Shown: positions 1 to 64,000 of the stretch, one piece after another
Layout of the letters: every line of letters starts with the position of its first letter
Numbering within the stretch: the first letter of the stretch is position 1
The notes under the pieces: generated by a model
What the model was told of the DNA's origin: nothing
What the model saw: only the letters and a program-made list of their open reading frames with translations
Database searches by the model: none
Position numbers and translations under genes: made by a program
Source of the DNA: a virus
Lineage: Duplodnaviria > Heunggongvirae > Uroviricota > Caudoviricetes
Length of the DNA stretch: 64,000 nucleotides
Direction: 5' to 3' (one strand)
IMG/VR virus record: IMGVR_UViG_2939121850_000001

Positions 1-861
1 ATGAATCAATCCTTTATCTCCGATATTCTTTACGCAGACATTGAAAGTAAGGCAAAAGAACTAACAGTTAATTCAAACAACACTGTGCAGCCTGTAGCGT
101 TGATGCGCTTGGGGGTATTCGTGCCGAAGCCATCAAAGAGCAAAGGAGAAAGTAAAGAGATTGATGCCACCAAAGCGTTTTCCCAGCTGGAGATAGCTAA
201 AGCCGAGGGTTACGATGATATTAAAATCACCGGTCCTCGACTCGATATGGATACTGATTTCAAAACGTGGATCGGTGTCATCTACGCGTTCAGCAAATAC
301 GGCTTGTCCTCAAACACCATCCAGTTATCGTTTCAGGAATTCGCTAAAGCCTGTGGTTTCCCCTCAAAACGTCTGGATGCGAAACTGCGTTTAACCATTC
401 ATGAATCACTTGGACGCTTGCGTAACAAGGGTATCGCTTTTAAGCGCGGAAAAGATGCTAAAGGCGGCTATCAGACTGGTCTGCTGAAGGTCGGGCGTTT
501 TGATGCTGACCTTGATCTGATAGAGCTGGAGGCTGATTCGAAGCTGTGGGAGCTGTTCCAGCTTGATTATCGCGTTCTGTTGCAACACCACGCCTTGCGT
601 GCCCTTCCGAAGAAAGAAGCTGCACAAGCCATTTACACTTTCATCGAAAGCCTTCCGCAGAACCCGTTGCCGCTATCGTTCGCGCGAATCCGTGAGCGCC
701 TGGCTTTGCAGTCAGCTGTTGGCGAGCAAAACCGTATCATTAAGAAAGCGATAGAACAGCTTAAAACAATCGGCTATCTCGACTGTTCAATTGAGAAGAA
801 AGGCCGGGAAAGTTTTGTAATCGTCCATTCTCGCAATCCAAAGCTGAAACTCCCCGAATAA
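1..861 (+). CDS. repA: Plasmid replication initiator RepA (P1 type)
   Basis: 286-aa ORF whose sequence I recognise as P1 RepA; immediately followed by the iteron array. Confidence 0.9.
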   Translation: MNQSFISDILYADIESKAKELTVNSNNTVQPVALMRLGVFVPKPSKSKGESKEIDATKAFSQLEIAKAEGYDDIKITGPRLDMDTDFKTWIGVIYAFSKYGLSSNTIQLSFQEFAKACGFPSKRLDAKLRLTIHESLGRLRNKGIAFKRGKDAKGGYQTGLLKVGRFDADLDLIELEADSKLWELFQLDYRVLLQHHALRALPKKEAAQAIYTFIESLPQNPLPLSFARIRERLALQSAVGEQNRIIKKAIEQLKTIGYLDCSIEKKGRESFVIVHSRNPKLKLPE

Positions 862-862
862 G

Positions 863-1146
863 TGTGTGCTGGAGGGCAGCTGCATTCAAAAAATGTGTGC
901 TGCCGGGAAGGCTTGTCCAATTTCCCGTTTTTGATGTGCGCTGGAGGGGGACGCCCCGCAGTTTGCTCAGACTTTCCCTCCAGCACACATCTGTCCATCC
1001 GTTTTTCCCTCCAGTGCACATGTAATTCTCTGTCTTTCCCTCCAGCACACATATTTGATACCAGCGATCCCTCCACAGCACATAATTCAATGCGACTTCC
1101 CTCTATCGCACATCTTAGACTTTTATTATCCCTCCAGCACACATCG
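863..1146. repeat. incA: incA copy-control iteron array, nine ~19-bp RepA-binding iterons (3 direct, 6 inverted)
   Basis: Repeats of GATGTGTGCTGGAGGG-like units read directly: TGTGTGCTGGAGGG, TGTGTGCTGCCGGG, GATGTGCGCTGGAGGGGG, then six CCCTCCAGCACACAT-like copies on the other strand. Confidence 0.8.
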
Positions 1147-1418
1147 AAGCTGCCGGGCAAGCCGTTCTCACCAGTTGATAGAGAGTGAAGCCTGGCTACC
1201 CGTTGAAGCAGGAAATCACCAAAATGATTCAGGCTACAGCCTGAACATAGAAGAAATCCGCGTCCTTTATGCGTGGAGGATGCCAAAGCATGTTGTGACA
1301 CACTTGGCAAAGGAGTAAACATGCAGAGAATGCTATGTACAAGCATCTACGCATACATTATTATTTTATGCAGCATTTTTAATTAAATTCAAAAATACAG
1401 CATAAAGGATGACTTTCG

Positions 1419-2615
1419 ATGAGTGATTCCAGCCAGCTTCACAAGGTTGCTCAAAGAGCAAACAGAATGCTCAATGTTCTGACTGAACAAGTACAGTTGC
1501 AAAAGGATGAGCTACACGCGAACGAGTTTTACCAGGTCTATGCGAAAGCGGCACTGGCAAAATTGCCTCTACTGACTCGAGCGAACGTTGACTATGCCGT
1601 AAGTGAAATGGAAGAAAAGGGTTATGTTTTCGATAAACGCCCTGCTGGCTCTTCAATGAAATATGCGATGTCAATTCAGAACATCATTGACATATATGAA
1701 CATCGCGGAGTGCCAAAATACCGGGATCGCTACAGCGAAGCGTATGTGATTTTCATCTCCAATCTTAAAGGCGGTGTGTCAAAAACTGTATCGACGGTTT
1801 CTCTGGCGCATGCAATGCGTGCTCACCCTCATCTTCTGATGGAAGATTTAAGGATTCTGGTTATTGACCTTGATCCGCAATCTTCAGCAACGATGTTTTT
1901 AAGCCATAAACACTCTATTGGTATCGTAAACGCAACATCTGCACAGGCTATGTTGCAGAATGTAAGCCGTGAAGAGCTGTTAGAGGAGTTTATTGTTCCT
2001 TCTGTTGTACCTGGGGTTGACGTTATGCCTGCGTCGATTGACGATGCCTTTATTGCATCCGATTGGAGAGAGCTGTGCAATGAGCATCTACCGGGTCAGA
2101 ACATCCATGCAGTCCTGAAAGAAAATGTGATTGATAAGCTGAAGAGCGATTATGACTTTATCCTCGTTGATAGTGGTCCTCACCTTGACGCCTTCCTGAA
2201 AAATGCTTTGGCCTCGGCCAATATACTGTTTACACCTCTGCCGCCTGCAACGGTTGATTTCCACTCATCGCTTAAATACGTTGCCCGCCTTCCTGAGTTG
2301 GTGAAACTCATTTCGGATGAAGGCTGCGAGTGCCAGCTTGCGACTAACATTGGTTTTATGTCCAAGTTGAGTAACAAGGCAGACCATAAGTATTGCCATA
2401 GCCTGGCTAAAGAAGTGTTCGGTGGGGATATGCTTGATGTCGTCCTCCCTCGCCTTGACGGTTTTGAACGCTGCGGCGAGTCTTTTGACACTGTTATTTC
2501 AGCTAACCCTGCAACGTATGTTGGTAGTGCTGATGCATTGAAGAACGCGCGAATTGCCGCGGAAGATTTTGCTAAAGCAGTTTTTGACCGTATTGAATTT
2601 ATCAGATCTAACTGA
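1419..2615 (+). CDS. parA: Partition ATPase ParA
   Basis: 398-aa ORF, deviant Walker A KGGVSKT; recognised as P1 ParA; upstream AT-rich imperfect palindrome consistent with parOP. Confidence 0.9.
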   Translation: MSDSSQLHKVAQRANRMLNVLTEQVQLQKDELHANEFYQVYAKAALAKLPLLTRANVDYAVSEMEEKGYVFDKRPAGSSMKYAMSIQNIIDIYEHRGVPKYRDRYSEAYVIFISNLKGGVSKTVSTVSLAHAMRAHPHLLMEDLRILVIDLDPQSSATMFLSHKHSIGIVNATSAQAMLQNVSREELLEEFIVPSVVPGVDVMPASIDDAFIASDWRELCNEHLPGQNIHAVLKENVIDKLKSDYDFILVDSGPHLDAFLKNALASANILFTPLPPATVDFHSSLKYVARLPELVKLISDEGCECQLATNIGFMSKLSNKADHKYCHSLAKEVFGGDMLDVVLPRLDGFERCGESFDTVISANPATYVGSADALKNARIAAEDFAKAVFDRIEFIRSN

Positions 2616-2631
2616 GGAGTAAGAAACCCCC

Positions 2632-3633
2632 ATGTCAAAGAAAAACAGACCAACAATTGGGCGAACCCTTAATCCTTCAATATTAAGCGGATTTGATAGT
2701 TCTTCAGCCTCTGGCGATCGAGTCGAGCAGGTATTCAAGTTATCAACTGGTCGCCAGGCCACATTTATTGAAGAGGTAATACCTCCGAACCAGGTAGAAA
2801 GCGATACCTTTGTTGATCAGCATAACAACGGGCGTGACCAGGCATCTCTTACGCCAAAATCATTAAAAAGTATCCGAAGCACTATTAAGCATCAGCAATT
2901 TTACCCTGCAATAGGTGTTAGACGGGCTACAGGGAAAATTGAAATTTTGGATGGTTCCCGGCGTCGAGCTTCTGCCATCTTAGAGAACGTAGGGTTGCGG
3001 GTTTTAGTCACGGACCAGGAGATCAGCGTTCAGGAAGCGCAAAATTTAGCGAAAGACGTTCAGACAGCATTGCAGCACAGCATTCGAGAAATAGGTCTGC
3101 GTTTGATGCGAATGAAAAATGATGGGATGAGTCAGAAGGATATTGCAGCCAAAGAAGGGCTGTCTCAGGCGAAGGTCACGCGTGCTCTCCAGGCAGCGAG
3201 TGCTCCGGAAGAATTAGTCGCCCTTTTCCCTGTGCAGTCGGAATTAACCTTTTCGGACTACAAAACGCTTTGTGCTGTTGGCGACGAAATGGGGAACAAG
3301 AATTTAGAGTTTGATCAGCTTATTCAAAACATATCCCCGGAAATAAACGACATCTTATCCATTGAAGAAATGGCCGAAGATGAAGTTAAAAATAAAATCC
3401 TGCGCTTGATAACAAAGGAAGCCTCACTACTCACGGATAAAGGTTCTAAAGATAAGTCCGTAGTTACTGAATTATGGAAATTTGAGGACAAGGATCGCTT
3501 TGCAAGGAAGCGCGTGAAAGGCCGTGCATTTTCTTATGAGTTTAATCGACTTTCAAAAGAGCTACAGGAAGAACTCGACAGGATGATTGGGCATATCCTT
3601 AGAAAGAGCCTCGATAAAAAGCCGAAGCCTTAA
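2632..3633 (+). CDS. parB: Partition protein ParB
   Basis: 333-aa ORF 16 bp after parA; recognised as P1 ParB. Confidence 0.9.
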   Translation: MSKKNRPTIGRTLNPSILSGFDSSSASGDRVEQVFKLSTGRQATFIEEVIPPNQVESDTFVDQHNNGRDQASLTPKSLKSIRSTIKHQQFYPAIGVRRATGKIEILDGSRRRASAILENVGLRVLVTDQEISVQEAQNLAKDVQTALQHSIREIGLRLMRMKNDGMSQKDIAAKEGLSQAKVTRALQAASAPEELVALFPVQSELTFSDYKTLCAVGDEMGNKNLEFDQLIQNISPEINDILSIEEMAEDEVKNKILRLITKEASLLTDKGSKDKSVVTELWKFEDKDRFARKRVKGRAFSYEFNRLSKELQEELDRMIGHILRKSLDKKPKP

Positions 3634-3637
3634 ACTT

Positions 3638-3720
3638 TCGCCATTCAAATTTCACTATTAACCTACTGTTTTTAAAGTAAATCCATCTAAAATTTCAAGG
3701 TGAAATCGCCACGATTTCAC
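3638..3720. other. parS: parS centromere: box B TCGCCA and box A ATTTCAC motifs flanking an AT-rich IHF-like core
   Basis: TCGCCA at 3638 and 3706; ATTTCAC at 3649 and 3714 with inverted GTGAAAT at 3700; directly downstream of parB. Confidence 0.75.
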
Positions 3721-3788
3721 CTTGGATTTTACCTTCCTCCCCTACTCCCGAAAAAAATAAAAAAATTGCTTGTCACGAGAAAGTCAAC

Positions 3789-3807
3789 AAGTGACTTTCA
3801 ATAAAAT
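3789..3807 (+). promoter_or_regulatory. Late (Lpa-type) promoter element: 9-bp palindrome AAGTGACTT, 4-bp spacer, -10 TAAAAT
   Basis: Same architecture recurs upstream of other late operons (14640, 23248, 28770, 37335, 41055 minus). Confidence 0.5.
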
Positions 3808-3837
3808 CTCTTCCGAAAAGGGATTCACACAAGTGCC

Positions 3838-5565
3838 TTGTGTTTAAGGAAGAGTAAATTGAGTAACTTACGCGAATACCAGAATCGTATTGCAGATATC
3901 GCAAAACGCTCTAAAGCTGTGCTTGGCTGGGCAAGCACTGCGCAGTTCGGTACTGATAACCAATTCATTAAAGATGATGCCGCGCGTGCCGCATCTATCC
4001 TTGAAGCTGCACGTAAAGACCCGGTTTTTGCGGGTATCTCTGATAATGCCACCGCTCAAATCGCTACAGCGTGGGCAAGTGCACTGGCTGACTACGCCGC
4101 AGCACATAAATCTATGCCGCGTCCGGAAATTCTGGCCTCCTGCCACCAGACGCTGGAAAACTGCCTGATTGAGTCCACCCGCAATAGCATGGATGCCACT
4201 AATAAAGCGATGCTGGAATCCGTCGCAGCAGAGATGATGAGCGTTTCTGACGGTGTTATGCGTCTGCCTTTATTCCTCGCGATGATCCTGCCTGTTCAGT
4301 TGGGGGCAGCTACCGCTGATGCGTGTACCTTCATTCCGGTTACGCGTGACCAGTCCGACATCTATGAAGTCTTTAACGTGGCAGGTTCCTCTTTTGGTTC
4401 TTATGCTGCTGGTGATGTTCTGGACATGCAATCCGTCGGTGTGTACAGCCAGTTACGTCGCCGCTATGTGCTGGTGGCAAGCTCCGATGGCACTAGCAAA
4501 ACCGCAACCTTCAAGATGGAAGCCTTCGAAGGCCAGAATGTACCAATCCGAAAAGGTCGCACTAACATCTACGTTAACCGTATTAAGTCTGTTGTTGATA
4601 ACGGTTCCGGCAGCCTACTTCACTCGTTTACTAATGCTGCTGGTGAGCAAATCACTGTTACCTGCTCTCTGAACTACAACATTGGTCAGATTGCCCTGTC
4701 GTTCTCCAAAGCGCCGGATAAAGGCACTGAGATCGCAATTGAGACGGAAATCAATATTGAAGCCGCTCCTGAGCTGATCCCGCTGATCAACCACGAAATG
4801 AAGAAATACACCCTGTTCCCAAGTCAGTTCGTTATCGCGGCTGAGCACACGGTACAGGCGGCGTATGAAGCACAGCGTGAATTTGGTCTGGACCTGGGTT
4901 CCCTACAGTTCCGCACCCTGAAGGAATACCTGTCTCATGAACAGGATATGCTGCGTCTTCGCATCATGATCTGGCGCACTCTTGCGACCGACACCTTTGA
5001 CATCGCTCTGCCGGTTAACCAGTCCTTTGATGTATGGGCAACCATCATTCGTGGCAAATTCCAGACTGTATATCGCGACATTATTGAGCGCGTTAAATCT
5101 TCTGGTGCGATGGGGATGTTTGCTGGTGCTGATGCAGCATCTTTCTTCAAACAGTTGCCGAAGGATTTCTTCCAGCCAGCCGAAGACTATATCCAGACTC
5201 CGTATGTTCACTACATCGGTACCCTGTTCGGTAACGTGAAAGTGTACGAAGTACCTGCTGGTATTTGTAAGAACTTAACGACAGAGAACATTCAGTTCAG
5301 CTCGATGGATGTGCTGTGCTACGTCCGTGATGAAAATCCGGGTAAAGCAGGCTTCGTGACTGGTGATGCTGTCCCGGCTATCCCGTTCCAGCATCCGACC
5401 ACTCCGGCGCTGGTCAACCGTACCACACTGTGGGGTTCGGCTATCAACGATATGCACCCACGCAACGGCGCTGATTACTTCACTCGTGTAACGCTGACAA
5501 TGGCCAAAAAAGGCGGGCTTAACTTTATAAGCGGCGACACGATTGATGCCGGTGACTCTGAGTAA
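3838..5565 (+). CDS. Putative major head protein precursor (P1 gene 23 position); start uncertain (track start is TTG)
   Basis: 575-aa ORF next to parS behind a late promoter; Ala-rich helical N-terminal ~170 aa resembles a scaffold/delta domain; synteny only. Confidence 0.5.
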   Translation: MCLRKSKLSNLREYQNRIADIAKRSKAVLGWASTAQFGTDNQFIKDDAARAASILEAARKDPVFAGISDNATAQIATAWASALADYAAAHKSMPRPEILASCHQTLENCLIESTRNSMDATNKAMLESVAAEMMSVSDGVMRLPLFLAMILPVQLGAATADACTFIPVTRDQSDIYEVFNVAGSSFGSYAAGDVLDMQSVGVYSQLRRRYVLVASSDGTSKTATFKMEAFEGQNVPIRKGRTNIYVNRIKSVVDNGSGSLLHSFTNAAGEQITVTCSLNYNIGQIALSFSKAPDKGTEIAIETEINIEAAPELIPLINHEMKKYTLFPSQFVIAAEHTVQAAYEAQREFGLDLGSLQFRTLKEYLSHEQDMLRLRIMIWRTLATDTFDIALPVNQSFDVWATIIRGKFQTVYRDIIERVKSSGAMGMFAGADAASFFKQLPKDFFQPAEDYIQTPYVHYIGTLFGNVKVYEVPAGICKNLTTENIQFSSMDVLCYVRDENPGKAGFVTGDAVPAIPFQHPTTPALVNRTTLWGSAINDMHPRNGADYFTRVTLTMAKKGGLNFISGDTIDAGDSE

Positions 5566-5592
5566 TCACGGGAAGTTATCCGTTTAACATAG

Positions 5593-5610
5593 CGCCCCCG
5601 TGCGGGGCGC
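5593..5610 (+). other. GC-rich intercistronic hairpin GCGCCCC-cgtg-GGGGCGC
   Basis: Perfect 7-bp stem between the 575-aa and 529-aa genes, 16 nt before the next start. Confidence 0.5.
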
Positions 5611-5625
5611 ATAACAGGGAAAGTT

Positions 5626-7215
5626 ATGTCTCAATATTCAATTCAACAGTCATTAGGTAATGCATCCGGCGTCGCGGTTAGCCCGATCAATGCCGATGCG
5701 ACGTTATCTACCGGTGTTGCATTAAATAGCAGCTTATGGGCTGGTATTGGCGTATTTGCGCGTGGCAAGCCGTTTACTGTTCTTGCGGTTACTGAGTCCA
5801 ATTACGAAGATGTTCTCGGCGAACCGCTGAAGCCGTCTTCCGGCTCACAGTTTGAACCAATTCGCCATGTGTACGAAGCTATTCAGCAAACGTCTGGTTA
5901 TGTTGTCCGTGCTGTTCCGGATGATGCGAAGTTCCCGATTATTATGTTCGATGAATCAGGCGAACCGGCTAACAGTGCGTTGCCATACGGTTCTGAAATT
6001 GAACTTGATAGCGGCGAAGCCTTTGCTATCTACGTTGATGATGGTGATCCGTGTATTTCACCTACCCGTGAGTTAACCATCGAAACGGCAACAGCGGACA
6101 GCGCGGGTAATGAACGCTTCCTCTTAAAACTGACCCAGACGACTTCGCTCGGTGTGGTAACGACCCTGGAGACACACACTGTGTCTTTGGCGGAAGAAGC
6201 GAAAGATGACATGGGCCGCTTGTGTTATCTGCCTACGGCTCTGGAAGCCCGTTCTAAATATCTGCGTGCGGTTGTTAATGAAGAGCTGATTTCTACAGCG
6301 AAAGTAACAAATAAAAAATCGGTGGCATTCACTGGCGGTACCAATGGCGATCAGTCGAAAATCTCAACCGCTGCTTACCTGCGTGCGGTTAAAGTGCTGA
6401 ATAATGCGCCGTACATGTACACCGCTGTTCTTGGCCTGGGCTGCTATGACAATGCGGCTATCACCGCATTAGGTAAAATCTGTGCAGATCGCCTGATTGA
6501 TGGCTTCTTTGATGTCAAACCGACATTAAGGTACGCAGAAGCACTAACAGCTGTTGAGGGTACCGGTTTACTTGGTACCGATTATGTAAGCTGTTCTGTC
6601 TATCACTACCCGTTCTCCTGCAAAGACAAATGGACCCAATCCCGTGTGGTCTTCGGTCTGTCTGGCGCGGCGTATGCGGCGAAAGCTCGTGGCGTCAAGA
6701 AAAACTCTGATGTCGGCGGTTGGCATTACTCACCGGCTGGTGAAGAACGTGCCGTCATTGCTCGTGCGTCAATTCAACCGCTGTATCCGGAAGATACCCC
6801 GGACGAAGAAGCAATGGTCAAGGGCCGTCTCAATAAAGTATCTGTTGGCACCTCTGGCCAGATGATCATCGACGATGCTTTAACTTGCTGCACGCAGGAT
6901 AACTATCTGCACTTCCAGCACGTCCCATCCCTGATGAATGCAATCAGTCGTTTCTTTGTCCAGTTAGCCCGACAGATGAAGCATAGCCCGGACGGTATTA
7001 CTGCGGCTGGCCTGACTAAAGGGATGACCAAACTTTTAGATCGCTTTGTCGCCTCCGGCGCTCTGGTGGCTCCTCGTGATCCCGATGCTGACGGTACAGA
7101 ACCGTATGTGCTGAAAGTTACGCAGGCGGAATTCGATAAATGGGAAGTAGTCTGGGCCTGCTGCCCGACTGGCGTAGCCCGTCGTATCCAGGGCGTACCG
7201 CTGCTTATTAAGTAA
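5626..7215 (+). CDS. Putative contractile tail sheath protein (P1 gene 22 position)
   Basis: 529-aa ORF with SD AGGGA; position between head gene and tube-like genes. Confidence 0.45.
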   Translation: MSQYSIQQSLGNASGVAVSPINADATLSTGVALNSSLWAGIGVFARGKPFTVLAVTESNYEDVLGEPLKPSSGSQFEPIRHVYEAIQQTSGYVVRAVPDDAKFPIIMFDESGEPANSALPYGSEIELDSGEAFAIYVDDGDPCISPTRELTIETATADSAGNERFLLKLTQTTSLGVVTTLETHTVSLAEEAKDDMGRLCYLPTALEARSKYLRAVVNEELISTAKVTNKKSVAFTGGTNGDQSKISTAAYLRAVKVLNNAPYMYTAVLGLGCYDNAAITALGKICADRLIDGFFDVKPTLRYAEALTAVEGTGLLGTDYVSCSVYHYPFSCKDKWTQSRVVFGLSGAAYAAKARGVKKNSDVGGWHYSPAGEERAVIARASIQPLYPEDTPDEEAMVKGRLNKVSVGTSGQMIIDDALTCCTQDNYLHFQHVPSLMNAISRFFVQLARQMKHSPDGITAAGLTKGMTKLLDRFVASGALVAPRDPDADGTEPYVLKVTQAEFDKWEVVWACCPTGVARRIQGVPLLIK

Positions 7216-7224
7216 GGGAATACA

Positions 7225-8040
7225 ATGAGCAAAAACTTTTTTCAATCCGGGGCATTTTTGGGGAATGGACTGTCCCGTTTCGCTTTGAACTCTGATCCTG
7301 TGCAGCTGATGGAGTCTGCCCGAGCAAGCGCCGAACCGCCAACAGATCCGGTTATTAATAATAATCCGGAACCGGCGGCACAGACTAACGATAACGTTCC
7401 ATCTGCCCCGGCTCCAGAGCAAATCCTGGAAGGGAAAGACGGTAAAGAATGGACCGTCGAACAGGCGCACCAGATGATTCTGGAAGCTGCAAATCGAAGT
7501 GCTATGCAGAATGCGTTGAGTGATGCGGCCGACGCCGTTTTCTCCTGGGCTGATAGCGGTGATCTGACTTTCGACTCCCTTGATGGTTTCGTTCAGGCTA
7601 TCGCTGGTATCTCTGATGACGACGACTCCGAAGTTACAGAAGAACAGGACGATGCCTATAACGAAGCATGGGCAAATGTTGCTGACTTCCTCGCAGCATG
7701 CGGTGTAGATGATGACCTGATCGAAGCACTGGCTGACGATGAAGACGACGACGCAGCTGCTGATGTTGGTGCCTCTATCGCTGGTTTAGATAGCGACGAC
7801 CGCGACGAACTGGAAGCGGCGTTTGTTGTTGCTGGCACTTCTGATGAAATGCTGATTGAAGCATTTAAGAAGGTTGTTCGTAACGGTGAGATCAAACTCA
7901 TCCGTAAACGCCTGCGTAAAAAACGTCTGACTGCGGCTCAAAAATCGGCGCTGAAAAAAGCGCGTCGAAAAGCCCAGACCGGCGCGGCAAAACTTGCCCG
8001 CAAAAAGTCAATGAAACTGCGCCGTAAGCGCCTTGGCTAA
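7225..8040 (+). CDS. Highly acidic protein with strongly basic C-terminal tail, function unknown
   Basis: 271-aa ORF; long D/E runs then KLIRKRLRKKRL...KLRRKRLG. Confidence 0.5.
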   Translation: MSKNFFQSGAFLGNGLSRFALNSDPVQLMESARASAEPPTDPVINNNPEPAAQTNDNVPSAPAPEQILEGKDGKEWTVEQAHQMILEAANRSAMQNALSDAADAVFSWADSGDLTFDSLDGFVQAIAGISDDDDSEVTEEQDDAYNEAWANVADFLAACGVDDDLIEALADDEDDDAAADVGASIAGLDSDDRDELEAAFVVAGTSDEMLIEAFKKVVRNGEIKLIRKRLRKKRLTAAQKSALKKARRKAQTGAAKLARKKSMKLRRKRLG

Positions 8041-8075
8041 AGGAGGAGGCCGGAGAACTCCGGCCTTTAACTTGA

Positions 8076-8657
8076 ATGGCACCTATACCTTATGGGGTTT
8101 ACAGCCAGGCTGACGGTGTATCGCCATTTCTGAAAGTTACTTTAACGAACTCTCAGTACCAGGTTACCGGATATATCAGCCAGGGGGCAGCAATGAACAT
8201 GGCCCAGAATTGGGAAGCGCCGTTTACCGGTATGTCCATGGGGTCTGTTGCTGGTGCTTTCAGTGGTTTTGCGCAGGTTGGTACTGAAACAACGTCGGTG
8301 GCCCGTTGGAACAGCTTAATGGTTTGGGAGGGGGGAACACCGCCGACTTTCACGCTGCCAGTAACTTTCATCGCTTTGTTTGACCCATTCACTGAGGTTT
8401 CAGGAGCTATCGCCGCATTGTCAGCGATGATTAGCCCGGAACTTAAAGATGCCAGCATTGGTGGTCGAATCCCGGAGCGTGTGACGCTAAACATTGGTCG
8501 CCGGATCAACATCATTGATGTCGCTATCCAGGACATAAGTTTCGATCTCGATGCGCCCAGGGACAGCAATGGGCATTTCCTGAAAAACACCGTCAACCTC
8601 CAGTTGACCGGTTCTTCGATATATAACAGCTCCGATATTGTTCGGGCGTTCCAGTAA
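8076..8657 (+). CDS. Putative tail tube protein
   Basis: 193-aa (~21 kDa) ORF after sheath-like gene; assignment by synteny and size. Confidence 0.45.
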   Translation: MAPIPYGVYSQADGVSPFLKVTLTNSQYQVTGYISQGAAMNMAQNWEAPFTGMSMGSVAGAFSGFAQVGTETTSVARWNSLMVWEGGTPPTFTLPVTFIALFDPFTEVSGAIAALSAMISPELKDASIGGRIPERVTLNIGRRINIIDVAIQDISFDLDAPRDSNGHFLKNTVNLQLTGSSIYNSSDIVRAFQ

Positions 8658-8668
8658 AAGGATTTTAT

Positions 8669-9178
8669 ATGGGGCACAATAACACTAAGGGAAACCGTAA
8701 ATTTATTAAGGGCCGCTATACTGCCAACGCGGCCAAAGGCGAACGACTGGTATCTTCTGAATTCCAGCTCACTTTTGCAGGCCATGAAGATATCAGCGTA
8801 CTGGTTCGCACGTCGCAAATTCCTGAAATGACCCGCGAGGATGTGGAGGACTATGGTCCGAATGGTGTGAAGTTCAACCAGCACGGTCCAATTCGAAACT
8901 CTGGGGAAATCCAGGTCCAGTGCGTGGAGACTATCGAAGGCGATATTCTTCAGTTCATTAAAGATCGCATTGCGGCGAAGGACTATGTTGATATCACGAT
9001 GGCTGCGACCCCTGAATCCAAATCTTCCGGGGTTAACGCTGTGACAAAAGCTGCTACAACAATTGAAATGTTGGACTGCAAAATCTACAGTGATGCAATC
9101 GACTTTAGTACCGAAGATGTGACTGCCGCTGTGCGCCCGTCACTTCGTATCGTCTACAACTGGATTGAGTGGGATTAA
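8669..9178 (+). CDS. Putative tail tube or tail structural protein
   Basis: 169-aa ORF, last gene of operon before a strong terminator. Confidence 0.45.
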   Translation: MGHNNTKGNRKFIKGRYTANAAKGERLVSSEFQLTFAGHEDISVLVRTSQIPEMTREDVEDYGPNGVKFNQHGPIRNSGEIQVQCVETIEGDILQFIKDRIAAKDYVDITMAATPESKSSGVNAVTKAATTIEMLDCKIYSDAIDFSTEDVTAAVRPSLRIVYNWIEWD

Positions 9179-9197
9179 GAGTCATCCCTTGTATTTT

Positions 9198-9223
9198 AAA
9201 GCTCCTTCGGGAGCTTTTTTATT
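9198..9223 (+). terminator. Rho-independent terminator of the tail tube operon
   Basis: AAAGCTCC-ttcg-GGAGCTTT stem followed by TTTTTATTT. Confidence 0.7.
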
Positions 9224-9293
9224 TGGAGAGGAAAGGGTGCATTGAGGATACCTGACACACGAAGAGTGGCGGGATCTCTCCCCGCCAGGTCTC

Positions 9294-9449
9294 TTACCTT
9301 TCAGATTCGTAGGCTGTGAAGACAGTGACCTCCGTCTGGCCGGTTCGGATTCGTACCTCGCAGAGGTCTTTCCTCGTTACCAGTGCCGTCACAATGACGG
9401 TTAAACAGATGACGATCAGAGCGATTAATATCGCTTTTTGCTGCTTCAT
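9294..9449 (-). CDS. hok: Hok/Gef-family type I toxin (51 aa)
   Basis: Hand translation of minus strand: MKQQKAILIALIVICLTVIVTALVTRKDLCEVRIRTGQTEVTVFTAYESER, near-identical in pattern to E. coli Gef/HokC; SD AAGGAG upstream. Below ORF-track size cutoff. Confidence 0.8.
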   Translation of the reverse strand: MKQQKAILIALIVICLTVIVTALVTRKDLCEVRIRTGQTEVTVFTAYESER

Positions 9450-9507
9450 AGCCTGCTTCTCCTTGACCTTTTGGTCGGTAAGAGGCTAATCTACGTATGC
9501 TAAGCAT
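9301..9507 (-). CDS. mok-like overlapping reading frame
   Basis: 68-aa ORF in another frame starting 58 nt upstream of hok and overlapping it, as in hok/mok/sok loci. Confidence 0.45.
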   Translation of the reverse strand: MLSIRRLASYRPKGQGEAGYEAAKSDINRSDRHLFNRHCDGTGNEERPLRGTNPNRPDGGHCLHSLRI

Positions 9508-9560
9508 AGATATTGCCTCAGATTAATGTTAAGCGTCTTGCAGGACGCGTAATGTTATCT
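9470..9560 (+). ncRNA. Inferred Sok-like antisense RNA region (boundaries not determined)
   Basis: Expected opposite the mok start/hok leader; TTGACC -35-like at 9463. Inference only. Confidence 0.25.
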
Positions 9561-9630
9561 GGGGCTTTCTTCTATCTGCTTTTCGGGTAATGCCTGAAGC
9601 AGATAGCCTCAAGCACCCGCAGCGATTGTA

Positions 9631-9876
9631 TCAATGTCTGGCTTTTTTTCTATAGAAATCACCTGGAAGGGTGAATATCCACATCAGAAGAAATGTTGCA
9701 GCAAACATGATCCCTAATGGCCAGACCGCGCCAAAGAAAATCCATACTAAGATCTCCTCTGCTTGTTCTTTGCGGTCGATATCGACAAGCATTTTTCGGC
9801 TGATCATGTATACACAGAAGCCAATACAAACATATCCTGCAAAAGCGATCGCTAACTGTAAAAAATCAGATTGCAT
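9631..9876 (-). CDS. Small two-TM membrane protein downstream of repL
   Basis: 81-aa ORF from internal ATG with SD GAGG; hydrophobic segments LAIAFAGYVCIGFCVYMI and ILVWIFFGAVWPLGIMFAATFLLMWIF. Confidence 0.4.
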   Translation of the reverse strand: MQSDFLQLAIAFAGYVCIGFCVYMISRKMLVDIDRKEQAEEILVWIFFGAVWPLGIMFAATFLLMWIFTLPGDFYRKKARH

Positions 9877-9926
9877 CTCCGACCTCAAACTGAAAACGCC
9901 AGGTAACTCCAGATTAGAGCAATCTA

Positions 9927-10772
9927 TCACCCTCTGAATCCTGCCGGTATACCCCATTGTTCGTTATCTTTATTTTTGGCTAAAACCGCATTAAGAGCTT
10001 CGTTTACCGTCATGCAATGCGGCAGATTATCGAAGTTTGATACCCCGCCAATATCAGGAGAACGCTTGTTCTTCAGGTAAGCATATTTCCGCGCTGCCGC
10101 CTCTACCTTCTGCTTGAACTCATGTTTTTGAGCGCGTTTTTTGGATAACCGCAGATTGTCAGCCTTTGCTTTTGCCTCAGCGATCCATGAAGTCAATTTT
10201 TTGAGTCTGCTCGTTCCGGCACCGCCGGAAACTGATCTTTTTGTTTTTTTAACTTGTGACTTCTTATTCTTTATTGCCACGTCATCCTGACAGGGGGAGG
10301 GGGTATCATTTTGACATGGGGGTGTGGATAAAAAATTAAATAAAGCCAATGTCTTAGCGAGAACAGCTTTAACCTTGGTTGCCGCTGAAGAGATCTTTAA
10401 TTTGCTTTCAATCAGCGCATTTTTGGCTTGTTGTGCGAAGGCCAAAAAGGATGGTGTAAACCGGTACAGGTTAGCGCGACGTTCACGGTGATCGCCGATA
10501 ACAATCTCTACAGACAGAATTCCTTTGTTTACAGCTTCACGGAATGCACGAACGACGGTTGATTGGCTATAACCAGTTTCTGCCGCGATCAGGCGGTGAG
10601 GCTTGTGAATGAAGTATTCACTGGTTGTTGCCGCGAGATTTGCACATTGCGACAGGATATGCCCGGCGCTACGGGATAGACCGGAGTGTGTTACAAAGCA
10701 GGCCAATTCATAGCCAGAAAAAGTAAAATCGCTCATCGTTATACAGCTCAGGAAAGTGACTTTAGCCAGCAT
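9927..10772 (-). CDS. repL: Lytic replication initiator RepL
   Basis: 281-aa ORF downstream of kilA; size and sequence match my recollection of P1 RepL. Confidence 0.8.
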   Translation of the reverse strand: MLAKVTFLSCITMSDFTFSGYELACFVTHSGLSRSAGHILSQCANLAATTSEYFIHKPHRLIAAETGYSQSTVVRAFREAVNKGILSVEIVIGDHRERRANLYRFTPSFLAFAQQAKNALIESKLKISSAATKVKAVLAKTLALFNFLSTPPCQNDTPSPCQDDVAIKNKKSQVKKTKRSVSGGAGTSRLKKLTSWIAEAKAKADNLRLSKKRAQKHEFKQKVEAAARKYAYLKNKRSPDIGGVSNFDNLPHCMTVNEALNAVLAKNKDNEQWGIPAGFRG

Positions 10773-10801
10773 TACAATGCTGGTGGTTCTTACTACGTCT
10801 G

Positions 10802-11602
10802 TTAGCGCGTCGCCGCGACAGGCACCAGCACACCAGCATCAAGCAATCGCTTCATAAGCCACTGCTGACCTTTGCCGGTTATACGAGTCGTGAAAGAAAT
10901 CCTGCTTCCATTGCTTGTATCGATCACGGTTTCTTTAAGGGTGAAATACCCACGGGATATGTATTCTTGTTTGGGGACGTTCCTGCGTTCACCGGTTGCG
11001 ATCAGAATTCCGTTATCACGCAACCAGGTGAAGAGATAGTTTTGGCCCAGGCCGAGCACTTTGGCACAGTTGCCGATTAGAACCCCGCTGGCGGTAGCAA
11101 CGCGTTCGGCGAATTCGACTTTAGGTGCATCCATAAGCATTTTTTGCTCCAGCCGTTGCTTTTGCTCTGCCAGGTCGGCAGCCAAACGGAGAGCTTCAGG
11201 GAGACTCTGCGGAATAGCAGGTTGTAATCTTCCAGCTCGATAGTCGATAAATGTCTGGTTTACCTTCAGCCGAAACGCGGGAGAAATCCAGCCTGCGTAC
11301 TCCACAGCGAGCAATTCATGGGCAAAAGTGCCGCCGCCACGGCCTTCGAACGAAACTATGCAATTCTGCATAGTTTCTTTTTCAAGCTCTTCGATGAGCT
11401 GTTTTGCTGACAGCGTTCTTAGCCATTGAGCTGGCGCTTTATGGGCACCGAGTCCGCTCGCTCTGTGTAGAGCATTAAGGTTGTAACGGCCAGCGCGGTC
11501 GGTCGTAATTTCAACACCACAAATAACGGGCAGAGTGGTTGAAGGATCGACATTTTGATGAAGGTTTGATATATTCATATCCGCATTGAATGTTTGTTGC
11601 AT
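10802..11602 (-). CDS. kilA: KilA (KilA-N domain plus Ant-like C-terminal domain)
   Basis: 266-aa ORF; C-terminal half paralogous to Ant (LPEALRLAA-LAEQKQ...GKGQQWL). Confidence 0.8.
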   Translation of the reverse strand: MQQTFNADMNISNLHQNVDPSTTLPVICGVEITTDRAGRYNLNALHRASGLGAHKAPAQWLRTLSAKQLIEELEKETMQNCIVSFEGRGGGTFAHELLAVEYAGWISPAFRLKVNQTFIDYRAGRLQPAIPQSLPEALRLAADLAEQKQRLEQKMLMDAPKVEFAERVATASGVLIGNCAKVLGLGQNYLFTWLRDNGILIATGERRNVPKQEYISRGYFTLKETVIDTSNGSRISFTTRITGKGQQWLMKRLLDAGVLVPVAATR

Positions 11603-11672
11603 TTTTTCTCCAAATTTGCATCAACCTTCAATCACCAGCTCGAAATGGTGATTCTTTGCACTTAGAAAGCGA

Positions 11673-11689
11673 AATTTATTAGAGCAAAT
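11673..11689. promoter_or_regulatory. C1 operator (Op53-like) upstream of kilA-repL
   Basis: AAATTTATTAGAGCAAA matches the reverse complement of C1 consensus ATTGCTCTAATAAATTT. Confidence 0.6.
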
Positions 11690-11725
11690 TTTTCTGACTC
11701 GATCCAGATCTGGTTGGACGATCTG

Positions 11726-11758
11726 CTCAGAAACCTGCCAGTTTGCTGGCAGGTTTTT
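11726..11758. terminator. Hairpin plus T-run between ant and kilA
   Basis: CCTGCCAG-tttg-CTGGCAGG followed by TTTTTTTCTTTT on the plus strand. Confidence 0.45.
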
Positions 11759-11766
11759 TTCTTTTG

Positions 11767-12810
11767 TTAACCTATTGCTACTGGTTTTAACAAACCAGCA
11801 TCAAGTAGCTTGCGAGTTAACCACTGCTGGCCTTTACCCGTTAATTGGGGCGTCAGCCGTATCTGGTAGCCATTTTCATCATCCAGCACCACTTCTTTCA
11901 CCGTGAAATACCCGGCGTTGATGTACTGTTGGCGCGGTACGTTTTTGCGCGCACCAAAAGCCATGAGAATGCCGTTCTGGCGCAACCATGAGAAAAGGGC
12001 GTTTTGCTTAAGTCCAACGACCTTTGCAAAGTTCCCGATCAGGATTCCATTAGCCACTGATACCCGGTCGGCAAAATCGACTTTAGGGGCTGCGGCCACC
12101 AGCTGTTGTTCCAGCTGCAATTTCTGTTCTGCCAACTCGGCAGCCAGGCGTAGGGCTTCTGGTAATGTTTGGGGGATCGATGGGGTAGGGGAGTTTGCCT
12201 GCTGCAATTCTTCCAGTTTGTCGATCAGCGAACGGCGGACCGCTTTCGATTCGCGCGCGGCGACTCGCAGGGCTTGTTTGTAGGTCATGGTTATGACAAC
12301 CATAGGCGTACCGCCACCTGGCGGCACGGTTGCACTTTTTGTGTAACCGTCCTCACCTTCTAATTCGTCGAGTATTTTTTCGATGAATTTGTTGTTCCGA
12401 ACCTCTGGTTCCCCACATAACTTACGCGCTTCATTGACCATCTTTAACAGTGTCAGGCTGTCGATTGTGTCTCCGGTGGTGGGGATGACATTCACTGCTG
12501 GTGATGGCGTAGCTGAAGCAACAGGTGCTGGTTTTTCAACATTCAAATTATTACCGGTCATTCTGCGCGCCTCCTTTCTCATTTCTGCTGCCACTGTTGC
12601 GTAACGTAGACGTCCTTGTTCAATCAAATAATCCCTGATCTCGGCTATCAGTAGCCTGTTGATCACAGCCTTATCTGTTCGGGTATAAAAACGTCTGGTT
12701 ATCATGAAATAGTTGGCAATTGCGCCGGGGATCTCCCGTGTCGGCATACAGGTAGTATGCAAGGCGATCGCTTCGGCTATTTCATTACGGGTGATGAGAG
12801 GTGTTTTCAT
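11767..12810 (-). CDS. ant: Antirepressor Ant (immI)
   Basis: 347-aa ORF overlapping the icd stop; Ant C-terminal domain. Confidence 0.8.
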   Translation of the reverse strand: MKTPLITRNEIAEAIALHTTCMPTREIPGAIANYFMITRRFYTRTDKAVINRLLIAEIRDYLIEQGRLRYATVAAEMRKEARRMTGNNLNVEKPAPVASATPSPAVNVIPTTGDTIDSLTLLKMVNEARKLCGEPEVRNNKFIEKILDELEGEDGYTKSATVPPGGGTPMVVITMTYKQALRVAARESKAVRRSLIDKLEELQQANSPTPSIPQTLPEALRLAAELAEQKLQLEQQLVAAAPKVDFADRVSVANGILIGNFAKVVGLKQNALFSWLRQNGILMAFGARKNVPRQQYINAGYFTVKEVVLDDENGYQIRLTPQLTGKGQQWLTRKLLDAGLLKPVAIG

Positions 12811-13028
12811 AAACCCCCCTGAACGTCGGCAGAGAAGGGGAGGCTCCAGTAACTAAGTGAATTGCGCGAGTTAGTTGAAAAACGGGCTGTAAAAATGCAG
12901 GGGCCATCAGGCAATTGAGAGCGTGCTTCGTCTTCTGTTGCTGCGATAACGAAGTGATAGTGGTGTTTTTTACAGGAATAGAAACGCCAGATGAATTCTG
13001 GGCGTGCGCAAGGATTGGCATTAACCAT
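12807..13028 (-). CDS. icd: Icd (interference with cell division), 73 aa
   Basis: ATG at 13028 gives MVNANPCARPEFIWRFYSC...GGL; stop overlaps ant start; conserved against the second copy. Confidence 0.75.
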   Translation of the reverse strand: MVNANPCARPEFIWRFYSCKKHHYHFVIAATEDEARSQLPDGPCIFTARFSTNSRNSLSYWSLPFSADVQGGL

Positions 13029-13077
13029 AGTTACGGCCTCATTCGTAGGTTTAACAACCTGCGCCCCGCTGCTAAAC

Positions 13078-13155
13078 GGGTGGCAGGACGTGACGGGGTT
13101 AGCAGACTGGCACGAATGAAACCAGCAGGCCGAAGCCTCCCCATCACGCCCCACC
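13078..13155 (-). ncRNA. c4: c4 antisense repressor RNA of immI (~78 nt)
   Basis: Minus-strand 5' GGUGGGGCGUGAUGGGGAGGCUUCGGCC...CCACCC 3' with terminal complementarity and UUCG tetraloop hairpin; between Op51 and icd. Confidence 0.55.
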
Positions 13156-13342
13156 ATAATTCGGGCGTAACGTGGTTTTACGGACACAAAAATACCGCAA
13201 TATCGGATATCTGCGGTTGTCCGCATTCGTATTCAGGCTGCTAAACCCGGTCGCAGAATTTGCTACGACGGCGGAACTATAAGCCTGAACGATTAAAAGG
13301 TCAATATGATGCGAAAAGATAGCATTCGCGACTTAAAAATAC

Positions 13343-13359
13343 AAATTTATTAGAGCATT
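13343..13359. promoter_or_regulatory. C1 operator (Op51-like) at the immI promoter
   Basis: AAATTTATTAGAGCATT. Confidence 0.6.
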
Positions 13360-13455
13360 AATTGTATAACAAATACACAAATGGATCTAATAACCTCTTT
13401 TTTTTAAAGGCGAAAATATGTACCCTAAATGGGTTATAAGGCAGGTGAGGTTATA

Positions 13456-14103
13456 ATGAGAAAACTATTACTACCGTTATTATTTATGGCTGGGACTGTT
13501 AATGCAGCATCAAGCGTAAAGGAGATTTGTACCGATTATACGAAATACCTTGGGCACGTTTACGGCTTTGCTGTCAGTCAAGATGAATCCATGCGCAAGA
13601 AGTTACTGTCAGATATGAAACGCCTTAAACTTTCTGAAGCGATGGTGCAGCAAGAACTGTATAAAGTCGCAACCAACGAAAATGCTAAATATCAATATTC
13701 TCGCCTGTTAAATCCCGACGCAAACGAGATCAATCGAAGCTCTTTCGATTATATGGTAAAGGCATGCGAAACCGCTCCTGATTTTGCTATTCCTAGCTGG
13801 GGTGTGCTGGTGGCGAGCAATGCCGTTAATAAAGAAGACGTTGGAAGAAATGGCATTGATTCAATCAGAAACTCCCCGGGAATGCGCCATCAAAACGTTC
13901 AGGGTACGCTTGAAGAACGGGCCAGGGGGCCGGGTACAAACTCCCCAATGGGAAACCTCTCCCCGGAGGAATTGCAAGAGTATAACCAACGGATGGAGCA
14001 GTATGAGAAAGCTGCACGCGAAAAAATGGAACAACAAAAAAACGGATCTCTTAATACTTTCCAGCAAGGTTTAAAAGCGCTTAATTTACCCTATGAATGG
14101 TGA
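13456..14103 (+). CDS. Sim-like periplasmic protein (putative superinfection exclusion) with signal peptide
   Basis: 215-aa ORF from ATG 13456 (MRKLLLPLLFMAGTVNAASS); ~40% GC; internal motif RNSPGMRHQNVQGTLEERARGPGT also found in Sit. Confidence 0.5.
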   Translation: MRKLLLPLLFMAGTVNAASSVKEICTDYTKYLGHVYGFAVSQDESMRKKLLSDMKRLKLSEAMVQQELYKVATNENAKYQYSRLLNPDANEINRSSFDYMVKACETAPDFAIPSWGVLVASNAVNKEDVGRNGIDSIRNSPGMRHQNVQGTLEERARGPGTNSPMGNLSPEELQEYNQRMEQYEKAAREKMEQQKNGSLNTFQQGLKALNLPYEW

Positions 14104-14154
14104 ATATATGGTGGTTAACTAATTAAAATATTAATATCCAAAGGAGATAAATTA

Positions 14155-14631
14155 ATGCGCATCAAACGATTTTTACTAGTTCTTGCTTTGCTTACTCCGT
14201 TTTCATCAATGGCAAATGTAAGCAAATGGTCAACCGGCGAGACTCATGGTGTTCGTTCTTATGCTGTTTCCAGCAAAGATAATTATACGCTTACATTTGA
14301 GTGCGATGTTGGATTTAATAATACGGATCCCAATCAAGTAGGAACACGACTACTCACTCTCATGAAAACAGAACCTGGCGGTGAGTCATTTGATGCTAAA
14401 AAAGAACAAATAACGCTGAAAGTTGGTGATGATGAATATCCTATCAGTTCTATCGGTTCCTCTGTGGGTGATAGTTACTGGTATGGTTTTTGGTCAGATA
14501 CCCCTGATATGGAAGTTAAAACATTCGATGCATACGTAGACGGAAAAAAAATCGCAACATTTACGCTACGTAAGGCCGCAGAGCTTTTCAACGCGGCACC
14601 TGAAGATGGCTGCCTGAAGCGCGCAAAATGA
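14155..14631 (+). CDS. Secreted/periplasmic protein of unknown function
   Basis: 158-aa ORF with N-terminal signal peptide MRIKRFLLVLALLTPFSSMA; ~38% GC. Confidence 0.5.
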   Translation: MRIKRFLLVLALLTPFSSMANVSKWSTGETHGVRSYAVSSKDNYTLTFECDVGFNNTDPNQVGTRLLTLMKTEPGGESFDAKKEQITLKVGDDEYPISSIGSSVGDSYWYGFWSDTPDMEVKTFDAYVDGKKIATFTLRKAAELFNAAPEDGCLKRAK

Positions 14632-14639
14632 CCTGTCAC

Positions 14640-14658
14640 AAATGACTACTCGTAGAAT
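14640..14658 (+). promoter_or_regulatory. Late promoter-like element AAATGACTA-N4-TAGAAT
   Basis: Degenerate copy of AAGTNACTT-N4-TAnnnT upstream of the 14690 gene. Confidence 0.4.
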
Positions 14659-14665
14659 CGGTTAA

Positions 14666-15256
<591 letters not shown>

Positions 15257-15266
15257 GGGAGCTGAT

Positions 15267-15878
15267 ATGGGGCTTAATGTTGCTTCAGTAAAGTCTTATG
15301 TATCTTCGGCATTAACGACGACATTATTTGGCTCCGGCGTTGGTGAGCGGGAAGTTGGTAAGCTGACGTCAATCATCATGAACAAAATGTTGTTCGCGCA
15401 AGGATGGCAGTTCTCTGTCGAAGTTGATGGACTGGAGGGGGCAGACTTCTTTGCCAAAGACATTACCTACCACGATTACAGCATCGAATATGAAACGATT
15501 AAAATCGGCGGAGGGAATATCCTTCAACCAACGGAGCGTTCGCCTGGGCAGATAACAATGATGGTCAGGGATACCGTTGATGGCCTCGTTTTGGACTGGT
15601 TTAAGACGGCAAAAAGTCGGGTGATTAATCCAGACGGTACCGGGAATATACCGTCTAAATATTTGCTCAATGTGCGTATTTATCGGTTGCTGTCTTCCGG
15701 CTTAACCAAACTGGAAAATGAGATGACTGTATTCCCTGTCACTACCGGCGATGTCACCTATGCGCGGGATCAGGTTACGGAATTTAAGTCATTCCCAATG
15801 ACCTTCGCATTGCACAGCACGTTTAACCAATCCTCAAGTTCTTTGGCTTCCCTTCTGGGCTTTAGTTTTTCTCTTTGA
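15267..15878 (+). CDS. Putative tail structural protein
   Basis: 203-aa ORF with SD. Confidence 0.45.
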   Translation: MGLNVASVKSYVSSALTTTLFGSGVGEREVGKLTSIIMNKMLFAQGWQFSVEVDGLEGADFFAKDITYHDYSIEYETIKIGGGNILQPTERSPGQITMMVRDTVDGLVLDWFKTAKSRVINPDGTGNIPSKYLLNVRIYRLLSSGLTKLENEMTVFPVTTGDVTYARDQVTEFKSFPMTFALHSTFNQSSSSLASLLGFSFSL

Positions 15879-15892
15879 ATTAAGGAGCAAGG

Positions 15893-16774
15893 ATGCTTTT
15901 ACCCCTTTTCCCGCTACCATCGCGGCCAACTGAATTGATCCAGTTCCGTCAGCCAAATATTGCTGATGCGATGCGTTTCAACTCGATAACACCGGAGGAA
16001 CAAGAACAACAGACAACGGCGTATTTAAAAGCCTTGCTGGCTGAACCCGCGAAATATGATCCCCTGACATGGACGGCGCAGGACCGGATTACCGCGTTAT
16101 GGTGGATATTTACTGGCTCCCGTGAAACACCGGTCGAGACATTCACCTACACCTGTAAACATTGCGGTAAAGAGCATTATTACGATTGCGATATGAATGC
16201 TCTGGCTGAAGATATCCAGGTCCTGGAAGTGGAACCGTTCATTGACGATATTGAGGTGTCTGTAGAGGGCGTGCCTTATCAATGGCGTATCGTGCCGCTT
16301 GATGGTTGGGCAATGGAAATGCTGGAGATGCGCCGTGCAGCATTGCCACCTGAAGACGACGCGGAATTCAAAGAAGCGATCGTTGATTTGCGTTTTTGGG
16401 AATTCGCTTATCAGTGTGAACTTTATAACGATGTTAGCGGTACTCGTGAAGAGCAGGCTGAGCGTCGTTATGAAACGATCAAACGGATGGCCATTGATAC
16501 TGAATTTATGAAGCTGGCGGCACACATCCGGCTGGCTCATGAAAAGCTCGAACATGGTTTACCGTGCTACATCGATAAAGGCGAAATGCGTCTTCGTCTC
16601 CCGCCGCACAAATGCCCAAACCAGGATACAAAGGAGTCCACAGAGGGTGCGTATACCCGTCTGTGGGTGCCCTTTCGGGCTACCGACTTCATTCCACAGG
16701 TGGGGATTGAAAAGCTATCAGACCTTAGTGTCCAACCTGGTTTTGTATGGGGGTATACCGATTCAGGACGCTGA
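15893..16774 (+). CDS. Putative tail assembly protein with Cys cluster
   Basis: 293-aa ORF just upstream of the tape measure gene; CKHCGKEHYYDCD motif. Confidence 0.45.
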   Translation: MLLPLFPLPSRPTELIQFRQPNIADAMRFNSITPEEQEQQTTAYLKALLAEPAKYDPLTWTAQDRITALWWIFTGSRETPVETFTYTCKHCGKEHYYDCDMNALAEDIQVLEVEPFIDDIEVSVEGVPYQWRIVPLDGWAMEMLEMRRAALPPEDDAEFKEAIVDLRFWEFAYQCELYNDVSGTREEQAERRYETIKRMAIDTEFMKLAAHIRLAHEKLEHGLPCYIDKGEMRLRLPPHKCPNQDTKESTEGAYTRLWVPFRATDFIPQVGIEKLSDLSVQPGFVWGYTDSGR

Positions 16775-16855
16775 AAGGCTCACTGAATCCTATGCGTTTT
16801 TCCTGTTGGAGAAACTGGAAGAAAAACTTAAACCGAAACGGTAGGCGATAAGATC

Positions 16856-19800
16856 ATGGAAAGAAAAAACGCCAATATTGACGATGTTATAAGGACAGTT
16901 GAAACCGCCAGCGCGAAAGAGCTGGAAGAGCTTGCAGGTATTCGGGAAGCTGTTGAAGATTTGAAAGGGGAACGAGTTGCAACTGTTGATCCTGTCTCTC
17001 GCAGTGTGTCGGCATTAAATCGCACAATCGAAAATTCACGTCCTGACTTTGTGACCAATGTGCCATCAGTGGACTCTATTGTTGACGCAATGAAACGGCT
17101 TAATTTAGGGGACGTTTCTCGTATACGGGAGGACAAAGTCACTAACCGTGAACAGCAGGCTGCACCAACAGCGCACAATCCCCCAAATAGACGAAGAGAG
17201 GCAATAACAGAGGATGTTAAAGCACAGCGGTTAGAAACGGTCAAACTCGCTCGTGATTTGAAAGGGGAACGCGTTGCAACGGTTGACCCAGTATCTCGCA
17301 GTGTGTCGGCATTAAATCGAACAATCGAAAATTCCCGGCCAGACTTTGTGGCCAATGCGCCATCAGTAGACCCTATTGTTGACGCAATGAAACGGCTTAA
17401 TTTAGGGGACGTTTCTCGTGTAGTTCAGGAGGGCATTGCTCAACAGGAACAGCAGGCCAAATCAACTACACCAAAGGGTAAAAAAAGACGCAGGAAGGCT
17501 ATATCAGAGGATATAAAGGCACAACGGACCGAAGCAGCCGAACACGCTCGCGAAATGTTCGATCAAAAAGGCGGTGCGCAAAAAAGCCAAAACCAACGCG
17601 ATGCGCGTGGTCGTTTTATTGGAAAGTCAGGGAGTAAGGCCGCAGCGGAAGATGCCCGTGCTGAACGTGCTGAAAAGGCCAGGCGCAAAGAGGATGATGA
17701 GCGTCTAAATGCTGAATCAGGTTTATTAAAAAAACTGTCAAAAGTAGCTGAAGGCATAGGTAACCCTTCAGAGACTCGTGCCGTCGATGCGTTAGGTTAT
17801 GCCGTTGCTGGTCCATTGTGGGCAGCAGGGAAGGAGCTTGGCGGGATATCAAAAGAAGTTGGTGGATCGCTTAATGGTGCCAGAAAGTCTATTGCCGATG
17901 TGATTCGTGGCAATGACGATAACAGCCGTAGAAAAGGTTTTTTTAGGCGTAAATCGCAAAATAGTGCCGATGTCGTTCAGGTTAACACCCAAAAACGGAC
18001 GGTTCAGGAACTTCAGGAGCAGACCAGCGAAATTAAAGAGGGCAATGACAAGATTCTCAGCGCCCTTGATCAGATAGCCAAAAACACCGGGAAAAAGAAG
18101 GGCGGCTTGCTGTCCAAACTATTTAGCCTGTTAGGGAAGGGGGCCGGTGGCGTCGCGTCGTTGTTAATGGGGCGTGGCATGCTGAAAAAAGCTGGAGCAC
18201 TCGCTTTTGGCGCTCTGGGGGCAAAGAAACTTTTAGGAATGCTACGCGGTGGTGGCAAGAAGACTATCGCCCATGAAGGTGGAGATTTGGCTGCCCGGGC
18301 AGCAGGTAAATTTGGATTAAAGGCAGTTGGTAAAGGGGCGTTACGCGCAATTCCCTTAGTCGGCACAGTGGCTGGAGGTATTTATGATGCGGTAACCGGT
18401 TGGAATGATACAGAAGCGCAACGTCGAGCGTTTGGGCTTAAATCAGGACAAGATCCATCATTCCAGCAAAAAGCCGCTTATACGTTAGCCAATGTTCTTG
18501 ATATGGGGGGACTGGTATCTGGTATTAGCAGCGCCATTGGTGAGGTTCTCAAATCACTTGGATTTGAGGATATCGGCAATATGTTGCAATCATTTTCGAC
18601 GGAAAGTATTGCCCAGGCCATTGATAGTGGGATTACCAACTTAGAAACATATATTTCTAACCTTGGCGACACCATTTCTACCAAGTTCGAAGATTACACA
18701 GCAAAGATTGGTGATGCTGTTTCAGCATGGTTTAGCGATACATCTAATAAGCTGCTTGAAAAGCTGGATGCCATCAAAGACTTCTTTACTGTTGATAACC
18801 TGAAACAGGTTTTCAGTGATGCAATTGATAGTGCAATTGATTTCATTAAGAACCCAGGGAAACACATTAAAGAGGCGGCTGGTAATATTTGGGATGGGGT
18901 TAAAAATTTACCTGGTAAAGCATTAGATGCAGCGGTTGATGCCGTTAAAAATACCCCTGCGGCAATGATTGTATCAAAAATACCCAATCCGATCGGCGAG
19001 GCTAATGCGAAAGAAATCACTCCAGAGTTAAAAGCTCCGGTTAATAGCGAGGCTAATGCGAAAGAAATCGCTCCAGAGTTAAAAGCTCCGGTTAATAGCC
19101 ACCAGGAGACATCTGATTCTAAAACTGAATCCGATGCCAAACAGACTAATATTGTTACCCGCGTGATAAATGCGGCACTGGACACGGCGAAAGATAGCAA
19201 TGAAACAGTTAAAGAAACTGCGAATCAGATTATCAATGCAAATGCCGTAGAAACGGGCAATAGCGCGTTGCAGAAAATTGATAAAGCTATTGGTCAAAAT
19301 AGCTCGTCATCATCGTCGCTTAATACCACTGGCACCAGGAATGACATTCAGAAAGCTGCGGATACCTACAACAATGGCCGCTTGGATGTAAAAGTCGGAA
19401 GTCTTGGATCTGAAGGTAAGGCAAATCTCGATAAGTTGGCTCCGTATTTTGCTGAACTAGAGAATAAATATGGTCTTCCAGAAGGCACTCTTTACGCGAT
19501 TGCTGCAACTGAATCTGGTGGTAATCCGTATGCAAAATCCCAAACCGGTGCTCTGGGAATGTTTCAGTTCACGGGGATTGCTCGTGAAGAGACTGGCTTA
19601 GCTGAAGGTGAATCGTTTGATCCTGTGAAATCGGCAGAAGCTGCGGCTCTTCTCATGAGCAAGTATCTGAAGCAAGCCAATGGAGACTTAAACGAGGCCA
19701 TCACTGCATATAACGCTGGGTTTGGCACTATCAATAAGTGGAAAAAAGGCACAGGTGACTTATCGAAAGAAAACCGTGAGTACGCGATCAAGGTCAATAC

Positions 19801-20596
19801 TCATCGTGCTCGCTATTTAGGTGGTGAAATCTATACACCTGGAGCAGGAGCACAGGGTGGGGCGCAATATGGAGTGAGGGGACCACTGCCTGATAACGCT
19901 GTTATCGATCAGTCTACTGGCCTGGCGTTTACCCCTGGTGATAGCCCGTTTGAGAAAGGCGGTCTGGTAGACAAAATCGGCAATGCTGTTGGCGTTAACG
20001 ATCTGGTCAACAAATTCATGAATGGCCGGGGTATGCGTCGGGAAGTCGTTCAGGGAACGCTCGAAGAACGTGCACGAGGGAAGGGGACCGCAACAGCAGC
20101 TGGCAATGTGTATGTTGATATTCCGATGCCAGTTGAAGAGGCGCGTCCGGTGGCCAGCAACTCAAGTTACTTTGACCAACTCGGCGCACAAATGGGGATT
20201 GATGGACTATTCGATAAACTCCGCAACTCGCCGGGGATGCGGAAAAATAATGTGCCTGAACCAGCCTCCACGTCCAAGGTGACGACTGCTGCCAACGATT
20301 TGCAGCAACCAACCGGTCGTATGCAGATAGACGGGCAGGTTATTAGTGACCTTGGCGGTTCCGGTGCCAAGCCGACAATGCAGTTGGCTGATAATACCGT
20401 TTCACTTGATGGTGAAACGAAGCGGCTGTTTGCGCAGATGACCTCATTGCTTGCCAGGATTGAAGAGCACACCAAAGACTCGGCGAAAGGCCAGGGAACT
20501 GTCGTAAAGGTCAGCACGCCTCAGCCGGGCGTTATGCGCACGGTACCACTGTCAATTGATGATCCGTTGATGAATGACTACGCGAGAGTTGATTGA
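16856..20596 (+). CDS. sit: Tape measure / injection transglycosylase Sit with soluble lytic transglycosylase domain
   Basis: 1246-aa ORF; SLT signature GALGMFQFTGIAREETG...ITAYNAGFG; Gly/Lys-rich segment; internal tandem repeats. Confidence 0.8.
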   Translation: MERKNANIDDVIRTVETASAKELEELAGIREAVEDLKGERVATVDPVSRSVSALNRTIENSRPDFVTNVPSVDSIVDAMKRLNLGDVSRIREDKVTNREQQAAPTAHNPPNRRREAITEDVKAQRLETVKLARDLKGERVATVDPVSRSVSALNRTIENSRPDFVANAPSVDPIVDAMKRLNLGDVSRVVQEGIAQQEQQAKSTTPKGKKRRRKAISEDIKAQRTEAAEHAREMFDQKGGAQKSQNQRDARGRFIGKSGSKAAAEDARAERAEKARRKEDDERLNAESGLLKKLSKVAEGIGNPSETRAVDALGYAVAGPLWAAGKELGGISKEVGGSLNGARKSIADVIRGNDDNSRRKGFFRRKSQNSADVVQVNTQKRTVQELQEQTSEIKEGNDKILSALDQIAKNTGKKKGGLLSKLFSLLGKGAGGVASLLMGRGMLKKAGALAFGALGAKKLLGMLRGGGKKTIAHEGGDLAARAAGKFGLKAVGKGALRAIPLVGTVAGGIYDAVTGWNDTEAQRRAFGLKSGQDPSFQQKAAYTLANVLDMGGLVSGISSAIGEVLKSLGFEDIGNMLQSFSTESIAQAIDSGITNLETYISNLGDTISTKFEDYTAKIGDAVSAWFSDTSNKLLEKLDAIKDFFTVDNLKQVFSDAIDSAIDFIKNPGKHIKEAAGNIWDGVKNLPGKALDAAVDAVKNTPAAMIVSKIPNPIGEANAKEITPELKAPVNSEANAKEIAPELKAPVNSHQETSDSKTESDAKQTNIVTRVINAALDTAKDSNETVKETANQIINANAVETGNSALQKIDKAIGQNSSSSSSLNTTGTRNDIQKAADTYNNGRLDVKVGSLGSEGKANLDKLAPYFAELENKYGLPEGTLYAIAATESGGNPYAKSQTGALGMFQFTGIAREETGLAEGESFDPVKSAEAAALLMSKYLKQANGDLNEAITAYNAGFGTINKWKKGTGDLSKENREYAIKVNTHRARYLGGEIYTPGAGAQGGAQYGVRGPLPDNAVIDQSTGLAFTPGDSPFEKGGLVDKIGNAVGVNDLVNKFMNGRGMRREVVQGTLEERARGKGTATAAGNVYVDIPMPVEEARPVASNSSYFDQLGAQMGIDGLFDKLRNSPGMRKNNVPEPASTSKVTTAANDLQQPTGRMQIDGQVISDLGGSGAKPTMQLADNTVSLDGETKRLFAQMTSLLARIEEHTKDSAKGQGTVVKVSTPQPGVMRTVPLSIDDPLMNDYARVD
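16958..17419 (+). repeat. Two ~165-bp near-identical in-frame direct repeats inside sit
   Basis: Units at 16958-17122 and 17256-17419 encoding ERVATVDPVSRSVSALNRTIENSRPDFV...AMKRLNLGDVSR twice. Confidence 0.7.
18998..19099 (+). repeat. Perfect-tandem 51-bp x2 repeat inside sit
   Basis: GAGGCTAATGCGAAAGAAATC(A/G)CTCCAGAGTTAAAAGCTCCGGTTAATAGC twice, one mismatch. Confidence 0.8.
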
Positions 20597-20952
20597 TGGC
20601 CAACAATAACGAAATTGATCCTTTGCTGACGCTGGAGTTATCCGGCGTAAAAACGTATGAGTCCCAGGAGGAGGCCTGGGGCGCTCGTTTATATGAGTGG
20701 CTAAACACTTATCAGGGTGAGGTATACGGAGATCCGTCATGGGGCAATGTTTTACCGCAGTTTAAACACGAACCGACCAACTTGTCGCATGTTCAAATTG
20801 CGGTTGAGGCAATGCTGTTGCAAAAACTGACGGTAGATTTACCTGACATACCGATTTCTGGCTTGTCAGTAGCCGAGGGAGATGCTTTTGATAAGTTGAA
20901 AATATCCATTCGTATCAGGGATATAACTATCACACAGGACGTGGTGCTATGA
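20593..20952 (+). CDS. Putative baseplate protein (gp25/GpW-like size class)
   Basis: 119-aa ORF overlapping sit stop. Confidence 0.45.
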   Translation: MMANNNEIDPLLTLELSGVKTYESQEEAWGARLYEWLNTYQGEVYGDPSWGNVLPQFKHEPTNLSHVQIAVEAMLLQKLTVDLPDIPISGLSVAEGDAFDKLKISIRIRDITITQDVVL

Positions 20953-22382
20953 GTAAAACAACACCGACTAAAGACAGTATTCGTGCAGAGTTTGAAGAGC
21001 TTGTCGAGAAAGATTCATTCTGGTCGAAGTTTGTCGGCTCTCAATTTGTCTCGATGCTGACATTGTTTATTACCCAGATTGTCTACAGGTGCTTTCAGTA
21101 TGCCGATGCGGCGCTGGCTGAAGGCTTTATATCGACCGCGACGCGGCGTTCCTCTATCCTGGCAGCGGCAGAAACGAATAGTTACGTTGGTACCAAGCCA
21201 ACACCGTCATCGGGGATGATTGAGATCACCGCCACAAGTGAAGATGCCCCAGCGGTAATCCCCAAAAACATGCCTTTAATATCTGACGACCAGTACCCTT
21301 ACATGACTATGGATGTATGCAGGTTGGTTGACGGCACCGGTACGGTAGAAGTGGCACAGTTGGAAATCCAGGAGGTGACATATACCGTTACGGCAGCCAA
21401 AGAATTTCTGGAAGTCGTGTTATCAAAGGCTCTTACTGCTGTCTGCTATAAGCTGGAAGTATTCGTGACGACCGATGGTAAGACCACGCAGTGGTCTTCC
21501 AGCACTATGTTCCGGTTAGCCGGTAGTAAAAGCCAGGTCTACGTTGAGTTTTATAAACCATCCGAGCAGTTGGGGGTTCGATTCGGCGATGGGCTAATTG
21601 GGCAAATACCGCCAGAAGGTTCGACAATTACGCTTAAGGTATGGTGCACCAACGGCGATATAACCCTGGTTGCTGGCCAAAACCTGACGCCTGTCGATTC
21701 TGCGGCTAATTTAGCTAATTTGATTTCAGTTAAGACAACGACACCTATAACCGCAGGTACCGATGCTGAAACAACGGAGATCACACGTAACCGTGCACAA
21801 TATTACCTTGCCTATGATGATCAGGTCGTATGGGGCGGGGACTATACGTATTTTCTGGTTCGTAACATCCCGGGGCTGTCCTGGGTAAAGGCATGGGGCG
21901 AAGGCCAGCAAGAGAAATTAGATGGTGCTTATAATGTTCAGAATATCAATAAGATATTTATTTCAGGATGGCATCCAAATAAAAGCCAGTCAGAGCTTGA
22001 AGAAATGATCCTGACTGCCTTTAAGAAGGTACCGAATGAACTGAACAAGAAATTCTCTTATAAAGAGGTCAGAAAACTACCATTTAAGATAACCATCACC
22101 GGGCGGATATCGGCAAGCCTGACTATTGAGAACGTGACTGATGAGTTGAAGTCGGCACTGGAAACAAAATTTGGGCGCGACTCAAATTTCTTTGATCCGA
22201 ACGGTGTCGGCAAGTACATCCTGATCAAGAAAAAAGACGTTTGGGCATTTATCGAAACGCTGGGTTATTTCCGCGACTTTTATCTGGAATTTGTCGAGTG
22301 GAATGAGTCCAACGGCTTTTACGATTTCGTTTATCTGGATACAGAAAACTCCACCTTTAATATTTCGTATGAGGAGGAGTGA
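20949..22382 (+). CDS. Putative baseplate protein (J-like)
   Basis: 477-aa ORF overlapping neighbours by 4 bp. Confidence 0.45.
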   Translation: MSKTTPTKDSIRAEFEELVEKDSFWSKFVGSQFVSMLTLFITQIVYRCFQYADAALAEGFISTATRRSSILAAAETNSYVGTKPTPSSGMIEITATSEDAPAVIPKNMPLISDDQYPYMTMDVCRLVDGTGTVEVAQLEIQEVTYTVTAAKEFLEVVLSKALTAVCYKLEVFVTTDGKTTQWSSSTMFRLAGSKSQVYVEFYKPSEQLGVRFGDGLIGQIPPEGSTITLKVWCTNGDITLVAGQNLTPVDSAANLANLISVKTTTPITAGTDAETTEITRNRAQYYLAYDDQVVWGGDYTYFLVRNIPGLSWVKAWGEGQQEKLDGAYNVQNINKIFISGWHPNKSQSELEEMILTAFKKVPNELNKKFSYKEVRKLPFKITITGRISASLTIENVTDELKSALETKFGRDSNFFDPNGVGKYILIKKKDVWAFIETLGYFRDFYLEFVEWNESNGFYDFVYLDTENSTFNISYEEE

Positions 22383-23218
22383 TGCAACGTTCCTGGTTTA
22401 ATAATCGGCTTACATCAGCTAAGCAAAAGTCATTGCTCTATAAATCATTGGCTGATTTGGTTCAGTCAATGATGGACACCTTTGTTGACCCATGGTTGGA
22501 GCGAATTACCAACCGGAAGTCTATTTTTTCCATGAGCAAGGAGGATCTGGAGACCAGGACAAATGAACTTGGCCAGTTCTTTACTATCAGAACCTCAAAC
22601 TCATCTTCCGTTCCGATGTTGTTACAACAGCGGCTTGATGAGATTCACTTTAAGGGGACTGAACGCCCTATAAACCAGACAATTTACCGCGAATTTAATG
22701 GTATTTCTGTTTTATGGGATCCGATATATGCACCGGTGGACCTTGAACGTCATCCCTATGGCACAGTTCTAATACCAGAAAGCACACTGGAAACTACCGG
22801 CGGCACATTCGGTGAGATGTTTCTGACTTCCAGAGGGATGATCAGTATTCCCATAAACGACCTGGCCCGGACAATGGGTATTACTGGCACGATAGATCAG
22901 TCCGCAATTACAGAAGAAATTCTCAGAAAGTTTAATCAGTTCGTAAAGCCTCTACTGCCACTGCATATAGTGTTTGATGGGCTTACGCTCTATTTGTCGG
23001 TTGTTGTGAATGAACAGGCCGACATGATCACTTTGAACGAGATTTCTGATACCGAAAAAGCGTACTGCTGGTTTGAAACTTCGGATACAACTTCCCTTAC
23101 TGGAGTTACGTCGATTAGCGCCCCGATCACCGCAACGCCTGGTGGCACTATTGTGAAAGCGACACCTACGTTTGATCGCACACGCGCAGATGATTTGTTG
23201 CTGGATAGCGACGCCTGA
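22379..23218 (+). CDS. Putative baseplate/tail protein
   Basis: 279-aa ORF; followed by hairpin TCACCCCG-N9-CGGGGTGA. Confidence 0.45.
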   Translation: MMQRSWFNNRLTSAKQKSLLYKSLADLVQSMMDTFVDPWLERITNRKSIFSMSKEDLETRTNELGQFFTIRTSNSSSVPMLLQQRLDEIHFKGTERPINQTIYREFNGISVLWDPIYAPVDLERHPYGTVLIPESTLETTGGTFGEMFLTSRGMISIPINDLARTMGITGTIDQSAITEEILRKFNQFVKPLLPLHIVFDGLTLYLSVVVNEQADMITLNEISDTEKAYCWFETSDTTSLTGVTSISAPITATPGGTIVKATPTFDRTRADDLLLDSDA

Positions 23219-23247
23219 CAATCACCCCGTCCGCAGGGCGGGGTGAC

Positions 23248-23266
23248 AAGTTACTTCTCTTACAAT
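23248..23266 (+). promoter_or_regulatory. Late promoter element AAGTTACTT-N4-TACAAT
   Basis: Perfect 9-bp palindrome 4 bp from a -10-like hexamer, upstream of the tail fiber operon. Confidence 0.45.
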
Positions 23267-23296
23267 GAGGCTTCACAACATTGATTAGGGAAAATC

Positions 23297-23731
23297 ATGT
23301 CTGACGTCTCAACAAACCTCTATAAGAGTCAGTTGTTGGACTATTACTATCAGCGGCGCGCTGAATCGTCCATTAACAAAGGCTCTCGATTTTTAATCAG
23401 CAAGGCCGTTTTCGGTACCAGTTCACTGGTTACTAAGAAAGGAGATGGCACTTATGAGATTGGAGAACTGCCAAAGGCTTTCGAGCTGGCAGAACTGACC
23501 AGTAAATTTTGCACCATCAACCTCGTCCCAACCTACTCAGGCGGGATAATTACTGTCCGAATGGACCTTGATCAAAGCCAGTTGCAGAAAGGGAAAAACT
23601 ACCCATTCAACACTCTGGTTGTTCTGGATAACGAGAACAAGCCAATCGCCATTATTTGTGTCCAGGAAGACTCGCTGTATGTGGGCAAAACATATACCGC
23701 AGTTATGGCCATAAACACGACTACAGCATAA
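23297..23731 (+). CDS. Putative tail fiber-associated structural protein
   Basis: 144-aa ORF immediately before the tail fiber gene. Confidence 0.45.
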   Translation: MSDVSTNLYKSQLLDYYYQRRAESSINKGSRFLISKAVFGTSSLVTKKGDGTYEIGELPKAFELAELTSKFCTINLVPTYSGGIITVRMDLDQSQLQKGKNYPFNTLVVLDNENKPIAIICVQEDSLYVGKTYTAVMAINTTTA

Positions 23732-23742
23732 GGATATGCTTG

Positions 23743-26700
23743 ATGAATGACGTTACAGTTGTCACATCGGTTACTTACCCATCACCCGAGTCGTTGGCTC
23801 TGGTGGCTGATGTGCAATACCACGAACCATATCTGTCAGCCGCGCTAAACCGAAAATTCAGGGGAATTGTTGACCCTGGATTTTATGCCGGTTTTTTTCC
23901 TAAGCCTGGCGGTGGGATGAACCTGTTAATCACCTCAGTGGATGGTGATAAAACCGCTGGCGCGGCGTCAGTGAATATTGGTGAATTCTACCAGGTAACT
24001 ATTCAGCAGCGTAAGGATATTTCTCTTGCACTTAGCGCAGGTAAGAAATATGCAATTGTGCTGAAGGGAAGATACCTCCTTGGAGAAGATTCTTATCAGG
24101 TTAATACCGCGTCACATATTCATGCGGCTGAATTTGTTGCCAGAACCTATACCGATTCATATCAGTTAGGAGATGGGGAACTGCTTGTTTGTACGGTGAA
24201 TATCCCTGCTGGCGTATCTGCTATTACTAAGGAAATGATAGATGTATCCGACCGCATCGATCTCGCGATAGGCATTGAAATTTCCGACTCTGTAACCAGT
24301 ACCAGAAGTGATGTCGCTGCAAGTTCGCTGGCGGTTAAAAAAGCCTACGATCTGGCTAAAAGCAAGTATACGGCGCAGGATGCAAGCACAACACAAAAGG
24401 GATTAGTTCAGCTCAGTAGCGCAACTAACAGCGACAGCGAAACAATGGCGGCTACCCCTAAAGCCGTTAAGTCTGTAAAAGAGCTGGCTGATACCAAAGC
24501 GCCAATAGAAAGCCCGAGTCTGACAGGAACGCCAACCGCGCCGACGGCAGCGCAAGGTACAAACAGCACGCAGATCGCAAATACAGCCTTTGTTAAGGCA
24601 GCTATAACGGCACTTATCAACGGTGCACCTGGCACACTGGATACGCTTAAAGAAATAGCGGCTGCGATCAATAACGACCCGAATTTTAGCACAACTATCA
24701 ACAATGCTCTGGCTCTTAAAGCTCCTTTAGCAAGTCCTGCATTAACGGGAATACCTACTGCGCCTACCGCTGCACAGGGTACGAATAACACGCAGATTGC
24801 TACGACCGCTTATGTAAGAGCTGCTATCTCTGCATTGGTCGGCTCATCACCTGAAGCTCTTGATACCCTGAATGAGCTTGCAGCAGCACTGGGCAATGAC
24901 CCGAACTTTGCGACAACAATGACAAATGCGCTGGCAGGCAAACAGCCTCTGGATGCAACTTTAACCGCGCTCGCTGCCCTTGCGACTGGTGCAAACAAAC
25001 TGCCTTATTTCACTGGTAAGGATACGGTAGCGCAGACTGATTTAACGTCAGTCGGTCGCGATATTCTGGCTAAAACAAGCACACTGGCCGTTATCCAATA
25101 CCTTGGTTTAAGAGAACTCGGTACCAGCGGTGAAAAGATCCCCCTGTTGAGTACGGCTAACACATGGAGTGCACGCCAGACTTTCAACGGCGGGATCACC
25201 GGGGCACTGACAGGGAACGCCGACACCGCGACGAAATTGAAAACAGCACGCACGATTGGCGGTGTGGCATTTGATGGCTCGGCCAATATCAACCTTCCAG
25301 GTGTAAATACAACAGGTAACCAGAACACCACCGGGAATGCTGCTACCGCGACAAAACTTGCGACGGCAAGAAACATCAACGGTGTTAAATTTGATGGTTC
25401 AGGGGACGTTAATATCAATACGTTGGTATCACGCGGGCGCGTAACGGCGTTAAGTGGCTCTACTCAGGGTACTGCTGGCATTCAAATGTACGAGGCGTAC
25501 AACAATAGCTACCCGACCACGTATGGCAACGTATTGCACATGAAAGGTGCGAGTGCTGCTGGTGAGGGCGAGTTGCTTATTGGCTGGAGTGGTACGAGCG
25601 GTGCACATGCGCCGGTTTTCATTCGCTCCCGAAGAGATAACACTGATGCGGCATGGTCAGCGTGGGCGCAGGTATATACATCAAGGGACTCCATTCCTGG
25701 TGTGAATGCCACTGGCAATCAGAATACAACTGGCAATGCAGCAACCGCTACAAAACTACAGACGGCAAGAACTATCGGCGGAGTTAGCTTTGATGGTACT
25801 GCGAATATTAATTTACCTGGTGTTAATACGACTGGTAATCAGAATACAACGGGCAACGCTGCAACCGCTACAAAACTACAGACAGCGCGTACAATCAACG
25901 GTGTTAAGTTTGATGGTTCTGCGGACATAACGCTGACTCCTGCGAACCTTGACGTATACAGCAAAAGCGAAATAGACAATAAAAAAGGGATGAGAAAATA
26001 CACTTTTTCAGCGCCTGCAAATGCAGTAAGCGGTAAGTGGTATCCTGTAGTCTTTCGCCGAACTGGTGGTGGCACAGATGAATTAGCCTCACGAGTGGTT
26101 ATCACCACTCATTCCTCAGCTGGCGGATACGCCATGAATAATTGTGAATTTAATGGGTTTGTTATGCCTGGCGGTTGGTCTGAACGCGGTTCATATGCGG
26201 CTGGTTTTTTCGCAATATATTCTACTGCTGAGCGAGCTATACACTCGATTATCGCAAGCGTGAAAGATGATGATTTGTGTAGTGTATTTTACGTTGAGAC
26301 AAGAGCATTCCCTATCCAGATTTTTGCTGAGGAAGGATTAAATGTGATTGTTCCAACGGCTGATTATGCAGTTGGTCAAACCACTTATAAGTGGGGGGCA
26401 ACTGATCCTTTATCAGAAAGTACGAATGCAAAGATAATTTTGGACTTTAAAAATGGACGAGGTTATTACTGTTCACATCCATTTATTTCAAGTCTTTCAG
26501 GAAATGCTGCTACAGCCACGAAATTGCAGACTGCAAGGACTATCGGCGGCGTGGCCTTCGATGGATCTGCGAACATAAATTTGCCTGGTGTAAATACGGC
26601 AGGTAATCAGAATACAACGGGCAACGCGGCTACAGCTACGAAGTTGCAAACTGCTAGAAAAATAAGCGGCGTGTCTTTTGATGGTTCTGCTGATATAACA

Positions 26701-27780
26701 CTAACAGCTGAAAATGTATCTGCTTTTGCTCTACGCGCTACTGGAACTTATGCCGATACTAGTGGTGCGGTCCCGTGGAATGCCGAATCAGGTGCGTATA
26801 ATGTTACACGCTCCGGGGATTCTTATATCGTTGCAAATTTTTATACAGGCGTAGGTAGTTGTCGGACTCTCCAAATCCGAGCGCACCATAAAAATGGTGG
26901 ATTGTATTACCGTTCATCACGTGATGGCTATGGGTTCGAAGAGGGCTGGGCTCAGATATATACTAAAAAAGACAGCATCCCTGGTGTGAATACAACTGGT
27001 AATCAGAACACTACTGGCAATGCTGCAACTGCAACAAAACTGCAAACAGCACGCACAATAGGCGGCGTGTCATTCGATGGCTCCGCCAATATTAATCTTC
27101 CAGGTGTAAACACTACGGGTAATCAGAACACCACTGGTAATGCTGCAACTGCCACAAAACTACAGACTGCACGGAATATCAACGGCGTTCCGTTTGACGG
27201 CACGAAGGATATTACGCTTACGCCTAAAGATCTGGATGCCTACAGCAAAAGCGAAGTACAGAGCGCACTGGCGGGCAAACAACCGCTGGACAATACGCTG
27301 ACTAATTTGAGTGGAAAGGATGTTGCTGGTCTTCTCGCATACCTTCAATTGGGAGAAGCGGCAAAACGGGATGTCGGAGCCGGTAATAATCAACTCCCGG
27401 ACATGTCCGCATTTGGTATGTCGCGAAACGGACAAACTGCCTGGGATATTCTCCCAAATGGTATGATTCGACAGGTTGGCACTGTGACACTGACACCAGT
27501 TGGTAACTTCAACGCGCAGGTGCTTGGTGGGGTGACGTACTACACCCATTACTACAGGGTTAATTTCCCCAGACAATTCCCAAATGCACAAATAGCAACG
27601 CTGGCAACACTAGCGAGTTACAGCTTTTCGACCCAGTCATCAATGGCTGGGAAATCACTGGCAACGCATCGCGATACTGATTCTGGCACTGACGTATCAA
27701 GAACGCGATTCACTGTGTCGTATACGACACCCAATCTCGGCGAAATTCCGACTTTGCATTTTGAAGCAATAGGATACTAA
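23743..27780 (+). CDS. Tail fiber protein (very long, modular)
   Basis: 1345-aa ORF from ATG 23743; repeated collar-like units GNAATATKLQTAR-I-GV-FDGSANINLPGVNTTGNQNTTGNAATATKLQTAR and two paralogous knob-like domains. Confidence 0.8.
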   Translation: MNDVTVVTSVTYPSPESLALVADVQYHEPYLSAALNRKFRGIVDPGFYAGFFPKPGGGMNLLITSVDGDKTAGAASVNIGEFYQVTIQQRKDISLALSAGKKYAIVLKGRYLLGEDSYQVNTASHIHAAEFVARTYTDSYQLGDGELLVCTVNIPAGVSAITKEMIDVSDRIDLAIGIEISDSVTSTRSDVAASSLAVKKAYDLAKSKYTAQDASTTQKGLVQLSSATNSDSETMAATPKAVKSVKELADTKAPIESPSLTGTPTAPTAAQGTNSTQIANTAFVKAAITALINGAPGTLDTLKEIAAAINNDPNFSTTINNALALKAPLASPALTGIPTAPTAAQGTNNTQIATTAYVRAAISALVGSSPEALDTLNELAAALGNDPNFATTMTNALAGKQPLDATLTALAALATGANKLPYFTGKDTVAQTDLTSVGRDILAKTSTLAVIQYLGLRELGTSGEKIPLLSTANTWSARQTFNGGITGALTGNADTATKLKTARTIGGVAFDGSANINLPGVNTTGNQNTTGNAATATKLATARNINGVKFDGSGDVNINTLVSRGRVTALSGSTQGTAGIQMYEAYNNSYPTTYGNVLHMKGASAAGEGELLIGWSGTSGAHAPVFIRSRRDNTDAAWSAWAQVYTSRDSIPGVNATGNQNTTGNAATATKLQTARTIGGVSFDGTANINLPGVNTTGNQNTTGNAATATKLQTARTINGVKFDGSADITLTPANLDVYSKSEIDNKKGMRKYTFSAPANAVSGKWYPVVFRRTGGGTDELASRVVITTHSSAGGYAMNNCEFNGFVMPGGWSERGSYAAGFFAIYSTAERAIHSIIASVKDDDLCSVFYVETRAFPIQIFAEEGLNVIVPTADYAVGQTTYKWGATDPLSESTNAKIILDFKNGRGYYCSHPFISSLSGNAATATKLQTARTIGGVAFDGSANINLPGVNTAGNQNTTGNAATATKLQTARKISGVSFDGSADITLTAENVSAFALRATGTYADTSGAVPWNAESGAYNVTRSGDSYIVANFYTGVGSCRTLQIRAHHKNGGLYYRSSRDGYGFEEGWAQIYTKKDSIPGVNTTGNQNTTGNAATATKLQTARTIGGVSFDGSANINLPGVNTTGNQNTTGNAATATKLQTARNINGVPFDGTKDITLTPKDLDAYSKSEVQSALAGKQPLDNTLTNLSGKDVAGLLAYLQLGEAAKRDVGAGNNQLPDMSAFGMSRNGQTAWDILPNGMIRQVGTVTLTPVGNFNAQVLGGVTYYTHYYRVNFPRQFPNAQIATLATLASYSFSTQSSMAGKSLATHRDTDSGTDVSRTRFTVSYTTPNLGEIPTLHFEAIGY
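25200..27225 (+). repeat. Four in-frame copies of a ~230-bp tail fiber module
   Basis: Copies near 25200, 25690, 26500, 26975; protein near-identical, DNA differing mainly at synonymous sites; AT-rich unique domain at ~25980-26500 interrupts the series. Confidence 0.7.
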
Positions 27781-27782
27781 AT

Positions 27783-28016
27783 ATGGAGAATATGTATTTC
27801 AGCCCAACGACCGTTGGTTTTTATGTTTCTGAACAAGAGCGACCTGATGATGCGGTTGAAGTCTCGCCAGAGGTGGAGGCATTTTTGAGGGAGTGTGTTA
27901 TCTGGGGAGCGGATACATTTAACGTAGAGCGAGATGCAGCAACGGTGACATATCCAACAGAACTGCTTGAATATGTCACCACCTACAACGCCCCCGTTAA
28001 ATATCCTGCGGATTGA
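27783..28016 (+). CDS. Small tail fiber-associated protein (possible truncated assembly chaperone)
   Basis: 77-aa ORF 3 bp after tail fiber stop; 3' end overlaps convergent tfa remnant. Confidence 0.4.
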
Positions 28017-28327
28017 CAGGCCATACGGGTTTTGCTGTATCAACGCGCATCAGCAGGATCCGGCATTTCTTCGATTCAGAAAGCGCGGCGGTTTCCTCAT
28101 CCGTCGCGATACCGGCATCAACCGCATCCTATCGCCAGGCGATTTCAGAGTCCGCTTGAGCCTTTAAGCTTAATTTCCTGGCTTCTGCAATAGCCATTAG
28201 CTCTTCTTTCGTTGGAGGAGGAACATCCCCCCATGCGGGTTGTCCATTCTCTCCGCAAATACGTATTTTTCCTTCCGGTGGCGTCTGAGTAAAGCAGTGT
28301 TTTGGTCATTTGTTGATACGCGTACAT
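27997..28327 (-). pseudogene. Decayed tail fiber assembly (tfa-like) gene in inverted orientation
   Basis: Hand translation gives ...GENGQPAWGDVPPPTKEELMAIAEARKLSLKAQADSEIAWR-(TAG)[43 protein letters not shown]; a frameshift separates it from its ATG at 28327. Confidence 0.5.
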
Positions 28328-28467
28328 AGCCTATTAGCATATTTTCTGCTCACTATCGTTATTTATAGCAAGCTGCGGATTTTAATTAACAAAAACCAGT
28401 ATGTGTGGAAATCACAAAGTACATACCGTTTCCCAATGATATTTAATTCACTATTAAGGAAATAGTT

Positions 28468-28749
28468 ATGTGTGATTTCACAATAATGCTCCTCTCCATC
28501 CTTGGCGGGGTGCATTCGTTTCTGAATGGGGTTCGTGAAAAACGTTACGAAGCGTCATGCAGGCAATTGATGGCCGAGTGTATTGCTGCCGTACTTGCAG
28601 GCTTTATAGGCATGTATTTCGCGGAATATAAGGGTATGGATGAAAGTCTTCAGAATTGCGTGACTATTATTTGCAGCATCAATAACAGGCTCATTCTTGA
28701 AAAGTTACAAAGGATTATCGATTCGCACCTCAATAGAAATGCCTCTTAA
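28468..28749 (+). CDS. Small membrane protein (possible holin/antiholin-like)
   Basis: 93-aa ORF, one clear TM segment CIAAVLAGFIGMYFA; AT-rich; upstream of lydA. Confidence 0.4.
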   Translation: MCDFTIMLLSILGGVHSFLNGVREKRYEASCRQLMAECIAAVLAGFIGMYFAEYKGMDESLQNCVTIICSINNRLILEKLQRIIDSHLNRNAS

Positions 28750-28769
28750 GCAACAAATGACCGGTTGAG

Positions 28770-28788
28770 AAGTTACTTTGCATACCAT
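28770..28788 (+). promoter_or_regulatory. Late promoter element AAGTTACTT-N4-TACCAT
   Basis: Perfect palindrome 28 nt upstream of the lydA GTG start. Confidence 0.45.
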
Positions 28789-28816
28789 TACCTCCTGACA
28801 ACGTAGGAGGGAACTT

Positions 28817-29146
28817 GTGCTTGACACACAGGAATTAGCTCCAGTTGCTATTGCGCTCCTGCTTTCAGTAATTGGTGGGATAGGCACGTTCCTGATGGAT
28901 GTCCGAGACGGTCGCCAGTCTGGCAATTTGTTGGGATTGGTTACGGAGATCTTTGTTGCAGTGACAGCTGGCGCGGTGGCGTACCTATTGGGGCAACACG
29001 AGGGCTGGGAGTTATCAATTACGTACTTAATGGTAACGATAGCCAGCAATAACGGTCATGAGGTGATTTCAGGGATGAAACGAGTGAATATCGATAGCAT
29101 TCTGAATGTTCTTACAAGTTTGGTGAAAAAGGGAGGCGGGAAATGA
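28817..29146 (+). CDS. lydA: Holin LydA
   Basis: 109-aa ORF, GTG start with SD AGGAGGG, three hydrophobic segments; first gene of the operon containing darA. Confidence 0.7.
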   Translation: MLDTQELAPVAIALLLSVIGGIGTFLMDVRDGRQSGNLLGLVTEIFVAVTAGAVAYLLGQHEGWELSITYLMVTIASNNGHEVISGMKRVNIDSILNVLTSLVKKGGGK

Positions 29147-29586
29147 TTGGCTGGGGTGTATGCGTTCTTGCGTTAGCCTTAGCCGATCGCTATTTGCTAA
29201 AACGCAAGGACATCACGCATTTAGAACTTGGTGATGTGGAAATTAAACCGGGTTTCATCCGGGTGCCGTTCAAATACCGGTCTAAATTCCCGTTTTTGCG
29301 CGGCGCAACGGTCAGATATTGGATCCGCGATGTTCAGAAGCCGACGACAGTGATTGAAGGCGAACAACGTTGTCTGACGTCGGCTGAACAGGGCGAAAAC
29401 AGTGAATGGTTGTACATACCCACTGAATATATGGGTAAAGGAGAGCGACTGTGGCATTTCAACGTCATGGTTACGCATGGCGACTCGTTCATTAACCCGT
29501 TGTATCGGATTTTCCCTGTTACTCAGCAAATCCGCAGAAGTTACGTAATAAATCTCGCACAGGATGTGTCAGATGACGAAAAATAA
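29143..29586 (+). CDS. lydB: LydB (antiholin-like lysis regulator)
   Basis: 147-aa ORF overlapping lydA stop. Confidence 0.6.
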   Translation: MIGWGVCVLALALADRYLLKRKDITHLELGDVEIKPGFIRVPFKYRSKFPFLRGATVRYWIRDVQKPTTVIEGEQRCLTSAEQGENSEWLYIPTEYMGKGERLWHFNVMVTHGDSFINPLYRIFPVTQQIRRSYVINLAQDVSDDEK

Positions 29587-30175
29587 GTATGCAACGGTCG
29601 ATTTTGACCAGGTTAATGAAAAGGGGCTGAAATCCCTTATCGCGGCGATCAATAAAACCGGGGTTACGGTAATTGAGGTTGACTCCAGCAACCGCGCAAC
29701 AACGAAAGATGGCGTTAAAGTTAAAACCGCAAAGCTGGTTCTTAACGACGGACAAATTCTTGCCATACAGGTAAACGATACTGGCGATATATCGTCTGTG
29801 AAACTGAATGGAAAAGCTATTCCTAACGCTCAGTCGCCGGATATCAAGACGCTTGGTACCGTCATGGGACAGGCGGCTCGCAAAAACTCCGCAAAATTCC
29901 AGAAATCACTGATCGCCAAAGCGAAGCGTGTTGCCAATCCGGTAGACAAGAAACCGGCAGTTAAATCCAACTTTCAGCGCCTGCAAGAAGCAAAACAGCG
30001 GAATGCTCAGGTGGTTGCCGCTTATAAATCAGCTCAGAACTCGGTGTCTTTCAATCAACAGCAGATCACTGATTTGCGGGCGAAGCTGGATAAGGAGACA
30101 GGCCGACTCAATAACGAAAAGGCCCGAAATGGCGAACTCAAACGCCGTCTTAAGCAACTGAAAGCAGGAAATTAA
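29564..30175 (+). CDS. Hdf-like protein (DarA-fragment homolog)
   Basis: 203-aa ORF; shares AARKNSAKFQKSLIAKAK segment with the next protein (KNSAKFQRAQKKKKA). Confidence 0.55.
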   Translation: MCQMTKNKYATVDFDQVNEKGLKSLIAAINKTGVTVIEVDSSNRATTKDGVKVKTAKLVLNDGQILAIQVNDTGDISSVKLNGKAIPNAQSPDIKTLGTVMGQAARKNSAKFQKSLIAKAKRVANPVDKKPAVKSNFQRLQEAKQRNAQVVAAYKSAQNSVSFNQQQITDLRAKLDKETGRLNNEKARNGELKRRLKQLKAGN

Positions 30176-30176
30176 C

Positions 30177-32096
30177 ATGGAACAGTTCAATATCAATAAA
30201 GGGGTGACGCTCAAGCCTGGGCTTGACGTGCTTCCCCCGCCAGTGACTGATGATGAATATCGCGCATTAATGGCCGGTGAGGACCGCTATCTGATGACGG
30301 AATCCAACACCCTGGAGGAAATCGAGGCTACGTTCTTCTATGACACGCCGATCCACTGGTGTGCTACGGATTTACTGGAGGCGATTAGTTCTACTCGTTT
30401 GCAGTTACACCGGACCATGCAGGCATTTGTCCGGGCATTGAACCAGAAGCTGAATGGTACCGGAATCTCTGCGGGGAGTGATAAAACGGGGGATGTGGCC
30501 CAGAGCGGCGCGCGCGCGATCGGCGGCGCTGAAATTGGCCGGGCACGTAACGTTAACGGGCTGCCGGTCTTGCCAGCCATTATTCCGCTCAGTGATGGTC
30601 AGACTATCAGCATTCTGTTTCATAGCCCGACAGCGGAAAACCGGATCACCAATAGCGATACGCTGGTTGCTTTCCAGTTCTTACTGAATAAAAAAGACGT
30701 TACTCACACCGTTGCTCCGATGAGTGGACGTGATATGACGCTGGCGCAGGTCACCATGAAACTTGCCAACCTTGCAGAGAAAAACTCGGCAAAATTCCAG
30801 CGTGCGCAGAAGAAGAAAAAAGCCCTTGTTGATGAAATAACCCAACTACAGGCTGACAGTGACCAGAAAGAGGATGCCATGAGCGACCTCGCGGATCAGG
30901 TGGCAGCGGTAGAAGGGCAGAAGGCAGATCTGGAGCAGAAAATTAACGCTGTTGCATCGGAAGCGGATTCTCTTTATGAAGAGAATGAGCGTTTGCAGAC
31001 GGAGATTGATCAGCTCAATCGCACTGGTGGGCGCGATACCATTGCTCCAGCGGGGATGACTGGTGGGCACTCTCGCGCGCTGACGGATCGCCTTGCCAGT
31101 ATCAAAAATCGTATGCATATGGACGGGGAAGCGACGCTCAGTAATGGTGCATCAATGAAGCAATTCATTGGGGATGGTGAAGGGTATATCCAGTTAACCG
31201 ATCCGGATGGCAGCGTATACATGATCAAGGCTAAATCCATACAGGGTGTGGACATGGCAGATGCGATCGGCAAGCTGTTTAAAGCCTATAAAGCGGGTAA
31301 TGTATCGGAATATCTGGTCCAACCAGAAGAACATAAACCGGAAAACGTCGAACCTGAACCAGCGGAGGATACCGGTAGCTCTTCGCCTGAACCAGAAGTC
31401 TCTGTAGGTGCATATCGATATGCCCTGCAAATGCGTCCGGCGGCCCCTGGCGCAATACCTGAAGGTAACAAAGCGATTCTGCCGCGCCCTGATGAAGGTG
31501 ACCCGTATTATGAATATGCACGCTACGGCATTGCTACTTACGATACCCCGCTTTCTGATCAGCAAATGAGTGAGTACGATCTGAAGTTATTGCCTCGCGA
31601 GGATTCTTTCGACTTCCTGGCGAAGACACTTACTAATGGTCCGTTTGGCAAATATGCACAAAAAGCTCTGGAGCTGGCCACCAGCTCACCAGACGAGTTC
31701 CGCGTAATGCTGAAAACTCAGTTTCAAAAAACTTTCCCCAATATTGCGTTTCCTGGGGGCGCTGGCACCGAGAAAATGGTGCAGAGCATGATCAATGCAT
31801 TGCAGGCCGAAGTCGGTGAGATTACTCAGCCAGAACCGGCCCCGGCACAGCCTGATGAAACGGTTAGCGAAGCAGATGCAGAGGCTAATAAAGCCATTGA
31901 ATATCTCAATAACGTAATGGATATGCAAAGAACTGACATGGCGGAGATCCGTAACGCCCGGGGCAATGTCCGGGAAGCGATTGCAGCCCTTCAGGCTGCC
32001 GGACGTTTTGAGGAAAACGAAGAGCTGGTTAACGGAGCAGCTCGCCACCTGGCTGATCTGTTGGTAGCAATCCAGAAAGCGGGGGTAGCGGCATGA
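30177..32096 (+). CDS. darA: Virion antirestriction protein DarA
   Basis: 639-aa ORF in the lydA-lydB operon. Confidence 0.7.
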   Translation: MEQFNINKGVTLKPGLDVLPPPVTDDEYRALMAGEDRYLMTESNTLEEIEATFFYDTPIHWCATDLLEAISSTRLQLHRTMQAFVRALNQKLNGTGISAGSDKTGDVAQSGARAIGGAEIGRARNVNGLPVLPAIIPLSDGQTISILFHSPTAENRITNSDTLVAFQFLLNKKDVTHTVAPMSGRDMTLAQVTMKLANLAEKNSAKFQRAQKKKKALVDEITQLQADSDQKEDAMSDLADQVAAVEGQKADLEQKINAVASEADSLYEENERLQTEIDQLNRTGGRDTIAPAGMTGGHSRALTDRLASIKNRMHMDGEATLSNGASMKQFIGDGEGYIQLTDPDGSVYMIKAKSIQGVDMADAIGKLFKAYKAGNVSEYLVQPEEHKPENVEPEPAEDTGSSSPEPEVSVGAYRYALQMRPAAPGAIPEGNKAILPRPDEGDPYYEYARYGIATYDTPLSDQQMSEYDLKLLPREDSFDFLAKTLTNGPFGKYAQKALELATSSPDEFRVMLKTQFQKTFPNIAFPGGAGTEKMVQSMINALQAEVGEITQPEPAPAQPDETVSEADAEANKAIEYLNNVMDMQRTDMAEIRNARGNVREAIAALQAAGRFEENEELVNGAARHLADLLVAIQKAGVAA

Positions 32097-32458
32097 CACT
32101 ATCAGCTATTGAGTTAATGGATCTCAGCGATAAGTTGGATGTTCTGATGTCTAAAGCGGCGACCGCGAGTGGCATGGAGTTGCTGGATATCAGCGATGAA
32201 ATTGACCAGATCATGCAACAGATGGGGTACGGCGCGTCCGGCGGTGGTAGTGGCGAGGAAAAACAACCTTCGGAACATGATGGTGTGCCAAAACTGGTTG
32301 CTGATTTCCTGGCTGATAAATTCGCCGATCAGAGCACCGATGCATTTATCGGTACCTTGCAGGACTTGAGTCAATATGTTGGCACATACATCGACCTGGA
32401 CCAGGTTAAACAGCACACGGCGGCATGGATAGCCGCCAACATTAAAGAGGCAGCATAA
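32093..32458 (+). CDS. DdrA-like small acidic protein
   Basis: 121-aa ORF overlapping darA stop. Confidence 0.5.
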   Translation: MTLSAIELMDLSDKLDVLMSKAATASGMELLDISDEIDQIMQQMGYGASGGGSGEEKQPSEHDGVPKLVADFLADKFADQSTDAFIGTLQDLSQYVGTYIDLDQVKQHTAAWIAANIKEAA

Positions 32459-32470
32459 GGCGTAACAGGG

Positions 32471-35458
32471 ATGAGCTTAAGCGATCAGGTGGTAATGGCC
32501 ACCAGCATAGAAACGCTGATCGAGCTGCTAAAGAACCTGCCCGATTATGGGCGGGTTTCGTATGTGGTGACAGCGAAGGGAGACGAGGTAAAAACAGCGT
32601 TTGATATCGTCGATGCCTCAGCTCTTTTGGTATCCAATACTCTGGATGGGAAAATTAATCCTGACTATCCCCAGGAACTTCAGCCGCGCGACCGGACCCG
32701 CGCATCCAGCCTTCTTCAGGTTAACCAGATATCCAAAGATTTGCGGCCTGCTCAGCTTACTGATTCCGGTTTATCCAGCCATGGCGCGCCGATAATTGGT
32801 GAGGACAATGCCGTTGAGTCAGGTAATGGACGGACCATGGGGATCATCAAAGCCTATCAGGACGGTAATGCGGATCGGTATCGGGAGTACCTGATTGAAC
32901 ATGCGACCGAATTCGGCATACGGCCTGAAAAGGTTGAATCAATGACGGCTCCGGTACTGGTGCGCCGCCGGTTAACGAAGGTTGACCGTGTTCAGTTTGC
33001 CAAGGACTCAAATATTTCTGATCTCCAGGAAATGGCAGCCAGTGAAAAGGCTTTTGTTGATGCCGACAGCATAACACCGGCGATGATGGCGTTGTTTAAC
33101 CCGTCAGAAAGCGGAGATCTGCTTAGCCGCAGTAATGACGCGTTTATTCGCGGATTCATGACGCAAGTTGGTGCCACACAGGCGGCTGGCCTTGTAACTG
33201 AAGATGGGCGACCAACACGGCAACTTGTTGACCGTATACAAAACGCGATCTTTGCCAAGGCATATAAGGATGCGCGCCTGGTAAGGATGGTTGCAGAAGA
33301 ACCTGATCCGGATATGCGTAATGTTCTGACGGCGCTTAATGCGGCAGCCAATGATTTTGTCCAGATGCAGGCTTTATCAGGAGAAGCGCACAAGCAGGCT
33401 GTGACAACTATTGTTGATGGCATTGAGACAGCGGATAGCCTCGATAAAAAGGCGCTGGCGGCATTGAAAGATGCGGTAGACCTGGTAAGGCAATCGAAGG
33501 AGTCAGGCCAGCATATTACCGATGTTATTGCTCAGGGGGATATGTTCAGCGAAACGGCCCCGGAAGTGAAAGCACTCGCGTTGTTCATCGTCGCGAATAA
33601 CCGTAGCGCGAAGCGTATGGCCACCGCCTTTAAGTTGATGGCGCAACGTATCAATGATGAGTTACAGCACCAGGGCCAGGCGCTCGGGGATATGTTTGGC
33701 GGCGGCGATGTGTCGTTACAGGATATCCTTCGCCAGGTGTCTCAGGAACTGGAATACGAAGGCATGCAAGGGATATCCGGCGGTCTTTTCGAGTCCGTTT
33801 CCGGCGGTAGTTACAACGGTGTTGCTCCGTATACCAGTTTGCTATTACATCGGGCATCCGGCATCAAAGACATTATTCATCTGATCAGGCTGCTTTCCCG
33901 CACAGATCCCCAGGATGAACAGCTTGTACAAGTGCTTGCGCATTTTGTTCGAATGCCTGTTGCCGACGTGAAAAAATGGTGCCGATTATTCGGTATCAGC
34001 AATTCGTTACTTCGCGGCTTGTTAAATCACGCATCCTCCCTTGGGCGCGATGGCTTTGACGAGATAGCGCAGGCGATAAAAAACGGAGATATGCCACCAG
34101 CTATTGACTGGTTTTCCATTCGCCCAACCAGGGTGAAAGCATTCCTTAGCGCGGCGCATTTGGCATCACCATTGGCAGAAATGGTTCAGAGGTTGTCGCT
34201 CATATTCACAGACCATACCGCGTTGGGTGATCTGACTCTGGACGAGATGAAAGAAGCCTCCATTCAGTGGGCCGATCAACAAAATGAGGTTAACTCAGAC
34301 TTCTTGCCAGCATTCAGGAAGGCCGTTAGTAAAGCGGATGATGCCCGTGGAATTCTGAAGGCATTTAAGGCATTGCAAAGTCGTGTTAATAAACATGTCG
34401 GTGATATCGATGGGGTAACGGCGGAAGGCCGGGATATCCTTCAAGAGCACGGCATAACGCCAGAGTTTATTGATGAGATCAGGACTGATATGCAGCGTGA
34501 GGTCGTATCGTCCCTGCAAATCGTAGCCAGAGCGTTGGCGGATGCTAATCCGAAGAGTGCGGCCATTGTTAACCGGGTTATTGGTGATATTGAAGCATCG
34601 GAGGGCATGGGGGCGCTGAAACTCTTCCTTTCGCGAGCGTTTAATCCTAACGGCAATATTCTCCCTGGCATTATTGGTGAGGCTAAAAAGTATGTCAGTG
34701 AAGAAGAACTTGAGCAGCTTGACCAACTACTTAAGCGATTCTCATATAACCCGCAGACACGCTGGCAAATGAATCAGCGAAGTATGGGTTCGGTCCACGA
34801 GAAAGTGTTATCTGCCATGAACAGTGCGATCGCCAACTCATCCGTATCTGAAGAAAAAGCTCTTGAGTGGGCCGACTCTTTTATCACGGAAGAAGTGGAA
34901 GAAGCCCGCGCTGGACAGAATGGTGGGATAAACCTGCGCAAGGAACTTGCTGATATTTATCGCCTGACTGGCGGGAAAATATCGACCTTATCAAAGGTGG
35001 TTCACCACCAGGGAAGGGCATATGCAAATCTAAATGGTGTTGTTGCTGTCAATTTGAACGATGAAAATGCAAGTGCACTGTGGCACGAGCTGGGTCATCA
35101 TCTTGAGTACAGTAACCCCGGTTTGTTAGAGAAAGCCCGGTCATTCCTGAAGGCCAATGTTGAAGGGGGTAAGCCATCTTTCGTCAATATCGGTGGGCGT
35201 GGCAAGCCTGAATGGTGCTTCAGATCTCGATTGAGTAATATTTATATGGCGAAGGTATACCCGCCAGTCTCAGTGAGTAACTCCGGGAAAATTCGGCAGA
35301 AATCACCGACTATTTCCAAAACGTCAGCAACGGAAGTATTCTCTATGGCTCTTCAGTTGTATCATGACAAAGAGGCCGCTGCCGCATCACTGATGAATGG
35401 TGACGGATTGCTGGAACTGTTATTAGGTGTGGCAAAGGAGCTAAATAATGCAGATTAA
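32471..35458 (+). CDS. DdrB-like large Dar-associated protein
   Basis: 995-aa ORF downstream of darA/ddrA. Confidence 0.55.
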   Translation: MSLSDQVVMATSIETLIELLKNLPDYGRVSYVVTAKGDEVKTAFDIVDASALLVSNTLDGKINPDYPQELQPRDRTRASSLLQVNQISKDLRPAQLTDSGLSSHGAPIIGEDNAVESGNGRTMGIIKAYQDGNADRYREYLIEHATEFGIRPEKVESMTAPVLVRRRLTKVDRVQFAKDSNISDLQEMAASEKAFVDADSITPAMMALFNPSESGDLLSRSNDAFIRGFMTQVGATQAAGLVTEDGRPTRQLVDRIQNAIFAKAYKDARLVRMVAEEPDPDMRNVLTALNAAANDFVQMQALSGEAHKQAVTTIVDGIETADSLDKKALAALKDAVDLVRQSKESGQHITDVIAQGDMFSETAPEVKALALFIVANNRSAKRMATAFKLMAQRINDELQHQGQALGDMFGGGDVSLQDILRQVSQELEYEGMQGISGGLFESVSGGSYNGVAPYTSLLLHRASGIKDIIHLIRLLSRTDPQDEQLVQVLAHFVRMPVADVKKWCRLFGISNSLLRGLLNHASSLGRDGFDEIAQAIKNGDMPPAIDWFSIRPTRVKAFLSAAHLASPLAEMVQRLSLIFTDHTALGDLTLDEMKEASIQWADQQNEVNSDFLPAFRKAVSKADDARGILKAFKALQSRVNKHVGDIDGVTAEGRDILQEHGITPEFIDEIRTDMQREVVSSLQIVARALADANPKSAAIVNRVIGDIEASEGMGALKLFLSRAFNPNGNILPGIIGEAKKYVSEEELEQLDQLLKRFSYNPQTRWQMNQRSMGSVHEKVLSAMNSAIANSSVSEEKALEWADSFITEEVEEARAGQNGGINLRKELADIYRLTGGKISTLSKVVHHQGRAYANLNGVVAVNLNDENASALWHELGHHLEYSNPGLLEKARSFLKANVEGGKPSFVNIGGRGKPEWCFRSRLSNIYMAKVYPPVSVSNSGKIRQKSPTISKTSATEVFSMALQLYHDKEAAAASLMNGDGLLELLLGVAKELNNAD

Positions 35459-35756
35459 AATCGCAGCGCCATTAGGCGGAGATGCCATTATCGAATTTGA
35501 TGATAATGAAGAAGTTTCCGGGCGTTTAAGCATTATCTCCGGTGACATTACCGAGGACATGATCGCTGAAGCCATAGCTGGAGCAAATCCCAATAGCTAT
35601 ATGGGATTCGTTAACACCCTTGATGCTCCCGCAAGTGATGTTCTCCGAACGCTGCATCTTTACGCTGGCTGGTTTGTTGATTGGCCAGCAGTAGATGGTG
35701 GCGATGAGGACGACGACGATGATTTTGGTGATCATGTAGACCAGATCGTATATTGA
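35448..35756 (+). CDS. Small acidic protein at operon end
   Basis: 102-aa ORF overlapping previous stop; poly-Asp tail. Confidence 0.4.
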   Translation: MQIKIAAPLGGDAIIEFDDNEEVSGRLSIISGDITEDMIAEAIAGANPNSYMGFVNTLDAPASDVLRTLHLYAGWFVDWPAVDGGDEDDDDDFGDHVDQIVY

Positions 35757-35757
35757 A

Positions 35758-35789
35758 GAAATCCCGCCAATCGGCGGGATTTTTTTTTA
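35758..35789. terminator. Strong bidirectional rho-independent terminator
   Basis: AAATCCCGCC-aatc-GGCGGGATTT followed by TTTTTTTT. Confidence 0.75.
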
Positions 35790-36581
35790 ATCGCTTTCCA
35801 CTTCTTCCGTAGTGTTTTCTTGCAGTTCTGTTAATGCAGCACGACACAGGCTCCGGGCATTGGCTATAGCCACACTTTTGACTTCATCCGTCATCGTGCA
35901 GGTAATGTACTGATCGAGTTCTTCAGCGCGGATGATGCTTTTGCCAATCAGAAACTGTATTTGCCAGAGCAGATCAGCATCCATAATCAGAATTTCTGCC
36001 GGGCCTTCAGGACCAGCCGGGAAGGAAACATAAGACTGTTTGCCCAGGCCGATAACTCGACAACTTGCTTCAAGAATTGCGCGATTGAGGTCTGACTTTG
36101 TAACTGATACAGGTTGATTTTCACCTGCGATTACGCCGTTGACATGGATGTGGAATGGCATGTAGCTTGAAATTCGCTCTACTTTCCATACGCCAGCAAG
36201 CGATCCTTCATGCAGCACAATGGGGGTAACCGCGAGTTTCATCTCACCATATAACTGCTGGCAGATAGCTGGATTGCTGAATACATCCAAAGGTTCACAC
36301 TCAAACAGCGGCGCAATCTGTATGAGGTCCATCATGGTCATACCAGGGGTACGAGCAGTAATGAATCTGCGCATGCCAGTATCCATTGTGCGCCAGATAG
36401 CTACACCATGCTTTTTGCTCACTTCTTCAGTAAAGCCAAGGTGGCACATGATGGTTTTTTCGATAGCCAGATCAGAGATAGAAACCTTTTCGCCAGGTAC
36501 ACCATCATTATTGATGGTCACTTCGACACTCTGGCCATTACGCAGGCGGTATTGAATTGTTTTAGTATTTTGTGCTGTCAT
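35787..36581 (-). CDS. Hypothetical protein (264 aa)
   Basis: Track ORF trimmed to first ATG (36581); occupies the position between ddrB and ssb where I recall IS1 in P1. Confidence 0.5.
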   Translation of the reverse strand: MTAQNTKTIQYRLRNGQSVEVTINNDGVPGEKVSISDLAIEKTIMCHLGFTEEVSKKHGVAIWRTMDTGMRRFITARTPGMTMMDLIQIAPLFECEPLDVFSNPAICQQLYGEMKLAVTPIVLHEGSLAGVWKVERISSYMPFHIHVNGVIAGENQPVSVTKSDLNRAILEASCRVIGLGKQSYVSFPAGPEGPAEILIMDADLLWQIQFLIGKSIIRAEELDQYITCTMTDEVKSVAIANARSLCRAALTELQENTTEEVESD

Positions 36582-36783
36582 AGTCTTTTCTCTGCTTAAA
36601 AACTGATGTATTGCGCCTTCAGGTGGGTCAGGAATGTTTTCCCACCAGCGAAAGCAATATCTCGGGGTGTTCTTTTCGTGAAAAGCGCGTGCCATTGCCA
36701 ACTTTGGCGTTTTTTTGCGAGTTCGTGCTTTTGTCGGCGTCTTGACCACCGCTTTTCTTTCAGTCGTTTTTTACTCATAAACT

Positions 36784-37272
36784 CTAAAACGGAATATCGT
36801 CGTCAAAGTCCATTGGAGGTTCGTTATTGGCGTTGCTCTGAGGTTTACCGCCACCACTGTATTGCTGGTGGTTTTGAGGTTGGTTTGATTGCCCCCAGCC
36901 ATTTGAGGACTGTGAATCGTCACGGCGAGCGCCGATCATTTGCATGGTGCCGCCCTGGCTGACGATAATTTCCGTCGTGTAACGTTCTACACCGACGTCA
37001 TCTGTCCACTTACGGGTTTTAAGTTTCCCTTCGATGTAGACCTGAGAACCTTTTCGTAAATACTCACTCGCAATTTCAGCAAGTTTTCCGAACAAAACGA
37101 CTTTATGCCATTCTGTCTGCTCTTTCTGTTGGCCCGTTTGCTTGTCGCGCCATGATTCATTCGTTGCGATGCTGAGTCTTCCGACAGCGCCGCCATTTGG
37201 TATATACCTGATCTCCGGGTCTTGCCCCAGGGTACCAATCAGGATGACTTTGTTTACACCGCGTTGTGCCAC
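36784..37272 (-). CDS. ssb: Single-stranded DNA-binding protein
   Basis: 162-aa ORF; OB-fold N-terminus [23 protein letters not shown]..., Gly/Gln-rich linker, acidic C-terminal tip DFDDDIPF. Confidence 0.9.
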
Positions 37273-37293
37273 TTATCTTACCTAATAAAATAA

Positions 37294-37310
37294 AATGATT
37301 AGAGCAATAA
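37294..37310. promoter_or_regulatory. C1 operator-like site upstream of ssb
   Basis: AATGATTAGAGCAATAA. Confidence 0.5.
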
Positions 37311-37334
37311 TGTATATCTTTGAAACGTAGCTAA

Positions 37335-37353
37335 CAAGTGATTTGCATTATCC
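37335..37353 (+). promoter_or_regulatory. Late promoter element AAGTGATTT-N4-TATCCT upstream of lyz
   Basis: One mismatch to the 9-bp palindrome. Confidence 0.45.
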
Positions 37354-37441
37354 TGTGCCTTCTAAAGGGATCGAGTCAGTCGGTATTGACTGTGAATGGG
37401 TATTTGTCCTGGAGCGTAAAAAATTCGCTTATGAGGTCTTT

Positions 37442-37999
37442 ATGAAGGGAAAAACAGCCGCAGGAGGCGGTGCAATTTGCGCTATCGCGGTGATGATTAC
37501 CATCGTGATGGGTAATGGCAATGTGCGAACCAACCAGGCGGGGCTTGAGCTTATCGGAAACGCGGAAGGTTGCCTACGTGATCCATACATGTGCCCGGCG
37601 GGTGTATGGACTGACGGGATTGGTAATACACATGGGGTAACGCCAGGCGTGCGAAAAACCGACCAGCAAATCGCCGCTGATTGGGAAAAGAATATCCTGA
37701 TCGCTGAACGCTGTATTAATCAGCACTTCCGGGGCAAAGACATGCCCGATAATGCCTTCAGCGCAATGACAAGCGCGGCATTCAATATGGGATGCAATAG
37801 TTTACGGACCTACTACAGCAAAGCGCGAGGCATGCGAGTCGAAACGTCCATCCACAAGTGGGCGCAGAAAGGGGAATGGGTGAATATGTGTAACCATCTC
37901 CCTGATTTTGTGAACAGTAACGGCGTCCCCCTGCCCGGGTTAAAGATTCGCCGTGAAAAAGAACGCCAGCTTTGCCTGACGGGGCCGGTCAATGAATAA
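37442..37999 (+). CDS. lyz: Endolysin Lyz with N-terminal signal-anchor-release domain
   Basis: 185-aa ORF MKGKTAAGGGAICAIAVMITIVMG... recognised as P1 Lyz. Confidence 0.9.
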   Translation: MKGKTAAGGGAICAIAVMITIVMGNGNVRTNQAGLELIGNAEGCLRDPYMCPAGVWTDGIGNTHGVTPGVRKTDQQIAADWEKNILIAERCINQHFRGKDMPDNAFSAMTSAAFNMGCNSLRTYYSKARGMRVETSIHKWAQKGEWVNMCNHLPDFVNSNGVPLPGLKIRREKERQLCLTGPVNE

Positions 38000-38246
38000 A
38001 CTCCGGCAGCTCCGCCGACTTTCGACAATGAAGTTATCGCTGGCGGCGATAGTTTTCGACTCGATTTTCATGGCGGTATATGTGCTCAATGAGACGTGGC
38101 CACTGGAACCGCTATTGTATGCTGGGCTTCGGCTGTGCCTGACATTTTTGAGCATGGCTGCAAGATTGATGCAGCAGAAAGAAACCGCTTCAGATTGTCC
38201 ACGCCGCGCGGTGCGCAAATATATGGCACGCAGACGAAGGCGATAA
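37992..38246 (+). CDS. Small membrane protein translationally coupled to lyz
   Basis: 84-aa ORF; ATGA overlap with lyz stop; two hydrophobic segments; basic C-terminus. Confidence 0.4.
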   Translation: MNKLRQLRRLSTMKLSLAAIVFDSIFMAVYVLNETWPLEPLLYAGLRLCLTFLSMAARLMQQKETASDCPRRAVRKYMARRRRR

Positions 38247-38257
38247 TAGTTAACGAG

Positions 38258-38286
38258 AACCCCGGCAGCCGCCGGGGTTATTTTTG
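38258..38286. terminator. Bidirectional rho-independent terminator between lysis genes and pro
   Basis: AACCCCGGC-agcc-GCCGGGGTT followed by ATTTTTGG. Confidence 0.7.
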
Positions 38287-38290
38287 GTGG

Positions 38291-41021
<2,731 letters not shown>

Positions 41022-41054
41022 TTAATTAGAATAATTCACATCGTGTTTGAACGG

Positions 41055-41073
41055 AATTTAACACTAGTCACTT
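41055..41073 (-). promoter_or_regulatory. Late promoter element (minus strand) AAGTGACTA-N4-TAAATT for prt-pro
   Basis: In the 75-bp divergent gap between prt and darB. Confidence 0.4.
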
Positions 41074-41087
41074 GTTAAGGATTACCA

Positions 41088-41707
41088 ATGAACAAGCTAT
41101 CTATGGGGGTGTTTCGCTGTTCAAGTGTCAGCGAAATATTGAAATACATTAGGGCAATAACATCTCACCGAGCGCCGATTAAATATGGCGTGGAAAAGGT
41201 GGAAGGCAAAAGCTATGACCGACTGCGCCGGGAGGCGAATCAGAAGGCGATAGATTTGCTTAATTCGCTGGTGGACGGCGCGACACTGACAGATGAACAG
41301 CGCCAGATCCTGGCTGGGTACACCGGTGAAGGCGGCATTGGCGGGTCCGTCTCCGAATATTACACACCAAAGCCGATCGCTGAAGGTGTCTGGGAGATCA
41401 TGAAGCTCTACGGCGCGGACGTAGGTAACACTCTGGAACCATCGGCGGGAACCGGCGTTTTTAATGAGACAAAACCGGTTGGTACGGTGATGACCGCGAC
41501 TGAGATCAGCAGTGTTTCCGGTCGTATAAACCAGTTGTTACACCCGGAAGACAGCGTACAGATTTCCCCGTTCGAACAGCTGGCTGTAAGCACGCCTAAC
41601 GATTCATTCGACCATGTTGTGGGTAACGTTCCGTTCGGCGGTCGTGATAACACACGCAACATCGATAAGCCTTACGCAGAAGAAACGGACATGGGTTCTT
41701 ACTTCAT
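41088..41707 (+). pseudogene. darB: darB 5' fragment (methyltransferase-like N-terminus), cut by IS insertion
   Basis: Track ORF 41088-41717 reads into the IS inverted repeat and stops at TAG 41715; contains EPSAGTGVF and NVPF motifs. Confidence 0.75.
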
Positions 41708-44700
41708 GGGGTTCTAGGGATTTTCCGTCCAAAAACGACAAAGTGCTCTGGAGGCCGCGCCGTCCGTGGCCTCCAGAGGGGTATTACTTTTCGCTGACGG
41801 GTAAATATCCCTCGATTGAGCGCATAAGCTCCTCCAGATCTGGCAATTTTTCGCTCAATTCGAAGTGGTAAGTCCCCTTGAGGTTAATGTTGTGCCAGGC
41901 CACAGGGGATGCCTGTTTGACGATATCTATTCTCTTGGTATCTCCTTGGTATTCGAAGCTGGTCAACAGCTGGCTGAGTATCCTGGAGTTGAAGTAAACG
42001 ATGGCATTGGTGACCAGGCGAGCGCACTCATTCCATAGCTGGATTTCTTCGTCTGAACTGCCCCGGAACTGATCCCCATTGACGCTGCTCACGGCCCGAC
42101 GCAGTTGGTGATAGGCCTCTCCCCGGTTCAGCGCGCGCTGAACATAGTTTCTTAAACTGGCATCATCGATGTAGCACAGTAGATAATTCGCTTTCACCAG
42201 GCGATTGTATTCCGTCAGGGCTTCCAGCAGCGGGTGATTGCGCTTGTACTCCGAGAGCTTTCTCACCAAGGTGGCTTGCGTTGTTTTCCGCTGCTTAAGT
42301 GATACTGCAATCCGTTGGATGGTATCCCAGTGCTGCGCAATACGATGGGTATTGATTGGCTTTTTTAAGCACAGCTGAATTCGGTGTTCTTTGTCTTCCT
42401 TGACATCAAACATGTCATTGATCACTTTGCCAACCTGGGCATAGCGTGGGGCAAACTGGTATCCGAACAGATCCAGTAACGCGAAGTTCACATGGTTCAC
42501 CCCATGGGTATCGGTTGAGAGCACATCCGGAATGATGTCTGACGTATTGCTCATCAACAAATCAAAGATGTAGTGCGATTCATGTTCGTTGGCGCCGATC
42601 ACTCTGGCGTTGATCGCAGCGTGATTGGCGATCAAGGTCATGGCAGAAACACCTTTTTGAGTGCCAAAGTACTTCGACGAATAACGGGTTTTGAAGGTCT
42701 CGCGCCGGGCTTCGAACTTTTGACCATCGGCACTGGCGTGGATCACATCTTCCTGGATGTTGTAGTACCGGAAGATGGGTAGCTTGGCTGTCGCGTTATT
42801 GATGTTGTCGTTAGCAGCATTCAATGTTTCCAGGCGAAGATAGTTCGCCTGGATAGTGCTGAGCTGATCATAGGTACGATCAGAGATCTGTGCCATGCCG
42901 TAAATGCCTTGATTGGTTGCATTGCCGACCAGAATTGCCAACAGGTCATATTCATGGGAACGGCTTCTGGATTGGGAACCCAGCACATGAGCGAAGCAGT
43001 CAATGAAACCGGTGTCACGATCAACCATGCGCAGTACATCCGCAATCCCCGTTGTGGGAATTTGCTGGAAGAAGGGATTGTTGACCAGATGATGTTTGCT
43101 GGCCGAAGGCAGGCGCCAGAAGCGTTTACCCTGCGGATTACGCAAGATGATATTCCGGTTGTCTTCCTGTTCAAGATATTCGCCGACTTCGTACAAACGG
43201 GTATCCAATTCCATGGCCATCTGTTTGATCAGCTTTTCAGGCTCCTCCGCTAATTTTGTAAAATGGCTCTGTTGAAGCAGCGTATATTTGTTTTTTCGCC
43301 AATGTTCCCCGTCGATCAGGTCGGCGTCGAGTGCCCGGTATTTAGTGATATCAGGCAGCGTCAGCTGGCCATTCAGGCGATCAGGAATCTGTTGATAGAG
43401 GAACCACTCATAACGATCGATCAGGATATTCCCTTCACCATCCAGCAGGAATTCACGTGATTTTTTGGAAAGGAGTCTGGTGTCGGCAGTTTGCAACTGA
43501 GCGTCCTGGCCGTTGAGTTCGTTTTGTGTTTTCGCCAAGGCGGCCGCTAAGTGCTGGGTGCCGTCGCAGCCTTCGAAGCGCAGACATAGGAACAACTCTC
43601 GCAGCAAACCTTTCCGCAGACTTTCTTTCTCGTCGCAGTACTGCCACATGGCTTCATCGACCGATCGTCGCTGCTCGTTCAGGAAGAGACATACAGATTC
43701 CAGATCCCTTTTGGTCAGCAGGCTCAGTGCTTGCTGTCTTACTGTTGCAAACGGTAGTTGCAGATCAATGCTGTCATCAATGAACAGGTGCAGTACTTCA
43801 GCTGCCTTGCTGACATTTTTAGCTGCTTTTTGCCAATCCTTAAACACCGCTTCCTGCGCATAATCCTTTGCCTTCTGTTTGGTCTGTCTGACATGATGCA
43901 CAAAGCCATCGGCAATACGTTCCAGCGCTTGCTGCCATCGCGTTTGAAGATAGCACAATAAATACAGCCATTGGCTGCCTACGGTTTGACGTTTCAGTTT
44001 GGCACCGTAGTAGTCGACTTTCTCTGCCAGGTGTTGCAGATTTTTCTGCGACAGTGATAGCGTGCTCAACAGCAGATCCACTTCCGGCATCCAATGCTGG
44101 ATATGGCGATAGACAATCAGTTCTTTCTCCAACTCGGTTCCGGTGAAGTTACGAGCCGATTGTCGCAACTGTCGGAACGGCAGTGGACCTGTGCCGTTCA
44201 CGAGCTCCGCCAGTGCTTGCTTAAGACCGCGTGACATTGCACGCTCAAGGTGCGCGGCCATGTGTTCCTGTTCGTCTCCCACCACCTGACTGATGATCTT
44301 TTGCAGCGTGCTGTAGGCAGGGATTGCGATCTTCTGCCCCGAACAATATTCATTGGCCGCATCGAAGAGGTGCCTAGGCGCTGTCCAGGCTCTGGCTTGC
44401 TGGGATAAGTAATCTCTCAACGCCGCTCCATGGTCTTTGACATTCCAGCGCTGGTAGTTGCAGAGCTGGAAAACACGTTGGTAAATCCGTTCGTTCTCTT
44501 TTGGCGTGAGATTAAAGGGTCTACAGCCTGGGCCTGGTAGAACGGTTTGATAAACGTATTTGAGGTCCTGCTTGATCTGATGAAAGCCGGGATTCAGCAC
44601 CACCGGCTTGGCTTTGAAATAGCCCAGCAGTACCACCAGCATGTAACGCTGGCCCCGATGACGGAGGCTTTTAGCGATCGCCAGTTCCTTATCGTTCAGC

Positions 44701-44942
44701 GAGAAAAAGAAGCGTTGGTCGGCGGAGGTGAAAGCGGGGGGTCCATATAACTCATCTTGTTCTGCCTCGGACAAGATTTGGACACGTTCTTCGAATGCCA
44801 TGGATTTAGCCCAAAAAGACTAAATCTTACTCAAACAGAGCCCAAATAGGGATCTCGAAAAAAGTAATACCCCTCTGGAGGCCACAGACGGCGGGGCCTC
44901 CAGAGCACTTTGTCGTTTTTGGACGGAAAATCCCTAGAACCC
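41708..44942. mobile_element. Tn3-family insertion sequence (transposase only, ~3.2 kb) with ~88-bp terminal inverted repeats
   Basis: Both ends begin GGGGTTCTAGGGATTTTCCGTCCAAAAACGACAAAGTGCTCTGGAGGCC; 5-bp direct repeat TTCAT at 41703-41707 and 44943-44947. Confidence 0.8.
41784..44801 (-). CDS. tnpA: Tn3-family transposase TnpA
   Basis: Intact 1005-aa ORF filling the element; N-terminus MAFEERVQILSEAEQDELYG... typical of Tn3-family transposases. Confidence 0.85.
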   Translation of the reverse strand: MAFEERVQILSEAEQDELYGPPAFTSADQRFFFSLNDKELAIAKSLRHRGQRYMLVVLLGYFKAKPVVLNPGFHQIKQDLKYVYQTVLPGPGCRPFNLTPKENERIYQRVFQLCNYQRWNVKDHGAALRDYLSQQARAWTAPRHLFDAANEYCSGQKIAIPAYSTLQKIISQVVGDEQEHMAAHLERAMSRGLKQALAELVNGTGPLPFRQLRQSARNFTGTELEKELIVYRHIQHWMPEVDLLLSTLSLSQKNLQHLAEKVDYYGAKLKRQTVGSQWLYLLCYLQTRWQQALERIADGFVHHVRQTKQKAKDYAQEAVFKDWQKAAKNVSKAAEVLHLFIDDSIDLQLPFATVRQQALSLLTKRDLESVCLFLNEQRRSVDEAMWQYCDEKESLRKGLLRELFLCLRFEGCDGTQHLAAALAKTQNELNGQDAQLQTADTRLLSKKSREFLLDGEGNILIDRYEWFLYQQIPDRLNGQLTLPDITKYRALDADLIDGEHWRKNKYTLLQQSHFTKLAEEPEKLIKQMAMELDTRLYEVGEYLEQEDNRNIILRNPQGKRFWRLPSASKHHLVNNPFFQQIPTTGIADVLRMVDRDTGFIDCFAHVLGSQSRSRSHEYDLLAILVGNATNQGIYGMAQISDRTYDQLSTIQANYLRLETLNAANDNINNATAKLPIFRYYNIQEDVIHASADGQKFEARRETFKTRYSSKYFGTQKGVSAMTLIANHAAINARVIGANEHESHYIFDLLMSNTSDIIPDVLSTDTHGVNHVNFALLDLFGYQFAPRYAQVGKVINDMFDVKEDKEHRIQLCLKKPINTHRIAQHWDTIQRIAVSLKQRKTTQATLVRKLSEYKRNHPLLEALTEYNRLVKANYLLCYIDDASLRNYVQRALNRGEAYHQLRRAVSSVNGDQFRGSSDEEIQLWNECARLVTNAIVYFNSRILSQLLTSFEYQGDTKRIDIVKQASPVAWHNINLKGTYHFELSEKLPDLEELMRSIEGYLPVSEK

Positions 44943-44946
44943 CTTC

Positions 44947-47900
44947 ATGCTCCGCATGCTGGACAAAATAAAGACAGGCGGATTCATGTGCGTGATTGTG
45001 CCGCCGTCCATTGTTTCAGGTTCAAACATGAAGCGGTTACGCCTGCGCCTATCACGGAAAGCTGAATTTCTTGGTGCCCACCGCCTGCCTACCGGTACTT
45101 TTGACGCAAACGGGACCAGTACGGTCGTAGATGTGGTGCTGATGCGCAAACATCCGGCAGAGATGGCTGAGAAAATCCCCCTGGTGGATGAAAGCACTCT
45201 TGAATCGGCAAATGTGCTTTGGCCAACGTTTATTTCTGGCAAGTGGTTTGAAAAGGATGGCCGCCGGTTTGTTCATGGCACCCAGGAAAAGGGCTTCCAG
45301 GGGCGTATTGAGGTTCGTGCCGACGGTCAGATTGATAACCAGGCTCTTAAAGCGAAGCTGATTCATCGTTTCGAAAGCCGTATCGACTGGTCTTTGCTCG
45401 ATATGGCTGAACCGTCACCGACCGCAGACGTTGTTGGTGAAGGGGAAATGCGCCTGATTAATGGCGTATGGCAAAAATATGCTGGTGGTCGCTGGATTGA
45501 AGCTGATGCCGGGAAGGAACTTAAGATCGATGCTGCCAGTTATGGCGCGGATAGCTGGGAGGCTCTTCAGCGTAACCTGACTACAACAGAAGGCCGTCTC
45601 GGCATGACATTTACCCAGATGGCAAATGTCCGCGATAAGTACACCACATCAATCAGCGACGATATGGTGCAGCTGGTGGACTGGATTAACAGCCAGCCTG
45701 AAAAATACCGTGAACGCTTGTATCGCGGGGCGATGATTGGCCGGATGTTAATTGAATATCAGGACATGAAGGCCGCCGGGCATAGTGCTGAACAAATCGA
45801 ACAGCAGCGCCTTTCTCTGGTATCCCGTTTGCAGGCAGAGATTGACCGTTTTGGTAACCCCGGTCGCGGTCCGATAGCGAAATTATCGGGGAGCGGTGCG
45901 CGCGCCTGGTTTGCTTTCCGTGGTGCAATTAAGCTGGATGGCACTATTTCTGACGAGCTGACAGGAAAGCTGGTTACGCATGATTCCAGCGCAAGTTATG
46001 ACTCCACCAGCTATCAGGACACCCTGCGTTATCTCTACAGTGATCTCACTCGCGATCCAATCCAGCTCGATGATTTCCGCCTTGCGTTTACCGGCGAACT
46101 GCCAGCCAGTGATGAAGAGTTGCTTAATTTATTGGCCAGCACCCCTGGTATTGCGGTTTCACCGTATGGCGGGATTGTTCCGTTCGCCCGCGCCACCAGC
46201 GGCGACATTAACGAGATAGTGGCTCCAAAACAGGAATTCCTCGCCACGCTCCCCGACGGTCCAGTAAAGAACAACGTCCTTAATCAGCTGGCAGCGATCG
46301 AAGAGAAGCGCATCAAGACGCCAGCAGAGAATATCCGGTTTAAGCTCAATAGCCGTTGGTTCGACCGTTCCGTCATTCTGGAATTTTTGCAGGAAAACGG
46401 CTATCCGGATCTGCGCTATGTGCAGTCAGTGCAGCTTGAAGGCGACGAAATGGTTTCTGACACCTATCACGGTGGTGATGGTCTGTTCGTCGGGCACCGA
46501 TACGGTGTCGTCCAGCGCAAGGATAAAGAAACAGGCGAGATCCGCTACGAGTGGGACCGTAAATCAGGTGAAAACGCGACCGGGTTCCCGGCACAGCTGG
46601 AAAAGTATCTCAATGGTGCGCGTATCGGTGGCAAAGATAGCGCGACGGCGAACGGCTACCGCGAGCAGATGGCACTGCTTGAGGACCAGTTCAATAAGTG
46701 GATCAAGACGCACGATCGCTACGATGAGCTGGTTGCCAAATACAACGATGTTTTCAATAGCAATATCCCGTATGAACACTCTGGCGATCCGCTTGGGTTG
46801 AAGGGATTAAGCGGTAAGCGACAGCCATTTGATTACCAGAATAGCGAGGTGCGCCGACTGTCCGAAGATGGGCGCGGCATCCTGGGCTTCGGTACCGGGC
46901 TGGGTAAAACCACGACCGCGCTGGCGCTTGAGGCGTTCAACTATGAGAACGGTCGTTCCACCCGTACTGCGTATGTAGTGCCTAAATCAGTGCTGGAAAA
47001 CTGGTATTACGAAGCAAAAGAGTTTCTGAGTGAAGAGGCATTCAGTAACTACCTGTTCGTCGGTCTTGATGTGCTGATGGATGGCGATCAGATTCGCCAG
47101 GTGCCGGTGCTCGATGAGAACGGTAAACCTGTCGTTGGTGCAGATGGCACTCCCGTTATGCGCGATGCCCTTAAGCTGGCAGATGAAGCCACTATCACGG
47201 CGCGGATGAACGCGATCCCGCACTCAAACTACCGTGCAGTCGTGTTTACCAAAGAACAATACGCCCGCATTCCGCTACGTGATGACACCGTAGATGAGCA
47301 TGCACAAGACATGCTTTATGACTTCGTTGCTGCCGGGCGTGTGGCCAGCGCAATGGACTCCGATTCCCATCGCAAAGAGGCGGCGCGTCGCCGGGTATTG
47401 TCGGAGTATTCAGATACCGGTACCGAAAAAGCAGAGAAGTATCCGTACTTTGAGGATATGGGCTTCGACAGCGTGATTGCTGACGAAGGCCACAACTACC
47501 GCAATAGCTATAAAAATGGTCGCGAAGCGTCACAGCTGGCCTATCTGCCCACCAGCGCGGTGGCGCAATCGGCGCGAGATATGGCAATCAAAAACGCGTA
47601 CCTGATGAAAAAGAATGGTGGGCGTGGACCGGTTCTCCTGACTGCAACGCCAGTCGTTAACACCCCGATCGATGCATACAACATGCTTTCTCATGTTCTG
47701 CCGAAGGAATACTGGCAGAAGATGGGGATCTACGGTCCTGATGACTTCGTTAAATTCTTCGGCAAGACCAGGCTGGAAACGGTACAGAAAATCAGCGGTG
47801 AAGTTGAAGAAAAAATGGCGCTGGTGGGCTTTGAAAACCTTGATGCGCTGCGCGGCATATTCCATCGCTGGACAACGCTTAAAACGGCGGAAGACGTTAA

Positions 47901-50900
47901 GGATACCGTGGAGATCCCGGAACTGGACGAACACCAGCAGGATGCACCACTTACTGAAGAACAACTGGCGGCGTATGAAGAATTGCGTCAACAGGCGGAA
48001 GCGGCAGCAAAAGCCAACAATGGCGTAACGACCTCGGTTAATGAAGACGGCGTGATTGAGCACGAGAAAGCCCGTCCGATCTTCTCAATAATCAGGGATA
48101 TGGACCGCGTATGTACTGACATGGACCTGTACTATCGCCGGATCACCTATCGTTTCCTGCCGGAGTACGCCGATGCGGTGCAGCAGCTGGCGGACAGTTT
48201 GCCTAAACAAGCCACCAGCGAAGACGACGACAGTGATGATTCAATCACGCAGCAATCGCAATACTCCCTGATAGATAAGGGCGAGTTTATTCAGTTGCAG
48301 GTTCCGGAAGCGTTCGAGCAGGAAGTGAATAAGCGCCTGGCCAAGTTTGGCATTGACGAACAGACCGTAACTCACCCCGTTACGCCCAAATACGTGAAGC
48401 TGATTGCCACGCTGAAGGAGTTTTTCCCGGAAGGGAAGCAAATCATCTTCACCGACGAAAAAACGCAGCACCAGAAGCTCAAGCGCATTATCTGCAATGC
48501 TCTTAACCTTGAACCTTCAAAGGTGGGGATCCTGAATGCTCAGACGGTTGCCGAGGCAGGTAAAACCGGTAAGAAACTGAAAGCGGTTAAACCGCCGAAA
48601 GAGTTACCGGATGAACCAACAGATGCACAGATAGCGAAATACAACGAGCAAATGGCTCTGTATGACGCCTATATCGCGCAGCAGAATGAAATGTCGTTGG
48701 GCGGTCTGGAAAAGATTGCAGCCGACTTCCAGGAGGGCCGGACTCCGATCATCATCTGCAACAAAAAGGCAGAGGTGGGTATCAACCTGCATCGAGGAAC
48801 GACTGACATCCATCATCTGACGTTGCCATGGACACCAGCCAGTATCGCACAGCGTAACGGTCGCGGTGCCCGAGTTGGCTCCAACCGTGCAAGCGTTCGC
48901 GTTCACTACTACTGCGGCAAGGGTTCTTTCGATGAATACCGACTGAAGACGCTGAAGCGTAAAGCAGGCTGGATCTCCGATATCCTCCGTTCAGATAAGT
49001 CAGAAATGGAGAACGCCGACGCCAACGATATGATCGAAATGCAGATGTATACCGCTAAGGATGATGGCGAACGTCTGGCAATGATGCAGGTTCAAATGGA
49101 TAAGGCGAAAGCCGCGCAACGCGCTCGCCAGAAAGAACAGGCTACTATCGACCTTCAGAACTACATCAAGGCGCAGCACGCAGCTGGCGAGGATGTGGAG
49201 GTACTTACCGCTGAATTAGAGCGAAGCAAAGCGGAACTTGAAAAGACCACCGCCGAGGTAGCTAAATTCAAACAGGCGGTAATGGCCAAAGCAGCTGATA
49301 ACGCAGACTGGAAAGCCCGCTGGGGTAGCGTCCATCACACAGACCGTACGTTGTTAGCACAGTATCGCGCGTCGTTGAAAAGCGCCATTCAGCGCAAGGC
49401 TAATATCTCTCAAGCCATCTCCCGCTATGAGAAATTATTGAACCGTACTCAGAAGGCCGCGACGGATATCAAACGCCTGCGCCCGCTGGTGGAGGATGCA
49501 ATAAATAAAGGCATTCTGGATGTTGATCCTGACCTGGTTAACCATGCGAGTGAGTTCCTTGTTATCGGCGATCGCTCATGGCGTGTAGGCCAATACTACG
49601 ATTGTGCCGGTGATATCGTTCGCATTAAGTCGCTGGACTTCGACAGCCAGCGCGCAGACGTGGAGATTATCTTTACCTTCAAAGGTACCAAATCGGGTAA
49701 CTGGGATGTGAAGACGCTGGATAAACAGGTTGATGTAACTCCCGATGAAGATGCTGTTATGCAGAAAATCAGTGGTGGCGTCTCCATCGCCGGGATTAAC
49801 GACATCATTTCCTGTGACGATTTCTACCGTTTCCAGCAGCGCGGCATGATCAAAATCACTGACTCATACGGCGTTCAGACTACAGAGTCAGGCTATAGCA
49901 TCGATTTTGTTGGTACCTATACGGACCCACTGAAGCATGCGGTTTACCCGGATCGCCGTGACGGCGCGCTGAAGTCGTCAATTGCAAAATGGGTGCTTGG
50001 TATGATGTCGGAAGGGAATAACCGCCAGATCCGTTCGGCAGAAACATTCCTGGTTGAACTGTTTGGCTCCAATTATGGCGATGTAATCGCGTCATACGGA
50101 GATACGCTATCCCCTGAAGCAATTCAGGAGAAAATAGCGGATGCGATCGCCAGAATGCCGGAAAAAACAAGCCAGGGGGCTACTCGTAACGGGGATTCTG
50201 AACTTGAAGTCACCAATGCCATTTTCGGTACCAATGAGTTCCGGGCGTCAGATTATGAGATCACCACAGCACAGTTTGGCACCATTGGCATTTACAGCAA
50301 TAAAGACGAGATCAAACAGTCAATGGACGCTGCAAGCGCGCGCATTGCAGCAGAACGCAAAGCCAATCTGAATCATGCAGTTTCCGCGCTGACTCAATCG
50401 TGGGTAACAGCAATCAGGGAGGCCGCCACCACAGGAAAAATCACACCGGCAATTGCGGATGTCGTAAACGACGGCTCTAAATTTATGGATGCCTATAAAA
50501 TGGATGCGGTGCAGTTGCCATCAGCCTATGGTCAACTCAGCTATCGCATGACCTACAACCTGGTATCAATGTTTTCCGACCTTGCCATCCTTGGGCTGGT
50601 GGATCTTAACGAGGTTACGCCGGAATTGCTCAGCATGCGCAAGAATCATGTGGAGATATTGCAGAGAATTAACACGGTTCTTGCCGGGCGCACCGATGAA
50701 GAGAAACAGGCCGACGCTGATCGGATAAACCTGGCCCTTGGCAACATCACGGAGGAAGAGATTGCCGCCAGAAACGAGAAACAAGAAGAGTTATCATCAA
50801 TACAGGGTGATGCCACCAGCATAGCTCAGTCTCTTGGTCTGAATTATCGCGTATCCACCGCCGACCTGAAGATGATGTACGCACCAAAATTCGCCGCTGG

Positions 50901-51096
50901 CGAGGTATTTGGGCTTCAGGAAGCCTCAGGCATGAAAGGCGTTCTTTTCCGTGCGAAAGACGCAATCAAGGCGAAATTCGGCGCTCGCTGGCTGCCAGCG
51001 AAGGCGAAGAACAGCGATTTCCCGGGTAACTGGTGGATTATCGAGACAAAACACAACGTGGCGGACGTTCTGGCCGTCATCCAACAATACGCATAA
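44947..51096 (+). pseudogene. darB: darB 3' portion (helicase region), intact 2049-codon ORF separated from its 5' end
   Basis: Superfamily-2 helicase motifs GFGTGLGKTTTALALEA, VIADEGHNYRN, LLTATPVVNTP; deleting the IS and one TTCAT copy joins ...GSYFM to LRMLDK... giving about 2255 aa. Confidence 0.75.
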
Positions 51097-51129
51097 CAGG
51101 AGCGCCCGGTTCGCCGGGCGTCGCATAAT

Positions 51130-51570
51130 ATGGCCACACTATCTGATACAATAAAACCGAATAAAACATATCTTGAGGCGGTACTCCGTACAGCGTTGTT
51201 AGGAAAGACAGAAGACGAATACGTTGATTTCTTCCTGTCAGGGCTACGCGGGCGATTACTGAAAAATCCCCGCCTGTACCGCAGCTATGGCCCATACTGG
51301 CCGGAAATTAAAAAATTATTACTGGAGCGCGGTTATGGTAATTTCGGTCGTCTCGTTGACCGTGACGTTCGCAAAATTTACCGTTATGACCGCCCGGCGC
51401 TGACGCTCATAGCTGCGACGCTCTACAGCCAGGAGCGTTTTGATAATGGTCAGATATACTCAGCCTGGCATTTACTGCCAGTGCCTGAAGAGGTTGACGA
51501 CCAGGACTATGAGTTTGAGTCTTACGATTTGGAAGTTGAAGCCTTGGCACAGGCTGGAGAGAAAACTTGA
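51130..51570 (+). CDS. Ulx-like protein (synteny only)
   Basis: 146-aa ORF directly downstream of darB. Confidence 0.45.
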   Translation: MATLSDTIKPNKTYLEAVLRTALLGKTEDEYVDFFLSGLRGRLLKNPRLYRSYGPYWPEIKKLLLERGYGNFGRLVDRDVRKIYRYDRPALTLIAATLYSQERFDNGQIYSAWHLLPVPEEVDDQDYEFESYDLEVEALAQAGEKT

Positions 51571-51815
51571 AGAAGCGATACTACACAGTAAAGCATGGGA
51601 CGCTACGAGCATTGCAAGAGTTTGCTGATAAGCATAACGTTGAGGTGCGCAGGGAGGGGGGAAGTAAAGCTCTGCGCATGTACCGTCCGGACGGGAAATG
51701 GCGTACGGTCGTCGATTTCAAAACTAACAGCGTTCCCCAGGGCGTCCGCGACCGGGCATTCGAAGAATGGGAGCAGATCATCATAGATAACGCATTGCTC
51801 CTGAATGCTGATTAA
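51567..51815 (+). CDS. Lxc/Bof-like small protein (synteny and size)
   Basis: 82-aa ORF overlapping previous stop. Confidence 0.45.
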   Translation: MKKRYYTVKHGTLRALQEFADKHNVEVRREGGSKALRMYRPDGKWRTVVDFKTNSVPQGVRDRAFEEWEQIIIDNALLLNAD

Positions 51816-51816
51816 T

Positions 51817-51850
51817 TTATCGGGCAGTTTTATCTGCCCGATAAATTTTT
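51817..51850. terminator. Bidirectional terminator hairpin between lxc-like gene and SIR2-like gene
   Basis: TTATCGGGCAG-tttta-TCTGCCCGATAA followed by ATTTTT. Confidence 0.6.
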
Positions 51851-51861
51851 ATCGACCACAA

Positions 51862-53169
51862 TTACACTATATTCTTAACTATAAGGTTGGCGTCCTTCAA
51901 GGTGCCTAATGTTTCAATGTGGTTTTTTATCATTAATCTATTTGAGGCAATTATTGCAGGCCATCGTGTTTCCCAAGCTCTGTAAGCATACCAAGAAACT
52001 CCCCAATTCCTTTCTTTACTCATATGACCCATCGAGTATTCAACTGCGTCTAAATATGTTTTTTCATACTTAGTATTGCTAACCTCTATGATGCTTCCAA
52101 AATATATAAGCCATTTTGCCAACTGTTCATATTGCTCCCACGCTCCGTTATTCCTTGTTAACTTTCTCTTTTTTTCTATTATCCTTTCGAAAAGAGAAAC
52201 GACTTTATCATCATTCCAATCTAAACCTTCCGATATAATTGATGATATAATTTGATAAAATGAATCCTCTAATTTAAGATATTCATTTTTATAAGTATAA
52301 GCCCCCGAAACAACTTTTCTGATATTTTCGCGCGCTCTTTCAATGATGTCTTTAATGAGAGACATCTTATAACTTAATCGACTAAAGAAACAATCTATTT
52401 CTGTATTGTCAATTACCCTTATACCAAAGCAATAGAAGTAATAATCCTTCATATCTTGACTTACTTTGTTGCGAGATATCAAAAAGATATTAGAGCACAG
52501 GGCATTATTTTTCGAAAATTTTTTATAGTCATTTATAATTGCTTTAAGATTTGTGTCGCTTAAAGAATACCCTAATATCGCAACTGTATTTTCATGCAGC
52601 ATCGTACTAAGTTTTCGTGAAAAATAAGTATCGGAATTTATAAATCTGAAGTAATCATCTGAAGTGACAATCATATTTTTTGGCGAATCAATAGAACCAT
52701 GAATATGATATATTTTCACCTTGGATGGATACTTTGGAATTGGCAGACCGGGCGTGATAGACTGTACACTTTCATCTCCAACCAAGCATTCAGCCAACTT
52801 GTCATAATTTGTTGTAATGACACGGAATGAGTTTTTTTGGAAAAAATCTTTTATATTTGATATGTCTTCTCCAAGTTGAATTGGAGATATGATGTCAACA
52901 ATTTCATCATAAATCGACTTACCCTCAATATTGAGCTTCAAAGATAGTATTTGTGCGGCTTCTTCAAGACTCAGTGCTGGTGGTTTATCATCAGGGAATA
53001 ACGTGTCTTCCAACTTTTTGGCATTGTGAACTTTGCTGCAAACTTTTTTTAATAGTTCCTTCCACGTTGGAGCTTCACCGTTCGAGACTGCCTTTGAAAA
53101 GCCAGTCCCGGTAAATAGACAAAGCCTGCTTGTAGCGGTAGCGTATGCTAACTCAACATATTCGCTCAT
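51862..53169 (-). CDS. SIR2-like (sirtuin-fold, putative NAD-consuming) defence candidate with uncharacterised C-terminal domain
   Basis: 435-aa ORF, ~one-third GC; motifs GTGFS (aa 21-25), TTNYD (119-123), HIHG (155-158), VTSDDY (168-173), GYSLSD (200-205); own SD GGAG. Confidence 0.7.
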   Translation of the reverse strand: MSEYVELAYATATSRLCLFTGTGFSKAVSNGEAPTWKELLKKVCSKVHNAKKLEDTLFPDDKPPALSLEEAAQILSLKLNIEGKSIYDEIVDIISPIQLGEDISNIKDFFQKNSFRVITTNYDKLAECLVGDESVQSITPGLPIPKYPSKVKIYHIHGSIDSPKNMIVTSDDYFRFINSDTYFSRKLSTMLHENTVAILGYSLSDTNLKAIINDYKKFSKNNALCSNIFLISRNKVSQDMKDYYFYCFGIRVIDNTEIDCFFSRLSYKMSLIKDIIERARENIRKVVSGAYTYKNEYLKLEDSFYQIISSIISEGLDWNDDKVVSLFERIIEKKRKLTRNNGAWEQYEQLAKWLIYFGSIIEVSNTKYEKTYLDAVEYSMGHMSKERNWGVSWYAYRAWETRWPAIIASNRLMIKNHIETLGTLKDANLIVKNIV

Positions 53170-53225
53170 TACTTACTCCATTTACTTATAGTTCTATGGA
53201 GAAGTATACCCTAATGCATTGACGT

Positions 53226-53867
53226 TTATAGATAATTTCCTTTTCCAGTTAACTCCCCTTTAGGCACCCGTTTTTGTGCCAGTGTTTGGGTTCCGCGAAT
53301 TATGTTAATCAGAGGGCTTAGTAACGATGATTCCTGGCGGGCATCAACTTCTCCTGCCATTGCCCTAATGTAGTCGGCGCTTGCAACGTTGTTATATTCC
53401 GTTGCGAAGCAGCATAACAACGTCAGAACGTGCTCTGTCGTTATTTCGCTCCAGTTGATGTTGAAAAATTCATCGCCTTTTTTGTCATGTTCGGAATCGA
53501 AGATGCTTTGGTGAAGGATGTATTTGCCGGATTCCTTGCGCGGTAACTTGATCGCTTTCTGGCGTTCCAATTCCTTGTAAATCTGCATCGCTTCAATCAG
53601 TACCGGTCTGCCGTTCATGAAGGGATCACGCAACCTTACACGCTGGCCAACTCGACCGGTAATAAAGCTGTTTTCCTCTTCCACCAGCACGATAAAACCC
53701 TTTTCCTCTTTTTCTCGCAATTCGCGCAGCAGCTGGAGTTCCATATCGCGGCGGCGTTCAGGGTAGCTGGTCCGCTCAGCCATTATCAGCTCATTGTTGA
53801 TCCATGCGGCAGTCATTGACGCCGGTTTGCCGACGCTCATCGAAACAACGCATATTTTCTTATCCAT
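53226..53867 (-). CDS. Mat-like protein (synteny only)
   Basis: 213-aa ORF from ATG 53867 with SD AGGGG; backbone-like GC. Confidence 0.4.
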   Translation of the reverse strand: MDKKICVVSMSVGKPASMTAAWINNELIMAERTSYPERRRDMELQLLRELREKEEKGFIVLVEEENSFITGRVGQRVRLRDPFMNGRPVLIEAMQIYKELERQKAIKLPRKESGKYILHQSIFDSEHDKKGDEFFNINWSEITTEHVLTLLCCFATEYNNVASADYIRAMAGEVDARQESSLLSPLINIIRGTQTLAQKRVPKGELTGKGNYL

Positions 53868-53996
53868 AGCGCCCCTACAAAAAAGAAAAGCCACCAGCGG
53901 CGGCTTAGCAATACAACTGAAGGTAGCGCCCGGTACTCAGACTGTGCCGTCCATGGAATATTTGAAAAGGGATCCATCCGTACCGGGCGTGTGATG

Positions 53997-54015
53997 ATTC
54001 TGACTGAAGTCACTT
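53997..54015 (-). promoter_or_regulatory. Possible late promoter element AAGTGACTT-N4-CAGAAT (weak -10)
   Basis: Perfect 9-bp palindrome upstream of the mat-like gene. Confidence 0.3.
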
Positions 54016-54055
54016 GTCAGTTGTCAATCATTTATCATTAAAAATAATATATTTA

Positions 54056-54616
54056 TTAGTGCATGATGTTTGCCATCTCATAGGCGTCAGCCAGTAACTC
54101 CATCTCTGACTTGTTCAGCAGGGTGAATTCTTTCTTGCCTCCAACCACACCATCGGCATGAACAGGGACCAGCCAGGGGTATTTTGCTCTTACTTCAGCC
54201 GGTGCTGCATGCTGGTGGTGCCATCTACAAAGTGGCAATTGCTTTTTATGACAACCCGGCGCGGTACGACCGGAGATATGGTGCAGAGACACCTCTTCAG
54301 ATATTACTCCATGCATGTAGCAGGCAATGCAGGGGAGAGTGCCAAGAGCATTGGCGATGGTCCGTTCCTCCGCCGTCGGTGTTCGCCCCTTCAAGCCACG
54401 AGATTTTATTTTTACCGCACTTTTCCGCGTTTTGCTGGCTGGTGGGCGCTCTTTCTGTTTAGCGATACGGCGGTCGATAGAATCCCGCATTTTCTGATAT
54501 TGCGATTCTCGCCAGGCGGGGTCAGCCAACTTTTCCCGTTGCCGAGCGATCGCTCGTTCTCTGGCTGCCTTCTGCCACTCGCGGCGCTGTTCAAGTTTTT
54601 GTTCGATTGTTTTCAT
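54056..54616 (-). CDS. ref: Ref (HNH-type recombination enhancement endonuclease)
   Basis: 186-aa ORF from MKTIEQKLEQ...; Cys/His-rich region CIACYMH...HHISG...CRWHHQHAA. Confidence 0.7.
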   Translation of the reverse strand: MKTIEQKLEQRREWQKAARERAIARQREKLADPAWRESQYQKMRDSIDRRIAKQKERPPASKTRKSAVKIKSRGLKGRTPTAEERTIANALGTLPCIACYMHGVISEEVSLHHISGRTAPGCHKKQLPLCRWHHQHAAPAEVRAKYPWLVPVHADGVVGGKKEFTLLNKSEMELLADAYEMANIMH

Positions 54617-54715
54617 ATGGCAAAAAAAAGGCGGCCTAATGGCCGCCAATGATGTCAAGGAGTGAAGTAATGGCAACGTCTTCGTAGTTGACAAAAACTG
54701 CGGCTAAATTATAGC

Positions 54716-54732
54716 AATCAATTAGAGCAATG
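54716..54732. promoter_or_regulatory. C1 operator upstream of ref
   Basis: AATCAATTAGAGCAATG. Confidence 0.5.
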
Positions 54733-54865
54733 GTAGATATTTTGTTTCTCGCGAATCACATTTTTTCACTTCAGTACCTGTGTGCTATACTCCTTCTTGA
54801 TTGATTGATTGGATGCGGAATACAAACCCGCTCTTTTGTGCAGCCTGGCTCCTTGCCAGGCTTTT

Positions 54866-55177
54866 TTATTTCATCATGGAAGCTGTTAACGCTTTGGATC
54901 TTGCTGAACTGATTGAAAGGGCATTGTTTACCTTACCCAGGAGTTCGCCAAATTCCACCATCACTCTAGTAAGCCCGCGCCGCGCTTCCTCCTCCGTTGC
55001 ATTCATCACAAAATGTTCAGCACTCCGCATGCTTTTAACGGGGAACGCAACAGATATCGAGTCGATATCAGGCATCCTATCGCTCAACTTTACGGTGACA
55101 ATGACAGATGGCGACAGAATATTAGTGCTTACAGACAGCACTACATATTTTCCGTCGATGTTGAAATCCTTTCTCAT
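54866..55177 (-). CDS. Hypothetical small protein between cre and ref
   Basis: 103-aa ORF with operator-like site immediately upstream. Confidence 0.35.
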   Translation of the reverse strand: MRKDFNIDGKYVVLSVSTNILSPSVIVTVKLSDRMPDIDSISVAFPVKSMRSAEHFVMNATEEEARRGLTRVMVEFGELLGKVNNALSISSARSKALTASMMK

Positions 55178-55193
55178 ACGCCACCATAAATAT

Positions 55194-55210
55194 CAAAGAA
55201 TTAGAGCAAT
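55194..55210. promoter_or_regulatory. C1 operator-like site
   Basis: CAAAGAATTAGAGCAAT. Confidence 0.5.
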
Positions 55211-55227
55211 CATTTACGTGTTAATGG

Positions 55228-56259
55228 CTAATTGCCATCTTCCAGCAGGCGCACCATTGCCCCTGTTTCACTATCCAGGTTACGGATATAGTTCATGACA
55301 ATATTTACGTTGGTCCAGCCACCAGCTTGCATGATCTCCGGTATTGAAACTCCGGCACGGGCCATATCTCGCGCGGCTCCGACACGGGCACTGTGTCCAG
55401 ACCAGGCCAGGTACCTCTGTCCAGAGTCATCCTTAGCCCCGTAAATCAATCGGTGAGTTGCTTCAAAAATCCCTTCTAGGGCGCGAGTTGATAGCTGGCT
55501 GGTGGGTGATGGCGAGGCAACACCATTTTTTCTGACCCGGCAAAACAGGTAGTTATTCGGATCATCAGCCACACCAGAGACAGAAATCCATCGCTCGACC
55601 AGTTTAGTTACCCCCAGGCTAAGTGCCTTCTCTACACCTGCGGTGCTAACCAGCGTTTTCGTTCTGCCAATATGGATTAACATTCTCCCACCGTCAGTAC
55701 GTGAGATATCTTTAACCCTGATCCTGGCAATTTCGGCTATACGTAACAGGGTGTTATAAGCAATCCCCAGAAATGCCAGATTACGTATATCCTGGCAGCG
55801 ATCGCTATTTTCCATGAGTGAACGAACCTGGTCGAAATCAGTGCGTTCGAACGCTAGTGCCTGTTTTGCACGTTCACCGGCATCAACGTTTTCTTTTCGG
55901 ATCCGCCGCATAACCAGTGAAACAGCATTGCTATCACTTGGTCGCTGCAGCCCGGACCGACGATGAAGCATGTTTAGCTGGCCCAAATGTTGCTGGATAG
56001 TTTTTACTGCCAGACCGCGCGCCTGAAGATATAGAAGATAATCGCGAACATCTTCAGGTTCTGCGGGAAACCATTTCCGGTTATTCAACTTGCACCATGC
56101 CGCCCACGACCGGCAAACGGACAGAAGCATTTTCCAGGTATGCTCAGAAAACGCCTGGCGATCCCTGAACATGTCCATCAGGTTCTTGCGAACCTCATCA
56201 CTCGTTGCATCGACCGGCAATGCAGGCAAATTTTGGTGTACGGTCAGTAAATTGGACAT
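55228..56259 (-). CDS. cre: Cre tyrosine recombinase
   Basis: 343-aa ORF MSNLLTVHQNLPALPVDATSDEVRKNLMDMFRDRQAFSEHTWK... recognised as Cre; loxP ~420 bp upstream. Confidence 0.95.
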   Translation of the reverse strand: MSNLLTVHQNLPALPVDATSDEVRKNLMDMFRDRQAFSEHTWKMLLSVCRSWAAWCKLNNRKWFPAEPEDVRDYLLYLQARGLAVKTIQQHLGQLNMLHRRSGLQRPSDSNAVSLVMRRIRKENVDAGERAKQALAFERTDFDQVRSLMENSDRCQDIRNLAFLGIAYNTLLRIAEIARIRVKDISRTDGGRMLIHIGRTKTLVSTAGVEKALSLGVTKLVERWISVSGVADDPNNYLFCRVRKNGVASPSPTSQLSTRALEGIFEATHRLIYGAKDDSGQRYLAWSGHSARVGAARDMARAGVSIPEIMQAGGWTNVNIVMNYIRNLDSETGAMVRLLEDGN

Positions 56260-56266
56260 TTGACAC

Positions 56267-56488
56267 TCAGATAATGGTTTTAAGTAAAGTGTACAGGATC
56301 GGCTCTGCCTTTACCTGTTTATGGTTCTCGTCATAGAAACGCCAACGACCGCGACTGCGTTCTATTTTTTCTTCACCGCGCGATAATGACAGTTGACAAC
56401 TATCACGATCAAACCCTTTTGCCCGCCAGTAACCACGATTTTTCTCAAGCTCAAGATGAGTGGACACTTTAGCAGCTGAATATCCCAT
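56267..56488 (-). CDS. Cra-like small protein upstream of cre
   Basis: 73-aa ORF between loxP and cre. Confidence 0.55.
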   Translation of the reverse strand: MGYSAAKVSTHLELEKNRGYWRAKGFDRDSCQLSLSRGEEKIERSRGRWRFYDENHKQVKAEPILYTLLKTII

Positions 56489-56677
56489 TTTTCACCTCTG
56501 ATTGATTGGTGGTGCTAAGTGCGCTACGCGAAATCTGGAGCACTAACACTGCCAACATTTCGCAGATTTTACGTAGCGCAACCTTGATCAAATGATCAAG
56601 TGATCACTATTTGACCTGATAAGGTATTGAACTGTATGGATTTACAGGTAAATTAATCATGTTCAATAACCCTTAAG

Positions 56678-56711
56678 ATAACTTCGTATAATGTATGCTA
56701 TACGAAGTTAT
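56678..56711. other. loxP: loxP recombination site
   Basis: Exact ATAACTTCGTATA-ATGTATGC-TATACGAAGTTAT. Confidence 0.95.
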
Positions 56712-56756
56712 TAGGTCTGAAGAGGAGTTTACGTCCAGCTGCGCATAAAAATCAAT

Positions 56757-56854
56757 AATTATTAGAGCAATAAATTTTGAGAGAAAAATCCCACTCCACC
56801 AGCCAAAAACTGGATTGTTTTTCATAGTTGTTTGACAATTGCTCTAATAAATTA
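56757..56854. promoter_or_regulatory. Pair of oppositely oriented C1 operators (Op99-like) with -35 TTGACA, upstream of coi-c1
   Basis: ATTATTAGAGCAATAAA at 56757 and ATTGCTCTAATAAATTA at 56838; TTGACA at 56832. Confidence 0.6.
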
Positions 56855-57092
56855 TAGTTTTGCCGCCGTTACGTAATACGACTTTGGATTCACTATTTAA
56901 TGTGTCTTCAGCGTTGTAGAGCGGCTCAGAAGGAAATGAGCAAACAGGGAAACCTTATACAACGGCATTACAGCTATGCATTGCTCATCTTACACACAGC
57001 GCAATGTTGTTAGATTACCCCAGCATGGATCATGGGTGAAACAGTAGGTCAGAGCTTCAGGCTCTGTGTTGTCAATACAGTGAGGCATAATT

Positions 57093-57302
57093 ATGGCTTT
57101 CATTCAACCAACCATCGACGACGTTAGACATTGCTCTAACGCTTTATCTGTAGACCCTGCCGAAACCGACGCTGCCCGCGCCATTGCTGAACACTACTCA
57201 AAGATATCCAATCAGGAGTACCGCATCACCCAAGACGACCTGGATGACCTCACTGACACAATCGAATATCTCATGGCAACTAACCAGTTAGACTCACAAT
57301 AA
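57093..57302 (+). CDS. coi: Coi (C1 inactivator)
   Basis: 69-aa ORF immediately upstream of c1. Confidence 0.75.
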   Translation: MAFIQPTIDDVRHCSNALSVDPAETDAARAIAEHYSKISNQEYRITQDDLDDLTDTIEYLMATNQLDSQ

Positions 57303-57412
57303 ATGCACTAATAAATCTATTATTTTTGTTTGATCCCTCTATAATATAGGTCAGTAATGACCGGTTTTCTCAGCCGGGCGTTATTGACCATGTCAATTCT
57401 GGAGGAGGATCA

Positions 57413-58264
57413 ATGATAAATTATGTCTACGGCGAACAACTGTACCAGGAGTTCGTCAGCTTCAGGGATCTCTTTCTAAAAAAAGCTGTTGCACGCGCCC
57501 AACACGTTGATACAGCCAGCGACGGTCGTCCTGTACGCCCGGTTGTCGTTCTACCGTTCAAAGAAACTGACAGCATTCAGGCTGAAATTGATAAATGGAC
57601 TTTAATGGCGCGGGAACTGGAACAGTACCCAGACCTCAATATCCCAAAGACTATTTTATATCCAGTGCCTAACATCCTTCGCGGTGTGCGCAAGGTTACA
57701 ACTTATCAGACAGAAGCTGTGAACAGCGTCAACATGACCGCTGGCCGCATTATTCATCTGATTGATAAGGACATTCGCATCCAAAAAAGCGCGGGGATCA
57801 ATGAGCACAGTGCGAAATACATAGAGAACCTGGAAGCAACAAAAGAGCTAATGAGGCAGTACCCGGAGGATGAAAAATTCCGTATGCGTGTACACGGCTT
57901 TAGCGAAACAATGCTGCGCGTCCACTACATCTCCAGTAGCCCTAACTACAATGATGGTAAATCAGTTAGTTACCATGTACCGCTGTGTGGCGTGTTTATC
58001 TGCGATGAAACTCTCCGTGATGGAATCATCATCAACGGTGAATTCGAAAAAGCAAAATTTAGCCTTTATGACTCCATAGAACCGATCATCTGCGACCGCT
58101 GGCCACAAGCAAAAATATATCGCCTGGCAGATATTGAAAATGTAAAAAAACAAATTGCCATCACTCGCGAAGAGAAAAAGGTTAAGTCAGCCGCATCAGT
58201 TACGCGCAGCCGTAAAACCAAGAAGGGGCAGCCAGTAAACGACAACCCCGAAAGCGCGCAATAA
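57413..58264 (+). CDS. c1: C1 repressor
   Basis: 283-aa ORF; size, position and sequence match my recollection of P1 C1. Confidence 0.9.
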   Translation: MINYVYGEQLYQEFVSFRDLFLKKAVARAQHVDTASDGRPVRPVVVLPFKETDSIQAEIDKWTLMARELEQYPDLNIPKTILYPVPNILRGVRKVTTYQTEAVNSVNMTAGRIIHLIDKDIRIQKSAGINEHSAKYIENLEATKELMRQYPEDEKFRMRVHGFSETMLRVHYISSSPNYNDGKSVSYHVPLCGVFICDETLRDGIIINGEFEKAKFSLYDSIEPIICDRWPQAKIYRLADIENVKKQIAITREEKKVKSAASVTRSRKTKKGQPVNDNPESAQ

Positions 58265-58267
58265 ATT

Positions 58268-58289
58268 ATGCCCGGCATCAACCGGGCAT
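58268..58289. terminator. Hairpin between convergent c1 and ant-2
   Basis: ATGCCCGG-catcaa-CCGGGCAT; no clear T-run. Confidence 0.4.
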
Positions 58290-58296
58290 TCTTCCA

Positions 58297-59330
58297 TTAT
58301 TCAGCCGCCACCGGTTTTAACAAGCCAGCATCGAGCAGTTTACGCGTCAACCACTGTTGGCCTTTCCCCGTTAATTGGGGCGTCAGCCGTATCTGGTAGC
58401 CCTCTTCATCATCCAGCACCACTTCTTTCACTGTGAAATATCCGGCGTTTATGTACTGCTGGAACGGTACATTTTTACGGCCGCCGGACGCTATCAGAAT
58501 GCCGTTCTCCCGTAACCAGGCAAACAGCGCATTTTGTTTAAGTCCAACGACCTTTGCAAAATTCCCAATCAGGATCCCCTTAGCCACTGATACCCGGTCG
58601 GCAAAATCGACTTTGGGGGCTGCGGCCACCAGCTGCTGATTTAGCTGATGGGCTTTCTGTTCCAGAAGTTGCTTTTGTTCGGCCAGTTCGGCAGCCAGGC
58701 GGAGGGCTTCTGGGAGTGTCTGGGGGATTGCGATCGGTTGCTGTTCTTTTTGTCGGAAGTAGCTGTCTTCCAGTTTTTCAAAGAATGCCCACGCTTCATT
58801 TGTGTCCACGATCTTAGACATGCGTGCCGCTCCGCGCTCGGCCCAGAGAATTACCTGACTTGTATATTTGCTAACCAAGTGACTAATAGTCACTAGCCTT
58901 TTAAATTCCTTTAATTTTGAACCAGTTAAGAGATAGTAATGCTTACCTTCTTCAAAGCGATCGGGGTTGCGAGACAGATTTTTACGAATATTCGCTTCAT
59001 CGGTCCCATACCCCTTAGCAAGAGTCTCAGTTGTCACTACACGCACTCCCAGCCATTCCAGAACGGGAATTTCATCAGGCTGATTTTGAGCAACCACCAG
59101 CTCTGATTCCTGAACTGAAGGTGCATGAGTTTTTTCTGATTTAACGTTAGTTGCTTTCATTCTGTGTGCCTCCTTGCGTGTTTCGGCTGCGACGGTTGCG
59201 TAATTCAGATGACCCTGTTCGAGCAGGTATTCGCGGATATCAGACAACAGGATACGGTGAACCGCGTTCTTGTCCTTTCTCCGGTAAAGTTGTTTGGTGA
59301 TCATGAAGTAGTTGGCAATAACGCCTGGTA
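58297..59330 (-). pseudogene. Second antirepressor (ant-like) gene, 3' part, separated from its start by IS10
   Basis: C-terminus near-identical to Ant at 11767-12810; reading frame continues up to the IS10 junction. Confidence 0.75.
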
Positions 59331-60659
59331 CTGAGAGATCCCCTCATAATTTCCCCAAAACGTAACCATGTGTGAATAGATTTTGAGTAAGCAGGGTTGC
59401 AGCCACGAGTGAGTCTTCCCTTGTTATTGTGTAGCCAGAATGCCGCAAAACTTCCATGCCTAAGCGAACTGTTGAGAGTACGTTTCGATTTCTGACTGTG
59501 TTAGCCTGGAAGTGCTTGTCCCAACCTTGTTTCTGAGCATGAACGCCCGCAAGCCAACATGTTAGTTGAAGCATCAGGGCGATTAGCAGCATGATATCAA
59601 AACGCTCTGAGCTGCTCGTTCGGCTATGGCGTAGGCCTAGTCCGTAGGCAGGACTTTTCAAGTCTCGGAAGGTTTCTTCAATCTGCATTCGCTTCGAATA
59701 GATATTAACAAGTTGTTTGGGTGTTCGAATTTCAACAGGTAAGTTAGTTGCTAGAATCCATGGCTCCTTTGCCGACGCTGAGTAGATTTTAGGTGACGGG
59801 TGGTGACAATGAGTCCGTGTCGAGCGCTGATTTTTTCGGCCTTTAGAGCGAGATTTATACAATAGAATTTGGCATGAGATTGGATTGCTTTTAGTCAGCC
59901 TCTTATAGCCTAAAGTCTTTGAGTGACTAGATGACATATCATGTAAGTTGCTGATAGGTTTCCAGTTTTCCGCTCCTAGGTCTGCATATTGTACTTTTCC
60001 TCTTACTCGACTTAACCAGTACCAACCCAGCTTCTCAACGGATTTATACCATGGCACTTTAAAGCCAGCATCACTGACAATGAGCGGTGTGGTGTTACTC
60101 GGTAGAATGCTCGCAAGGTCGGCTAGAAATTGGTCATGAGCTTTCTTTGAACATTGCTCTGAAAGCGGGAACGCTTTCTCATAAAGAGTAACAGAACGAC
60201 CGTGTAGTGCGACTGAAGCTCGCAATACCATAAGCCGTTTTTGCTCACGGATATCAGACCAGTCAACAAGTACAATGGGCATCGTATTGCCCGAACAGAT
60301 AAAGCTAGCATGCCAACGGTATACAGCGAGTCGCTCTTTGTGGAGGTGACGATTACCTAACAATCGGTCGATTCGTTTGATGTTATGTTTTGTTCTCGCT
60401 TTGGTTGGCAGGTTACGGCCAAGTTCGGTAAGAGTGAGAGTTTTACAGTCAAGTAAGGCGTGGCAAGCCAACGTTAAGCTGTTGAGTCGTTTTAAGTGTA
60501 ATTCGGGGCAGAATTGGTAAAGAGAGTCGTGTAAAATATCGAGTTCGCACATTTTGTTGTCTGATTATTGATTTTTGGCGAAACCATTTGATCATATGAC
60601 AAGATGTGTATCTACCTTAACTTAATGATTTTGATAAAAATCATTAGGGGATTCATCAG
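59331..60659. mobile_element. IS10 (1329 bp) with 9-bp target site duplication CGCCTGGTA
   Basis: Ends CTGAGAGATCCCCTCATAATTTCCCC and CTGATGAATCCCCTAATGATTTT (reverse complement); direct repeats at 59322-59330 and 60660-60668. Confidence 0.95.
59344..60552 (-). CDS. IS10 transposase
   Basis: 402-aa ORF MCELDILHDSLYQFCPELHLKRLNSLTLACHALLDCKTLTLTELGRNLPTKARTKHNIKRIDRLLGNRHL... recognised as IS10 transposase. Confidence 0.95.
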   Translation of the reverse strand: MCELDILHDSLYQFCPELHLKRLNSLTLACHALLDCKTLTLTELGRNLPTKARTKHNIKRIDRLLGNRHLHKERLAVYRWHASFICSGNTMPIVLVDWSDIREQKRLMVLRASVALHGRSVTLYEKAFPLSEQCSKKAHDQFLADLASILPSNTTPLIVSDAGFKVPWYKSVEKLGWYWLSRVRGKVQYADLGAENWKPISNLHDMSSSHSKTLGYKRLTKSNPISCQILLYKSRSKGRKNQRSTRTHCHHPSPKIYSASAKEPWILATNLPVEIRTPKQLVNIYSKRMQIEETFRDLKSPAYGLGLRHSRTSSSERFDIMLLIALMLQLTCWLAGVHAQKQGWDKHFQANTVRNRNVLSTVRLGMEVLRHSGYTITREDSLVAATLLTQNLFTHGYVLGKL

Positions 60660-60747
60660 CGCCTGGTATATCCCTGGTACTGATACAGGCAGTGTGCTGT
60701 TCAATTGCCTCGATCATCTCTTCACGGGTGACTAATGACGTTCTCAT
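60660..60747 (-). pseudogene. ant-like gene 5' fragment (first ~29 codons)
   Basis: ATG at 60747 with SD; encodes MRTSLVTREEMIEAIEQHTACISTRDIPG, paralogous to Ant N-terminus. Confidence 0.7.
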
Positions 60748-60965
60748 AGTCCCTCCTGAGCAGAAGCGTTAACAGGGAGGCACCAGTAACTGAGAGAATT
60801 GCGTGAATCAGTGGAAAAACGGGCAGAGAAAATACATGGGGCGTCAGGAAGCTGAGAGCGGGCCTCATCTTCTGTTGGTGCAATAACGAAGTGATAGTGA
60901 CGTTTTTGGCAGGAGTAAAAGCGCCAGATAAATTCAGGATGAGTTGGGGTAGGGATAGTAGCCAT
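60744..60965 (-). CDS. Second Icd-like protein (73 aa)
   Basis: MATIPTPTHPEFIWRFYSCQKRHYHFVIAPTEDEARSQLPD...; SD AAGGAGG; stop overlaps ant-like start. Confidence 0.6.
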   Translation of the reverse strand: MATIPTPTHPEFIWRFYSCQKRHYHFVIAPTEDEARSQLPDAPCIFSARFSTDSRNSLSYWCLPVNASAQEGL

Positions 60966-61025
60966 ATTGGCAGCCTCCTTAGACGTTGGTATGTAACCAC
61001 CGCAGAAGAGACCAATCTTGCTGGC

Positions 61026-61101
61026 GGTGGACTGTACGGAGTTGGCCTTACTGGCGTCCAAGGTAACCAGCCTACCCGAAGGTAGCCCCATACAGCCCAC
61101 C
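61026..61101 (-). ncRNA. Second c4-like antisense RNA (~76 nt), sequence-divergent from copy 1
   Basis: 5' GGUGGGCUGUAUGGGGCUACCUUCGGGUAGGCUGG...UACAGUCCACC 3'; same architecture as 13078-13155. Confidence 0.45.
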
Positions 61102-61283
61102 ATTGTAGAGGTGTGCGTGTACGCCGATACAAAAAAAGACGCGAGCGGCGTCTGTATCGCCTTAGACTTAAGCGGGAGGCCAATCCCGGCACCCGTTTTA
61201 ATGAGGTGCCTGATAAGCATAAACCGAAAATGCCACAAGGCGCAAGAGGTCAGGTTCAATGTAACATCGGTAGCTAAAAAACA

Positions 61284-61300
61284 CAATTTATTAGAGCAAA
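61284..61300. promoter_or_regulatory. C1 operator at the promoter of the second immI-like module
   Basis: CAATTTATTAGAGCAAA. Confidence 0.55.
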
Positions 61301-61303
61301 TAT

Positions 61304-62788
61304 TCATTCATTAAGCCATGCCAGAGCTTCATCAACCTGCGCTTCGTCTTCGACGCTAAGCCCTTCATCCTGGGGAACATAATCCGCCAGCATAGCGAAA
61401 CAATATGTATCCCAATGGTCTGGTGAGTGCAGGTTGAGTTTTTTCTTCATATCCTCCTTACTCATCACCTTCCATTGACCTGCGGAGTTAATCCCTACAG
61501 GGATTTTCGACGCTTCCTCAATAGTTTCATTACCCTTATCCAGTCTCATACGACCAGATTTTACGGCCTCTGCGGCTTGAACATTGGCATAAGCACGTTT
61601 ATCAAAGTACAGGCTCTTATCTTCACGGCTATGCATCTTTTTACCCCAGCGTATACGCTGTACGGTAATACCATAATACTCGTACATCAGATCCGCCGTT
61701 GCTTTACCCAGGCCATCGCCGTCTATCGCTATGGTGATATTGGGGAATCGCTCAGGATTACATTCTGCGAAAATTTTGGCGGCAAGCTGCGTTTCTGTAA
61801 CGTCTGTGTATTCCAGCATTCGATAGTTGATTACACGGCGTTTATTTCGCTGGCCGGACACCATCATGATATTGATAACGGACTTATCCCGTCCCGTACC
61901 ACCAGCAACGTCCACACATGCAAGCCAGCCCCATCCTTTTGCAATCTTGACTTTCCGCCGCGTTGCACGTTCAACCTCATCACGTCCAAGAAGGAAGCCA
62001 TCCTGTGATTTAGGGAATAGGCCGCGTACCTTAATCATGTACATAGGGTTATCACGCCCGCCGTACTCCGCCAGCTTCATTTTGATAAATGCTGGCGTTA
62101 CCAACGGTGATTCCTCACTGTTAAGCGTGATCGCCGTATAAACGCCATCAGGGTTACCAGGACGCTTGGCCAGTTTATGGTGTGTATCGTAGAAATAGCC
62201 GCTTGGGCGTGTAGGCTGTGACAGCAATAAGATGCGGTTATCCTGTCCGGTAAGAGCACCGGTGATGATACCGAAAGCTCTATCACTGACACCGGAGGCT
62301 TCATCGATAATATACAGAAGATGATCTGCGTGTTCACCGGCGAGAGCTTCTTCACTTCCCAGACGAAAGCCCTTCGGTACTACAGTCCATACACCTTTAC
62401 CAGTAACCTCATAGAAAGCGGTTTCTGTCAGAACAAAATAATCAGCAAGCCATGGGAAACGGCTGGTGGCAGTAGCCCAGTTTATCTTGATGTACTTGAA
62501 TATACCGGTCATTACCTGCTGAATTTTGTTCGCAACGATAATGGCACGGGCACCTGGATACATGATTATGAACAACATGATCATGATAGAAGTCATGTCT
62601 GATTTCCCGGTACCGTGACCAGACGAAACAGATGTCTTGCTACCCTGTTCCTGCACAGACTCAATAATCAGATCCTGCTGCCAGGTAGGTGTTTTGCCGA
62701 ACAAAACATCAGCGGCAGCAATCCAGTCATAACGATATAGCGCCACCAGCTCGCGCCAACGTGGATCCGTTACGCAACTTCTGGCCAT
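61304..62788 (-). CDS. pacB: Terminase large subunit PacB
   Basis: 494-aa ORF; Walker A SGHGTGKS and Walker B-like [11 protein letters not shown]. Confidence 0.8.
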
Positions 62789-63981
62789 TAATCATCATCC
62801 CCGTATAGCTTGCGGGTAACTTCTTCGTCTTCCTCCTCGTCTTCGTCCAGGTCTTGTTCCAGCCATGGGTCGTTTGATACACCTTCAGTATCAACATCTC
62901 CATAACCGCCTGTATCAACAATATCGGCGATTTCTTCCCTACGCTGCTCAATCCACAATGCGGCATCGGCGCGGCGGTTGGCGGCCCGTTCTCGCGCAAC
63001 TTTGTCCAGATCTTCAAGAGAAGGGCCACCGACGGCTGTTTGCCTTTCCTCATCATCGGTATTGGTCTTAGGAGCACGCAGATCGGCTTTGATTTGCTCC
63101 AGCATCAGGGGCGGAACTTTCCCGCCATGCGCCTCGATGAATTCAGCTGCTTCCAGCACTGACCAGTTATTTTCACGCTTTCGTTCGTATGCCAGTTTAA
63201 CAATGCCAGCTTGCCCCATAGACAAAGCGTGCTTTTCCGCCTCCCGGCTTTCTTTTCGATAGTTATTCCGGATGCTGTAAATGGTGTTGATCAGGCTGCT
63301 TATCTGCGCGGAACAGCTGTTTAGCATGCTCGCGATACGGTATTCAGGCGGAGTTCCTTCATCATCGTCTTTTTGCTGATCGCGCATTTCCTGAACCAAG
63401 CGAATACACGTATCCCTGGCGTTCTCCAGCATAAGGAGATGAGAGAGAGACTTTTCCAGAAGAGTGGTTTCCAGAACATCAGCCCCGGACCGACGCAACA
63501 TAGCGCGCGCGGCCTTCCGCGCTTCAACGTTATCTATCAGGTAATCGCCAGCTTCGAATTCAAAGCGTTCACCATCATCATCCAGGGTGTCGCGTTCCAG
63601 GCGATCACGTAAGGTCCGGTGGGCGCGGGTGATCACGTCATGATCATCAGAACGATCATTTATGCGCTTATTCTGGCGCTTCGCGTTCTCGACTGCGGCA
63701 CTGACAACAGCATTAACTCTTTGTTTTTCAGCCATTTCAGCCACAACGTGATCACCTGCACGTTGATCATTAGCGTGATCAATGATCATGCTTTTTAGTG
63801 GTTTTCTGACAGGCTTATTTGGCTTACGGCTGTCCGCTGTTCCGGTGTCTTCTTTGAATGCACGGAGATAACGACGTGCGGTGTTTGGGTTGAGATTAAA
63901 CTCGGCGGCATATTGTGCGATGGTGTAACCACCATCTCGCGCCAGGCGAGCAAAATTCTTCTTGTGATCGTCCCAGGTCAC
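62788..63981 (-). CDS. pacA: Terminase small subunit PacA (pac site within coding region)
   Basis: 397-aa ORF overlapping pacB start by 1 nt; contains TGATCA hexamer clusters. Confidence 0.75.
63600..63790. other. pac: pac packaging site: two clusters of Dam-methylatable TGATCA/G hexamers
   Basis: GATCAC, TGATCAC, TGATCAT, CGATCAT at 63603-63657 and TGATCAC, TGATCAT, TGATCAA, TGATCAT at 63742-63782. Confidence 0.65.
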
Positions 63982-64000
63982 TTATGCTTCCTTTCGTATA

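Follow-up and report, generated by a model that had tools for sequence, protein, structure and literature searches.

A probable hok/mok/sok type I toxin-antitoxin locus of the HokW/HokD subgroup between bplB and repL of a P1-like phage-plasmid

The stretch of DNA analysed here (64,000 nt, hereafter the window) is a P1-like phage-plasmid. Homology to P1 (NC_005856) stops at position 9220 and resumes at 9913, so that 1826 bp of P1, with the genes pmgF, rlfB and rlfA, are replaced here by a 692-bp cassette. On its minus strand the cassette encodes a 51-aa Hok-type toxin, an overlapping mok frame and an 81-aa membrane protein, and on its plus strand it carries the putative gene of a Sok antisense RNA (Table 1). 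The 81-aa ORF, the other gene of the cassette, is found only in P1-like phages and overlaps the hok promoter with its stop codon. The cassette is flanked by the late tail operon on one side and, on the other, by the lytic replicon kilA-repL, which C1 controls; its right junction falls inside the C1 operator Orlf. Homology, element positions, predicted folds, covariation and genomic context come from our own analysis of this DNA.

Table 1. Features of the cassette and its left flank (positions in the window; minus-strand features read from the higher to the lower number)
Feature	Position	Strand	Basis
Cassette of 692 bp replacing pmgF-rlfB-rlfA	9221-9912		blastn junctions against NC_005856
ORF for 81-aa membrane protein, other cassette gene	9631-9876	-	phrog_3772, E 3e-54, full length (81/81); annotated by PGAP
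hok/mok mRNA promoter	9625-9652	-	-35 TAGAAA 9652-9647; 16-nt spacer; TG-extended -10 TACAAT 9630-9625; promoter scan
Full-length mok-hok mRNA (predicted; minimal extent from +1 to the end of fbi, 384 nt)	9235-9618	-	Rfam model start; hokW homology stops just past fbi; end-pairing in MFE fold
tac (translational activator) box GGGUGCUUGAGG, mRNA 5′ end	9607-9618	-	Pairing with fbi in MFE fold; covariation
Conserved 5′ hairpin, mRNA nt 13-47	9572-9606	-	MFE fold; helix 2
ucb / anti-SD box AAAGCCCC	9561-9568	-	MFE folds; hides mok SD in closed form, pairs with tac in open form
mok reading frame, 68 aa	9301-9507	-	SD GAGG 9519-9516; ATG 9507-9505; phrog_37205
dcb box GCCUCUUAC	9478-9486	-	Open form: pairs with mok SD (Sok-target hairpin); full-length fold: pairs with GUAAGAG past the hok stop
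hok toxin gene, 51 aa	9294-9449	-	SD GGAG 9462-9459; Pfam, PHROG, HokW/HokD identity
GC-rich 3′ stem-loop, 8-bp stem	9267-9287	-	MFE folds; helix 16
fbi (fold-back inhibitory) box CCUCAAUGCACCC	9235-9247	-	Complementary to tac, one bulged U
Sok promoter	9463-9492	+	-35 TTGACC 9463-9468; 18-nt spacer; -10 TAATCT 9487-9492; read from sequence
Sok antisense RNA (predicted)	9499-9573	+	16-nt single-stranded 5′ tail 9499-9514, hairpin 9515-9565, U-rich tail; ends from the 933W sokW annotation
P1 bplB terminator hairpin	9198-9217		P1 backbone, outside the cassette; sole hairpin downstream of fbi

By profile comparison the product of the 51-aa ORF is a Hok/Gef toxin. Pfam PF01848 (HOK_GEF) matches it over profile positions 2-42 of 42 at 76.3 bits (cut-off 22; E 1.3e-21), and PHROG 251, "MokW-like host killing", does so with an E of 1.9e-31. 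The NCBIfam Hok models match it below their cut-offs (50 bits against 73), for which reason this match was left out of the membership evidence. The mok frame, matched by phrog_37205 (E 1.9e-20), is read in a different frame from hok, its start lying 58 nt upstream of the hok ATG and its end 7 nt short of the hok stop codon; a start codon occupies the aligned mok position in 29 of 29 relatives. Both the sequence and the ORF listing of the window locus are free of insertion sequences and frameshifts.

Upstream of the hok AUG, a leader of 175 nt (9444-9618, minus strand) is matched by Rfam RF01794 at 114.3 bits (gathering score 59; E 6.5e-27), over the full length of the model (positions 1-157). 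This family is named "sok", but it matches the strand of the hok mRNA and ends at the hok AUG, and it therefore certifies the mRNA leader. Weaker Rfam matches to ceN48, CRISPR-DR46, sbrA and, on the plus strand, "sok" itself (21 bits) fell below threshold and were treated as noise. The hok promoter, with its extended -10, lies 7 nt upstream of position 1 of the leader model and thus predicts an mRNA start at ~9618, which is that same position 1. A sequence-only reading had proposed a Hok/Gef-type toxin on this 51-aa ORF and a mok-like role for the overlapping 68-aa ORF; the two ORFs are where it put them, the toxin sequence that it quoted is exact, and the profile and leader matches bear out the family assignment. 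Its range of 9240-9570 is too short, the true extent being 9235-9652. Because the locus runs from 9652 to 9235, that range omits the promoter and the first ~50 nt of the hok mRNA, with tac and the 5′ hairpin, and clips fbi.

At the other end of the transcript, the GC-rich stem-loop that follows the hok stop codon is expected, from the role described for its counterpart in the R1 locus (PMC9841398), to form the 3′ end that protects the mRNA once it is processed and translatable. Beyond it, the relatives carry a GC hairpin with a U-tract ~10 nt past fbi. The cassette has no intrinsic terminator of its own shortly past fbi, and from 9220 on the sequence is P1 backbone. The bplB terminator hairpin scores as good on the plus strand only; read backwards it is followed by just UUU, without a U-tract. 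As this is the sole hairpin downstream, the full-length RNA has no certain 3′ end and may extend as far as ~9196. A terminator of its own is usually not listed among the defining features of the hok/mok/sok family, yet its loss here is a real difference.

How would such a transcript fold? In the unconstrained MFE fold of 9618-9196, tac (9618-9607) pairs with fbi (9247-9235) and the GAGG of mok is sequestered (z = -8.3). An IncF/R1-type control, whose sequence matches real IncF plasmids at 100%, folds into the same architecture including the end-pairing (z = -9.0). In the model established for R1 (PMC9841398), the full-length RNA has tac paired with fbi and ucb hiding the mok SD, and once the 3′ end has been trimmed tac can pair with ucb and the SD with dcb, so that the mok start and the Sok target become accessible. 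The complementary boxes for such a switch exist in the window. In thermodynamic prediction, the penalty for making tac pair with ucb is +13.3 kcal/mol in the full-length RNA and +2.6 in the RNA trimmed to the 3′ stem-loop, compared with +12.2 and +0.2 kcal/mol in the R1-type control. Once this pairing is forced, the predicted fold also shows the SD/dcb hairpin, which contains the mok start. Left unconstrained, the truncated RNA stays closed, the open form being 2.6 kcal/mol higher, and it displays a metastable 5′ hairpin; mRNA nt 1-34 may thus alternatively form, in nascent or truncated RNA, a metastable tac hairpin.

Covariation among relatives supports the full-length fold. We fetched 46 loci encoding relatives of the toxin, one genome per species. 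Both mRNA ends were present in 28 of them, from Escherichia, Shigella, Kluyvera, Citrobacter, Pantoea and Photorhabdus, and these were aligned with the window by MAFFT to give 29 sequences. When the fold of the window was mapped onto this alignment, 86.7% of the cells were paired and 34 pairs showed changes on both sides, against 39-43% and 10-16 pairs in controls whose partners had been slid by one to three columns. The tac/fbi helix (helix 1) is paired in 88.8% of cells, with pair 4/403 being U:A in 16 and C:G in 11 of the 29 sequences; several pairs of this helix are under-counted, since MAFFT shifts fbi by one column in the Photorhabdus loci, which are without the bulged U. The 5′ hairpin (helix 2; 92% of cells paired) has three pairs changed on both sides and the ucb/SD helix (helix 4) has six. 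The dcb helix (helix 7; 92% paired) is nearly invariant, and the 3′ stem-loop (helix 16) is paired in 87% of cells across the 29 relatives.

Opposite the mok start, the predicted Sok RNA (~71-75 nt) folds at -28.2 kcal/mol (z = -4.8), and the annotated SokW RNA of phage 933W, with which it is collinear, folds alike. Its coordinates were obtained by transferring the 933W sokW annotation through a pairwise alignment, which sets the start at 9499 on the plus strand. The promoter was likewise placed via homology to the annotated sokW gene, together with the conserved IncF-type layout; its -10 matches the consensus at three of six positions and, as a result, a consensus promoter scanner made no call. 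The layout of this promoter on the opposite strand is kept in 29 of 29 relatives. The 5′ tail of the predicted RNA is complementary to the mok start codon region (9507-9505). At the level of sequence, a putative cis-encoded Sok gene with promoter, tail, hairpin and U tail is thus present opposite the mok start. The TTGACC box that the sequence-only reading had singled out as a possible antisense promoter element would serve as the -35 in this arrangement, with the RNA gene predicted at ~9499-9573 and its tail covering the mok start. The GC hairpin that the same reading saw past the hok stop is the 3′ stem-loop, and the 3′ fold-back that it had raised is recovered as the tac/fbi pairing of the predicted fold.

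Taken together, we consider it very likely that the locus is an intact hok/mok/sok type I toxin-antitoxin system of the HokW/HokD subgroup, working as the following switch. For its transcripts, processing, toxicity and biological role we infer the course of events from the experiments on R1 and hokW-sokW. The constitutive promoter at 9652-9625 would produce a stable mok-hok mRNA of ~385 nt or more. In the full-length molecule tac would be paired with fbi and the mok Shine-Dalgarno hidden by ucb, and in consequence, as we propose, this RNA would be neither translated nor bound by Sok. Slow trimming from the 3′ end to the GC stem-loop at 9287-9267 would strip fbi, allowing the RNA to refold through tac/ucb and mok SD/dcb pairing into a form in which the mok start is exposed. 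Translation of mok across the hok start would then lead to Hok synthesis. As long as the element is present, the short and unstable Sok RNA would pair with the processed mRNA around the mok start, resulting in its block and degradation. When the plasmid-prophage is lost or transcription stops, Sok would decay first, Hok would be made and inserted into the inner membrane, and the cell would die.

The closest studied relative is hokW-mokW-sokW of the Stx2 phages 933W/Sp5 of E. coli O157:H7 (87% DNA identity over 9235-9628, 90% for the protein), which experiments have established as a type I system in which HokW is toxic and sokW RNA neutralises it (PMC8621323). The two loci match in leader layout, tac, fbi and 3′ stem-loop, and both are carried by temperate phages, although the host of hokW-sokW is an integrated lambdoid prophage and that of the window locus a plasmid prophage. 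The promoter regions are unrelated (20 of 38 positions identical) and the downstream terminators differ. Within the Sok RNAs, the hairpin is identical to that of SokW at 52 of 55 nt, whereas the single-stranded 5′ tail, the recognition end, is identical at only 10 of 16. Cross-neutralisation with SokW thus seems unlikely, which suggests that the two RNAs have separate specificities. A further difference concerns mok: mokW shares the frame of hokW and has its start 57 nt upstream, so that an N-extended Hok results, whereas the mok of the window starts 58 nt upstream and out of frame. The 933W arrangement prevails in 22 of the 29 aligned sequences (21 of the 28 fetched loci); the one found here recurs in two near-copies and two other loci.

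That out-of-frame arrangement, 58 nt upstream, is the one of the R1/IncF hok/mok/sok (parB) locus, which also shares with the window the tac/fbi end-pairing, ucb, dcb, a Sok promoter within the leader and the 3′ stem-loop. The R1 mechanism is experimentally established (PMC9841398) and the expected use, on a low-copy plasmid, is the same. The two Hok proteins have only 42% identity, however, and outside the conserved boxes the leaders have diverged, the 5′ hairpin being 18 nt shorter and the Sok hairpin longer in the window. In protein sequence, the toxin is closer to HokD (RelF) of the E. coli K-12 Qin prophage (94% identity). The hokD gene directly follows relB-relE and is without leader, mok and sok, whereas the copy described here has all three and is not beside relBE. 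Three hokD-type loci in our set likewise gave no Rfam leader match and are located after relB-relE. The label "hokD", which PGAP/NCBI gives to the toxin in near-identical records, fits the protein and not the system; in one such record (MH422554) the toxin is labelled MokW.

The locus is common among relatives of the window. In PLSDB, 507 plasmids hold most of repL, and the bplB-hok-ORF81-repL arrangement occurs in 261 of these ~507, compared with 99 plasmids that have the P1 version (rlfA-rlfB-pmgF). That P1-like plasmids conserve it so well may be due to a recent shared ancestry and not to selection. The site between bplB and repL, occupied by rlfA-rlfB-pmgF in P1, has been counted among the eight variable regions of P1-like plasmids (PMC9603915). 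We found no paper in the literature that describes or tests a complete hok/sok system in P1-like elements.

P1 carries another addiction system, the type II module phd/doc. Its expected outcome is the same, in that cells losing the plasmid prophage are killed or arrested, but the two systems are unrelated in sequence and mechanism: a protein antitoxin with a Fic-family kinase toxin in one, an antisense RNA with a membrane peptide in the other. A tblastn search of the 64-kb window with Phd and Doc gave no match. The Phd query equals the Phd annotated in NZ_CP119005.1 and the Doc query differs from the annotated one at one residue. This record is identical to the window over a 901-bp query (9100-10000) and carries phd/doc too, and its segment 60,000-82,368 matches the window only over the last 192 bp. 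It is thus plausible that hok/sok acts as an addiction module additional to phd/doc.

What does the locus bring to its host element? Addiction, an aid to lysis and exclusion of other phages have to be considered, and these roles are mutually compatible. For a low-copy plasmid prophage, post-segregational killing would be the most economical reading, and we regard it, in addition to that by phd/doc, as the most likely benefit in this P1-like phage-plasmid.

A working hok/sok could instead serve mainly the lytic cycle: upon induction Sok would be lost, and Hok would damage the inner membrane and help lysis and phage release. This is compatible with the reading that we prefer and, as the main role, somewhat unlikely. 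P1 has its own holin and endolysin system, and the hok promoter looks constitutive and is separated from upstream transcription by a terminator-like hairpin (9674-9659). The plasmid prophage, moreover, unlike an integrated lambdoid prophage, gains directly from post-segregational killing. Nevertheless, the position of the cassette between the late tail operon and kilA-repL, with its right junction in the C1 operator Orlf, fits a lytic role, and so does the behaviour of the nearest studied relative, hokW-sokW of Sp5 (87% DNA, 90% protein): after mitomycin C, its sokW RNA disappears and HokW is produced, dependent on RecA, and the locus doubles phage release (PMC8621323).

One may go further and speculate that the cassette, as the commonest bplB-repL allele, has a value beyond addiction, by aiding lysis or aborting infection by other phages, with the diverged Sok tail insulating it from the hok loci of resident prophages, and with a tie to lytic control through the linked membrane ORF and that half of the C1 operator which has been retained. 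We hold this combined view to be unlikely and put it forward tentatively.

A main role in abortive infection appears quite unlikely. According to this explanation, a virulent phage would stop host transcription, Sok would decay, and Hok would kill the cell before the invader matures. In support, hok/sok of R1 on a high-copy plasmid cut the plating efficiency of T4 by 42% and its plaque size by ~85% (reported in PMC8621323), and a variable region such as bplB-repL (PMC9603915) is the type of site where accessory cargo sits. But the R1 effect was weak and needed a high copy number, whereas the P1-like plasmid is low-copy, and the locus is without flanking defence genes. A PADLOC scan of Hok, Mok and the 81-aa ORF returned no matching model, so that a defence role is unsupported by that library.

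The locus could also be a remnant without activity, as several chromosomal hok loci of E. coli K-12 are. Its nearest named relative, hokD/relF (94%), has no leader, mok or sok, the terminator typical of the family has been lost here, and an IS186B insertion at GGATCTCTCC is mentioned in the text of a paper on one P1-like plasmid (PMC6906374); within the window, GGATCTCTCC occurs only in the hok 3′ stem-loop. We judge decay highly improbable for the window copy, as both promoters, tac, ucb, mok, dcb, hok, the 3′ stem-loop and fbi are all intact, with no IS or frameshift, and the predicted fold energetics match those of the functional R1-type locus. Finally, that the small ORFs are meaningless chance open frames, for which only their size speaks, is ruled out for practical purposes by the Pfam and Rfam matches (E 1.3e-21 and 6.5e-27), along with the PHROG match (E 1.9e-31) and hundreds of conserved copies.

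The hok/sok family has been textbook knowledge since the 1980s. The locus described here is a known, ordinary member of it, and hundreds of P1-like records already bear the annotation hokD or MokW. Three consequences are practical. At bplB-repL, reference P1 is unrepresentative, as about half of the sequenced P1-like plasmids carry hok/sok. P1-like elements are vehicles of resistance genes and probably contain both hok/sok and phd/doc as addiction modules independent of each other, a point of relevance to plasmid-curing strategies. The RefSeq name hokD, for its part, hides a complete RNA-regulated system, including the unannotated gene of the predicted Sok RNA.

The antisense RNA predicted for the hok locus, Sok (9499-9569 on the plus strand), differs unevenly from SokW, the antisense RNA of the hokW-mokW-sokW locus of the Stx2 phage 933W: the hairpin is identical at 52 of 55 positions, whereas the recognition tail matches at only 10 of 16. 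Judged from sequence, a diverged tail on a conserved hairpin is the pattern expected if related, co-resident hok/sok loci diverge against cross-neutralisation. The match to the Rfam family RF01794, named 'sok antitoxin', lies at 9444-9618 on the minus strand, that is, on the sense strand of the hok mRNA, and ends at the hok AUG. Therefore, this match marks the hok leader and not the Sok RNA strand.

Comparison of the loci L005-L043 revealed that the mok frame varies between close relatives. Of the 29 aligned sequences, 22 have the mok ATG 57 nt upstream of hok and in frame with it, which yields an N-extended Hok. The window (9450-9507), L005, L006, L024 and L026 show a distance of 58 nt, with mok out of frame. 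The same single-base difference turns the Sok -35 box from TTGCCT into TTGACC.

In plasmid pSvP1, an IS186B copy reportedly lies inserted in the region that separates bplB from the lytic replicon, with a 10-bp target duplication, GGATCTCTCC (PMC6906374). This sequence occurs once in the window, at 9272-9281 on the plus strand, inside the hok 3′ stem-loop, and the IS186B of pSvP1 probably lies within the 3′-UTR of hok.

The second gene of the cassette, a membrane ORF of 81 aa (see table), was found by tblastn in P1-like phages as sole carriers, with a 44% identical homologue in SJ46. The ORF ends in a stop codon that overlaps with the hok promoter, and a search for a sigma-70 promoter upstream of the ORF found none. 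The cassette's right junction, at 9913, lies within Orlf (former Op55), an operator of the P1 C1 repressor, at 9907-9923. The remnant, ATTGCTCTAAT, keeps 11 of the 17 operator bases and therefore C1 may still bind at this site, which is immediately downstream of repL and lies upstream of the 81-aa ORF.

Features of the cassette and RNAs annotated elsewhere in the window
Feature	Position	Strand	Remark
81-aa two-helix membrane ORF, second cassette gene	9631-9876	-	phrog_3772, E 3e-54
Terminator-like hairpin	9674-9659		within 3′ end of 81-aa ORF
C4 antisense RNA, with its targets a1/b1	13076-13161 and 13230-13282	-	as expected for P1 immI region
IS10 RNA-OUT	60545-60614	+	
Second C4 antisense RNA	61020-61107	-	
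isrK	61132-61209	-	

Across the 64,000 nt of the window, phd/doc is absent and no tRNA genes were detected. RNA-OUT, the second C4 RNA and isrK cluster at 60545-61209, which suggests that the window carries near its end a copy of IS10 as well as a second immunity region, non-P1 and of the antirepressor type. When the window was compared with the examined segment (60,000-82,368) of NZ_CP119005.1, a plasmid identical to it over 9100-10000, the match was confined to the last 192 bp.

Follow-up and report, generated by a model that had tools for sequence, protein, structure and literature searches.

A secreted protein of 215 residues, encoded in the superimmunity (sim) cassette of a P1-like phage, carries a peptide of about 40 residues that recurs in Sit, the tape measure protein of the same phage. 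The presence of a tape measure peptide in the product of an exclusion locus suggests, on sequence grounds, that the protein may block the entry of related phages by mimicry. The window analyzed here is a stretch of 64,000 nucleotides, and the finding bears both on the passage of P1-like phage-plasmids through the periplasm and inner membrane and on how their sim locus excludes rivals. P1-like phage-plasmids are major carriers of resistance genes in Enterobacteriaceae.

The sim cassette and its 215-residue product

Positions 13000-21000 of the window share 97-98% identity with P1-like phages (genus Punavirus), the nearest being vB_EcoM-Ro157c2YLVW; P1 and P7 span just 82-85% of this region because their sim-locus segment differs. 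The genes are arranged in the order ant1/2 (minus strand), icd, c4, the 215-residue protein gene (13456..14103, + strand), a 158-residue protein gene, pmgC, tub, pmgB, sit, pmgA, and bplA. The left border of the sim cassette (13343..13391, + strand) is formed by the C1 operator Oc4 (13343-13359, + strand), located by aligning the window without gaps to the annotated P1 record (L001 1843-1859), and by PsimA, a predicted sigma-70 promoter on the same strand (-35 element at 13365-13370 and -10 element at 13386-13391, aligned to L001 1865-1870 and 1886-1891). On its right, the variable cassette is bounded by the late promoter LPsit (14640-14658, + strand), a block without differences from LPsit as annotated in P1 and P7, and the late operon pmgC-tub-pmgB-sit begins at 14690. 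The 215-residue protein gene, situated between Oc4/PsimA and LPsit, therefore lies within the classical sim cassette and outside the late operon.

The contents of the cassette vary among elements: P1 has simB-simC, P7 encodes a lipoprotein and a DUF5384 protein, and other elements contain a 163-residue SimA-like variant together with genes for proteins of 168 and 325 residues. With the exception of the 325-residue protein, every cassette product examined has a signal peptide or lipoprotein signal at its start. Recombination is concentrated in the sim region, a hot spot described in the literature only as hypervariable (PMC9603915, PMC6906374). In the window, the second cassette gene (14155..14631, + strand; phrog_3429) encodes a secreted protein of 158 residues without similarity to Sit. 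Genes of this type are the usual 3' neighbors of SimA-like genes in P1-like elements of E. coli, Salmonella, and Klebsiella; they directly adjoin the SimA-like gene in L006-L010, and an extra ORF of 117 residues intervenes in L004 and L005. Homologs of the 158-residue protein at related loci carry the label PF27224 (YfjT), and the neighbor in L008 is 53% identical to it. The 163-residue SimA variant is followed instead by a distant 168-residue relative (29% identity) and by the 325-residue protein. Two Klebsiella-type P1-like elements (L008 and L010, about 8300-10100) lack the upstream icd-ant immunity genes and keep the SimA-like and YfjT-like pair directly before pmgC, so this pair is not tied to the immI region.

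The 215-residue protein belongs to the full-length SimA family (phrog_3933) and matches its profile from end to end (E=9.8e-137; residues 1-215 aligned to positions 1-213 of a 213-position profile). Its start at 13456 is conserved family-wide and preceded by a GGTGAGG Shine-Dalgarno sequence; an additional in-frame ATG at 13429 occurs in the E. coli group only. The family comprises 28 homolog clusters, and those with contigs long enough to be judged for genomic context reside on P1-like phage-plasmid contigs of roughly 85-100 kb; for the most distant member (P0155), the contigs are too short to reveal a cognate Sit. Several homologs bear the database name "simA domain protein", and we found no paper on the intact, full-length family in the literature.

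In P1 itself, SimA (gp043) has 52 residues and is annotated with a "putative superimmunity accessory function". This sequence (MSYKAGEVIMRKLLLPLLFMAGTVNAASSVKEICTDYTKYLGHVYAFAINDY, beginning MSYKAGEVIMRKLLLPLLFMAGTVNAASSVKEICTDYTKYLGHVY) matches almost perfectly the first ~45 residues translated from the ATG at 13429, which correspond to a 9-residue leader and about 36 residues of the 215-residue protein. The DNA is collinear with P1 from Oc4 to about 13520, apart from a few substitutions (for instance, the second codon of the 13429 ORF is GGT here and AGT in P1). Judged by these sequences, the 215-residue protein is the intact form of P1 "simA", and P1 SimA is its truncated N-terminus. The P1 remnant occupies L001 positions 1929-2087 (13429-13590 in the window), and the simB-simC insertion replaced the remainder of the gene. 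Among plasmids in PLSDB, 266 P1-like plasmids match the gene, 83 of them at full length; one class ends at residue 161, and many hold only a simA remnant of 43-48 residues. The same size classes are found in IMG/VR. Since P1 carries only the 52-residue remnant, the gene is dispensable. Whatever the mechanism of the protein, these comparisons correct the P1 simA annotation, which describes a truncated remnant of a 215-residue gene that is intact in many P1-like plasmids.

The protein is composed of four parts. A Sec-type signal peptide, MRKLLLPLLFMAGTVNA (13456..13506, + strand), is predicted from the sequence, with cleavage after VNA (VNA/AS); it is conserved in all homologs, in agreement with the earlier description of the protein as secreted, and the cleavage region N-A-[AS]-S is invariant throughout the family. 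The conserved all-helical N-terminal domain that follows (residues 18-128; 13507..13839, + strand) is modeled with high confidence (residues 20-125, pLDDT above 90) and represents an orphan fold, as Foldseek returned nothing from BFVD at E<=0.001 and no structural relative from the PDB. The mature domain contains an invariant cysteine pair, C25 and C104, which would fit a periplasmic disulfide. The third part is the Sit-like linear motif VGRNGIDSIRNSPGMRHQNVQGTLEERARGPGTNSPMGNL (residues 129-168; 13840..13959, + strand), recovered by BLASTP, PHROG profile, and HMM scan. It lies in a linker that is predicted to be disordered (pLDDT about 46-58), with short helices at residues 133-138 and 152-156. 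The C-terminal helical tail (residues 170-208; 13963..14079, + strand), delimited by homolog alignment and structure model, is variable; it is swapped for a Cys-containing domain in other lineages and missing from the common 163-residue variant. Neither a lipobox (+1 Cys) nor a hydrophobic segment after residue 17 was found in the protein, and the structure model shows a soluble helical domain. An overlapping ORF of 96 residues (13784-14074, +1 frame relative to the 215-residue gene) corresponds to the tails of 205-residue frameshift variants in public assemblies. These variants switch frame at points from before the motif to just past it, some retaining ...ERARG, and the common natural 163-residue variant terminates in ...ERARGPGVAP.

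Two further assignments were rejected. Homology to P1 SimC is not supported, as the two proteins belong to separate PHROG families (14355 and 3933) and a BLASTP search with SimC against all six-frame ORFs of the window gave nothing at E<=0.05. The label "Sim-like" given in the first-pass annotation is inaccurate if taken to mean similarity to SimC, the protein known to cause exclusion, and is better replaced by "full-length SimA". A match to PTP-like phytases (PF14566) reached 26.6 bits, below the gathering cut-off of 27, and covered the helical residues 24-109 only; the catalytic C(X)5R loop was not found in the 215-residue sequence, and PTP-like phytases require HC(X)5R. A search of NCBIfam returned nothing for the protein, and the PADLOC-DB defence models matched neither it, nor the 158-residue protein, nor SimC.

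The motif shared with Sit

The sit gene (16856..20596, + strand), assigned from its ORF and by comparison with P1-like records, encodes a tape measure and injection transglycosylase of 1246 residues with an SLT domain (PF01464, Pfam match; residues 864-973, nt 19445-19774, + strand). The first-pass annotation had proposed that the 215-residue protein shares segments with Sit, and its translation and BLASTP comparison agree: composition-corrected alignments join residues 122-168 to Sit 1043-1085 (E=7e-9) and residues 129-148 to Sit 1113-1133 (E=1e-3), with nothing significant outside the motif. The peptides concerned are GIDSIRNSPGMRHQNVQGTLEERARGPGT in the secreted protein (residues 133-161, nt 13852-13938) and NGRGMRREVVQGTLEERARGKGT (residues 1056-1078, nt 20021-20089) and GIDGLFDKLRNSPGMRKNNV (residues 1114-1133, nt 20195-20254) in Sit; their positions had been given correctly to within a few bases. 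The PHROG profile of the Sit family (phrog_2533) likewise matches residues 129-171 of the secreted protein (E=1.2e-7). As had been noted, the core VQGTLEERARG is identical at all 11 residues; the DNA agrees at 27 of 33 nucleotides, and each of the six mismatches is synonymous.

Scanning the six-frame translation of the window with an HMM recovered three copies of the motif only, one in the secreted protein and two in Sit. Sit copy 1 is complete (residues 1043-1085, NAVGVNDLVNKFMNGRGMRREVVQGTLEERARGKGTATAAGNV; 19982..20110, + strand; 77.7 bits), and copy 2 comprises the first half only (residues 1113-1133, MGIDGLFDKLRNSPGMRKNNV; 20192..20254, + strand; 19.1 bits). The motif forms a single collinear unit of about 40 residues, [DN].[LM]..KF[ML]N..GMR...V.G[TS]L..RA.G.GT....GN[VL], and the copy in the secreted protein aligns end to end with Sit copy 1. 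The earlier view of this copy as a composite of two Sit segments therefore has to be abandoned. It merely appears composite because the first half of Sit copy 1 has diverged within the E. coli lineage (NGRGMRRE); in other lineages the corresponding segment reads NSRGMRHE or NAPGMRHQ, near the version of the secreted protein. Sit copy 2 is a lineage-specific partial duplicate, present as an insertion confined to the E. coli P1 group, where it has two alleles (LRNSPGMRK and LINARGMRS), and not present in Salmonella- and Klebsiella-type Sit proteins. A Sit-like protein of 1367 residues from a distant P1-like element (P0156; L014 7001-11104) also contains the motif core twice, as AEGMRHQVSAGTL and as AEGMRHQVATGEG, the result of a duplication independent of that in the E. 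coli P1-type Sit.

Within Sit, the motif occupies a characteristic position, beginning about 70 residues past the SLT domain in every Sit protein. In an AF2 model of the C-terminal part, the SLT domain is confident and everything after it, including the motif, is predicted to be disordered (pLDDT 30-46), with short helices over the same two motif parts as in the secreted protein. Sit is not resolved in P1 cryo-EM structures (PMC12810830). Across 12 Sit proteins with identities down to 29%, the motif (residues 1051-1080) has conservation scores of 0.73-0.83, compared with 0.26-0.5 for its flanks, and its conservation equals or exceeds that of the SLT domain.

Other parts of Sit also vary. The gene contains a tandem duplication of 297 bp (1.9 copies, 81% match; 16958-17527) and a 51-bp duplication (2 copies, 98% match; 18996-19099), which together make Sit 1246 residues long here, compared with 1140 in P1 and 1130 in P7. 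Because tape measure length sets tail length, the phage with the 1246-residue Sit may have a longer tail. Residues about 420-480 (17800-18250) form a glycine-rich hydrophobic stretch, GGLLSKLFSLLGKGAGGVASLLMGRGMLKKAGALAFGALGAKKLLGML, which looks like the membrane-inserting segment reported to be common in tape measure proteins.

The motif is restricted to two protein families. When 1.84 billion representative proteins were searched exhaustively with a profile of the motif, 10 hits emerged (54-95 bits), all of which are P1-like Sit proteins, SimA-like proteins, or fragments thereof. No host protein carrying the motif was found in this search, so mimicry of a host ligand does not account for it. 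Among other cassette products, Sit-like segments were found in none of SimB, SimC, P7 Upf50.5 and Upf50.0, the 158-residue protein, and the L042 proteins of 168 and 325 residues. The motif is present in the Sit proteins of P1, P7, and distant P1-like phages without a sim cassette; its retention in Sit even where this cassette is missing marks it as an ancestral, intrinsic Sit feature. We found no paper describing it in the literature.

In the SimA-like family, the two halves of the motif differ in conservation. The homolog alignment proposed earlier as a check shows the first half in all 17 members examined and the second half in about half of the lineages, the others turning to a Cys-containing domain after GMR.QPS. 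N139 and R144 show no variation among the 17 homologs, and conservation at G142, M143, and Q146 is 94%. The core N..GMR.Q thus remains invariant or nearly so down to 37% overall identity, the level at which a 176-residue member retains NAPGMRHQAVKGSMAERARGDGT. The motif also persists where the C-terminus has been swapped and in the frequent 163-residue variant, which ends 6 residues past it.

Comparison of cognate SimA-like and Sit proteins from four diverged lineages indicated that the sharing is old. BLASTP similarity is confined to the motif in each (E from 3e-10 to 8e-8), the cognate motif pairs are about 60% identical in protein and in DNA alike, and the same codon is used at merely 4-6 of 15-16 conserved residues per lineage. 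Synonymous sites are thus saturated in all four, which means that the sharing is ancient and that the peptide is held by selection in both proteins. This saturation in every lineage rules out a recent event, whether duplication or gene conversion, linking sit with the cassette gene, which bears out the first-pass view that no recent DNA duplication is involved. Co-variation between the partners is weak: the cognate Sit is the best motif match in two of the four lineages. Residues that are lineage-specific and common to cognate pairs are LEERARG (E. coli), NAPGMRHQ (L006), and G.GV (L009). The allele of Sit copy 2 is associated with cassette type (Fisher p=0.003), an association confounded by shared ancestry and by linkage of the two genes, which lie about 3 kb apart.

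Possible roles of the shared peptide

The motif N..GMR..V.G.L..RA.G is a short, precisely delimited peptide and, within the tape measure protein, a strong candidate for a functional determinant of entry, and a natural soluble protein probably displays the same peptide in the periplasm. We consider mimicry of Sit, by which the 215-residue protein would interfere with genome delivery, the best-fitting explanation, and we advance it tentatively, at somewhat short of an even chance. According to this explanation, the protein would be exported to the periplasm as a helical domain with a flexible linker that displays the Sit peptide of about 40 residues, followed by a replaceable tail. Contraction of a P1-like tail would expel Sit into the same compartment, where its conserved motif would have to engage a partner, opening the path for the DNA; candidates for this partner are a component of the host envelope, a different part of Sit, or a further part of the tail tip. 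The resident SimA-like protein, presenting the same peptide, could then compete for the partner or co-assemble as a poison subunit, and delivery of a superinfecting P1-like genome would be blocked. The periplasmic location of the protein, the common partner, and the exclusion phenotype are the parts of this scheme that we infer.

Several features favor the mimicry explanation: the motif is exclusive to the two families, conserved, and predicted to be disordered, and the protein that carries it has a signal peptide and is encoded within the sim cassette. T4 Imm, an exclusion protein that acts on a tape measure protein, provides a precedent. Both copies fall in segments modeled with low confidence and predicted to be disordered, with two short helices at corresponding places, a pattern that would be expected of a peptide folding upon a partner. 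Several observations argue against mimicry: cognate co-variation is weak, the second half of the motif is lost in about half of the lineages, P1 has only the 52-residue remnant, and the P1 annotation assigns exclusion activity to SimC, which is unrelated to the 215-residue protein. Moreover, a soluble decoy would have to outcompete an ejected protein present at very high local concentration. The broader proposal that such an exported soluble decoy, by displaying the entry peptide of Sit, excludes all P1-like phages carrying that peptide seems to us possible, and we put it forward with greater reserve. If the decoy reading is true, the half-copy in the E. coli-type Sit and the independent duplication in the 1367-residue protein could be counter-moves in an arms race, and the motif would be the first functional entry determinant to be identified toward the C-terminus of the tape measure protein of a myophage.

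The conservation, exclusivity, and disorder of the motif apply equally to a second explanation, which we regard as unlikely, namely that it is a shared docking peptide with no exclusion role. Both proteins would attach to one common component of the periplasm or envelope, for instance to be anchored, folded, or processed, and the SimA-like protein would serve another prophage function, such as envelope remodeling or lysogenic conversion. The usual pairing with a second secreted protein of the YfjT family, which hints at a two-protein envelope function, agrees with this possibility. However, the locus is a classical superimmunity cassette with SimC among its alternative occupants, and titration of a Sit partner would hinder entry whatever the "purpose" of the protein; the confinement of the motif to phage proteins speaks against docking by imitation of a host ligand.

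An improbable third explanation is that the motif is a cis-regulatory or auto-inhibitory peptide of the SLT domain, which the secreted protein delivers in trans, stopping peptidoglycan cutting. The constant distance between SLT domain and motif in Sit would suit such an arrangement, and T4 Spackle, a periplasmic inhibitor of a tail lysozyme, provides a precedent. Against this, AF2 monomer models give the motif no confident contact to the SLT domain or to the SimA N-domain, in line with the low pLDDT downstream of the SLT domain, and the motif was not found in Klebsiella SLT proteins that have a related SLT domain (44% identity). The N-domain, in addition, has no fold similarity to Spackle or lysozyme inhibitors.

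It is about equally improbable that the motif is an evolutionary leftover, a fragment of sit that entered the neighboring cassette gene by recombination and has remained there with no function of its own. The sim region is prone to such events, being a recombination hot spot (PMC9603915, PMC6906374), and C-terminal swaps, truncations, and frameshift variants are frequent in the family. However, the motif residues have been kept in four lineages although synonymous sites are saturated, N139 and R144 do not vary down to 37% identity, and the motif stays precisely where all downstream sequence has been replaced or lost. Chance resemblance between low-complexity or compositionally similar segments, for which nothing speaks but the shortness of the motif, has a negligible probability and is refuted by the composition-corrected BLASTP match, by the limitation of the profile hits to two families among 1.84 billion proteins, and by recurrence of the match in diverged lineages.

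Relation to known exclusion systems

Among the products of the sim locus, P1 SimA shares the locus and promoter region of the 215-residue gene but comprises no more than the signal peptide and the first part of the N-domain, without the motif, whereas the gene in the window is intact. P1 SimC occupies the same cassette position and, like the 215-residue protein, has a signal peptide and is presumed to be periplasmic; it differs in having no sequence similarity to this protein (phrog_14355) and no Sit-like motif. Exclusion by SimC acts past adsorption and before the DNA enters the cytoplasm.

T4 Spackle (Sp) is a small helical periplasmic exclusion protein that inhibits the tail lysozyme gp5 of the incoming phage. 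The 215-residue protein resembles it in being small, helical, predicted to be periplasmic, and made by the resident phage. No fold or sequence relation of its N-domain to Spackle or to lysozyme and lytic transglycosylase inhibitors was found, nor any sequence or fold similarity of the protein to T4 Imm, HK97 gp15, or TP-J34 Ltp.

The last three proteins affect the same process as the target proposed here, the genome delivery mediated by the tape measure protein, and T4 Imm directly binds the T4 tape measure protein (bioRxiv 10.64898/2026.03.06.709160). Imm, gp15, and Ltp, which are membrane proteins or lipoproteins, bind the tape measure protein, whereas the 215-residue protein is soluble and secreted and resembles a piece of the tape measure protein itself. 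If the decoy idea is true, mimicry of an injected protein would join the known modes of exclusion between phages.

Follow-up and report, generated by a model that had tools for sequence, protein, structure and literature searches.

In phage P1, the slot between the tail-fiber gene S and lydC is annotated as holding an invertible C segment (Sv, U, U' and Sv', between cixR and cixL) and the invertase gene cin, which is transcribed toward the C segment and divergently from lydC. Among P1-like plasmids, this cin-Sv'-U'-U-S block is known to vary (PMC9603915). The question raised by the locus described here is whether the same slot of a related element contains what is left of such a host-range switch and, if so, how the switch was lost. 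The stretch of DNA that was analyzed (64 kb, hereafter the window) is a P1-like phage-plasmid whose nearest relatives are E. coli A1_181 p_unnamed2 and phage phi456, with 99.3 and 99.5% identity, respectively, over the stretch from S to cin. An original prediction had described S followed by a 77-aa ORF and, on the opposite strand, a decayed remnant resembling a tail-fiber assembly (tfa) gene, and had proposed that the inversion system was lost at this place. S and the small ORF are as described, S ending at 27780 and the ORF spanning 27783–28016 on the plus strand, and our analysis indicates that the region is very probably a non-functional remnant of a Din-family (Cin/Pin-type) invertible tail-fiber segment. 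The features of the region are the following:

23743–27780, plus strand: tail-fiber gene S, 1345 aa (ORF; start according to the RefSeq annotation of pKBN10P04869B)
25091–25116, plus strand: crossover site within S, identical to P1 cixR, TTATCCAATACC TT GGTTTAAGAGAA
27332–27357, plus strand: second Din-type crossover site within S, TTCTCGCATACC TT CAATTGGGAGAA
27345–27780, plus strand: expressed variable fiber end, Gp53-like_C domain (Pfam PF21882, E = 4.2e-6)
27783–28016, plus strand: ORF77 (WP_001619155.1), 77 aa, intact and conserved
27997–28293, minus strand: tfa pseudogene, codons 44–141 of a 141-aa Caudo_TAP tail-fiber assembly protein, without start codon or RBS
28059–28073, minus strand: missense changes W to S (28073), Y to C (28064) and V to I (28059) in the conserved WKKYRV motif
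28129–28131, minus strand: in-frame TAG in place of CAG (Gln), the intact homologues of MIN9 and phi458 having CAG
28197–28340, minus strand: chimeric 47-aa ORF, cin ATG read out of frame into the tfa fragment
28289–28293, minus strand: junction with 5-bp microhomology TTTAC (P1 cin nt 47–51 / tfa codons 44–45)
28289–28322, minus strand: retained 34 bp of the 72-bp recombinational enhancer of P1 cin (P1 record 5963–6034)
28289–28340, minus strand: cin 5' stub, 17 codons, MLIGYVRVSTNDQNTAL (P1 annotation transferred; 1 nt differs from P1)
28349–28462, minus strand: cin RBS and predicted promoters P1cin and P2cin (P1 annotation, identity 99.6–99.8%)
From 28468: lydC, lydA and lydB

The cin stub, the junction and the tfa pseudogene

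The right side of the region (lydC, lydA, lydB, hdf, darA and following genes) is 98–99% identical to phage P1, and the P1 identity (98.4% over 6.9 kb, from the dar/lyd operon to the cin promoters) ends at 28289, 51 nt into cin, where position 6001 of the P1 record corresponds to 28289 of the window. The ATG at 28340, from which the original prediction had read a frameshifted tfa start, is the start codon of P1 cin and is contiguous with this P1-like stretch; the claimed frameshift from a tfa start codon is thus mistaken, and the annotation has to be corrected from tfa to cin. Likewise, the statement that the locus has no cin stands insofar as no working gene is present, but a 17-codon stub and the promoter region survive. 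The stub also carries the remnant 10 nt beyond the end given for it at 28330, to 28340, and what had been described as an AT-rich stretch before the lydA operon is the P1 cin-lydC intergenic region with the annotated P1cin and P2cin. Of the enzyme, the stub keeps the catalytic-serine motif and no other part.

The junction was placed by a three-way alignment of P1, the window and the prophage of E. coli MIN9. Identity with P1 runs to ...ACACTGCTTTAC, identity with the tfa gene of the MIN9 prophage starts at TTTACTCAGACGCC..., and the two overlap in TTTAC, which joins the tfa fragment to cin out of frame. To judge from the alignment, this overlap is most probably the signature of one illegitimate, microhomology-mediated join. 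A join made by an invertase at a quasi-site was considered and rejected, as TTTAC is unlike any crossover site and lies inside cin rather than at cixL. The possibility that the H8 plasmid shares the same junction was also discarded: its similarity to the window ends at 28293 as well, but its cin continues past this point in decayed form, so that the shared end-point marks only where the window diverges. As a separate observation, the chimeric 47-aa ORF could be transcribed and translated as junk, and its transcript would be antisense to ORF77. A promoter and terminator scan of 27600–28900 returned nothing relevant above the shuffled expectation.

On the other side of the junction, the presence of a Tfa-like C-terminus on the opposite strand, with a TAG where such proteins usually have Gln, is fully borne out. 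The remnant (27997–28293) matches Pfam Caudo_TAP (PF02413) over profile positions 36–131 of 131 with E = 2.9e-22 and 79.7 bits (cut-off 22.1), which is far beyond chance. A complete tfa ORF with its own start does not exist here, since the first 43 codons are gone and the TAG falls at codon 99 of the full-length gene. The NCBI PGAP/RefSeq annotation already marks the remnant as a pseudogene ('internal stop', 'missing N-terminus'). When compared to the intact MIN9 gene, the 297-nt fragment shows five differences, four of them non-synonymous (Gln to stop, W to S, Y to C and V to I). The TAG is common to every examined copy that bears the tfa/cin junction. In this regard, pE2-2 is informative: it has the junction and the TAG while W, Y and V are still intact, indicating that decay went on after the join. 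We also observed that the window and pE2-2 differ at 7 of the 28 nt in 28056–28083, each departing from MIN9 at a separate subset of positions, a clustering that seems better matched by gene conversion from a second tfa paralogue than by point mutations arising separately.

Alignment of the remnant to Tfa and U proteins confirmed the Caudo_TAP assignment and placed prophage tfa genes closest, P1 U being a weak match. The idea that the remnant is P1 U' was rejected, given that P1 U matches at 39% and over the conserved C-terminal 69 residues only, and that U' does not match there. In line with this, window positions 27265–28293, which include the fiber end at 27345–27780, align ungapped over 1029 bp with the P2-like prophage cassette of E. 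coli MIN9 (O176:H45) at 97.8% identity, and the cassette of fiber end, ORF77 and tfa is 94–96% identical to that of lambdoid phage phi458. On these identities, the tfa remnant belongs to a foreign cassette that is shared with P2-like prophages and not to the C segment of P1 itself.

The junction is not private to the window. A 721-bp query covering ORF77, the tfa fragment and the cin stub was matched end to end, at 98.9–100% identity, in 23 plasmids from complete E. coli genomes whose hosts include humans, pigs, a gull and a panda on several continents, and the same junction with the TAG is also found in 18 PLSDB plasmids and in phage phi456. These near-identical copies point to one recent lineage and are silent on selection. 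Phage phi456 forms plaques on E. coli MC1061 (PMC10967188), which means that the locked arrangement is compatible with infective virions.

Crossover sites, the missing invertase and relatives that keep the switch

Gene S combines a P1-like constant part with four diverged modules in its interior and a C-terminal end of acquired origin; as far as 25247 it shares 92.8% identity with P1 S. The module copies, of 190–300 nt and 71–79% identical, lie in 25210–27246 and start at 25210, 25729, 26497 and 27013. The length of S varies among otherwise near-identical plasmids, from 818 aa in phi456 to 1233 in pKBN10P04869B, 1245 in pXJW9B263-2 and 1345 in the window, which suggests that modules are gained and lost through recombination. 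At the very tip, differences from MIN9 are clustered in 27625–27754, the last 50 codons of S, where 9 of 13 nucleotide differences are non-synonymous and seven residues are changed; diversifying selection or patchy recombination acting on a receptor-binding tip would be expected to leave such a pattern.

A consensus scan of the window for Din-type crossover sites found two only, both inside S and both with the central TT on the plus strand, that is, as direct repeats. No third site scoring at least 14 of the 20 consensus positions is present in the window, and in a control at the 15/20 threshold 17 of 20 shuffled sequences gave no site and the other three gave one each. On its left side, the acquired invertible cassette is bounded by the site at 27332–27357, which is oriented like the cixR-type site. 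A pair of inverted sites flanking the segment is therefore absent, both surviving sites being upstream of it.

The enzyme is missing as well. With P1 Cin as tblastn query, the sole match in the 64-kb window was the N-terminal stub (residues 1–17, 19 aligned, 28340–28284), and tblastn against the other 34.6 kb of the closest complete replicon found no Cin homologue; the annotation of that replicon likewise has no recombinase entry. An intact serine invertase of ~186–194 aa, with resolvase catalytic domain and HTH, is thus found neither in the window nor in the remainder of that replicon. The search of the whole replicon for cin/hin-family recombinases and cix-like sites that had been proposed with the original prediction hence ends with no invertase in the window or the rest of the closest replicon and, in the window, with two directly oriented sites only, and its observation that neither an invertase nor an alternative fiber C-terminus follows is correct, the next genes being lydC, lydA and lydB. 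One fiber end and ORF77 are intact; the other set is reduced to tfa codons 44–141, with no second fiber end. As for the recombinational enhancer, a Fis-binding element that P1 has in the 5' part of cin, 34 of the 72 annotated bp are left. Consequently, none of the four structural requirements of a Din-type switch (invertase, inverted sites, enhancer and two fiber-end/chaperone sets) is present in full. Direct orientation of the sites together with half an enhancer should make inversion impossible even with an invertase supplied in trans.

The comparison with relatives that retain the switch, another check proposed at the outset, returned intact invertase, both fiber ends and flipped isomers. 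In the P1-like plasmids H8 plasmid A, pXJW9B263-2 and pEC13-3, the P1 slot is occupied by the full cassette, its invertase intact. This enzyme (190 aa, 76% identical to Cin) is encoded in the orientation opposite to P1 cin, both fiber ends are kept, and the invertase gene adjoins what is left of the original P1-type cin, a decayed stub of 59 codons. This stub, which contains stop codons and is convergent with the incoming invertase gene, lies at 8452–8772 in pXJW9B263-2 and at ~5697–6000 in H8 plasmid A. Since it has 59 codons versus 17 in the window, the original cin was cut at different points. The P1-like plasmids with the switch also have a different tfa allele, 57–59% identical overall.

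Relative to the window, H8 plasmid A and pXJW9B263-2 carry the segment in the other orientation, with the strand switch at 27341–27360, which is the cassette site. Both orientations are thus represented among the relatives only, and no flipped isomer was found among carriers of the fossil junction. Crossover sites were located at 6064–6089, 7598–7623 and 8555–8580 in pEC13-3 and at 4356–4381 and 6264–6289 in pXJW9B263-2. In pEC13-3 the sites are hybrids in which cixR-type and cassette halves have been exchanged at the central dinucleotide, indicating that three sites, the cixR-type one included, are used in these relatives in a shufflon-like manner. The fiber gene of pEC13-3 is split across isomers.

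How the switch was lost

The cin stub, the directly oriented sites, the missing second fiber end and the relatives that keep the switch all support the proposal that the inversion system was lost. The ancestor would have had the constant part of S followed by a crossover site and by fiber end A with ORF77; in the opposite orientation would have come fiber end B with its chaperone Tfa, and then a second crossover site and the invertase gene. One illegitimate recombination at TTTAC would have joined nucleotide 51 of a P1-type cin to tfa codon 44, eliminating the remaining invertase sequence, the outer crossover site, fiber end B and the first 43 tfa codons. The phage would then be left making only fiber end A with ORF77, while the tfa fragment, devoid of a start codon, would later have gained the nonsense and the three missense changes. 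We infer that a single event caused the loss, and the host range would thereby be fixed to one. A deletion between the two direct sites, brought about by an invertase of the host, is formally conceivable.

Two routes to this join have to be weighed, and we consider them about equally probable; either way one join disabled the switch. The product could stem from an intramolecular deletion of ~1.5 kb in a P1-like plasmid that already had the complete three-site cassette and invertase, an ancestor like pXJW9B263-2 or H8 plasmid A in flipped orientation. This has nearly an even chance of being right: the long S, including the site at 27332–27357, is 98–99% identical to that of these two holders of a complete switch, both also keep a P1-type cin stub beside the cassette, and a 5-bp microhomology is typical of simple deletions. 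However, the cin stub of these relatives differs from that of the window at ~10 of 70 nt, when P1 differs at one, their tfa allele diverges over the N-terminal two-thirds, and no P1-like plasmid was found with the MIN9-type allele. No direct ancestor was found either, as no P1-like plasmid in PLSDB has an intact MIN9-type tfa 5' half. The near identity of the stub to P1 counts in turn for the cassette fragment having been taken directly from a P2-like prophage in the host, the capture itself destroying the switch, which we regard as being just as close to an even chance. Here a homologous (or site-specific) crossover at ~27265–27360 in S would have been combined with an illegitimate one at TTTAC, at a time when the P1-type cin was still intact. 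Chromosomal P2-like prophages match at 97.8% identity exactly as far as the junction, and the tfa allele is otherwise found only in six E. coli chromosomes and in one Enterobacter kobei plasmid (P2-like tail cluster). Capture nevertheless requires an intermolecular double event, and no recipient with a long S and an intact P1-type cin has been identified.

Loss of the switch was also weighed against two readings in which the remnant is not what it seems. That the stop codon and the truncation are a sequencing or assembly artefact, tfa being really intact, is a negligible prospect: an identical junction with the TAG is present in 23 independently assembled plasmids from several countries and hosts and in phi456, and bona fide P1 cin sequence takes the place of the missing 43 codons. 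Apart from the general possibility of error, all that speaks for an artefact is a 1-nt insertion in ORF77 of pFXCREC123-5 that resembles one. It is somewhat less far-fetched, though still highly improbable, that the remnant is kept for a function, either because antisense RNA from Pcin would cross ORF77 and the S 3' end and thereby tune fiber expression, or because the 47-aa chimera would be made and used. In this regard, the cin RBS and the two predicted promoters have been preserved as in P1, the promoters face the 47-aa ORF, and the minus strand showed no terminator-like site in 27600–28900. Nevertheless, in P1 these promoters already drive transcription into the C segment, so that their presence needs nothing new; conservation among carriers reflects recent common descent only; and the tfa fragment is gathering damaging changes. 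A non-functional remnant is the reading retained below.

ORF77, comparison with known systems and significance

ORF77, rather than the fossil, is the least ordinary element of the span. It differs by one residue from its MIN9 homologue and is identical to the phi458 protein, and its family, all members of which are annotated as hypothetical, keeps the 77-aa length down to 59% identity in Escherichia, Citrobacter, Enterobacter and Phytobacter. At every locus examined ORF77 follows a Gp53-like_C fiber end and occupies the position of the fiber chaperone; it has no counterpart of the conserved C-terminal region of Caudo_TAP proteins, yet it sits in the slot that these take for other fiber ends. 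The AlphaFold2 model is a confident alpha/beta fold (pLDDT 91). ORF77 has no Pfam match, and only residues 1–31 match PHROG188 (tail fiber assembly, E = 8e-5). Comparison with short Tfas by hhalign is not significant (E = 0.057, probability ~1%), a fold search of the PDB gave no counterpart among solved structures, and the best matches among the predicted viral structures of BFVD are weak, namely an unnamed 157-aa protein (E = 0.027) and a 60-aa 'tail fiber assembly protein' (E = 0.038). The partial PHROG match is therefore alone in favor of ORF77 being an N-terminal Tfa domain, profile-profile and PDB comparisons being negative and BFVD weak. Its position suggests that it is a partner of the gp53-like fiber end. 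Tentatively, ORF77 may be an uncharacterised minimal partner (a chaperone or a tip-bound factor) of fiber ends with gp53-like C-terminal domains, although we would not call this the probable outcome.

With the C segment and Cin of P1 (and also the G segment and Gin of Mu), the locus has in common its placement (S on one side, lydC on the other), the promoter region and the initial 17 codons of cin, an identical cixR within S, and the logic of two convergent pairs of fiber end and chaperone. Unlike P1, the window has no working cin, cixL, Sv', U or U', its enhancer is halved, and its fiber end, ORF77 and tfa fragment bear no relation to Sv, U and U' of P1. The Pin-type cassettes of P2-like and lambdoid elements (MIN9, phi458 and the E. 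kobei plasmid) share with it the fiber end, ORF77 and tfa at 94–98% DNA identity, in the same order and orientation and with the same left crossover site. In these cassettes, by contrast, tfa is complete (136–141 aa) and is followed by a short second fiber end, a right-hand site and an invertase gene transcribed away from the segment. Several of them are also decayed: the MIN9 invertase is frameshifted, and phi458 has IS1 and a 93-aa invertase fragment.

The Min system of plasmid p15B is a multiple-inversion system. With their three sites and several fiber isomers, pEC13-3, pXJW9B263-2 and H8 plasmid A would resemble it, whereas the window keeps two sites in direct orientation and no invertase. 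Min of p15B has been cited for pJIE250-3 (PMC6906374). The same study reported a partial N-terminal cin and an incomplete C segment in the P1-like plasmids pSvP1, pTZ20_1P and pJIE250-3, for which a restricted host range was likewise inferred (Venturini et al., 2019; PMC6906374). Those plasmids and the window have decayed in the same manner: an N-terminal piece of cin persists and the tail-tip switch is gone. In pSvP1, pTZ20_1P and pJIE250-3, however, the losses are mostly IS-mediated and large tail modules are gone, while the window has a clean microhomology join, a complete tail gene set and an infective sister phage, phi456.

Taken together, the window is a further example of a known and ordinary type of decay. 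Such plasmids turn up frequently in E. coli of clinical and animal origin, and resistance genes are a frequent cargo of the P1-like phage-plasmids in general. Truncated cin genes and lost C segments in P1-like plasmids were already known (PMC6906374), and the case opens no new question; particular to it are the clean microhomology junction, the P2-like origin of the cassette and the two orphan crossover sites in S. Its value is modest and lies in a base-pair account of the loss of a host-range switch in one lineage of P1-like phage-plasmids. The switch that was lost is a cassette shared with P2-like prophages which, in sister plasmids, works with the old cixR as a three-site shufflon, and this account is useful for predicting which P1-like elements still vary their fibers.

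Follow-up and report, generated by a model that had tools for sequence, protein, structure and literature searches.

IS3000 is a named subgroup within the Tn3 family (PMC7157771), and direct repeats of 5 bp flank insertions of IS3000 and of the composite transposon Tn3000 (PMC8407110). DarB, a protein of the virion, works in cis against EcoK and EcoB (PMC5512222, PMC9024508), and its residues 1–30 are the capsid-targeting signal (PMC9024508). The two come together in the DNA treated here, a single stretch of 64,000 nucleotides (the window, to which all positions refer). Our reading is that darB of a P1-like (IncY) phage-plasmid very probably received a single IS3000 copy by transposition, which left the gene null. 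IS3000, P1-like darB and this type of event are all already known; below we describe the element, its junctions with darB, the expected consequences for the gene and its neighbor, and the alternatives that were weighed.

The inserted element

A complete IS3000 of 3,236 bp occupies positions 41708–44943 on the minus strand. Over its full length (1–3236) it shows 100% identity to copies in at least 1,350 plasmids found in a PLSDB search, and the matching records are annotated 'Tn3-like element IS3000 family transposase'. The sole gene within this copy, tnpA (41784–44801, minus strand), encodes a 1005-aa Tn3-type DDE transposase. Its Pfam matches are PF01526 (DDE_Tnp_Tn3, E 1.3e-129, profile positions 1–389 of 389 covered) and PF13700 (DUF4158, E 4.5e-29), and it is 100% identical to a protein (P0001) whose cluster has 1,405 member sequences. 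Non-coding DNA at the ends amounts to 76 and 142 nt only, with tnpA filling the rest, and the copy is organized as an IS, a resolvase, a res site and passenger genes all being absent. Transposase, terminal repeats, 5-bp duplication, identity and organization, the properties tested, all agree with a Tn3-family IS of the IS3000 subgroup. Judged by its identity to the plasmid copies, the element is the known IS3000 and is not new.

An earlier note on this DNA had described a Tn3-family IS carrying only a 1005-aa transposase, which both the 100% identity to IS3000 and the Pfam matches bear out. The range given there, 41703–44947, does contain the element, but it adds the left TTCAT and reaches the ATG of the ORF on the 3′ side, the element proper being confined to 41708–44943.

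Terminal repeats

The terminal inverted repeats are each of 84 nt, at 41708–41791 on the 3′ side of tnpA and at 44860–44943 on its 5′ side, and the two arms match at 82 of 84 positions (98% complementary). They are indeed unusually long and near-perfect, as had been claimed, although the length of ~88 bp first assigned to them is reached only when a 2-nt indel is allowed. The first 38 nt of the repeat, starting GGGGTTCTAGGG, form a canonical Tn3-type end (GGGGT...AAAAC) that has 16 of 38 positions in common with the Tn3 repeat, GGGGT and AAAAC included. This 38-nt terminal sequence occurs exactly 2 times in the 64-kb window, compared with 0 expected.

Each repeat contains the palindrome CTCTGGAGGCC-N11-GGCCTCCAGAG, at 41746–41778 in the repeat on the 3′ side of tnpA and at 44873–44905 in the second, so that the internal palindrome reported before is confirmed at both ends. 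On the minus strand the palindrome at 41746–41778 lies 6 nt beyond the stop codon of tnpA and has CACTTTGTCGTTTTTGG after it, a terminator-like arrangement; folded in the tnpA sense, at the 3′ end of the gene, it gives a dG of −38.2 kcal/mol (z −4.6). In a covariation test that set 69 distinct repeat ends from IS3000 relatives against shuffles, base pairing in the palindrome did not exceed the shuffled level (paired cells 68.1% versus 67.5% in the shuffles), and its covariation score was 0.142 versus 0.152. On this ground we rejected the idea that the repeat holds a hairpin or terminator conserved at the RNA level, there being no covariation beyond shuffles despite good folding in IS3000. As a sequence, the palindrome is nonetheless preserved throughout the IS3000 family.

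The inner 46 nt of the repeat consist of CTGnAGnCC-N11-GGCCTnCAGAG and then GGGTATTACTTTT. We compared ~35 distinct IS3000-type elements, spanning 52–100% TnpA identity, and this inner module keeps its length and position at both ends in all of them. Because it is kept in length and position without covariation, a role at the level of DNA is conceivable. As a tentative and rather doubtful proposal, the module may be a binding module, a second site for transposase or for a host factor, needed by Tn3-family elements that have no resolvase.

Target site, junctions and rejoined frame

The interrupted gene is darB, as the earlier note had it. At the DNA level its 5′ part shares 99% identity with P1 darB, the rejoined protein is identical to P1 DarB at 2230 of 2255 residues without a gap, and the gene order is that of P1, prt-darB-ulx-lxc (prt encoding the portal). 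A sigma-70-like promoter, CTGCCA-18-AATAAT (41006–41035, plus strand), was detected by consensus scan at the position of P1 PdarB, which the P1 annotation places 56–86 nt upstream of the darB start.

Comparison with P1 and excision delimit the 5′ portion of darB (41088–41707, plus strand) as codons 1–206 together with bases one and two of codon 207. Within it lie the capsid-targeting signal (aa 1–30) and two motifs of the methyltransferase, I (EPSAGTG) and IV (NVPF). The present-day truncated ORF (41088–41717, plus strand) encodes 209 aa, namely DarB residues 1–207 and then Gly-Phe (...GSYFMGF), with a stop TAG in the IS3000 repeat. The 3′ portion (44947–51096, plus strand) encodes 2049 aa, DarB residues 207–2255, which take in what remains of the methyltransferase fold, the SNF2/SF2 helicase and the C-terminal region; its ATG is a rebuilt Met207 codon, made of the AT of the right TTCAT and the next G.

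Perfect copies of the target-site duplication TTCAT, 5 bp, lie at 41703–41707 on the left and at 44944–44948 on the right, and 5-bp duplications were also found at five IS3000 relatives. The target TTCAT corresponds to darB codons 206–207, the cut falling at codon 207, and the total inserted into darB is 3,241 bases. In-silico excision of IS3000 and one TTCAT leaves a single open frame of 2,255 aa that reads ...GSYFMLRMLDK... across the join. The rebuilt 600-nt empty site is identical at 600 of 600 positions to an uninterrupted relative, NZ_CP040069.1, and the darB region is uninterrupted in 454 of the 457 PLSDB records that carry it. What had been said of these junctions on first reading (a 5-bp TTCAT duplication, a 5′ ORF that stops inside the inverted repeat, a 3′ ORF that resumes directly past the element, and an in-frame product of about 2255 aa) stands in every part, the continuity of the frame having passed the check by excision.

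Pfam assigns residues 90–291 of rejoined DarB to N6_Mtase and residues 166–244 to Eco57I, and the rejoined protein aligns to HsdM structures across the insertion point. Neither darB half alone matched a methyltransferase model in a Pfam profile search; the insertion bisects the adenine-methyltransferase domain, at a point past motif IV and ahead of the strands that come next. The helicase domains are kept in the 3′ portion, where SNF2-rel_dom, Helicase_C and ResIII all match. A methyltransferase-helicase of ~2,255 aa close to P1 DarB appears only after in-silico excision, in its proper place between prt and ulx-lxc; in the DNA as it stands, the targeting signal and the enzymatic domains are divided between frames of 209 and 2049 aa in place of one uninterrupted frame linking them.

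Expression and function after insertion

From its structure, darB is most likely a null allele. The alternative that survives best, though improbable, is that darB is split yet functional, its 3′ ORF being made from the Met207 ATG by read-through or from an outward IS promoter, or its two fragments reassembling. The in-frame ATG rebuilt exactly at Met207, the intact helicase domains and an intact ulx are in keeping with this, but the 3′ product would be without residues 1–30, needed to direct the protein to the capsid (PMC9024508), the protection given by DarB is exerted in cis from within the virion (PMC5512222), and the methyltransferase domain is bisected past motif IV. A separately made 3′ product would stay unpackaged because IS3000 separates residues 1–30 from the rest. 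As to how the 3′ ORF might be expressed, nothing promoter-like was picked up by a consensus scan in the IS3000 end that faces it (a simple scan of this kind could miss a weak outward promoter), and no Shine-Dalgarno was found in the sequence upstream, GAAAATCCCTAGAACCCCTTCATG. Read-through from PdarB into the 3′ portion is possible; PdarB transcripts would, however, have to pass a strong hairpin with a T-rich tract behind it, and 3 kb of untranslated RNA after that. The earlier note had offered separate expression of the helicase part as an alternative to inactivation, and rescue by that route is unlikely for a 3′ ORF that has no targeting signal, an incomplete methyltransferase and neither a promoter-like site nor a Shine-Dalgarno ahead of it.

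For a darB-null phage, loss of the DarB-dependent protection of virion DNA against EcoK and EcoB is predicted, as first suggested, and this fits the literature (PMC9024508, PMC5512222, PMC12810830). The other five Dar genes (hdf, darA, ddrA, ddrB and ulx) are intact and 97–99% identical to those of P1. Among them ulx, which is needed for DarB localisation, lies downstream of darB (51130–51570, plus strand), and its product is identical to P1 Ulx at 144 of 146 residues. Since the P1 annotation gives ulx no separate promoter, the IS3000 insertion may be polar on it.

Other occurrences and independent support

An exact-protein look-up in Logan found the left darB-IS3000 junction also in a short-read assembly, SRR6442662. 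Its contig SRR6442662_84 encodes the identical 209-aa product and ends 31 nt into the IS, as is expected because IS3000 is a multicopy repeat. SRR6442662 may be the same isolate as the window, and would in that case count as read support and not as an independent occurrence. For the right junction, the exact-product look-up of the 3′ ORF protein found no record. No IS3000 copy was found among the 50,697 records of the phage collection, and literature containing both 'IS3000' and 'darB' gave only false matches on the author name Darban-Sarokhalil.

Searches of PLSDB, complete E. coli genomes, GTDB representatives, IMG/VR and JGI metagenomes did not turn up the exact junction. This absence would suit an assembly artefact in which IS3000 really lies elsewhere, such as on a resistance plasmid, and was misplaced into darB during repeat resolution; so would the multiple IS3000 copies in many Enterobacterales genomes and the break of the Logan contig at the IS edge, a place where short-read assemblers struggle. 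We nevertheless rate an artefact as still less probable than a functional split gene: a misjoin would not yield a perfect 5-bp duplication around a complete element, removing IS3000 restores the frame and the 600/600 match to the empty site, and a contig built by another assembler also contains the left junction. Least probable of all, and rejected, is that this IS3000 is one end of a larger Tn3000-like composite with two copies flanking blaNDM, for although IS3000 commonly forms Tn3000 (PMC8407110), no more than two IS3000 ends occur in the 64-kb window, inverted relative to each other and separated by 3,236 bp, as against the two copies of a composite, the 5-bp duplication directly flanks the single copy, and P1 backbone lies on both sides of it.

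Proposed course of events and its meaning

Transposition of a single IS3000 copy into darB, the reading we prefer, can be set out as follows. IS3000 is very common on IncX3/NDM-type plasmids, and common on carbapenem-resistance plasmids. Because of the former, and from what is known of the family, the donor would have been a co-resident plasmid, with an IncX3 plasmid as the likeliest candidate. Transposition would be replicative and proceed via a cointegrate, again by analogy with the family (PMC7157771); because IS3000 has no resolvase, host homologous recombination would be needed to resolve the cointegrate and leave a simple insertion. Translation from the darB start would then stop at 209 aa, in a product that keeps the targeting signal but, of the methyltransferase, no more than motifs I and IV. 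The 2049-aa ORF would sit behind 3.2 kb of untranslated sequence, antisense to tnpA and containing hairpins, and would lack its own promoter, its own ribosome-binding site and the head-packaging signal. Virions of the phage are thus expected to lack DarB and to be open to restriction by type I systems of the EcoK/EcoB kind. With hdf, darA, ddrA and ddrB undamaged, the protection that depends on DarA should persist; ulx is likewise intact, though polarity may lower its expression.

For annotation, the ORFs of 209 and 2049 aa belong together as one darB pseudogene interrupted by IS3000. The phage-plasmid would be a natural darB-null member of the P1-like group that, if inducible, hosts of the EcoK/EcoB type should restrict, which would narrow its infective host range, and it could serve as a natural control in Dar-system work. 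IS3000 builds the blaNDM transposon Tn3000 and has here moved onto a phage-plasmid; an otherwise intact P1-like phage with a blaNDM-mobilising IS could spread IS3000 by infection while being darB-null. Knowledge of IS3000 or of DarB individually is unchanged by the case, a clean insertion of an ordinary kind.

Comparison with known systems

The identical 3,236 bp, the 1005-aa TnpA, the 84-nt repeats and the 5-bp duplication of the IS3000 reference copies (PMC8407110) are all common to the element described here, so that nothing distinguishes it from known copies except its unusual location. IS1071 is a transposase-only IS of the Tn3 family with unusually long terminal repeats of 110 bp. It forms a separate subgroup (PMC7157771), and the two are likened by description only: both carry just a transposase and have long repeats, whereas TnpA subgroup and repeat sequence differ.

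The comparison for the gene is with P1, whose DarB, of 2,255 aa, is 99% identical to the rejoined protein and has prt upstream and ulx-lxc downstream in both genomes; darB is intact in P1, whereas the gene here is interrupted at codon 207. According to its annotation, reference P1 itself carries an IS1, between isaA and isaB, and an IS5, with a 4-bp duplication near mod. Like the IS3000 copy here, these resident ISs have target duplications and sit in accessory regions, in a P1 genome that is functional in other respects. They belong, however, to other IS families and neither is in darB, whereas IS3000 here interrupts darB itself.

Structure and identity of the insertion

The earlier note described the darB antirestriction gene as split precisely by a Tn3-family IS, and its observation is accurate throughout apart from a slightly generous repeat length. 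The repeat finder places long inverted arms at 41708-41791 and 44860-44943, 98% complementary and matching at 82 of 84 positions in a scripted arm-versus-arm comparison; the ungapped repeat is thus 84 nt, not about 88. The internal palindrome noticed there, CTCTGGAGGCC...GGCCTCCAGAG, lies within both arms. A script located the 5-bp duplication TTCAT on either side of the element, at 41703-41707 and 44944-44948, and the window has precisely two occurrences of a 38-nt end sequence where chance would predict none. According to the ORF list and the border sequence, the truncated 5′ ORF (209 aa, 41088-41717, plus strand) enters the repeat and meets a TAG stop inside it, and a 2049-aa ORF starts on the plus strand at 44947, right after the element. 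The 1005-aa transposase ORF (41784-44801) lies on the opposite, minus strand. It is the sole cargo, as had been claimed: beyond it the two ends of the element consist of just 76 and 142 non-coding nt, so that a resolvase, a res site and passenger genes are all lacking.

The element is IS3000, with which it agreed in every defining feature tested. It is 3,236 bp long and 100% identical end to end to PLSDB copies annotated "Tn3-like element IS3000 family transposase". A near-complete copy is found in at least 1,350 PLSDB plasmids, mostly of Klebsiella, Escherichia and Enterobacter, and many of these are of IncX3 size (~46 kb). The transposase (TnpA) has Pfam hits to DDE_Tnp_Tn3, over the full profile (E 1e-129), and to DUF4158, and shares 100% identity with a cluster named IS3000 transposase, which has 1,405 member sequences. 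Seven TnpA subgroups are recognized in the Tn3 family, one named after IS3000 (PMC7157771), and the composite form of IS3000, Tn3000, generates 5-bp direct repeats on insertion (PMC8407110). The window contains a single IS3000 copy, which rules out a Tn3000-type composite and makes this a simple IS insertion.

The interrupted gene and its empty site

The flanks are assigned by similarity to a P1-like (IncY) phage-plasmid: the 21.7 kb upstream have 99.6% identity to NZ_CP040069.1, and the 19 kb downstream match P1-like plasmids at 94-98%. We identify the interrupted gene as darB from the 5′ ORF, whose DNA is 99% identical to P1 darB, and from in silico excision. Removal of 41708-44948 (the element and one TTCAT copy) yields the single frame of 2,255 aa that had been anticipated, identical to P1 DarB at 2230 of 2255 residues with no gaps. 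Over 600 nt the rebuilt empty site has 100% identity to NZ_CP040069.1, and the region is uninterrupted in 454 of the 457 PLSDB records carrying it; the uninterrupted darB is therefore ancestral and the insertion precise.

An assembly misjoin is contradicted by the perfect duplication, the complete element and the exact restoration of both the frame and the relatives' sequence, which together are the signature of transposition. Another assembly pipeline yielded, from a public short-read run, the 24-kb P1-like Logan contig SRR6442662_84, which encodes an identical 209-aa truncated product. This contig bears the left darB-IS3000 junction, reads ...TACTTCATGGGGTTCTAGGGATTTTCCGTCCAAAAA and terminates after 31 nt of the IS, the kind of break that a multicopy repeat is expected to cause in short-read assembly. 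The run may represent the window's source isolate or a second carrier. An exact-product look-up of the 3′ ORF gave no independent recovery of the right junction. The darB-IS3000 junction was absent from PLSDB, 5,426 complete E. coli genomes, GTDB representatives, IMG/VR and JGI metagenomes, and IS3000 itself from the 50,697 phage records searched, so this darB allele is rare in these collections.

Tn3-family transposition is replicative and proceeds via cointegrates (PMC7157771). Such a cointegrate would have joined an IS3000 donor plasmid to the phage-plasmid, and because IS3000 has no resolvase, the host would have had to resolve it by homologous recombination between the two copies of 3.2 kb, leaving a single copy with its 5-bp duplication in darB. 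That the Logan contig breaks at the IS edge agrees with the presence of further IS3000 copies in the genome it comes from.

Predicted consequence for DarB and the other Dar genes

Among proteins that pair a methyltransferase with an SF2 helicase, DarB is the archetype; it resides in the virion head and shields injected DNA in cis from type I enzymes of the EcoK/EcoB kind (PMC5512222; PMC9024508 Table; PMC12810830). The gene is interrupted at codon 207. Once rejoined, the protein has matches to Pfam N6_Mtase (residues 90-291) and Eco57I (residues 166-244); HsdM structures align directly across the cut (...NVPFGG...SYFM|LRMLDKIKTGGFMCVIVP versus NPPFG...GGRAAVVLP); and neither half by itself matches any methyltransferase model in a Pfam search. 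The catalytic domain is thus bisected between motif IV and the strands that follow.

The earlier note had allowed that the helicase part could be expressed separately. The last two bases of the right TTCAT copy, AT, and the G that follows happen to rebuild the Met207 codon, so that the 2049-aa ORF, which holds the helicase and all else, does open with ATG. However, inspection of the upstream sequence found no Shine-Dalgarno sequence ahead of this ORF, and a promoter scan found no promoter-like site facing it. Transcripts from the darB promoter, PdarB, would need to pass the hairpin in the repeat, the T-rich tail behind it and a further 3 kb that is untranslated and runs antisense to tnpA. If it were made at all, the product still could not act from the virion, since the packaging signal, DarB residues 1-30 (PMC9024508), stays on the 209-aa fragment. 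Function kept in this way is unlikely, and we rate darB, with high confidence, as a predicted null.

The other Dar genes have their P1 length and are 97-99% identical to P1: hdf (201/203), darA (631/639), ddrA (117/121), ddrB (978/995) and ulx (144/146). DarA-dependent functions should be unaffected. The P1 annotation lists no separate promoter for ulx, which may therefore be subject to polarity from the insertion; Ulx works in the DarB branch, so this would bring no new phenotype.

Long repeats and IS3000 relatives

Relatives were gathered as at least 120 protein clusters among the matches listed (54-100% identity) and 79 genomic loci, mostly from marine Gammaproteobacteria. A TnpA with 100% identity to the IS3000 protein occurs in Alcanivorax hongdengensis A-11-3 and in metagenome-assembled genomes of Thalassolituus and Pseudohongiella (loci L008, L009 and L011), and about 35 distinct transposase-only 3.2-kb relatives (52-91% identity; L012-L083) span marine Gammaproteobacteria, which hints at a marine origin for the clinically widespread IS3000. 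Nearly all relatives are transposase-only and 3.21-3.24 kb long, with repeats of 60-100 nt beginning GGGGTnCTAGGGATTTTCC; the long repeats are a trait of the IS3000 family, not peculiar to this copy. Identical 5-nt flanks were seen in 5 of ~45 family copies with both flanks readable (L047, L062, L065, L069 and L070, among L005-L083). Unmatched flanks in the rest would fit intramolecular replicative transposition or inter-copy recombination of a resolvase-less element.

In an ungapped alignment of 69 distinct ends the inner repeat module is positionally conserved. Over its 11 palindrome pairs, 68.1% of cells are paired (shuffles, 67.5%) and the covariation score is 0.142 (shuffles, 0.152), with no sign of compensatory change, so the palindrome is kept, imperfectly, as sequence. 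A DNA-level protein-binding role would fit it better than a conserved RNA helix, which we reject. In IS3000 itself the palindrome may serve as a tnpA terminator, as on the tnpA-sense strand the stem (dG -38.2 kcal/mol, z -4.6) is followed by a T-rich tract.

Wider setting

A second intact IS in the window, an IS10-like element (IS4 family) of 1,329 bp at 59331-60659, is flanked by the 9-bp duplication CGCCTGGTA (59322-59330 and 60660-60668), has the typical ends CTGAGAGATCCCCTCATAATTT and CTGATGAATCCCCTAATGATTT, and encodes a 402-aa transposase (59344-60552, minus strand). Its neighbours are a KilAC/ANT antirepressor gene (58297-59304, minus strand) on one side and an icd-like gene on the other; an ISVsa5-family transposase is listed in the corresponding region of some other P1-like plasmids. 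Just downstream of lxc, in place of the EcoP1I mod/res of reference P1, a minus-strand pair at 51862-53894 encodes a 435-aa SIR2_2-domain protein (weakly matching the defence sirtuins Dsr1/Dsr2) and a 222-aa product that matches no family. NZ_CP040069.1 shares this arrangement, which looks like a defence-module swap at a variable spot.

Finding darB::IS3000 is useful for annotation, for the host-range phenotype that it predicts, and because it exemplifies how a resistance-associated IS can reach a phage-plasmid. It is a known kind of event with known parts: the element has the same sequence as reference IS3000 over 3,236 bp, reference P1 itself carries IS1 and IS5, and ISs are familiar in the accessory regions of P1-type genomes.

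Follow-up and report, generated by a model that had tools for sequence, protein, structure and literature searches.

In P1, the stop codons of c1 and pacB lie 24 bp apart. What occupies this interval in the P1-like genome of IMG/VR record IMGVR_UViG_2939121850_000001, analyzed here as a window of 64,000 nucleotides (the whole stretch of DNA considered), and could it still take part in immunity? Our observations support the view that a further operon of the immI type (C4-icd-ant), divergent from the canonical one and equipped with a C1 operator of its own, fills this interval. The canonical immI, adjoining kilA-repL, is also found, complete, in the same window. We consider it likely that this operon is of the isrK/C4 kind, that it is an accessory cassette standing where P1 has its 24-bp c1-pacB spacer, and that the IS10 element now interrupting its ant gene arrived recently.

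Results

Between c1 and pacB, the minus strand carries all parts of the second module, in the order C1 operator, isrK-like leader (with C4 targets a1 and b1 and a terminator), C4 RNA, targets a2 and b2, icd paralog, and ant paralog, and the boundaries of the module are exactly those of the P1 intergenic spacer. A sequence-only reading of this DNA had proposed such a module between c1 and pacB, alongside an immI next to kilA-repL, and had assigned to it a C1 operator at 61284-61300, a C4-like RNA of about 76 nt with the same GGUGG...UUCG...CCACC build as the canonical one and another sequence, an Icd paralog of 73 aa, and a paralog of Ant split by IS10 after about codon 29. All of these were borne out by the searches and comparisons described below, the parts lying where they had been placed, give or take a few bases. 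Between the convergent stop codons of c1 and ant is a GC-rich inverted repeat (58268..58289, assigned to no strand), which is a probable bidirectional terminator.

The C1 operator and candidate promoters

The C1 operator (TTTGCTCTAATAAATTG, 61284..61300, minus strand) begins 4 nt past the pacB stop codon, has two mismatches to the consensus ATTGCTCTAATAAATTT, and is kept in 12 of 12 relatives that have a module at the c1-pacB site. Within the window, nine matches to the consensus occur at no more than three mismatches, compared with an expectation of 0.34; in 100 shuffles, nine was never reached.

A strict sigma-70 scan returned no minus-strand promoter in the regulatory region of the module, and the two candidates described here are both sub-threshold. 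The first, overlapping the operator (61259..61286, minus strand), consists of TTGTGT (61286..61281) and TTACAT (61264..61259) separated by a 16-nt spacer; it is conserved in relatives, and its geometry is that of P2c4/P51a relative to Op51 in the P1 annotation. The second, an isrK-type candidate (61216..61245, minus strand), consists of TTGCGC (61245..61240) and TATGCT (61221..61216) with an 18-nt spacer, matches 8 of 12 consensus positions, and would have its +1 close to the base with which the isrK match begins. Both pEC2_5 and a non-P1 plasmid from Salmonella that has no C1 operator keep its -35; its -10 is kept in pEC2_5 and is different in the Salmonella plasmid. We infer both promoters from their position, their conservation, and the geometry of P1.

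The isrK-like leader and the C4 RNA

The leader (61132..61209, minus strand) matches Rfam family RF01394 at 60.8 bits (gathering score 50) and ends in an intrinsic terminator (61153..61131, minus strand), and it scores 20.5 bits against the c4-a1b1 model, under the gathering score of 46.7; it is of the isrK type (RF01394), not of the P1 a1b1 type. The targets a1 (ATTGGCCT, 61184..61177, minus strand) and b1 (GTCTAAGG, 61167..61160, minus strand) both sit in hairpin loops of the predicted leader fold. As the terminator stands between the leader and C4, the yield of C4 would rely on read-through.

Downstream of the leader, Rfam family RF01695 is matched over its full length (61107..61020, minus strand; model positions 1-87) at 75.9 bits (gathering score 45). 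The predicted mature form is 76 nt long (61026..61101, minus strand) and is predicted to fold at -41.6 kcal/mol with two inner hairpins. Its recognition elements are b' (CCUUGGAC, 61063..61056, minus strand) and a' (AGGCCAAC, 61048..61041, minus strand), and the corresponding downstream targets, in the region 60974..61016, are a2 (ATTGGTCT, 61016..61009, minus strand) and b2 (GTCTAAGGAGG, 60984..60974, minus strand), the latter lying 8 nt before the icd ATG and holding the icd Shine-Dalgarno sequence. The cognate duplexes have calculated energies of -16.0 kcal/mol for b' and -9.2 kcal/mol for a'. In RefSeq, an ORF annotated as 'Ash family protein' coincides with the C4 RNA gene, and we take it to be an ORF call made over an RNA gene, not a real gene.

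Across 13 relatives with isrK-type leaders, all 150 of 150 cells in the alignment of a'/b' with a2/b2 are paired, and 7 of the 15 pairs show compensatory change; with a1/b1 the outcome is likewise 150 of 150 cells paired, with 7 of 15 pairs changed on both sides. When the pairing was slid out of place, 25-55% of cells were paired, and the covariation score was reached by 0 of 500 shuffles. These counts cover the 13 isrK-type sequences only, P1-type leaders having been left out because they are not in register with them at a2/b2. The regulatory part is thus under purifying and compensatory constraint across the relatives, which indicates that intact copies are functional. We also considered an alternative hairpin between the C4 3' strand and a downstream GCGGTGG; it is 100% paired, and with only one covarying pair it was judged too weak to keep.

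The canonical C4 of the window (13161..13076, 71.9 bits) has recognition sequences unrelated to those of the second module (a' CUGCUAA and b' CAUUCGU, versus a' AGGCCAA and b' CCUUGGAC). When both C4 RNAs are compared with the targets of each module, a check put forward with the sequence-only reading, the cognate duplexes are the stronger ones: for b', -15.0 and -16.0 kcal/mol versus -5.5 and -7.7 kcal/mol for the crosses, and for a' and b' summed, -24.3 and -25.2 kcal/mol versus -12.7 and -16.5 kcal/mol. With loops and targets that are wholly different between the second module and the canonical immI, we expect the two to be orthogonal.

The icd and ant paralogs and the IS10 insertion

The icd paralog (60744..60965, minus strand, 73 aa) is recognized by NCBIfam NF033153 (phage_ICD_like) at 49.8 bits and shares 81% identity with the canonical Icd in an alignment of 64 residues, and its stop codon overlaps the start of ant in the ATGA at 60747..60744. 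The ant paralog is in two pieces. The 5' fragment (60660..60747, minus strand), comprising codons 1-29 and the right-hand copy of a target duplication (60660-60668), now reads into IS10 as a 41-aa ORF, and the 3' part (58297..59330, minus strand) comprises codons 30-370 with an ORF6N middle domain (PF10543) and a KilAC C-terminal domain (PF03374). Removing IS10 and one copy of the repeat in silico restores a 370-aa ant ORF, the product of which is 56% identical to the canonical Ant1; the Ant of P1 has no ORF6N domain.

The element interrupting ant (59331..60659, minus strand) is a complete IS10 by its length (1329 bp), its termini, the 9-bp direct repeat CGCCTGGTA that flanks it (59322-59330 and 60660-60668), an intact 402-aa transposase of the IS4 family that is co-oriented with the operon (60552..59344, minus strand), and a full match to RNA-OUT at 97.3 bits (60545-60614, plus strand). 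As RNA-OUT lies on the plus strand, pOUT points antisense toward the ant fragment, icd, and c4, and it might interfere with them. Searches of phages, of PLSDB plasmids, and of complete E. coli genomes did not find the same insertion, at least 80% of the query being covered nowhere, nor did these collections contain a near-identical parent free of the element, the best match being AP024695 at 97.7%. An apparent parallel in pEF45-2 was rejected, as the IS10 there lies upstream of the canonical immI and not inside ant.

Within the 3' part of ant is an internal start of the Ant2 type (ATG 59160, codon 84), preceded by a Shine-Dalgarno sequence in the arrangement AAGGAGG-N8-ATG and opening a 287-aa frame (59160..58297, minus strand). 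This start is conserved with the annotated ant2 of P1 and in all relatives, and the cistron that it opens is intact, beginning 171 bp downstream of IS10. In the relatives the gene is intact; here the long form is split and the short-form cistron is whole. Judged from the sequence, IS10 destroys the long Ant1-type form only, and the Ant2-type cistron survives. The claim of the sequence-only reading that the antirepressor had been inactivated therefore stands for the full-length Ant1-type protein, but not for the internal 287-aa frame, the survival of which argues against taking all antirepressor function as lost.

Occurrence of the module in relatives

A survey of P1-like genomes for modules between c1 and pacB, proposed at the same time, found a module at this site in 268 of 701 c1-carrying PLSDB plasmids, and intact modules in RCS47, JL22, and vB_EcoM-673R5. 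The expectation that c1 and pacB should be adjacent is true of P1, but the presence of a module between them is common. The C4 region of the type found here (type A) occurs in 102 PLSDB plasmids, and 132 RefSeq records of E. coli contain it at no less than 99% identity. The c1-pacB module is a common but little-described variant among the P1-like relatives. An ant insertion between pacB and c1 in RCS47 and pTZ20_1P has already been reported, with no mention of a C4 RNA, its targets, an operator, or specificity (PMC6906374). The RCS47 cassette is at the same site and about 89% identical over the whole non-IS10 part of ours, is free of IS10, and has an intact 371-aa ant and a C4 of another type (a' GUCUCAA, b' CCUUUGAC).

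Discussion

Relation to known systems

With the anatomy of P1 taken from its annotation, the second module has the part order and logic of the P1/P7 immI, with a C1 operator overlapping the first promoter (in the second module, a candidate promoter) in both. Shared as well are a C4 RNA of 76-77 nt from the same Rfam family, two recognition elements with upstream and downstream target pairs, b2 over the icd Shine-Dalgarno sequence, an Icd of 73 aa whose gene overlaps ant in an ATGA, and, in Ant, conservation of the N-terminal extension, a start for Ant2 inside the gene at codon 84, and KilAC as the C-terminal domain. Of what we looked for in an immI operon, the second module (module 2) holds an RF01695 match, a2/b2, a1/b1, the icd-ant ATGA overlap, and a C1 operator, but not an unbroken antirepressor gene that gives both a long and a short form. 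The P1/P7 immI, however, adjoins kilA-repL, whereas module 2 lies between c1 and pacB, directly downstream of the late pacAB operon and co-directional with it, lacks sim genes upstream, and has an isrK leader, unrelated recognition sequences, and an ORF6N middle domain in its Ant.

Two other systems share parts of this architecture. In the isrK-orf45-anrP region of Salmonella Gifsy-1, an isrK leader with its terminator likewise stands upstream of a small ORF that is ATGA-coupled to an antirepressor; Gifsy-1 as described, however, lacks a C4 gene in its isrK-orf45 interval (PMC4825925). Module 2 differs in having a complete C4 gene in the corresponding interval, in its small ORF, which encodes an Icd homolog, and in the regulator targeted by Ant, which would be the C1 of P1. 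Satellite-like islands in E. coli chromosomes (with integrase, antA/antB, 'ash', icd-like, and primase genes) contain isrK-C4-icd cassettes in which the leader and C4 scaffold are about 85-89% identical to those of module 2 and a' is the same (AGGCCAA), whereas the b'/b1/b2 sets are different and again mutually matched. These cassettes have no C1 operator, other genes follow icd, and a KilAC ant is absent.

Proposed function and alternatives

By analogy with the P1/P7 immI, the C4 RNA of module 2 would be cut from the leader transcript and pair with a2/b2, and this pairing would block translation of icd and, via translational coupling and polarity, expression of ant; Ant, once made, would inactivate C1. 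Because the two C4 RNAs should be orthogonal, each would repress its own ant only. In the present genome the long Ant of module 2 presumably can no longer be made, so that C1 would no longer be fully antagonized by this module. IS10 leaves the promoter region, C4, and icd intact; type-A C4 should therefore still be supplied in trans by the prophage and should repress the second ant brought in by a superinfecting relative of the same type. Such a role as a heterotypic immunity cassette is plausible because 102 plasmids share the C4 type of the module.

The most serious alternative, to which we give somewhat less than an even chance, is neutral decay, in which the module is dispensable cargo, IS10 fell into ant by chance, and the keeping of C4 and icd is neither selected nor functional now. 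The IS10 allele, occurring in no other record of the three collections, appears to be a recent singleton, and P1 and P7, which have no c1-pacB cassette, manage without one. Relatives moreover carry unrelated damage: p88COLEC-1 and pMRE162 have lost the c4-icd end and retain only a 3' remnant of ant, and NZ_CP061751 has a truncated ant. Loss of c4-icd with an ant remnant kept, as in some relatives, is explained by plain decay no less well than by selection for keeping C4 and losing Ant, and such varied degradation argues against a consistent selective pattern. Decay is less easily reconciled with the constraint on the regulatory part across relatives, and a C4 acting in trans needs no ant, while the spread of type A makes encounters with matching relatives plausible.

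The module might instead be mainly a device for induction or offence, in which an isrK-like RNA carrying a1/b1 acts in trans against C4 or on the leader structure, switching on icd-ant, and the second ant, being of a different specificity, breaks the immunity of resident relatives; we regard this as unlikely. A leader that passes the isrK threshold and closes with a terminator is indeed expected to give a short RNA, the C4 loops have exact complements in a1/b1, with which they covary, and IsrK has been documented to trans-activate the downstream antirepressor operon orf45-anrP, in Gifsy-1 only (PMC4825925). That prophage lacks a C4 at the corresponding place, however, so the two circuits are not the same, and IS10 has disabled the offensive arm in the present genome.

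Least probable, in our view, is that the antirepressor was not knocked out, a partly active shortened Ant (287 aa from ATG 59160, or 335 aa from ATG 59304) being made from read-through transcription across IS10. The conserved internal start with its AAGGAGG would allow such a product, the ORF6N and KilAC domains lie wholly downstream of the insertion, and the transposase is co-oriented with ant and ends at a TGA that is in frame and 40 nt upstream of ATG 59304. Insertions of IS10, however, are usually strongly polar, and its transposase is translated very poorly. For P1, the annotation and PMC8198154 describe Ant as working in the form of an Ant1/Ant2 complex, and the 83 N-terminal residues specific to Ant1 are conserved between the paralogs despite the swapped middle domain, suggesting that they are important.

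Implications for P1-like phage-plasmids

If the immunity-cassette role holds, loss of ant with retention of C4 would turn a module of offence and defence into an immunity-only, purely defensive cassette and, provided that C4 is expressed, would make this genome a natural 'immunity without antirepressor' construct. The IS10 allele itself matters less and shows one route by which such modules become disabled. As a broader and distinctly tentative proposal, which we think more apt to fail than to hold, P1-like phage-plasmids may possess a two-locus combinatorial antisense-RNA immunity code, giving many heteroimmunity groups and deciding the coexistence or displacement of plasmids that carry antimicrobial resistance. 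The code as proposed would comprise at least three 'a' and at least three 'b' alleles in isrK-type modules, plus the P1 type, the P7 type, and the canonical type of this window, with the alleles spread over two genomic sites and common to the chromosomal satellite-like islands.

Among Enterobacteriaceae, P1-like phage-plasmids are a widespread vehicle of resistance genes, and it is their immunity circuitry that decides whether two can coexist in one cell and whether an incomer induces the resident prophage. More than one-third of sequenced P1-like plasmids have a second C4/icd/ant operon, with several specificities predicted to be mutually orthogonal, that the standard picture of a single immI drawn from P1 and P7 does not cover. 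Recognizing this second operon provides a concrete, testable handle on the heteroimmunity groups of these elements.

Results

A second immI-type operon at the c1-pacB junction

The second C4-icd-ant operon of the window (module 2) lies where the sequence-only reading had placed it, at the expected junction of c1 and pacB: the convergent stop codons of these genes are 24 bp apart in P1 and 3039 bp apart here, and P1's 24-bp spacer is exactly what the module 2 DNA replaces. Its surroundings comprise cre (55228-56259, minus strand), coi (57093-57302, plus), c1 (57413-58264, plus), pacB (61304-62788, minus) and pacA (62788-63981, minus). The canonical immI claimed beside kilA-repL (module 1) is also complete, with operator, a1b1, c4, icd and a 347-aa ant all found. 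Next to the lytic replicon repL (9927-10772), Rfam strongly matches the sok antitoxin RNA known from hok/sok-type toxin-antitoxin loci (114.3 bits, 9444-9618, minus).

Along the minus strand, module 2 runs operator, promoters, leader with upstream C4 targets a1 and b1, terminator, C4, downstream targets a2 and b2, icd and ant, the same anatomy with which P1 immI is annotated (Op51, P51a/b, a1, b1, c4, a2, b2, icd, ant1/ant2). The proposed C1 operator, TTTGCTCTAATAAATTG, was located at 61284-61300 (minus), 4 nt past the pacB stop, and the window holds nine operator-like matches with at most three mismatches, against 0.34 expected. One candidate promoter (TTGTGT-16-TTACAT, minus) overlaps the operator, and transcription from a second (TTGCGC-18-TATGCT, minus) would start on the first base of an isrK-family leader (61209..61132, minus; 60.8 bits against 50) that contains a1 and b1; an intrinsic terminator (61153..61131, minus) closes the leader. 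The c4-like RNA is confirmed by a full-model Rfam C4 match at 61107..61020 (75.9 bits against a gathering threshold of 45), with a predicted mature form of 76 nt (61101..61026, minus), and Rfam C4 genes number two in the window, one per module. Targets a2 and b2 lie between the C4 gene and icd on the minus strand, and b2, GTCTAAGGAGG, includes the icd Shine-Dalgarno sequence. The expected 73-aa Icd paralog (60965..60744) shares 81% of 64 aligned residues with canonical Icd and passes NCBIfam phage_ICD_like; its stop codon overlaps the ant start (ATGA).

In many RefSeq records, including comparison loci L009 (2882-3001) and L011 (1782-1901), a CDS annotated as a 39-aa 'ash family protein' directly overlies the C4 gene, corresponding to window ~61020-61107, and the C4 and isrK RNAs are left unannotated; this looks like a protein call over an RNA gene.

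C4 specificity

The recognition elements of module 2 C4 are a' AGGCCAA and b' CCUUGGAC, those of module 1 C4 (13161..13076, minus) are CUGCUAA and CAUUCGU, and those of P1 and P7 C4 are different again. Each C4 matches its own targets: cognate duplexes are predicted at -15.0 and -16.0 kcal/mol for b' only and -24.3 and -25.2 kcal/mol for a' plus b', whereas crosses between the two modules give -5.5 and -7.7, and -12.7 and -16.5 kcal/mol, respectively. In the same computation b' crosses between P1 and module 1 are similarly weak, so the window's two modules should not cross-regulate. P1 and P7 show classic heteroimmunity, ascribed to c4/ant differences (PMC12197685, PMC6906374).

The canonical C4 of the window is neither P1-type nor P7-type. 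Its a' is as in P7 and its b' is its own (b' loops: window CAUUCGUG, P7 CACAAUCG, P1 CACUAACG), matched by b1/b2 (ACGAATG) in targets at 13230-13282 and 13029-13075 (minus); judged by these elements, module 1 would add a third specificity to those of canonical immI.

We aligned 13 isrK-type modules, 11 from the c1-pacB site, one from the canonical immI site of pEC2_5 and one from a non-P1 Salmonella plasmid. Three 'a' and three 'b' alleles yield five specificity types, that of the window's module 2 being type A. For a'/b' against a2/b2, all 150 cells of 15 proposed pairs are standard pairs, with both sides changed in seven of the 15; sliding the partner by 1-3 columns left 25-53% paired, and none of 500 shuffles reached the covariation score. 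The test against a1/b1 had the same outcome, so that three sites change together per element, which would be hard to explain unless C4 reads both target pairs. In an alternative helix, CCACCGC from the 3' side of the C4 outer stem would pair with a downstream GCGGTGG (60997-61030, minus; alignment A2 columns 204-210 with 231-237) and put a2 in a hairpin loop; the helix is 100% paired in the 13 relatives, yet covaries at a single pair (C-G to U-A).

Distribution

Phages RCS47, JL22 and vB_EcoM-673R5 have intact modules between c1 and pacB, and the survey of P1-like genomes that had been proposed found one at this site in 268 of 701 PLSDB plasmids with a P1-type c1, a plasmid being counted when 80% or more of the IS-free module matched in one place. 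The regulatory region occurs in 275 PLSDB plasmids (type A in 102), and 132 records from complete E. coli genomes carry type A with an identity of at least 99%. Venturini et al. noted an ant insertion between pacB and c1, naming RCS47 (PMC6906374); nothing in the literature searched, subscription journals excepted, described the C4 RNA, targets, operator or specificity types at this site.

The C1 operator and both candidate promoters are kept in all c1-pacB copies compared. The isrK-type promoter keeps its -35 in pEC2_5 and the non-P1 plasmid also, and its -10 in pEC2_5, and the non-P1 plasmid module is without a C1 operator. In complete E. coli genomes, leader-C4 copies 84-89% identical occur at about 134 chromosomal places. 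The two inspected, in NZ_CP026202.1 (locus L021, 3495-3760) and NC_013353.1 (L022, 3480-3750), are in satellite-like islands encoding integrase, antA/antB, an icd-like product and primase; they share the type-A scaffold and a' of module 2, each with its own matched b'/b1/b2, which marks the cassette as a mobile regulatory unit, to which the C1 operator is the P1-specific addition.

In the IncY P1-like plasmid pEC2_5 (L008, NZ_CP041960.1, 2991-4564), the isrK-type module beside kilA-repL has an ORF6N-type Ant (363 aa) and a type D C4, and our search of this plasmid returned no second module copy. Given this position at the canonical site, the module families are interchangeable between the two locations.

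The IS10 insertion in ant

As claimed, the ant paralog is split by IS10, and the break in the frame falls after codon 29. The inserted element (59331-60659) is exactly 1329 bp long, has IS10 termini, encodes a 402-aa IS4-family transposase, matches RNA-OUT perfectly and is flanked on each side by the 9-bp direct repeat CGCCTGGTA. When IS10 and one of the repeats are taken out, a 370-aa ORF is recovered. Its residues 1-95 resemble the Ant1-specific N-terminus and its KilAC C-terminus is nearly identical to that of canonical Ant; its middle is an ORF6N domain, which P1-type Ant lacks, and the restored protein is a mosaic paralog.

The suggestion that a functional second antirepressor had been lost stands only in part. 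IS10 breaks the long frame at codon 29/30, and an Ant1-type protein can presumably no longer be made; P1 Ant is described as an Ant1/Ant2 complex (PMC8198154; also the P1 annotation). P1 ant2 is annotated to start at codon 84 of ant1, and AAGGAGG-N8-ATG is found at that codon in both window paralogs and in 11 of 11 relatives examined. In module 2 this internal start (ATG 59160) lies 171 bp downstream of IS10, heading an intact 287-aa frame that holds both recognisable domains. The insertion thus disables the long form only; the short form may or may not be made, depending on transcription across IS10. Promoter region, leader, C4 and icd are unaltered, and C4 and Icd should be made as before unless transcription from pOUT interferes: the transposase gene reads in the direction of the operon, and RNA-OUT, hence pOUT, faces out of the element, antisense to ant', icd and c4. 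The transposase TGA (59346..59344, minus) is in frame with the downstream ant segment, a match with a 1-in-3 chance of coincidence, and the next in-frame ATG (59304), 40 nt on, heads a 335-aa ORF; read-through or re-initiation would give an N-terminally altered Ant.

The IS10-in-ant allele was absent from all phage, PLSDB plasmid and complete E. coli records searched. An IS10-family hit in pEF45-2 (L023, NZ_CP086606.1) was rejected: its ISVsa5 (~3391-4719) falls outside ant, just upstream of the canonical immI regulatory region. IS and ARG insertions in canonical ant1 are also on record (PMC5786510). Module 2 is common among relatives already sequenced, the literature notes it in part, and its IS10 insertion is unique to the window genome.

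Discussion

Module 2 is a real, functional-looking second immI-type operon. By analogy with immI of P1 and P7, leader-promoter transcripts would be processed to C4 in the lysogen, C4 would pair with a2/b2 and block icd translation, and thereby ant through coupling and polarity, and C1 on the operator would cut transcription further. Resident C4 would then repress the second ant of a superinfecting relative with an intact type-A module 2, and a relative with types B-D, or a foreign canonical type, would escape. A 'heterotypic immunity cassette', as first proposed, is on this analogy a fair hypothesis, made concrete by the orthogonality and prevalence data.

The adaptive part of that reading is not supported by the wider pattern. 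P1 and P7 are without the c1-pacB cassette, and only an ant 3' remnant is left in p88COLEC-1 and pMRE162. In degraded cassettes of P1-like plasmids, a 133-aa ant 3' remnant abuts pacB in NZ_CP070907.1 (L018, 1533-1934), the pac region is replaced beside a 990-bp ant remnant in NZ_CP119403.1 (L019, 2501-3490), and ant is truncated to 298 aa with C4 and icd intact in NZ_CP061751.1 (L015, 433-1545). Such varied routes of decay are expected of an accessory module that is dispensable. The wider question raised is that of a two-locus, combinatorial C4 specificity system among P1-like plasmids.
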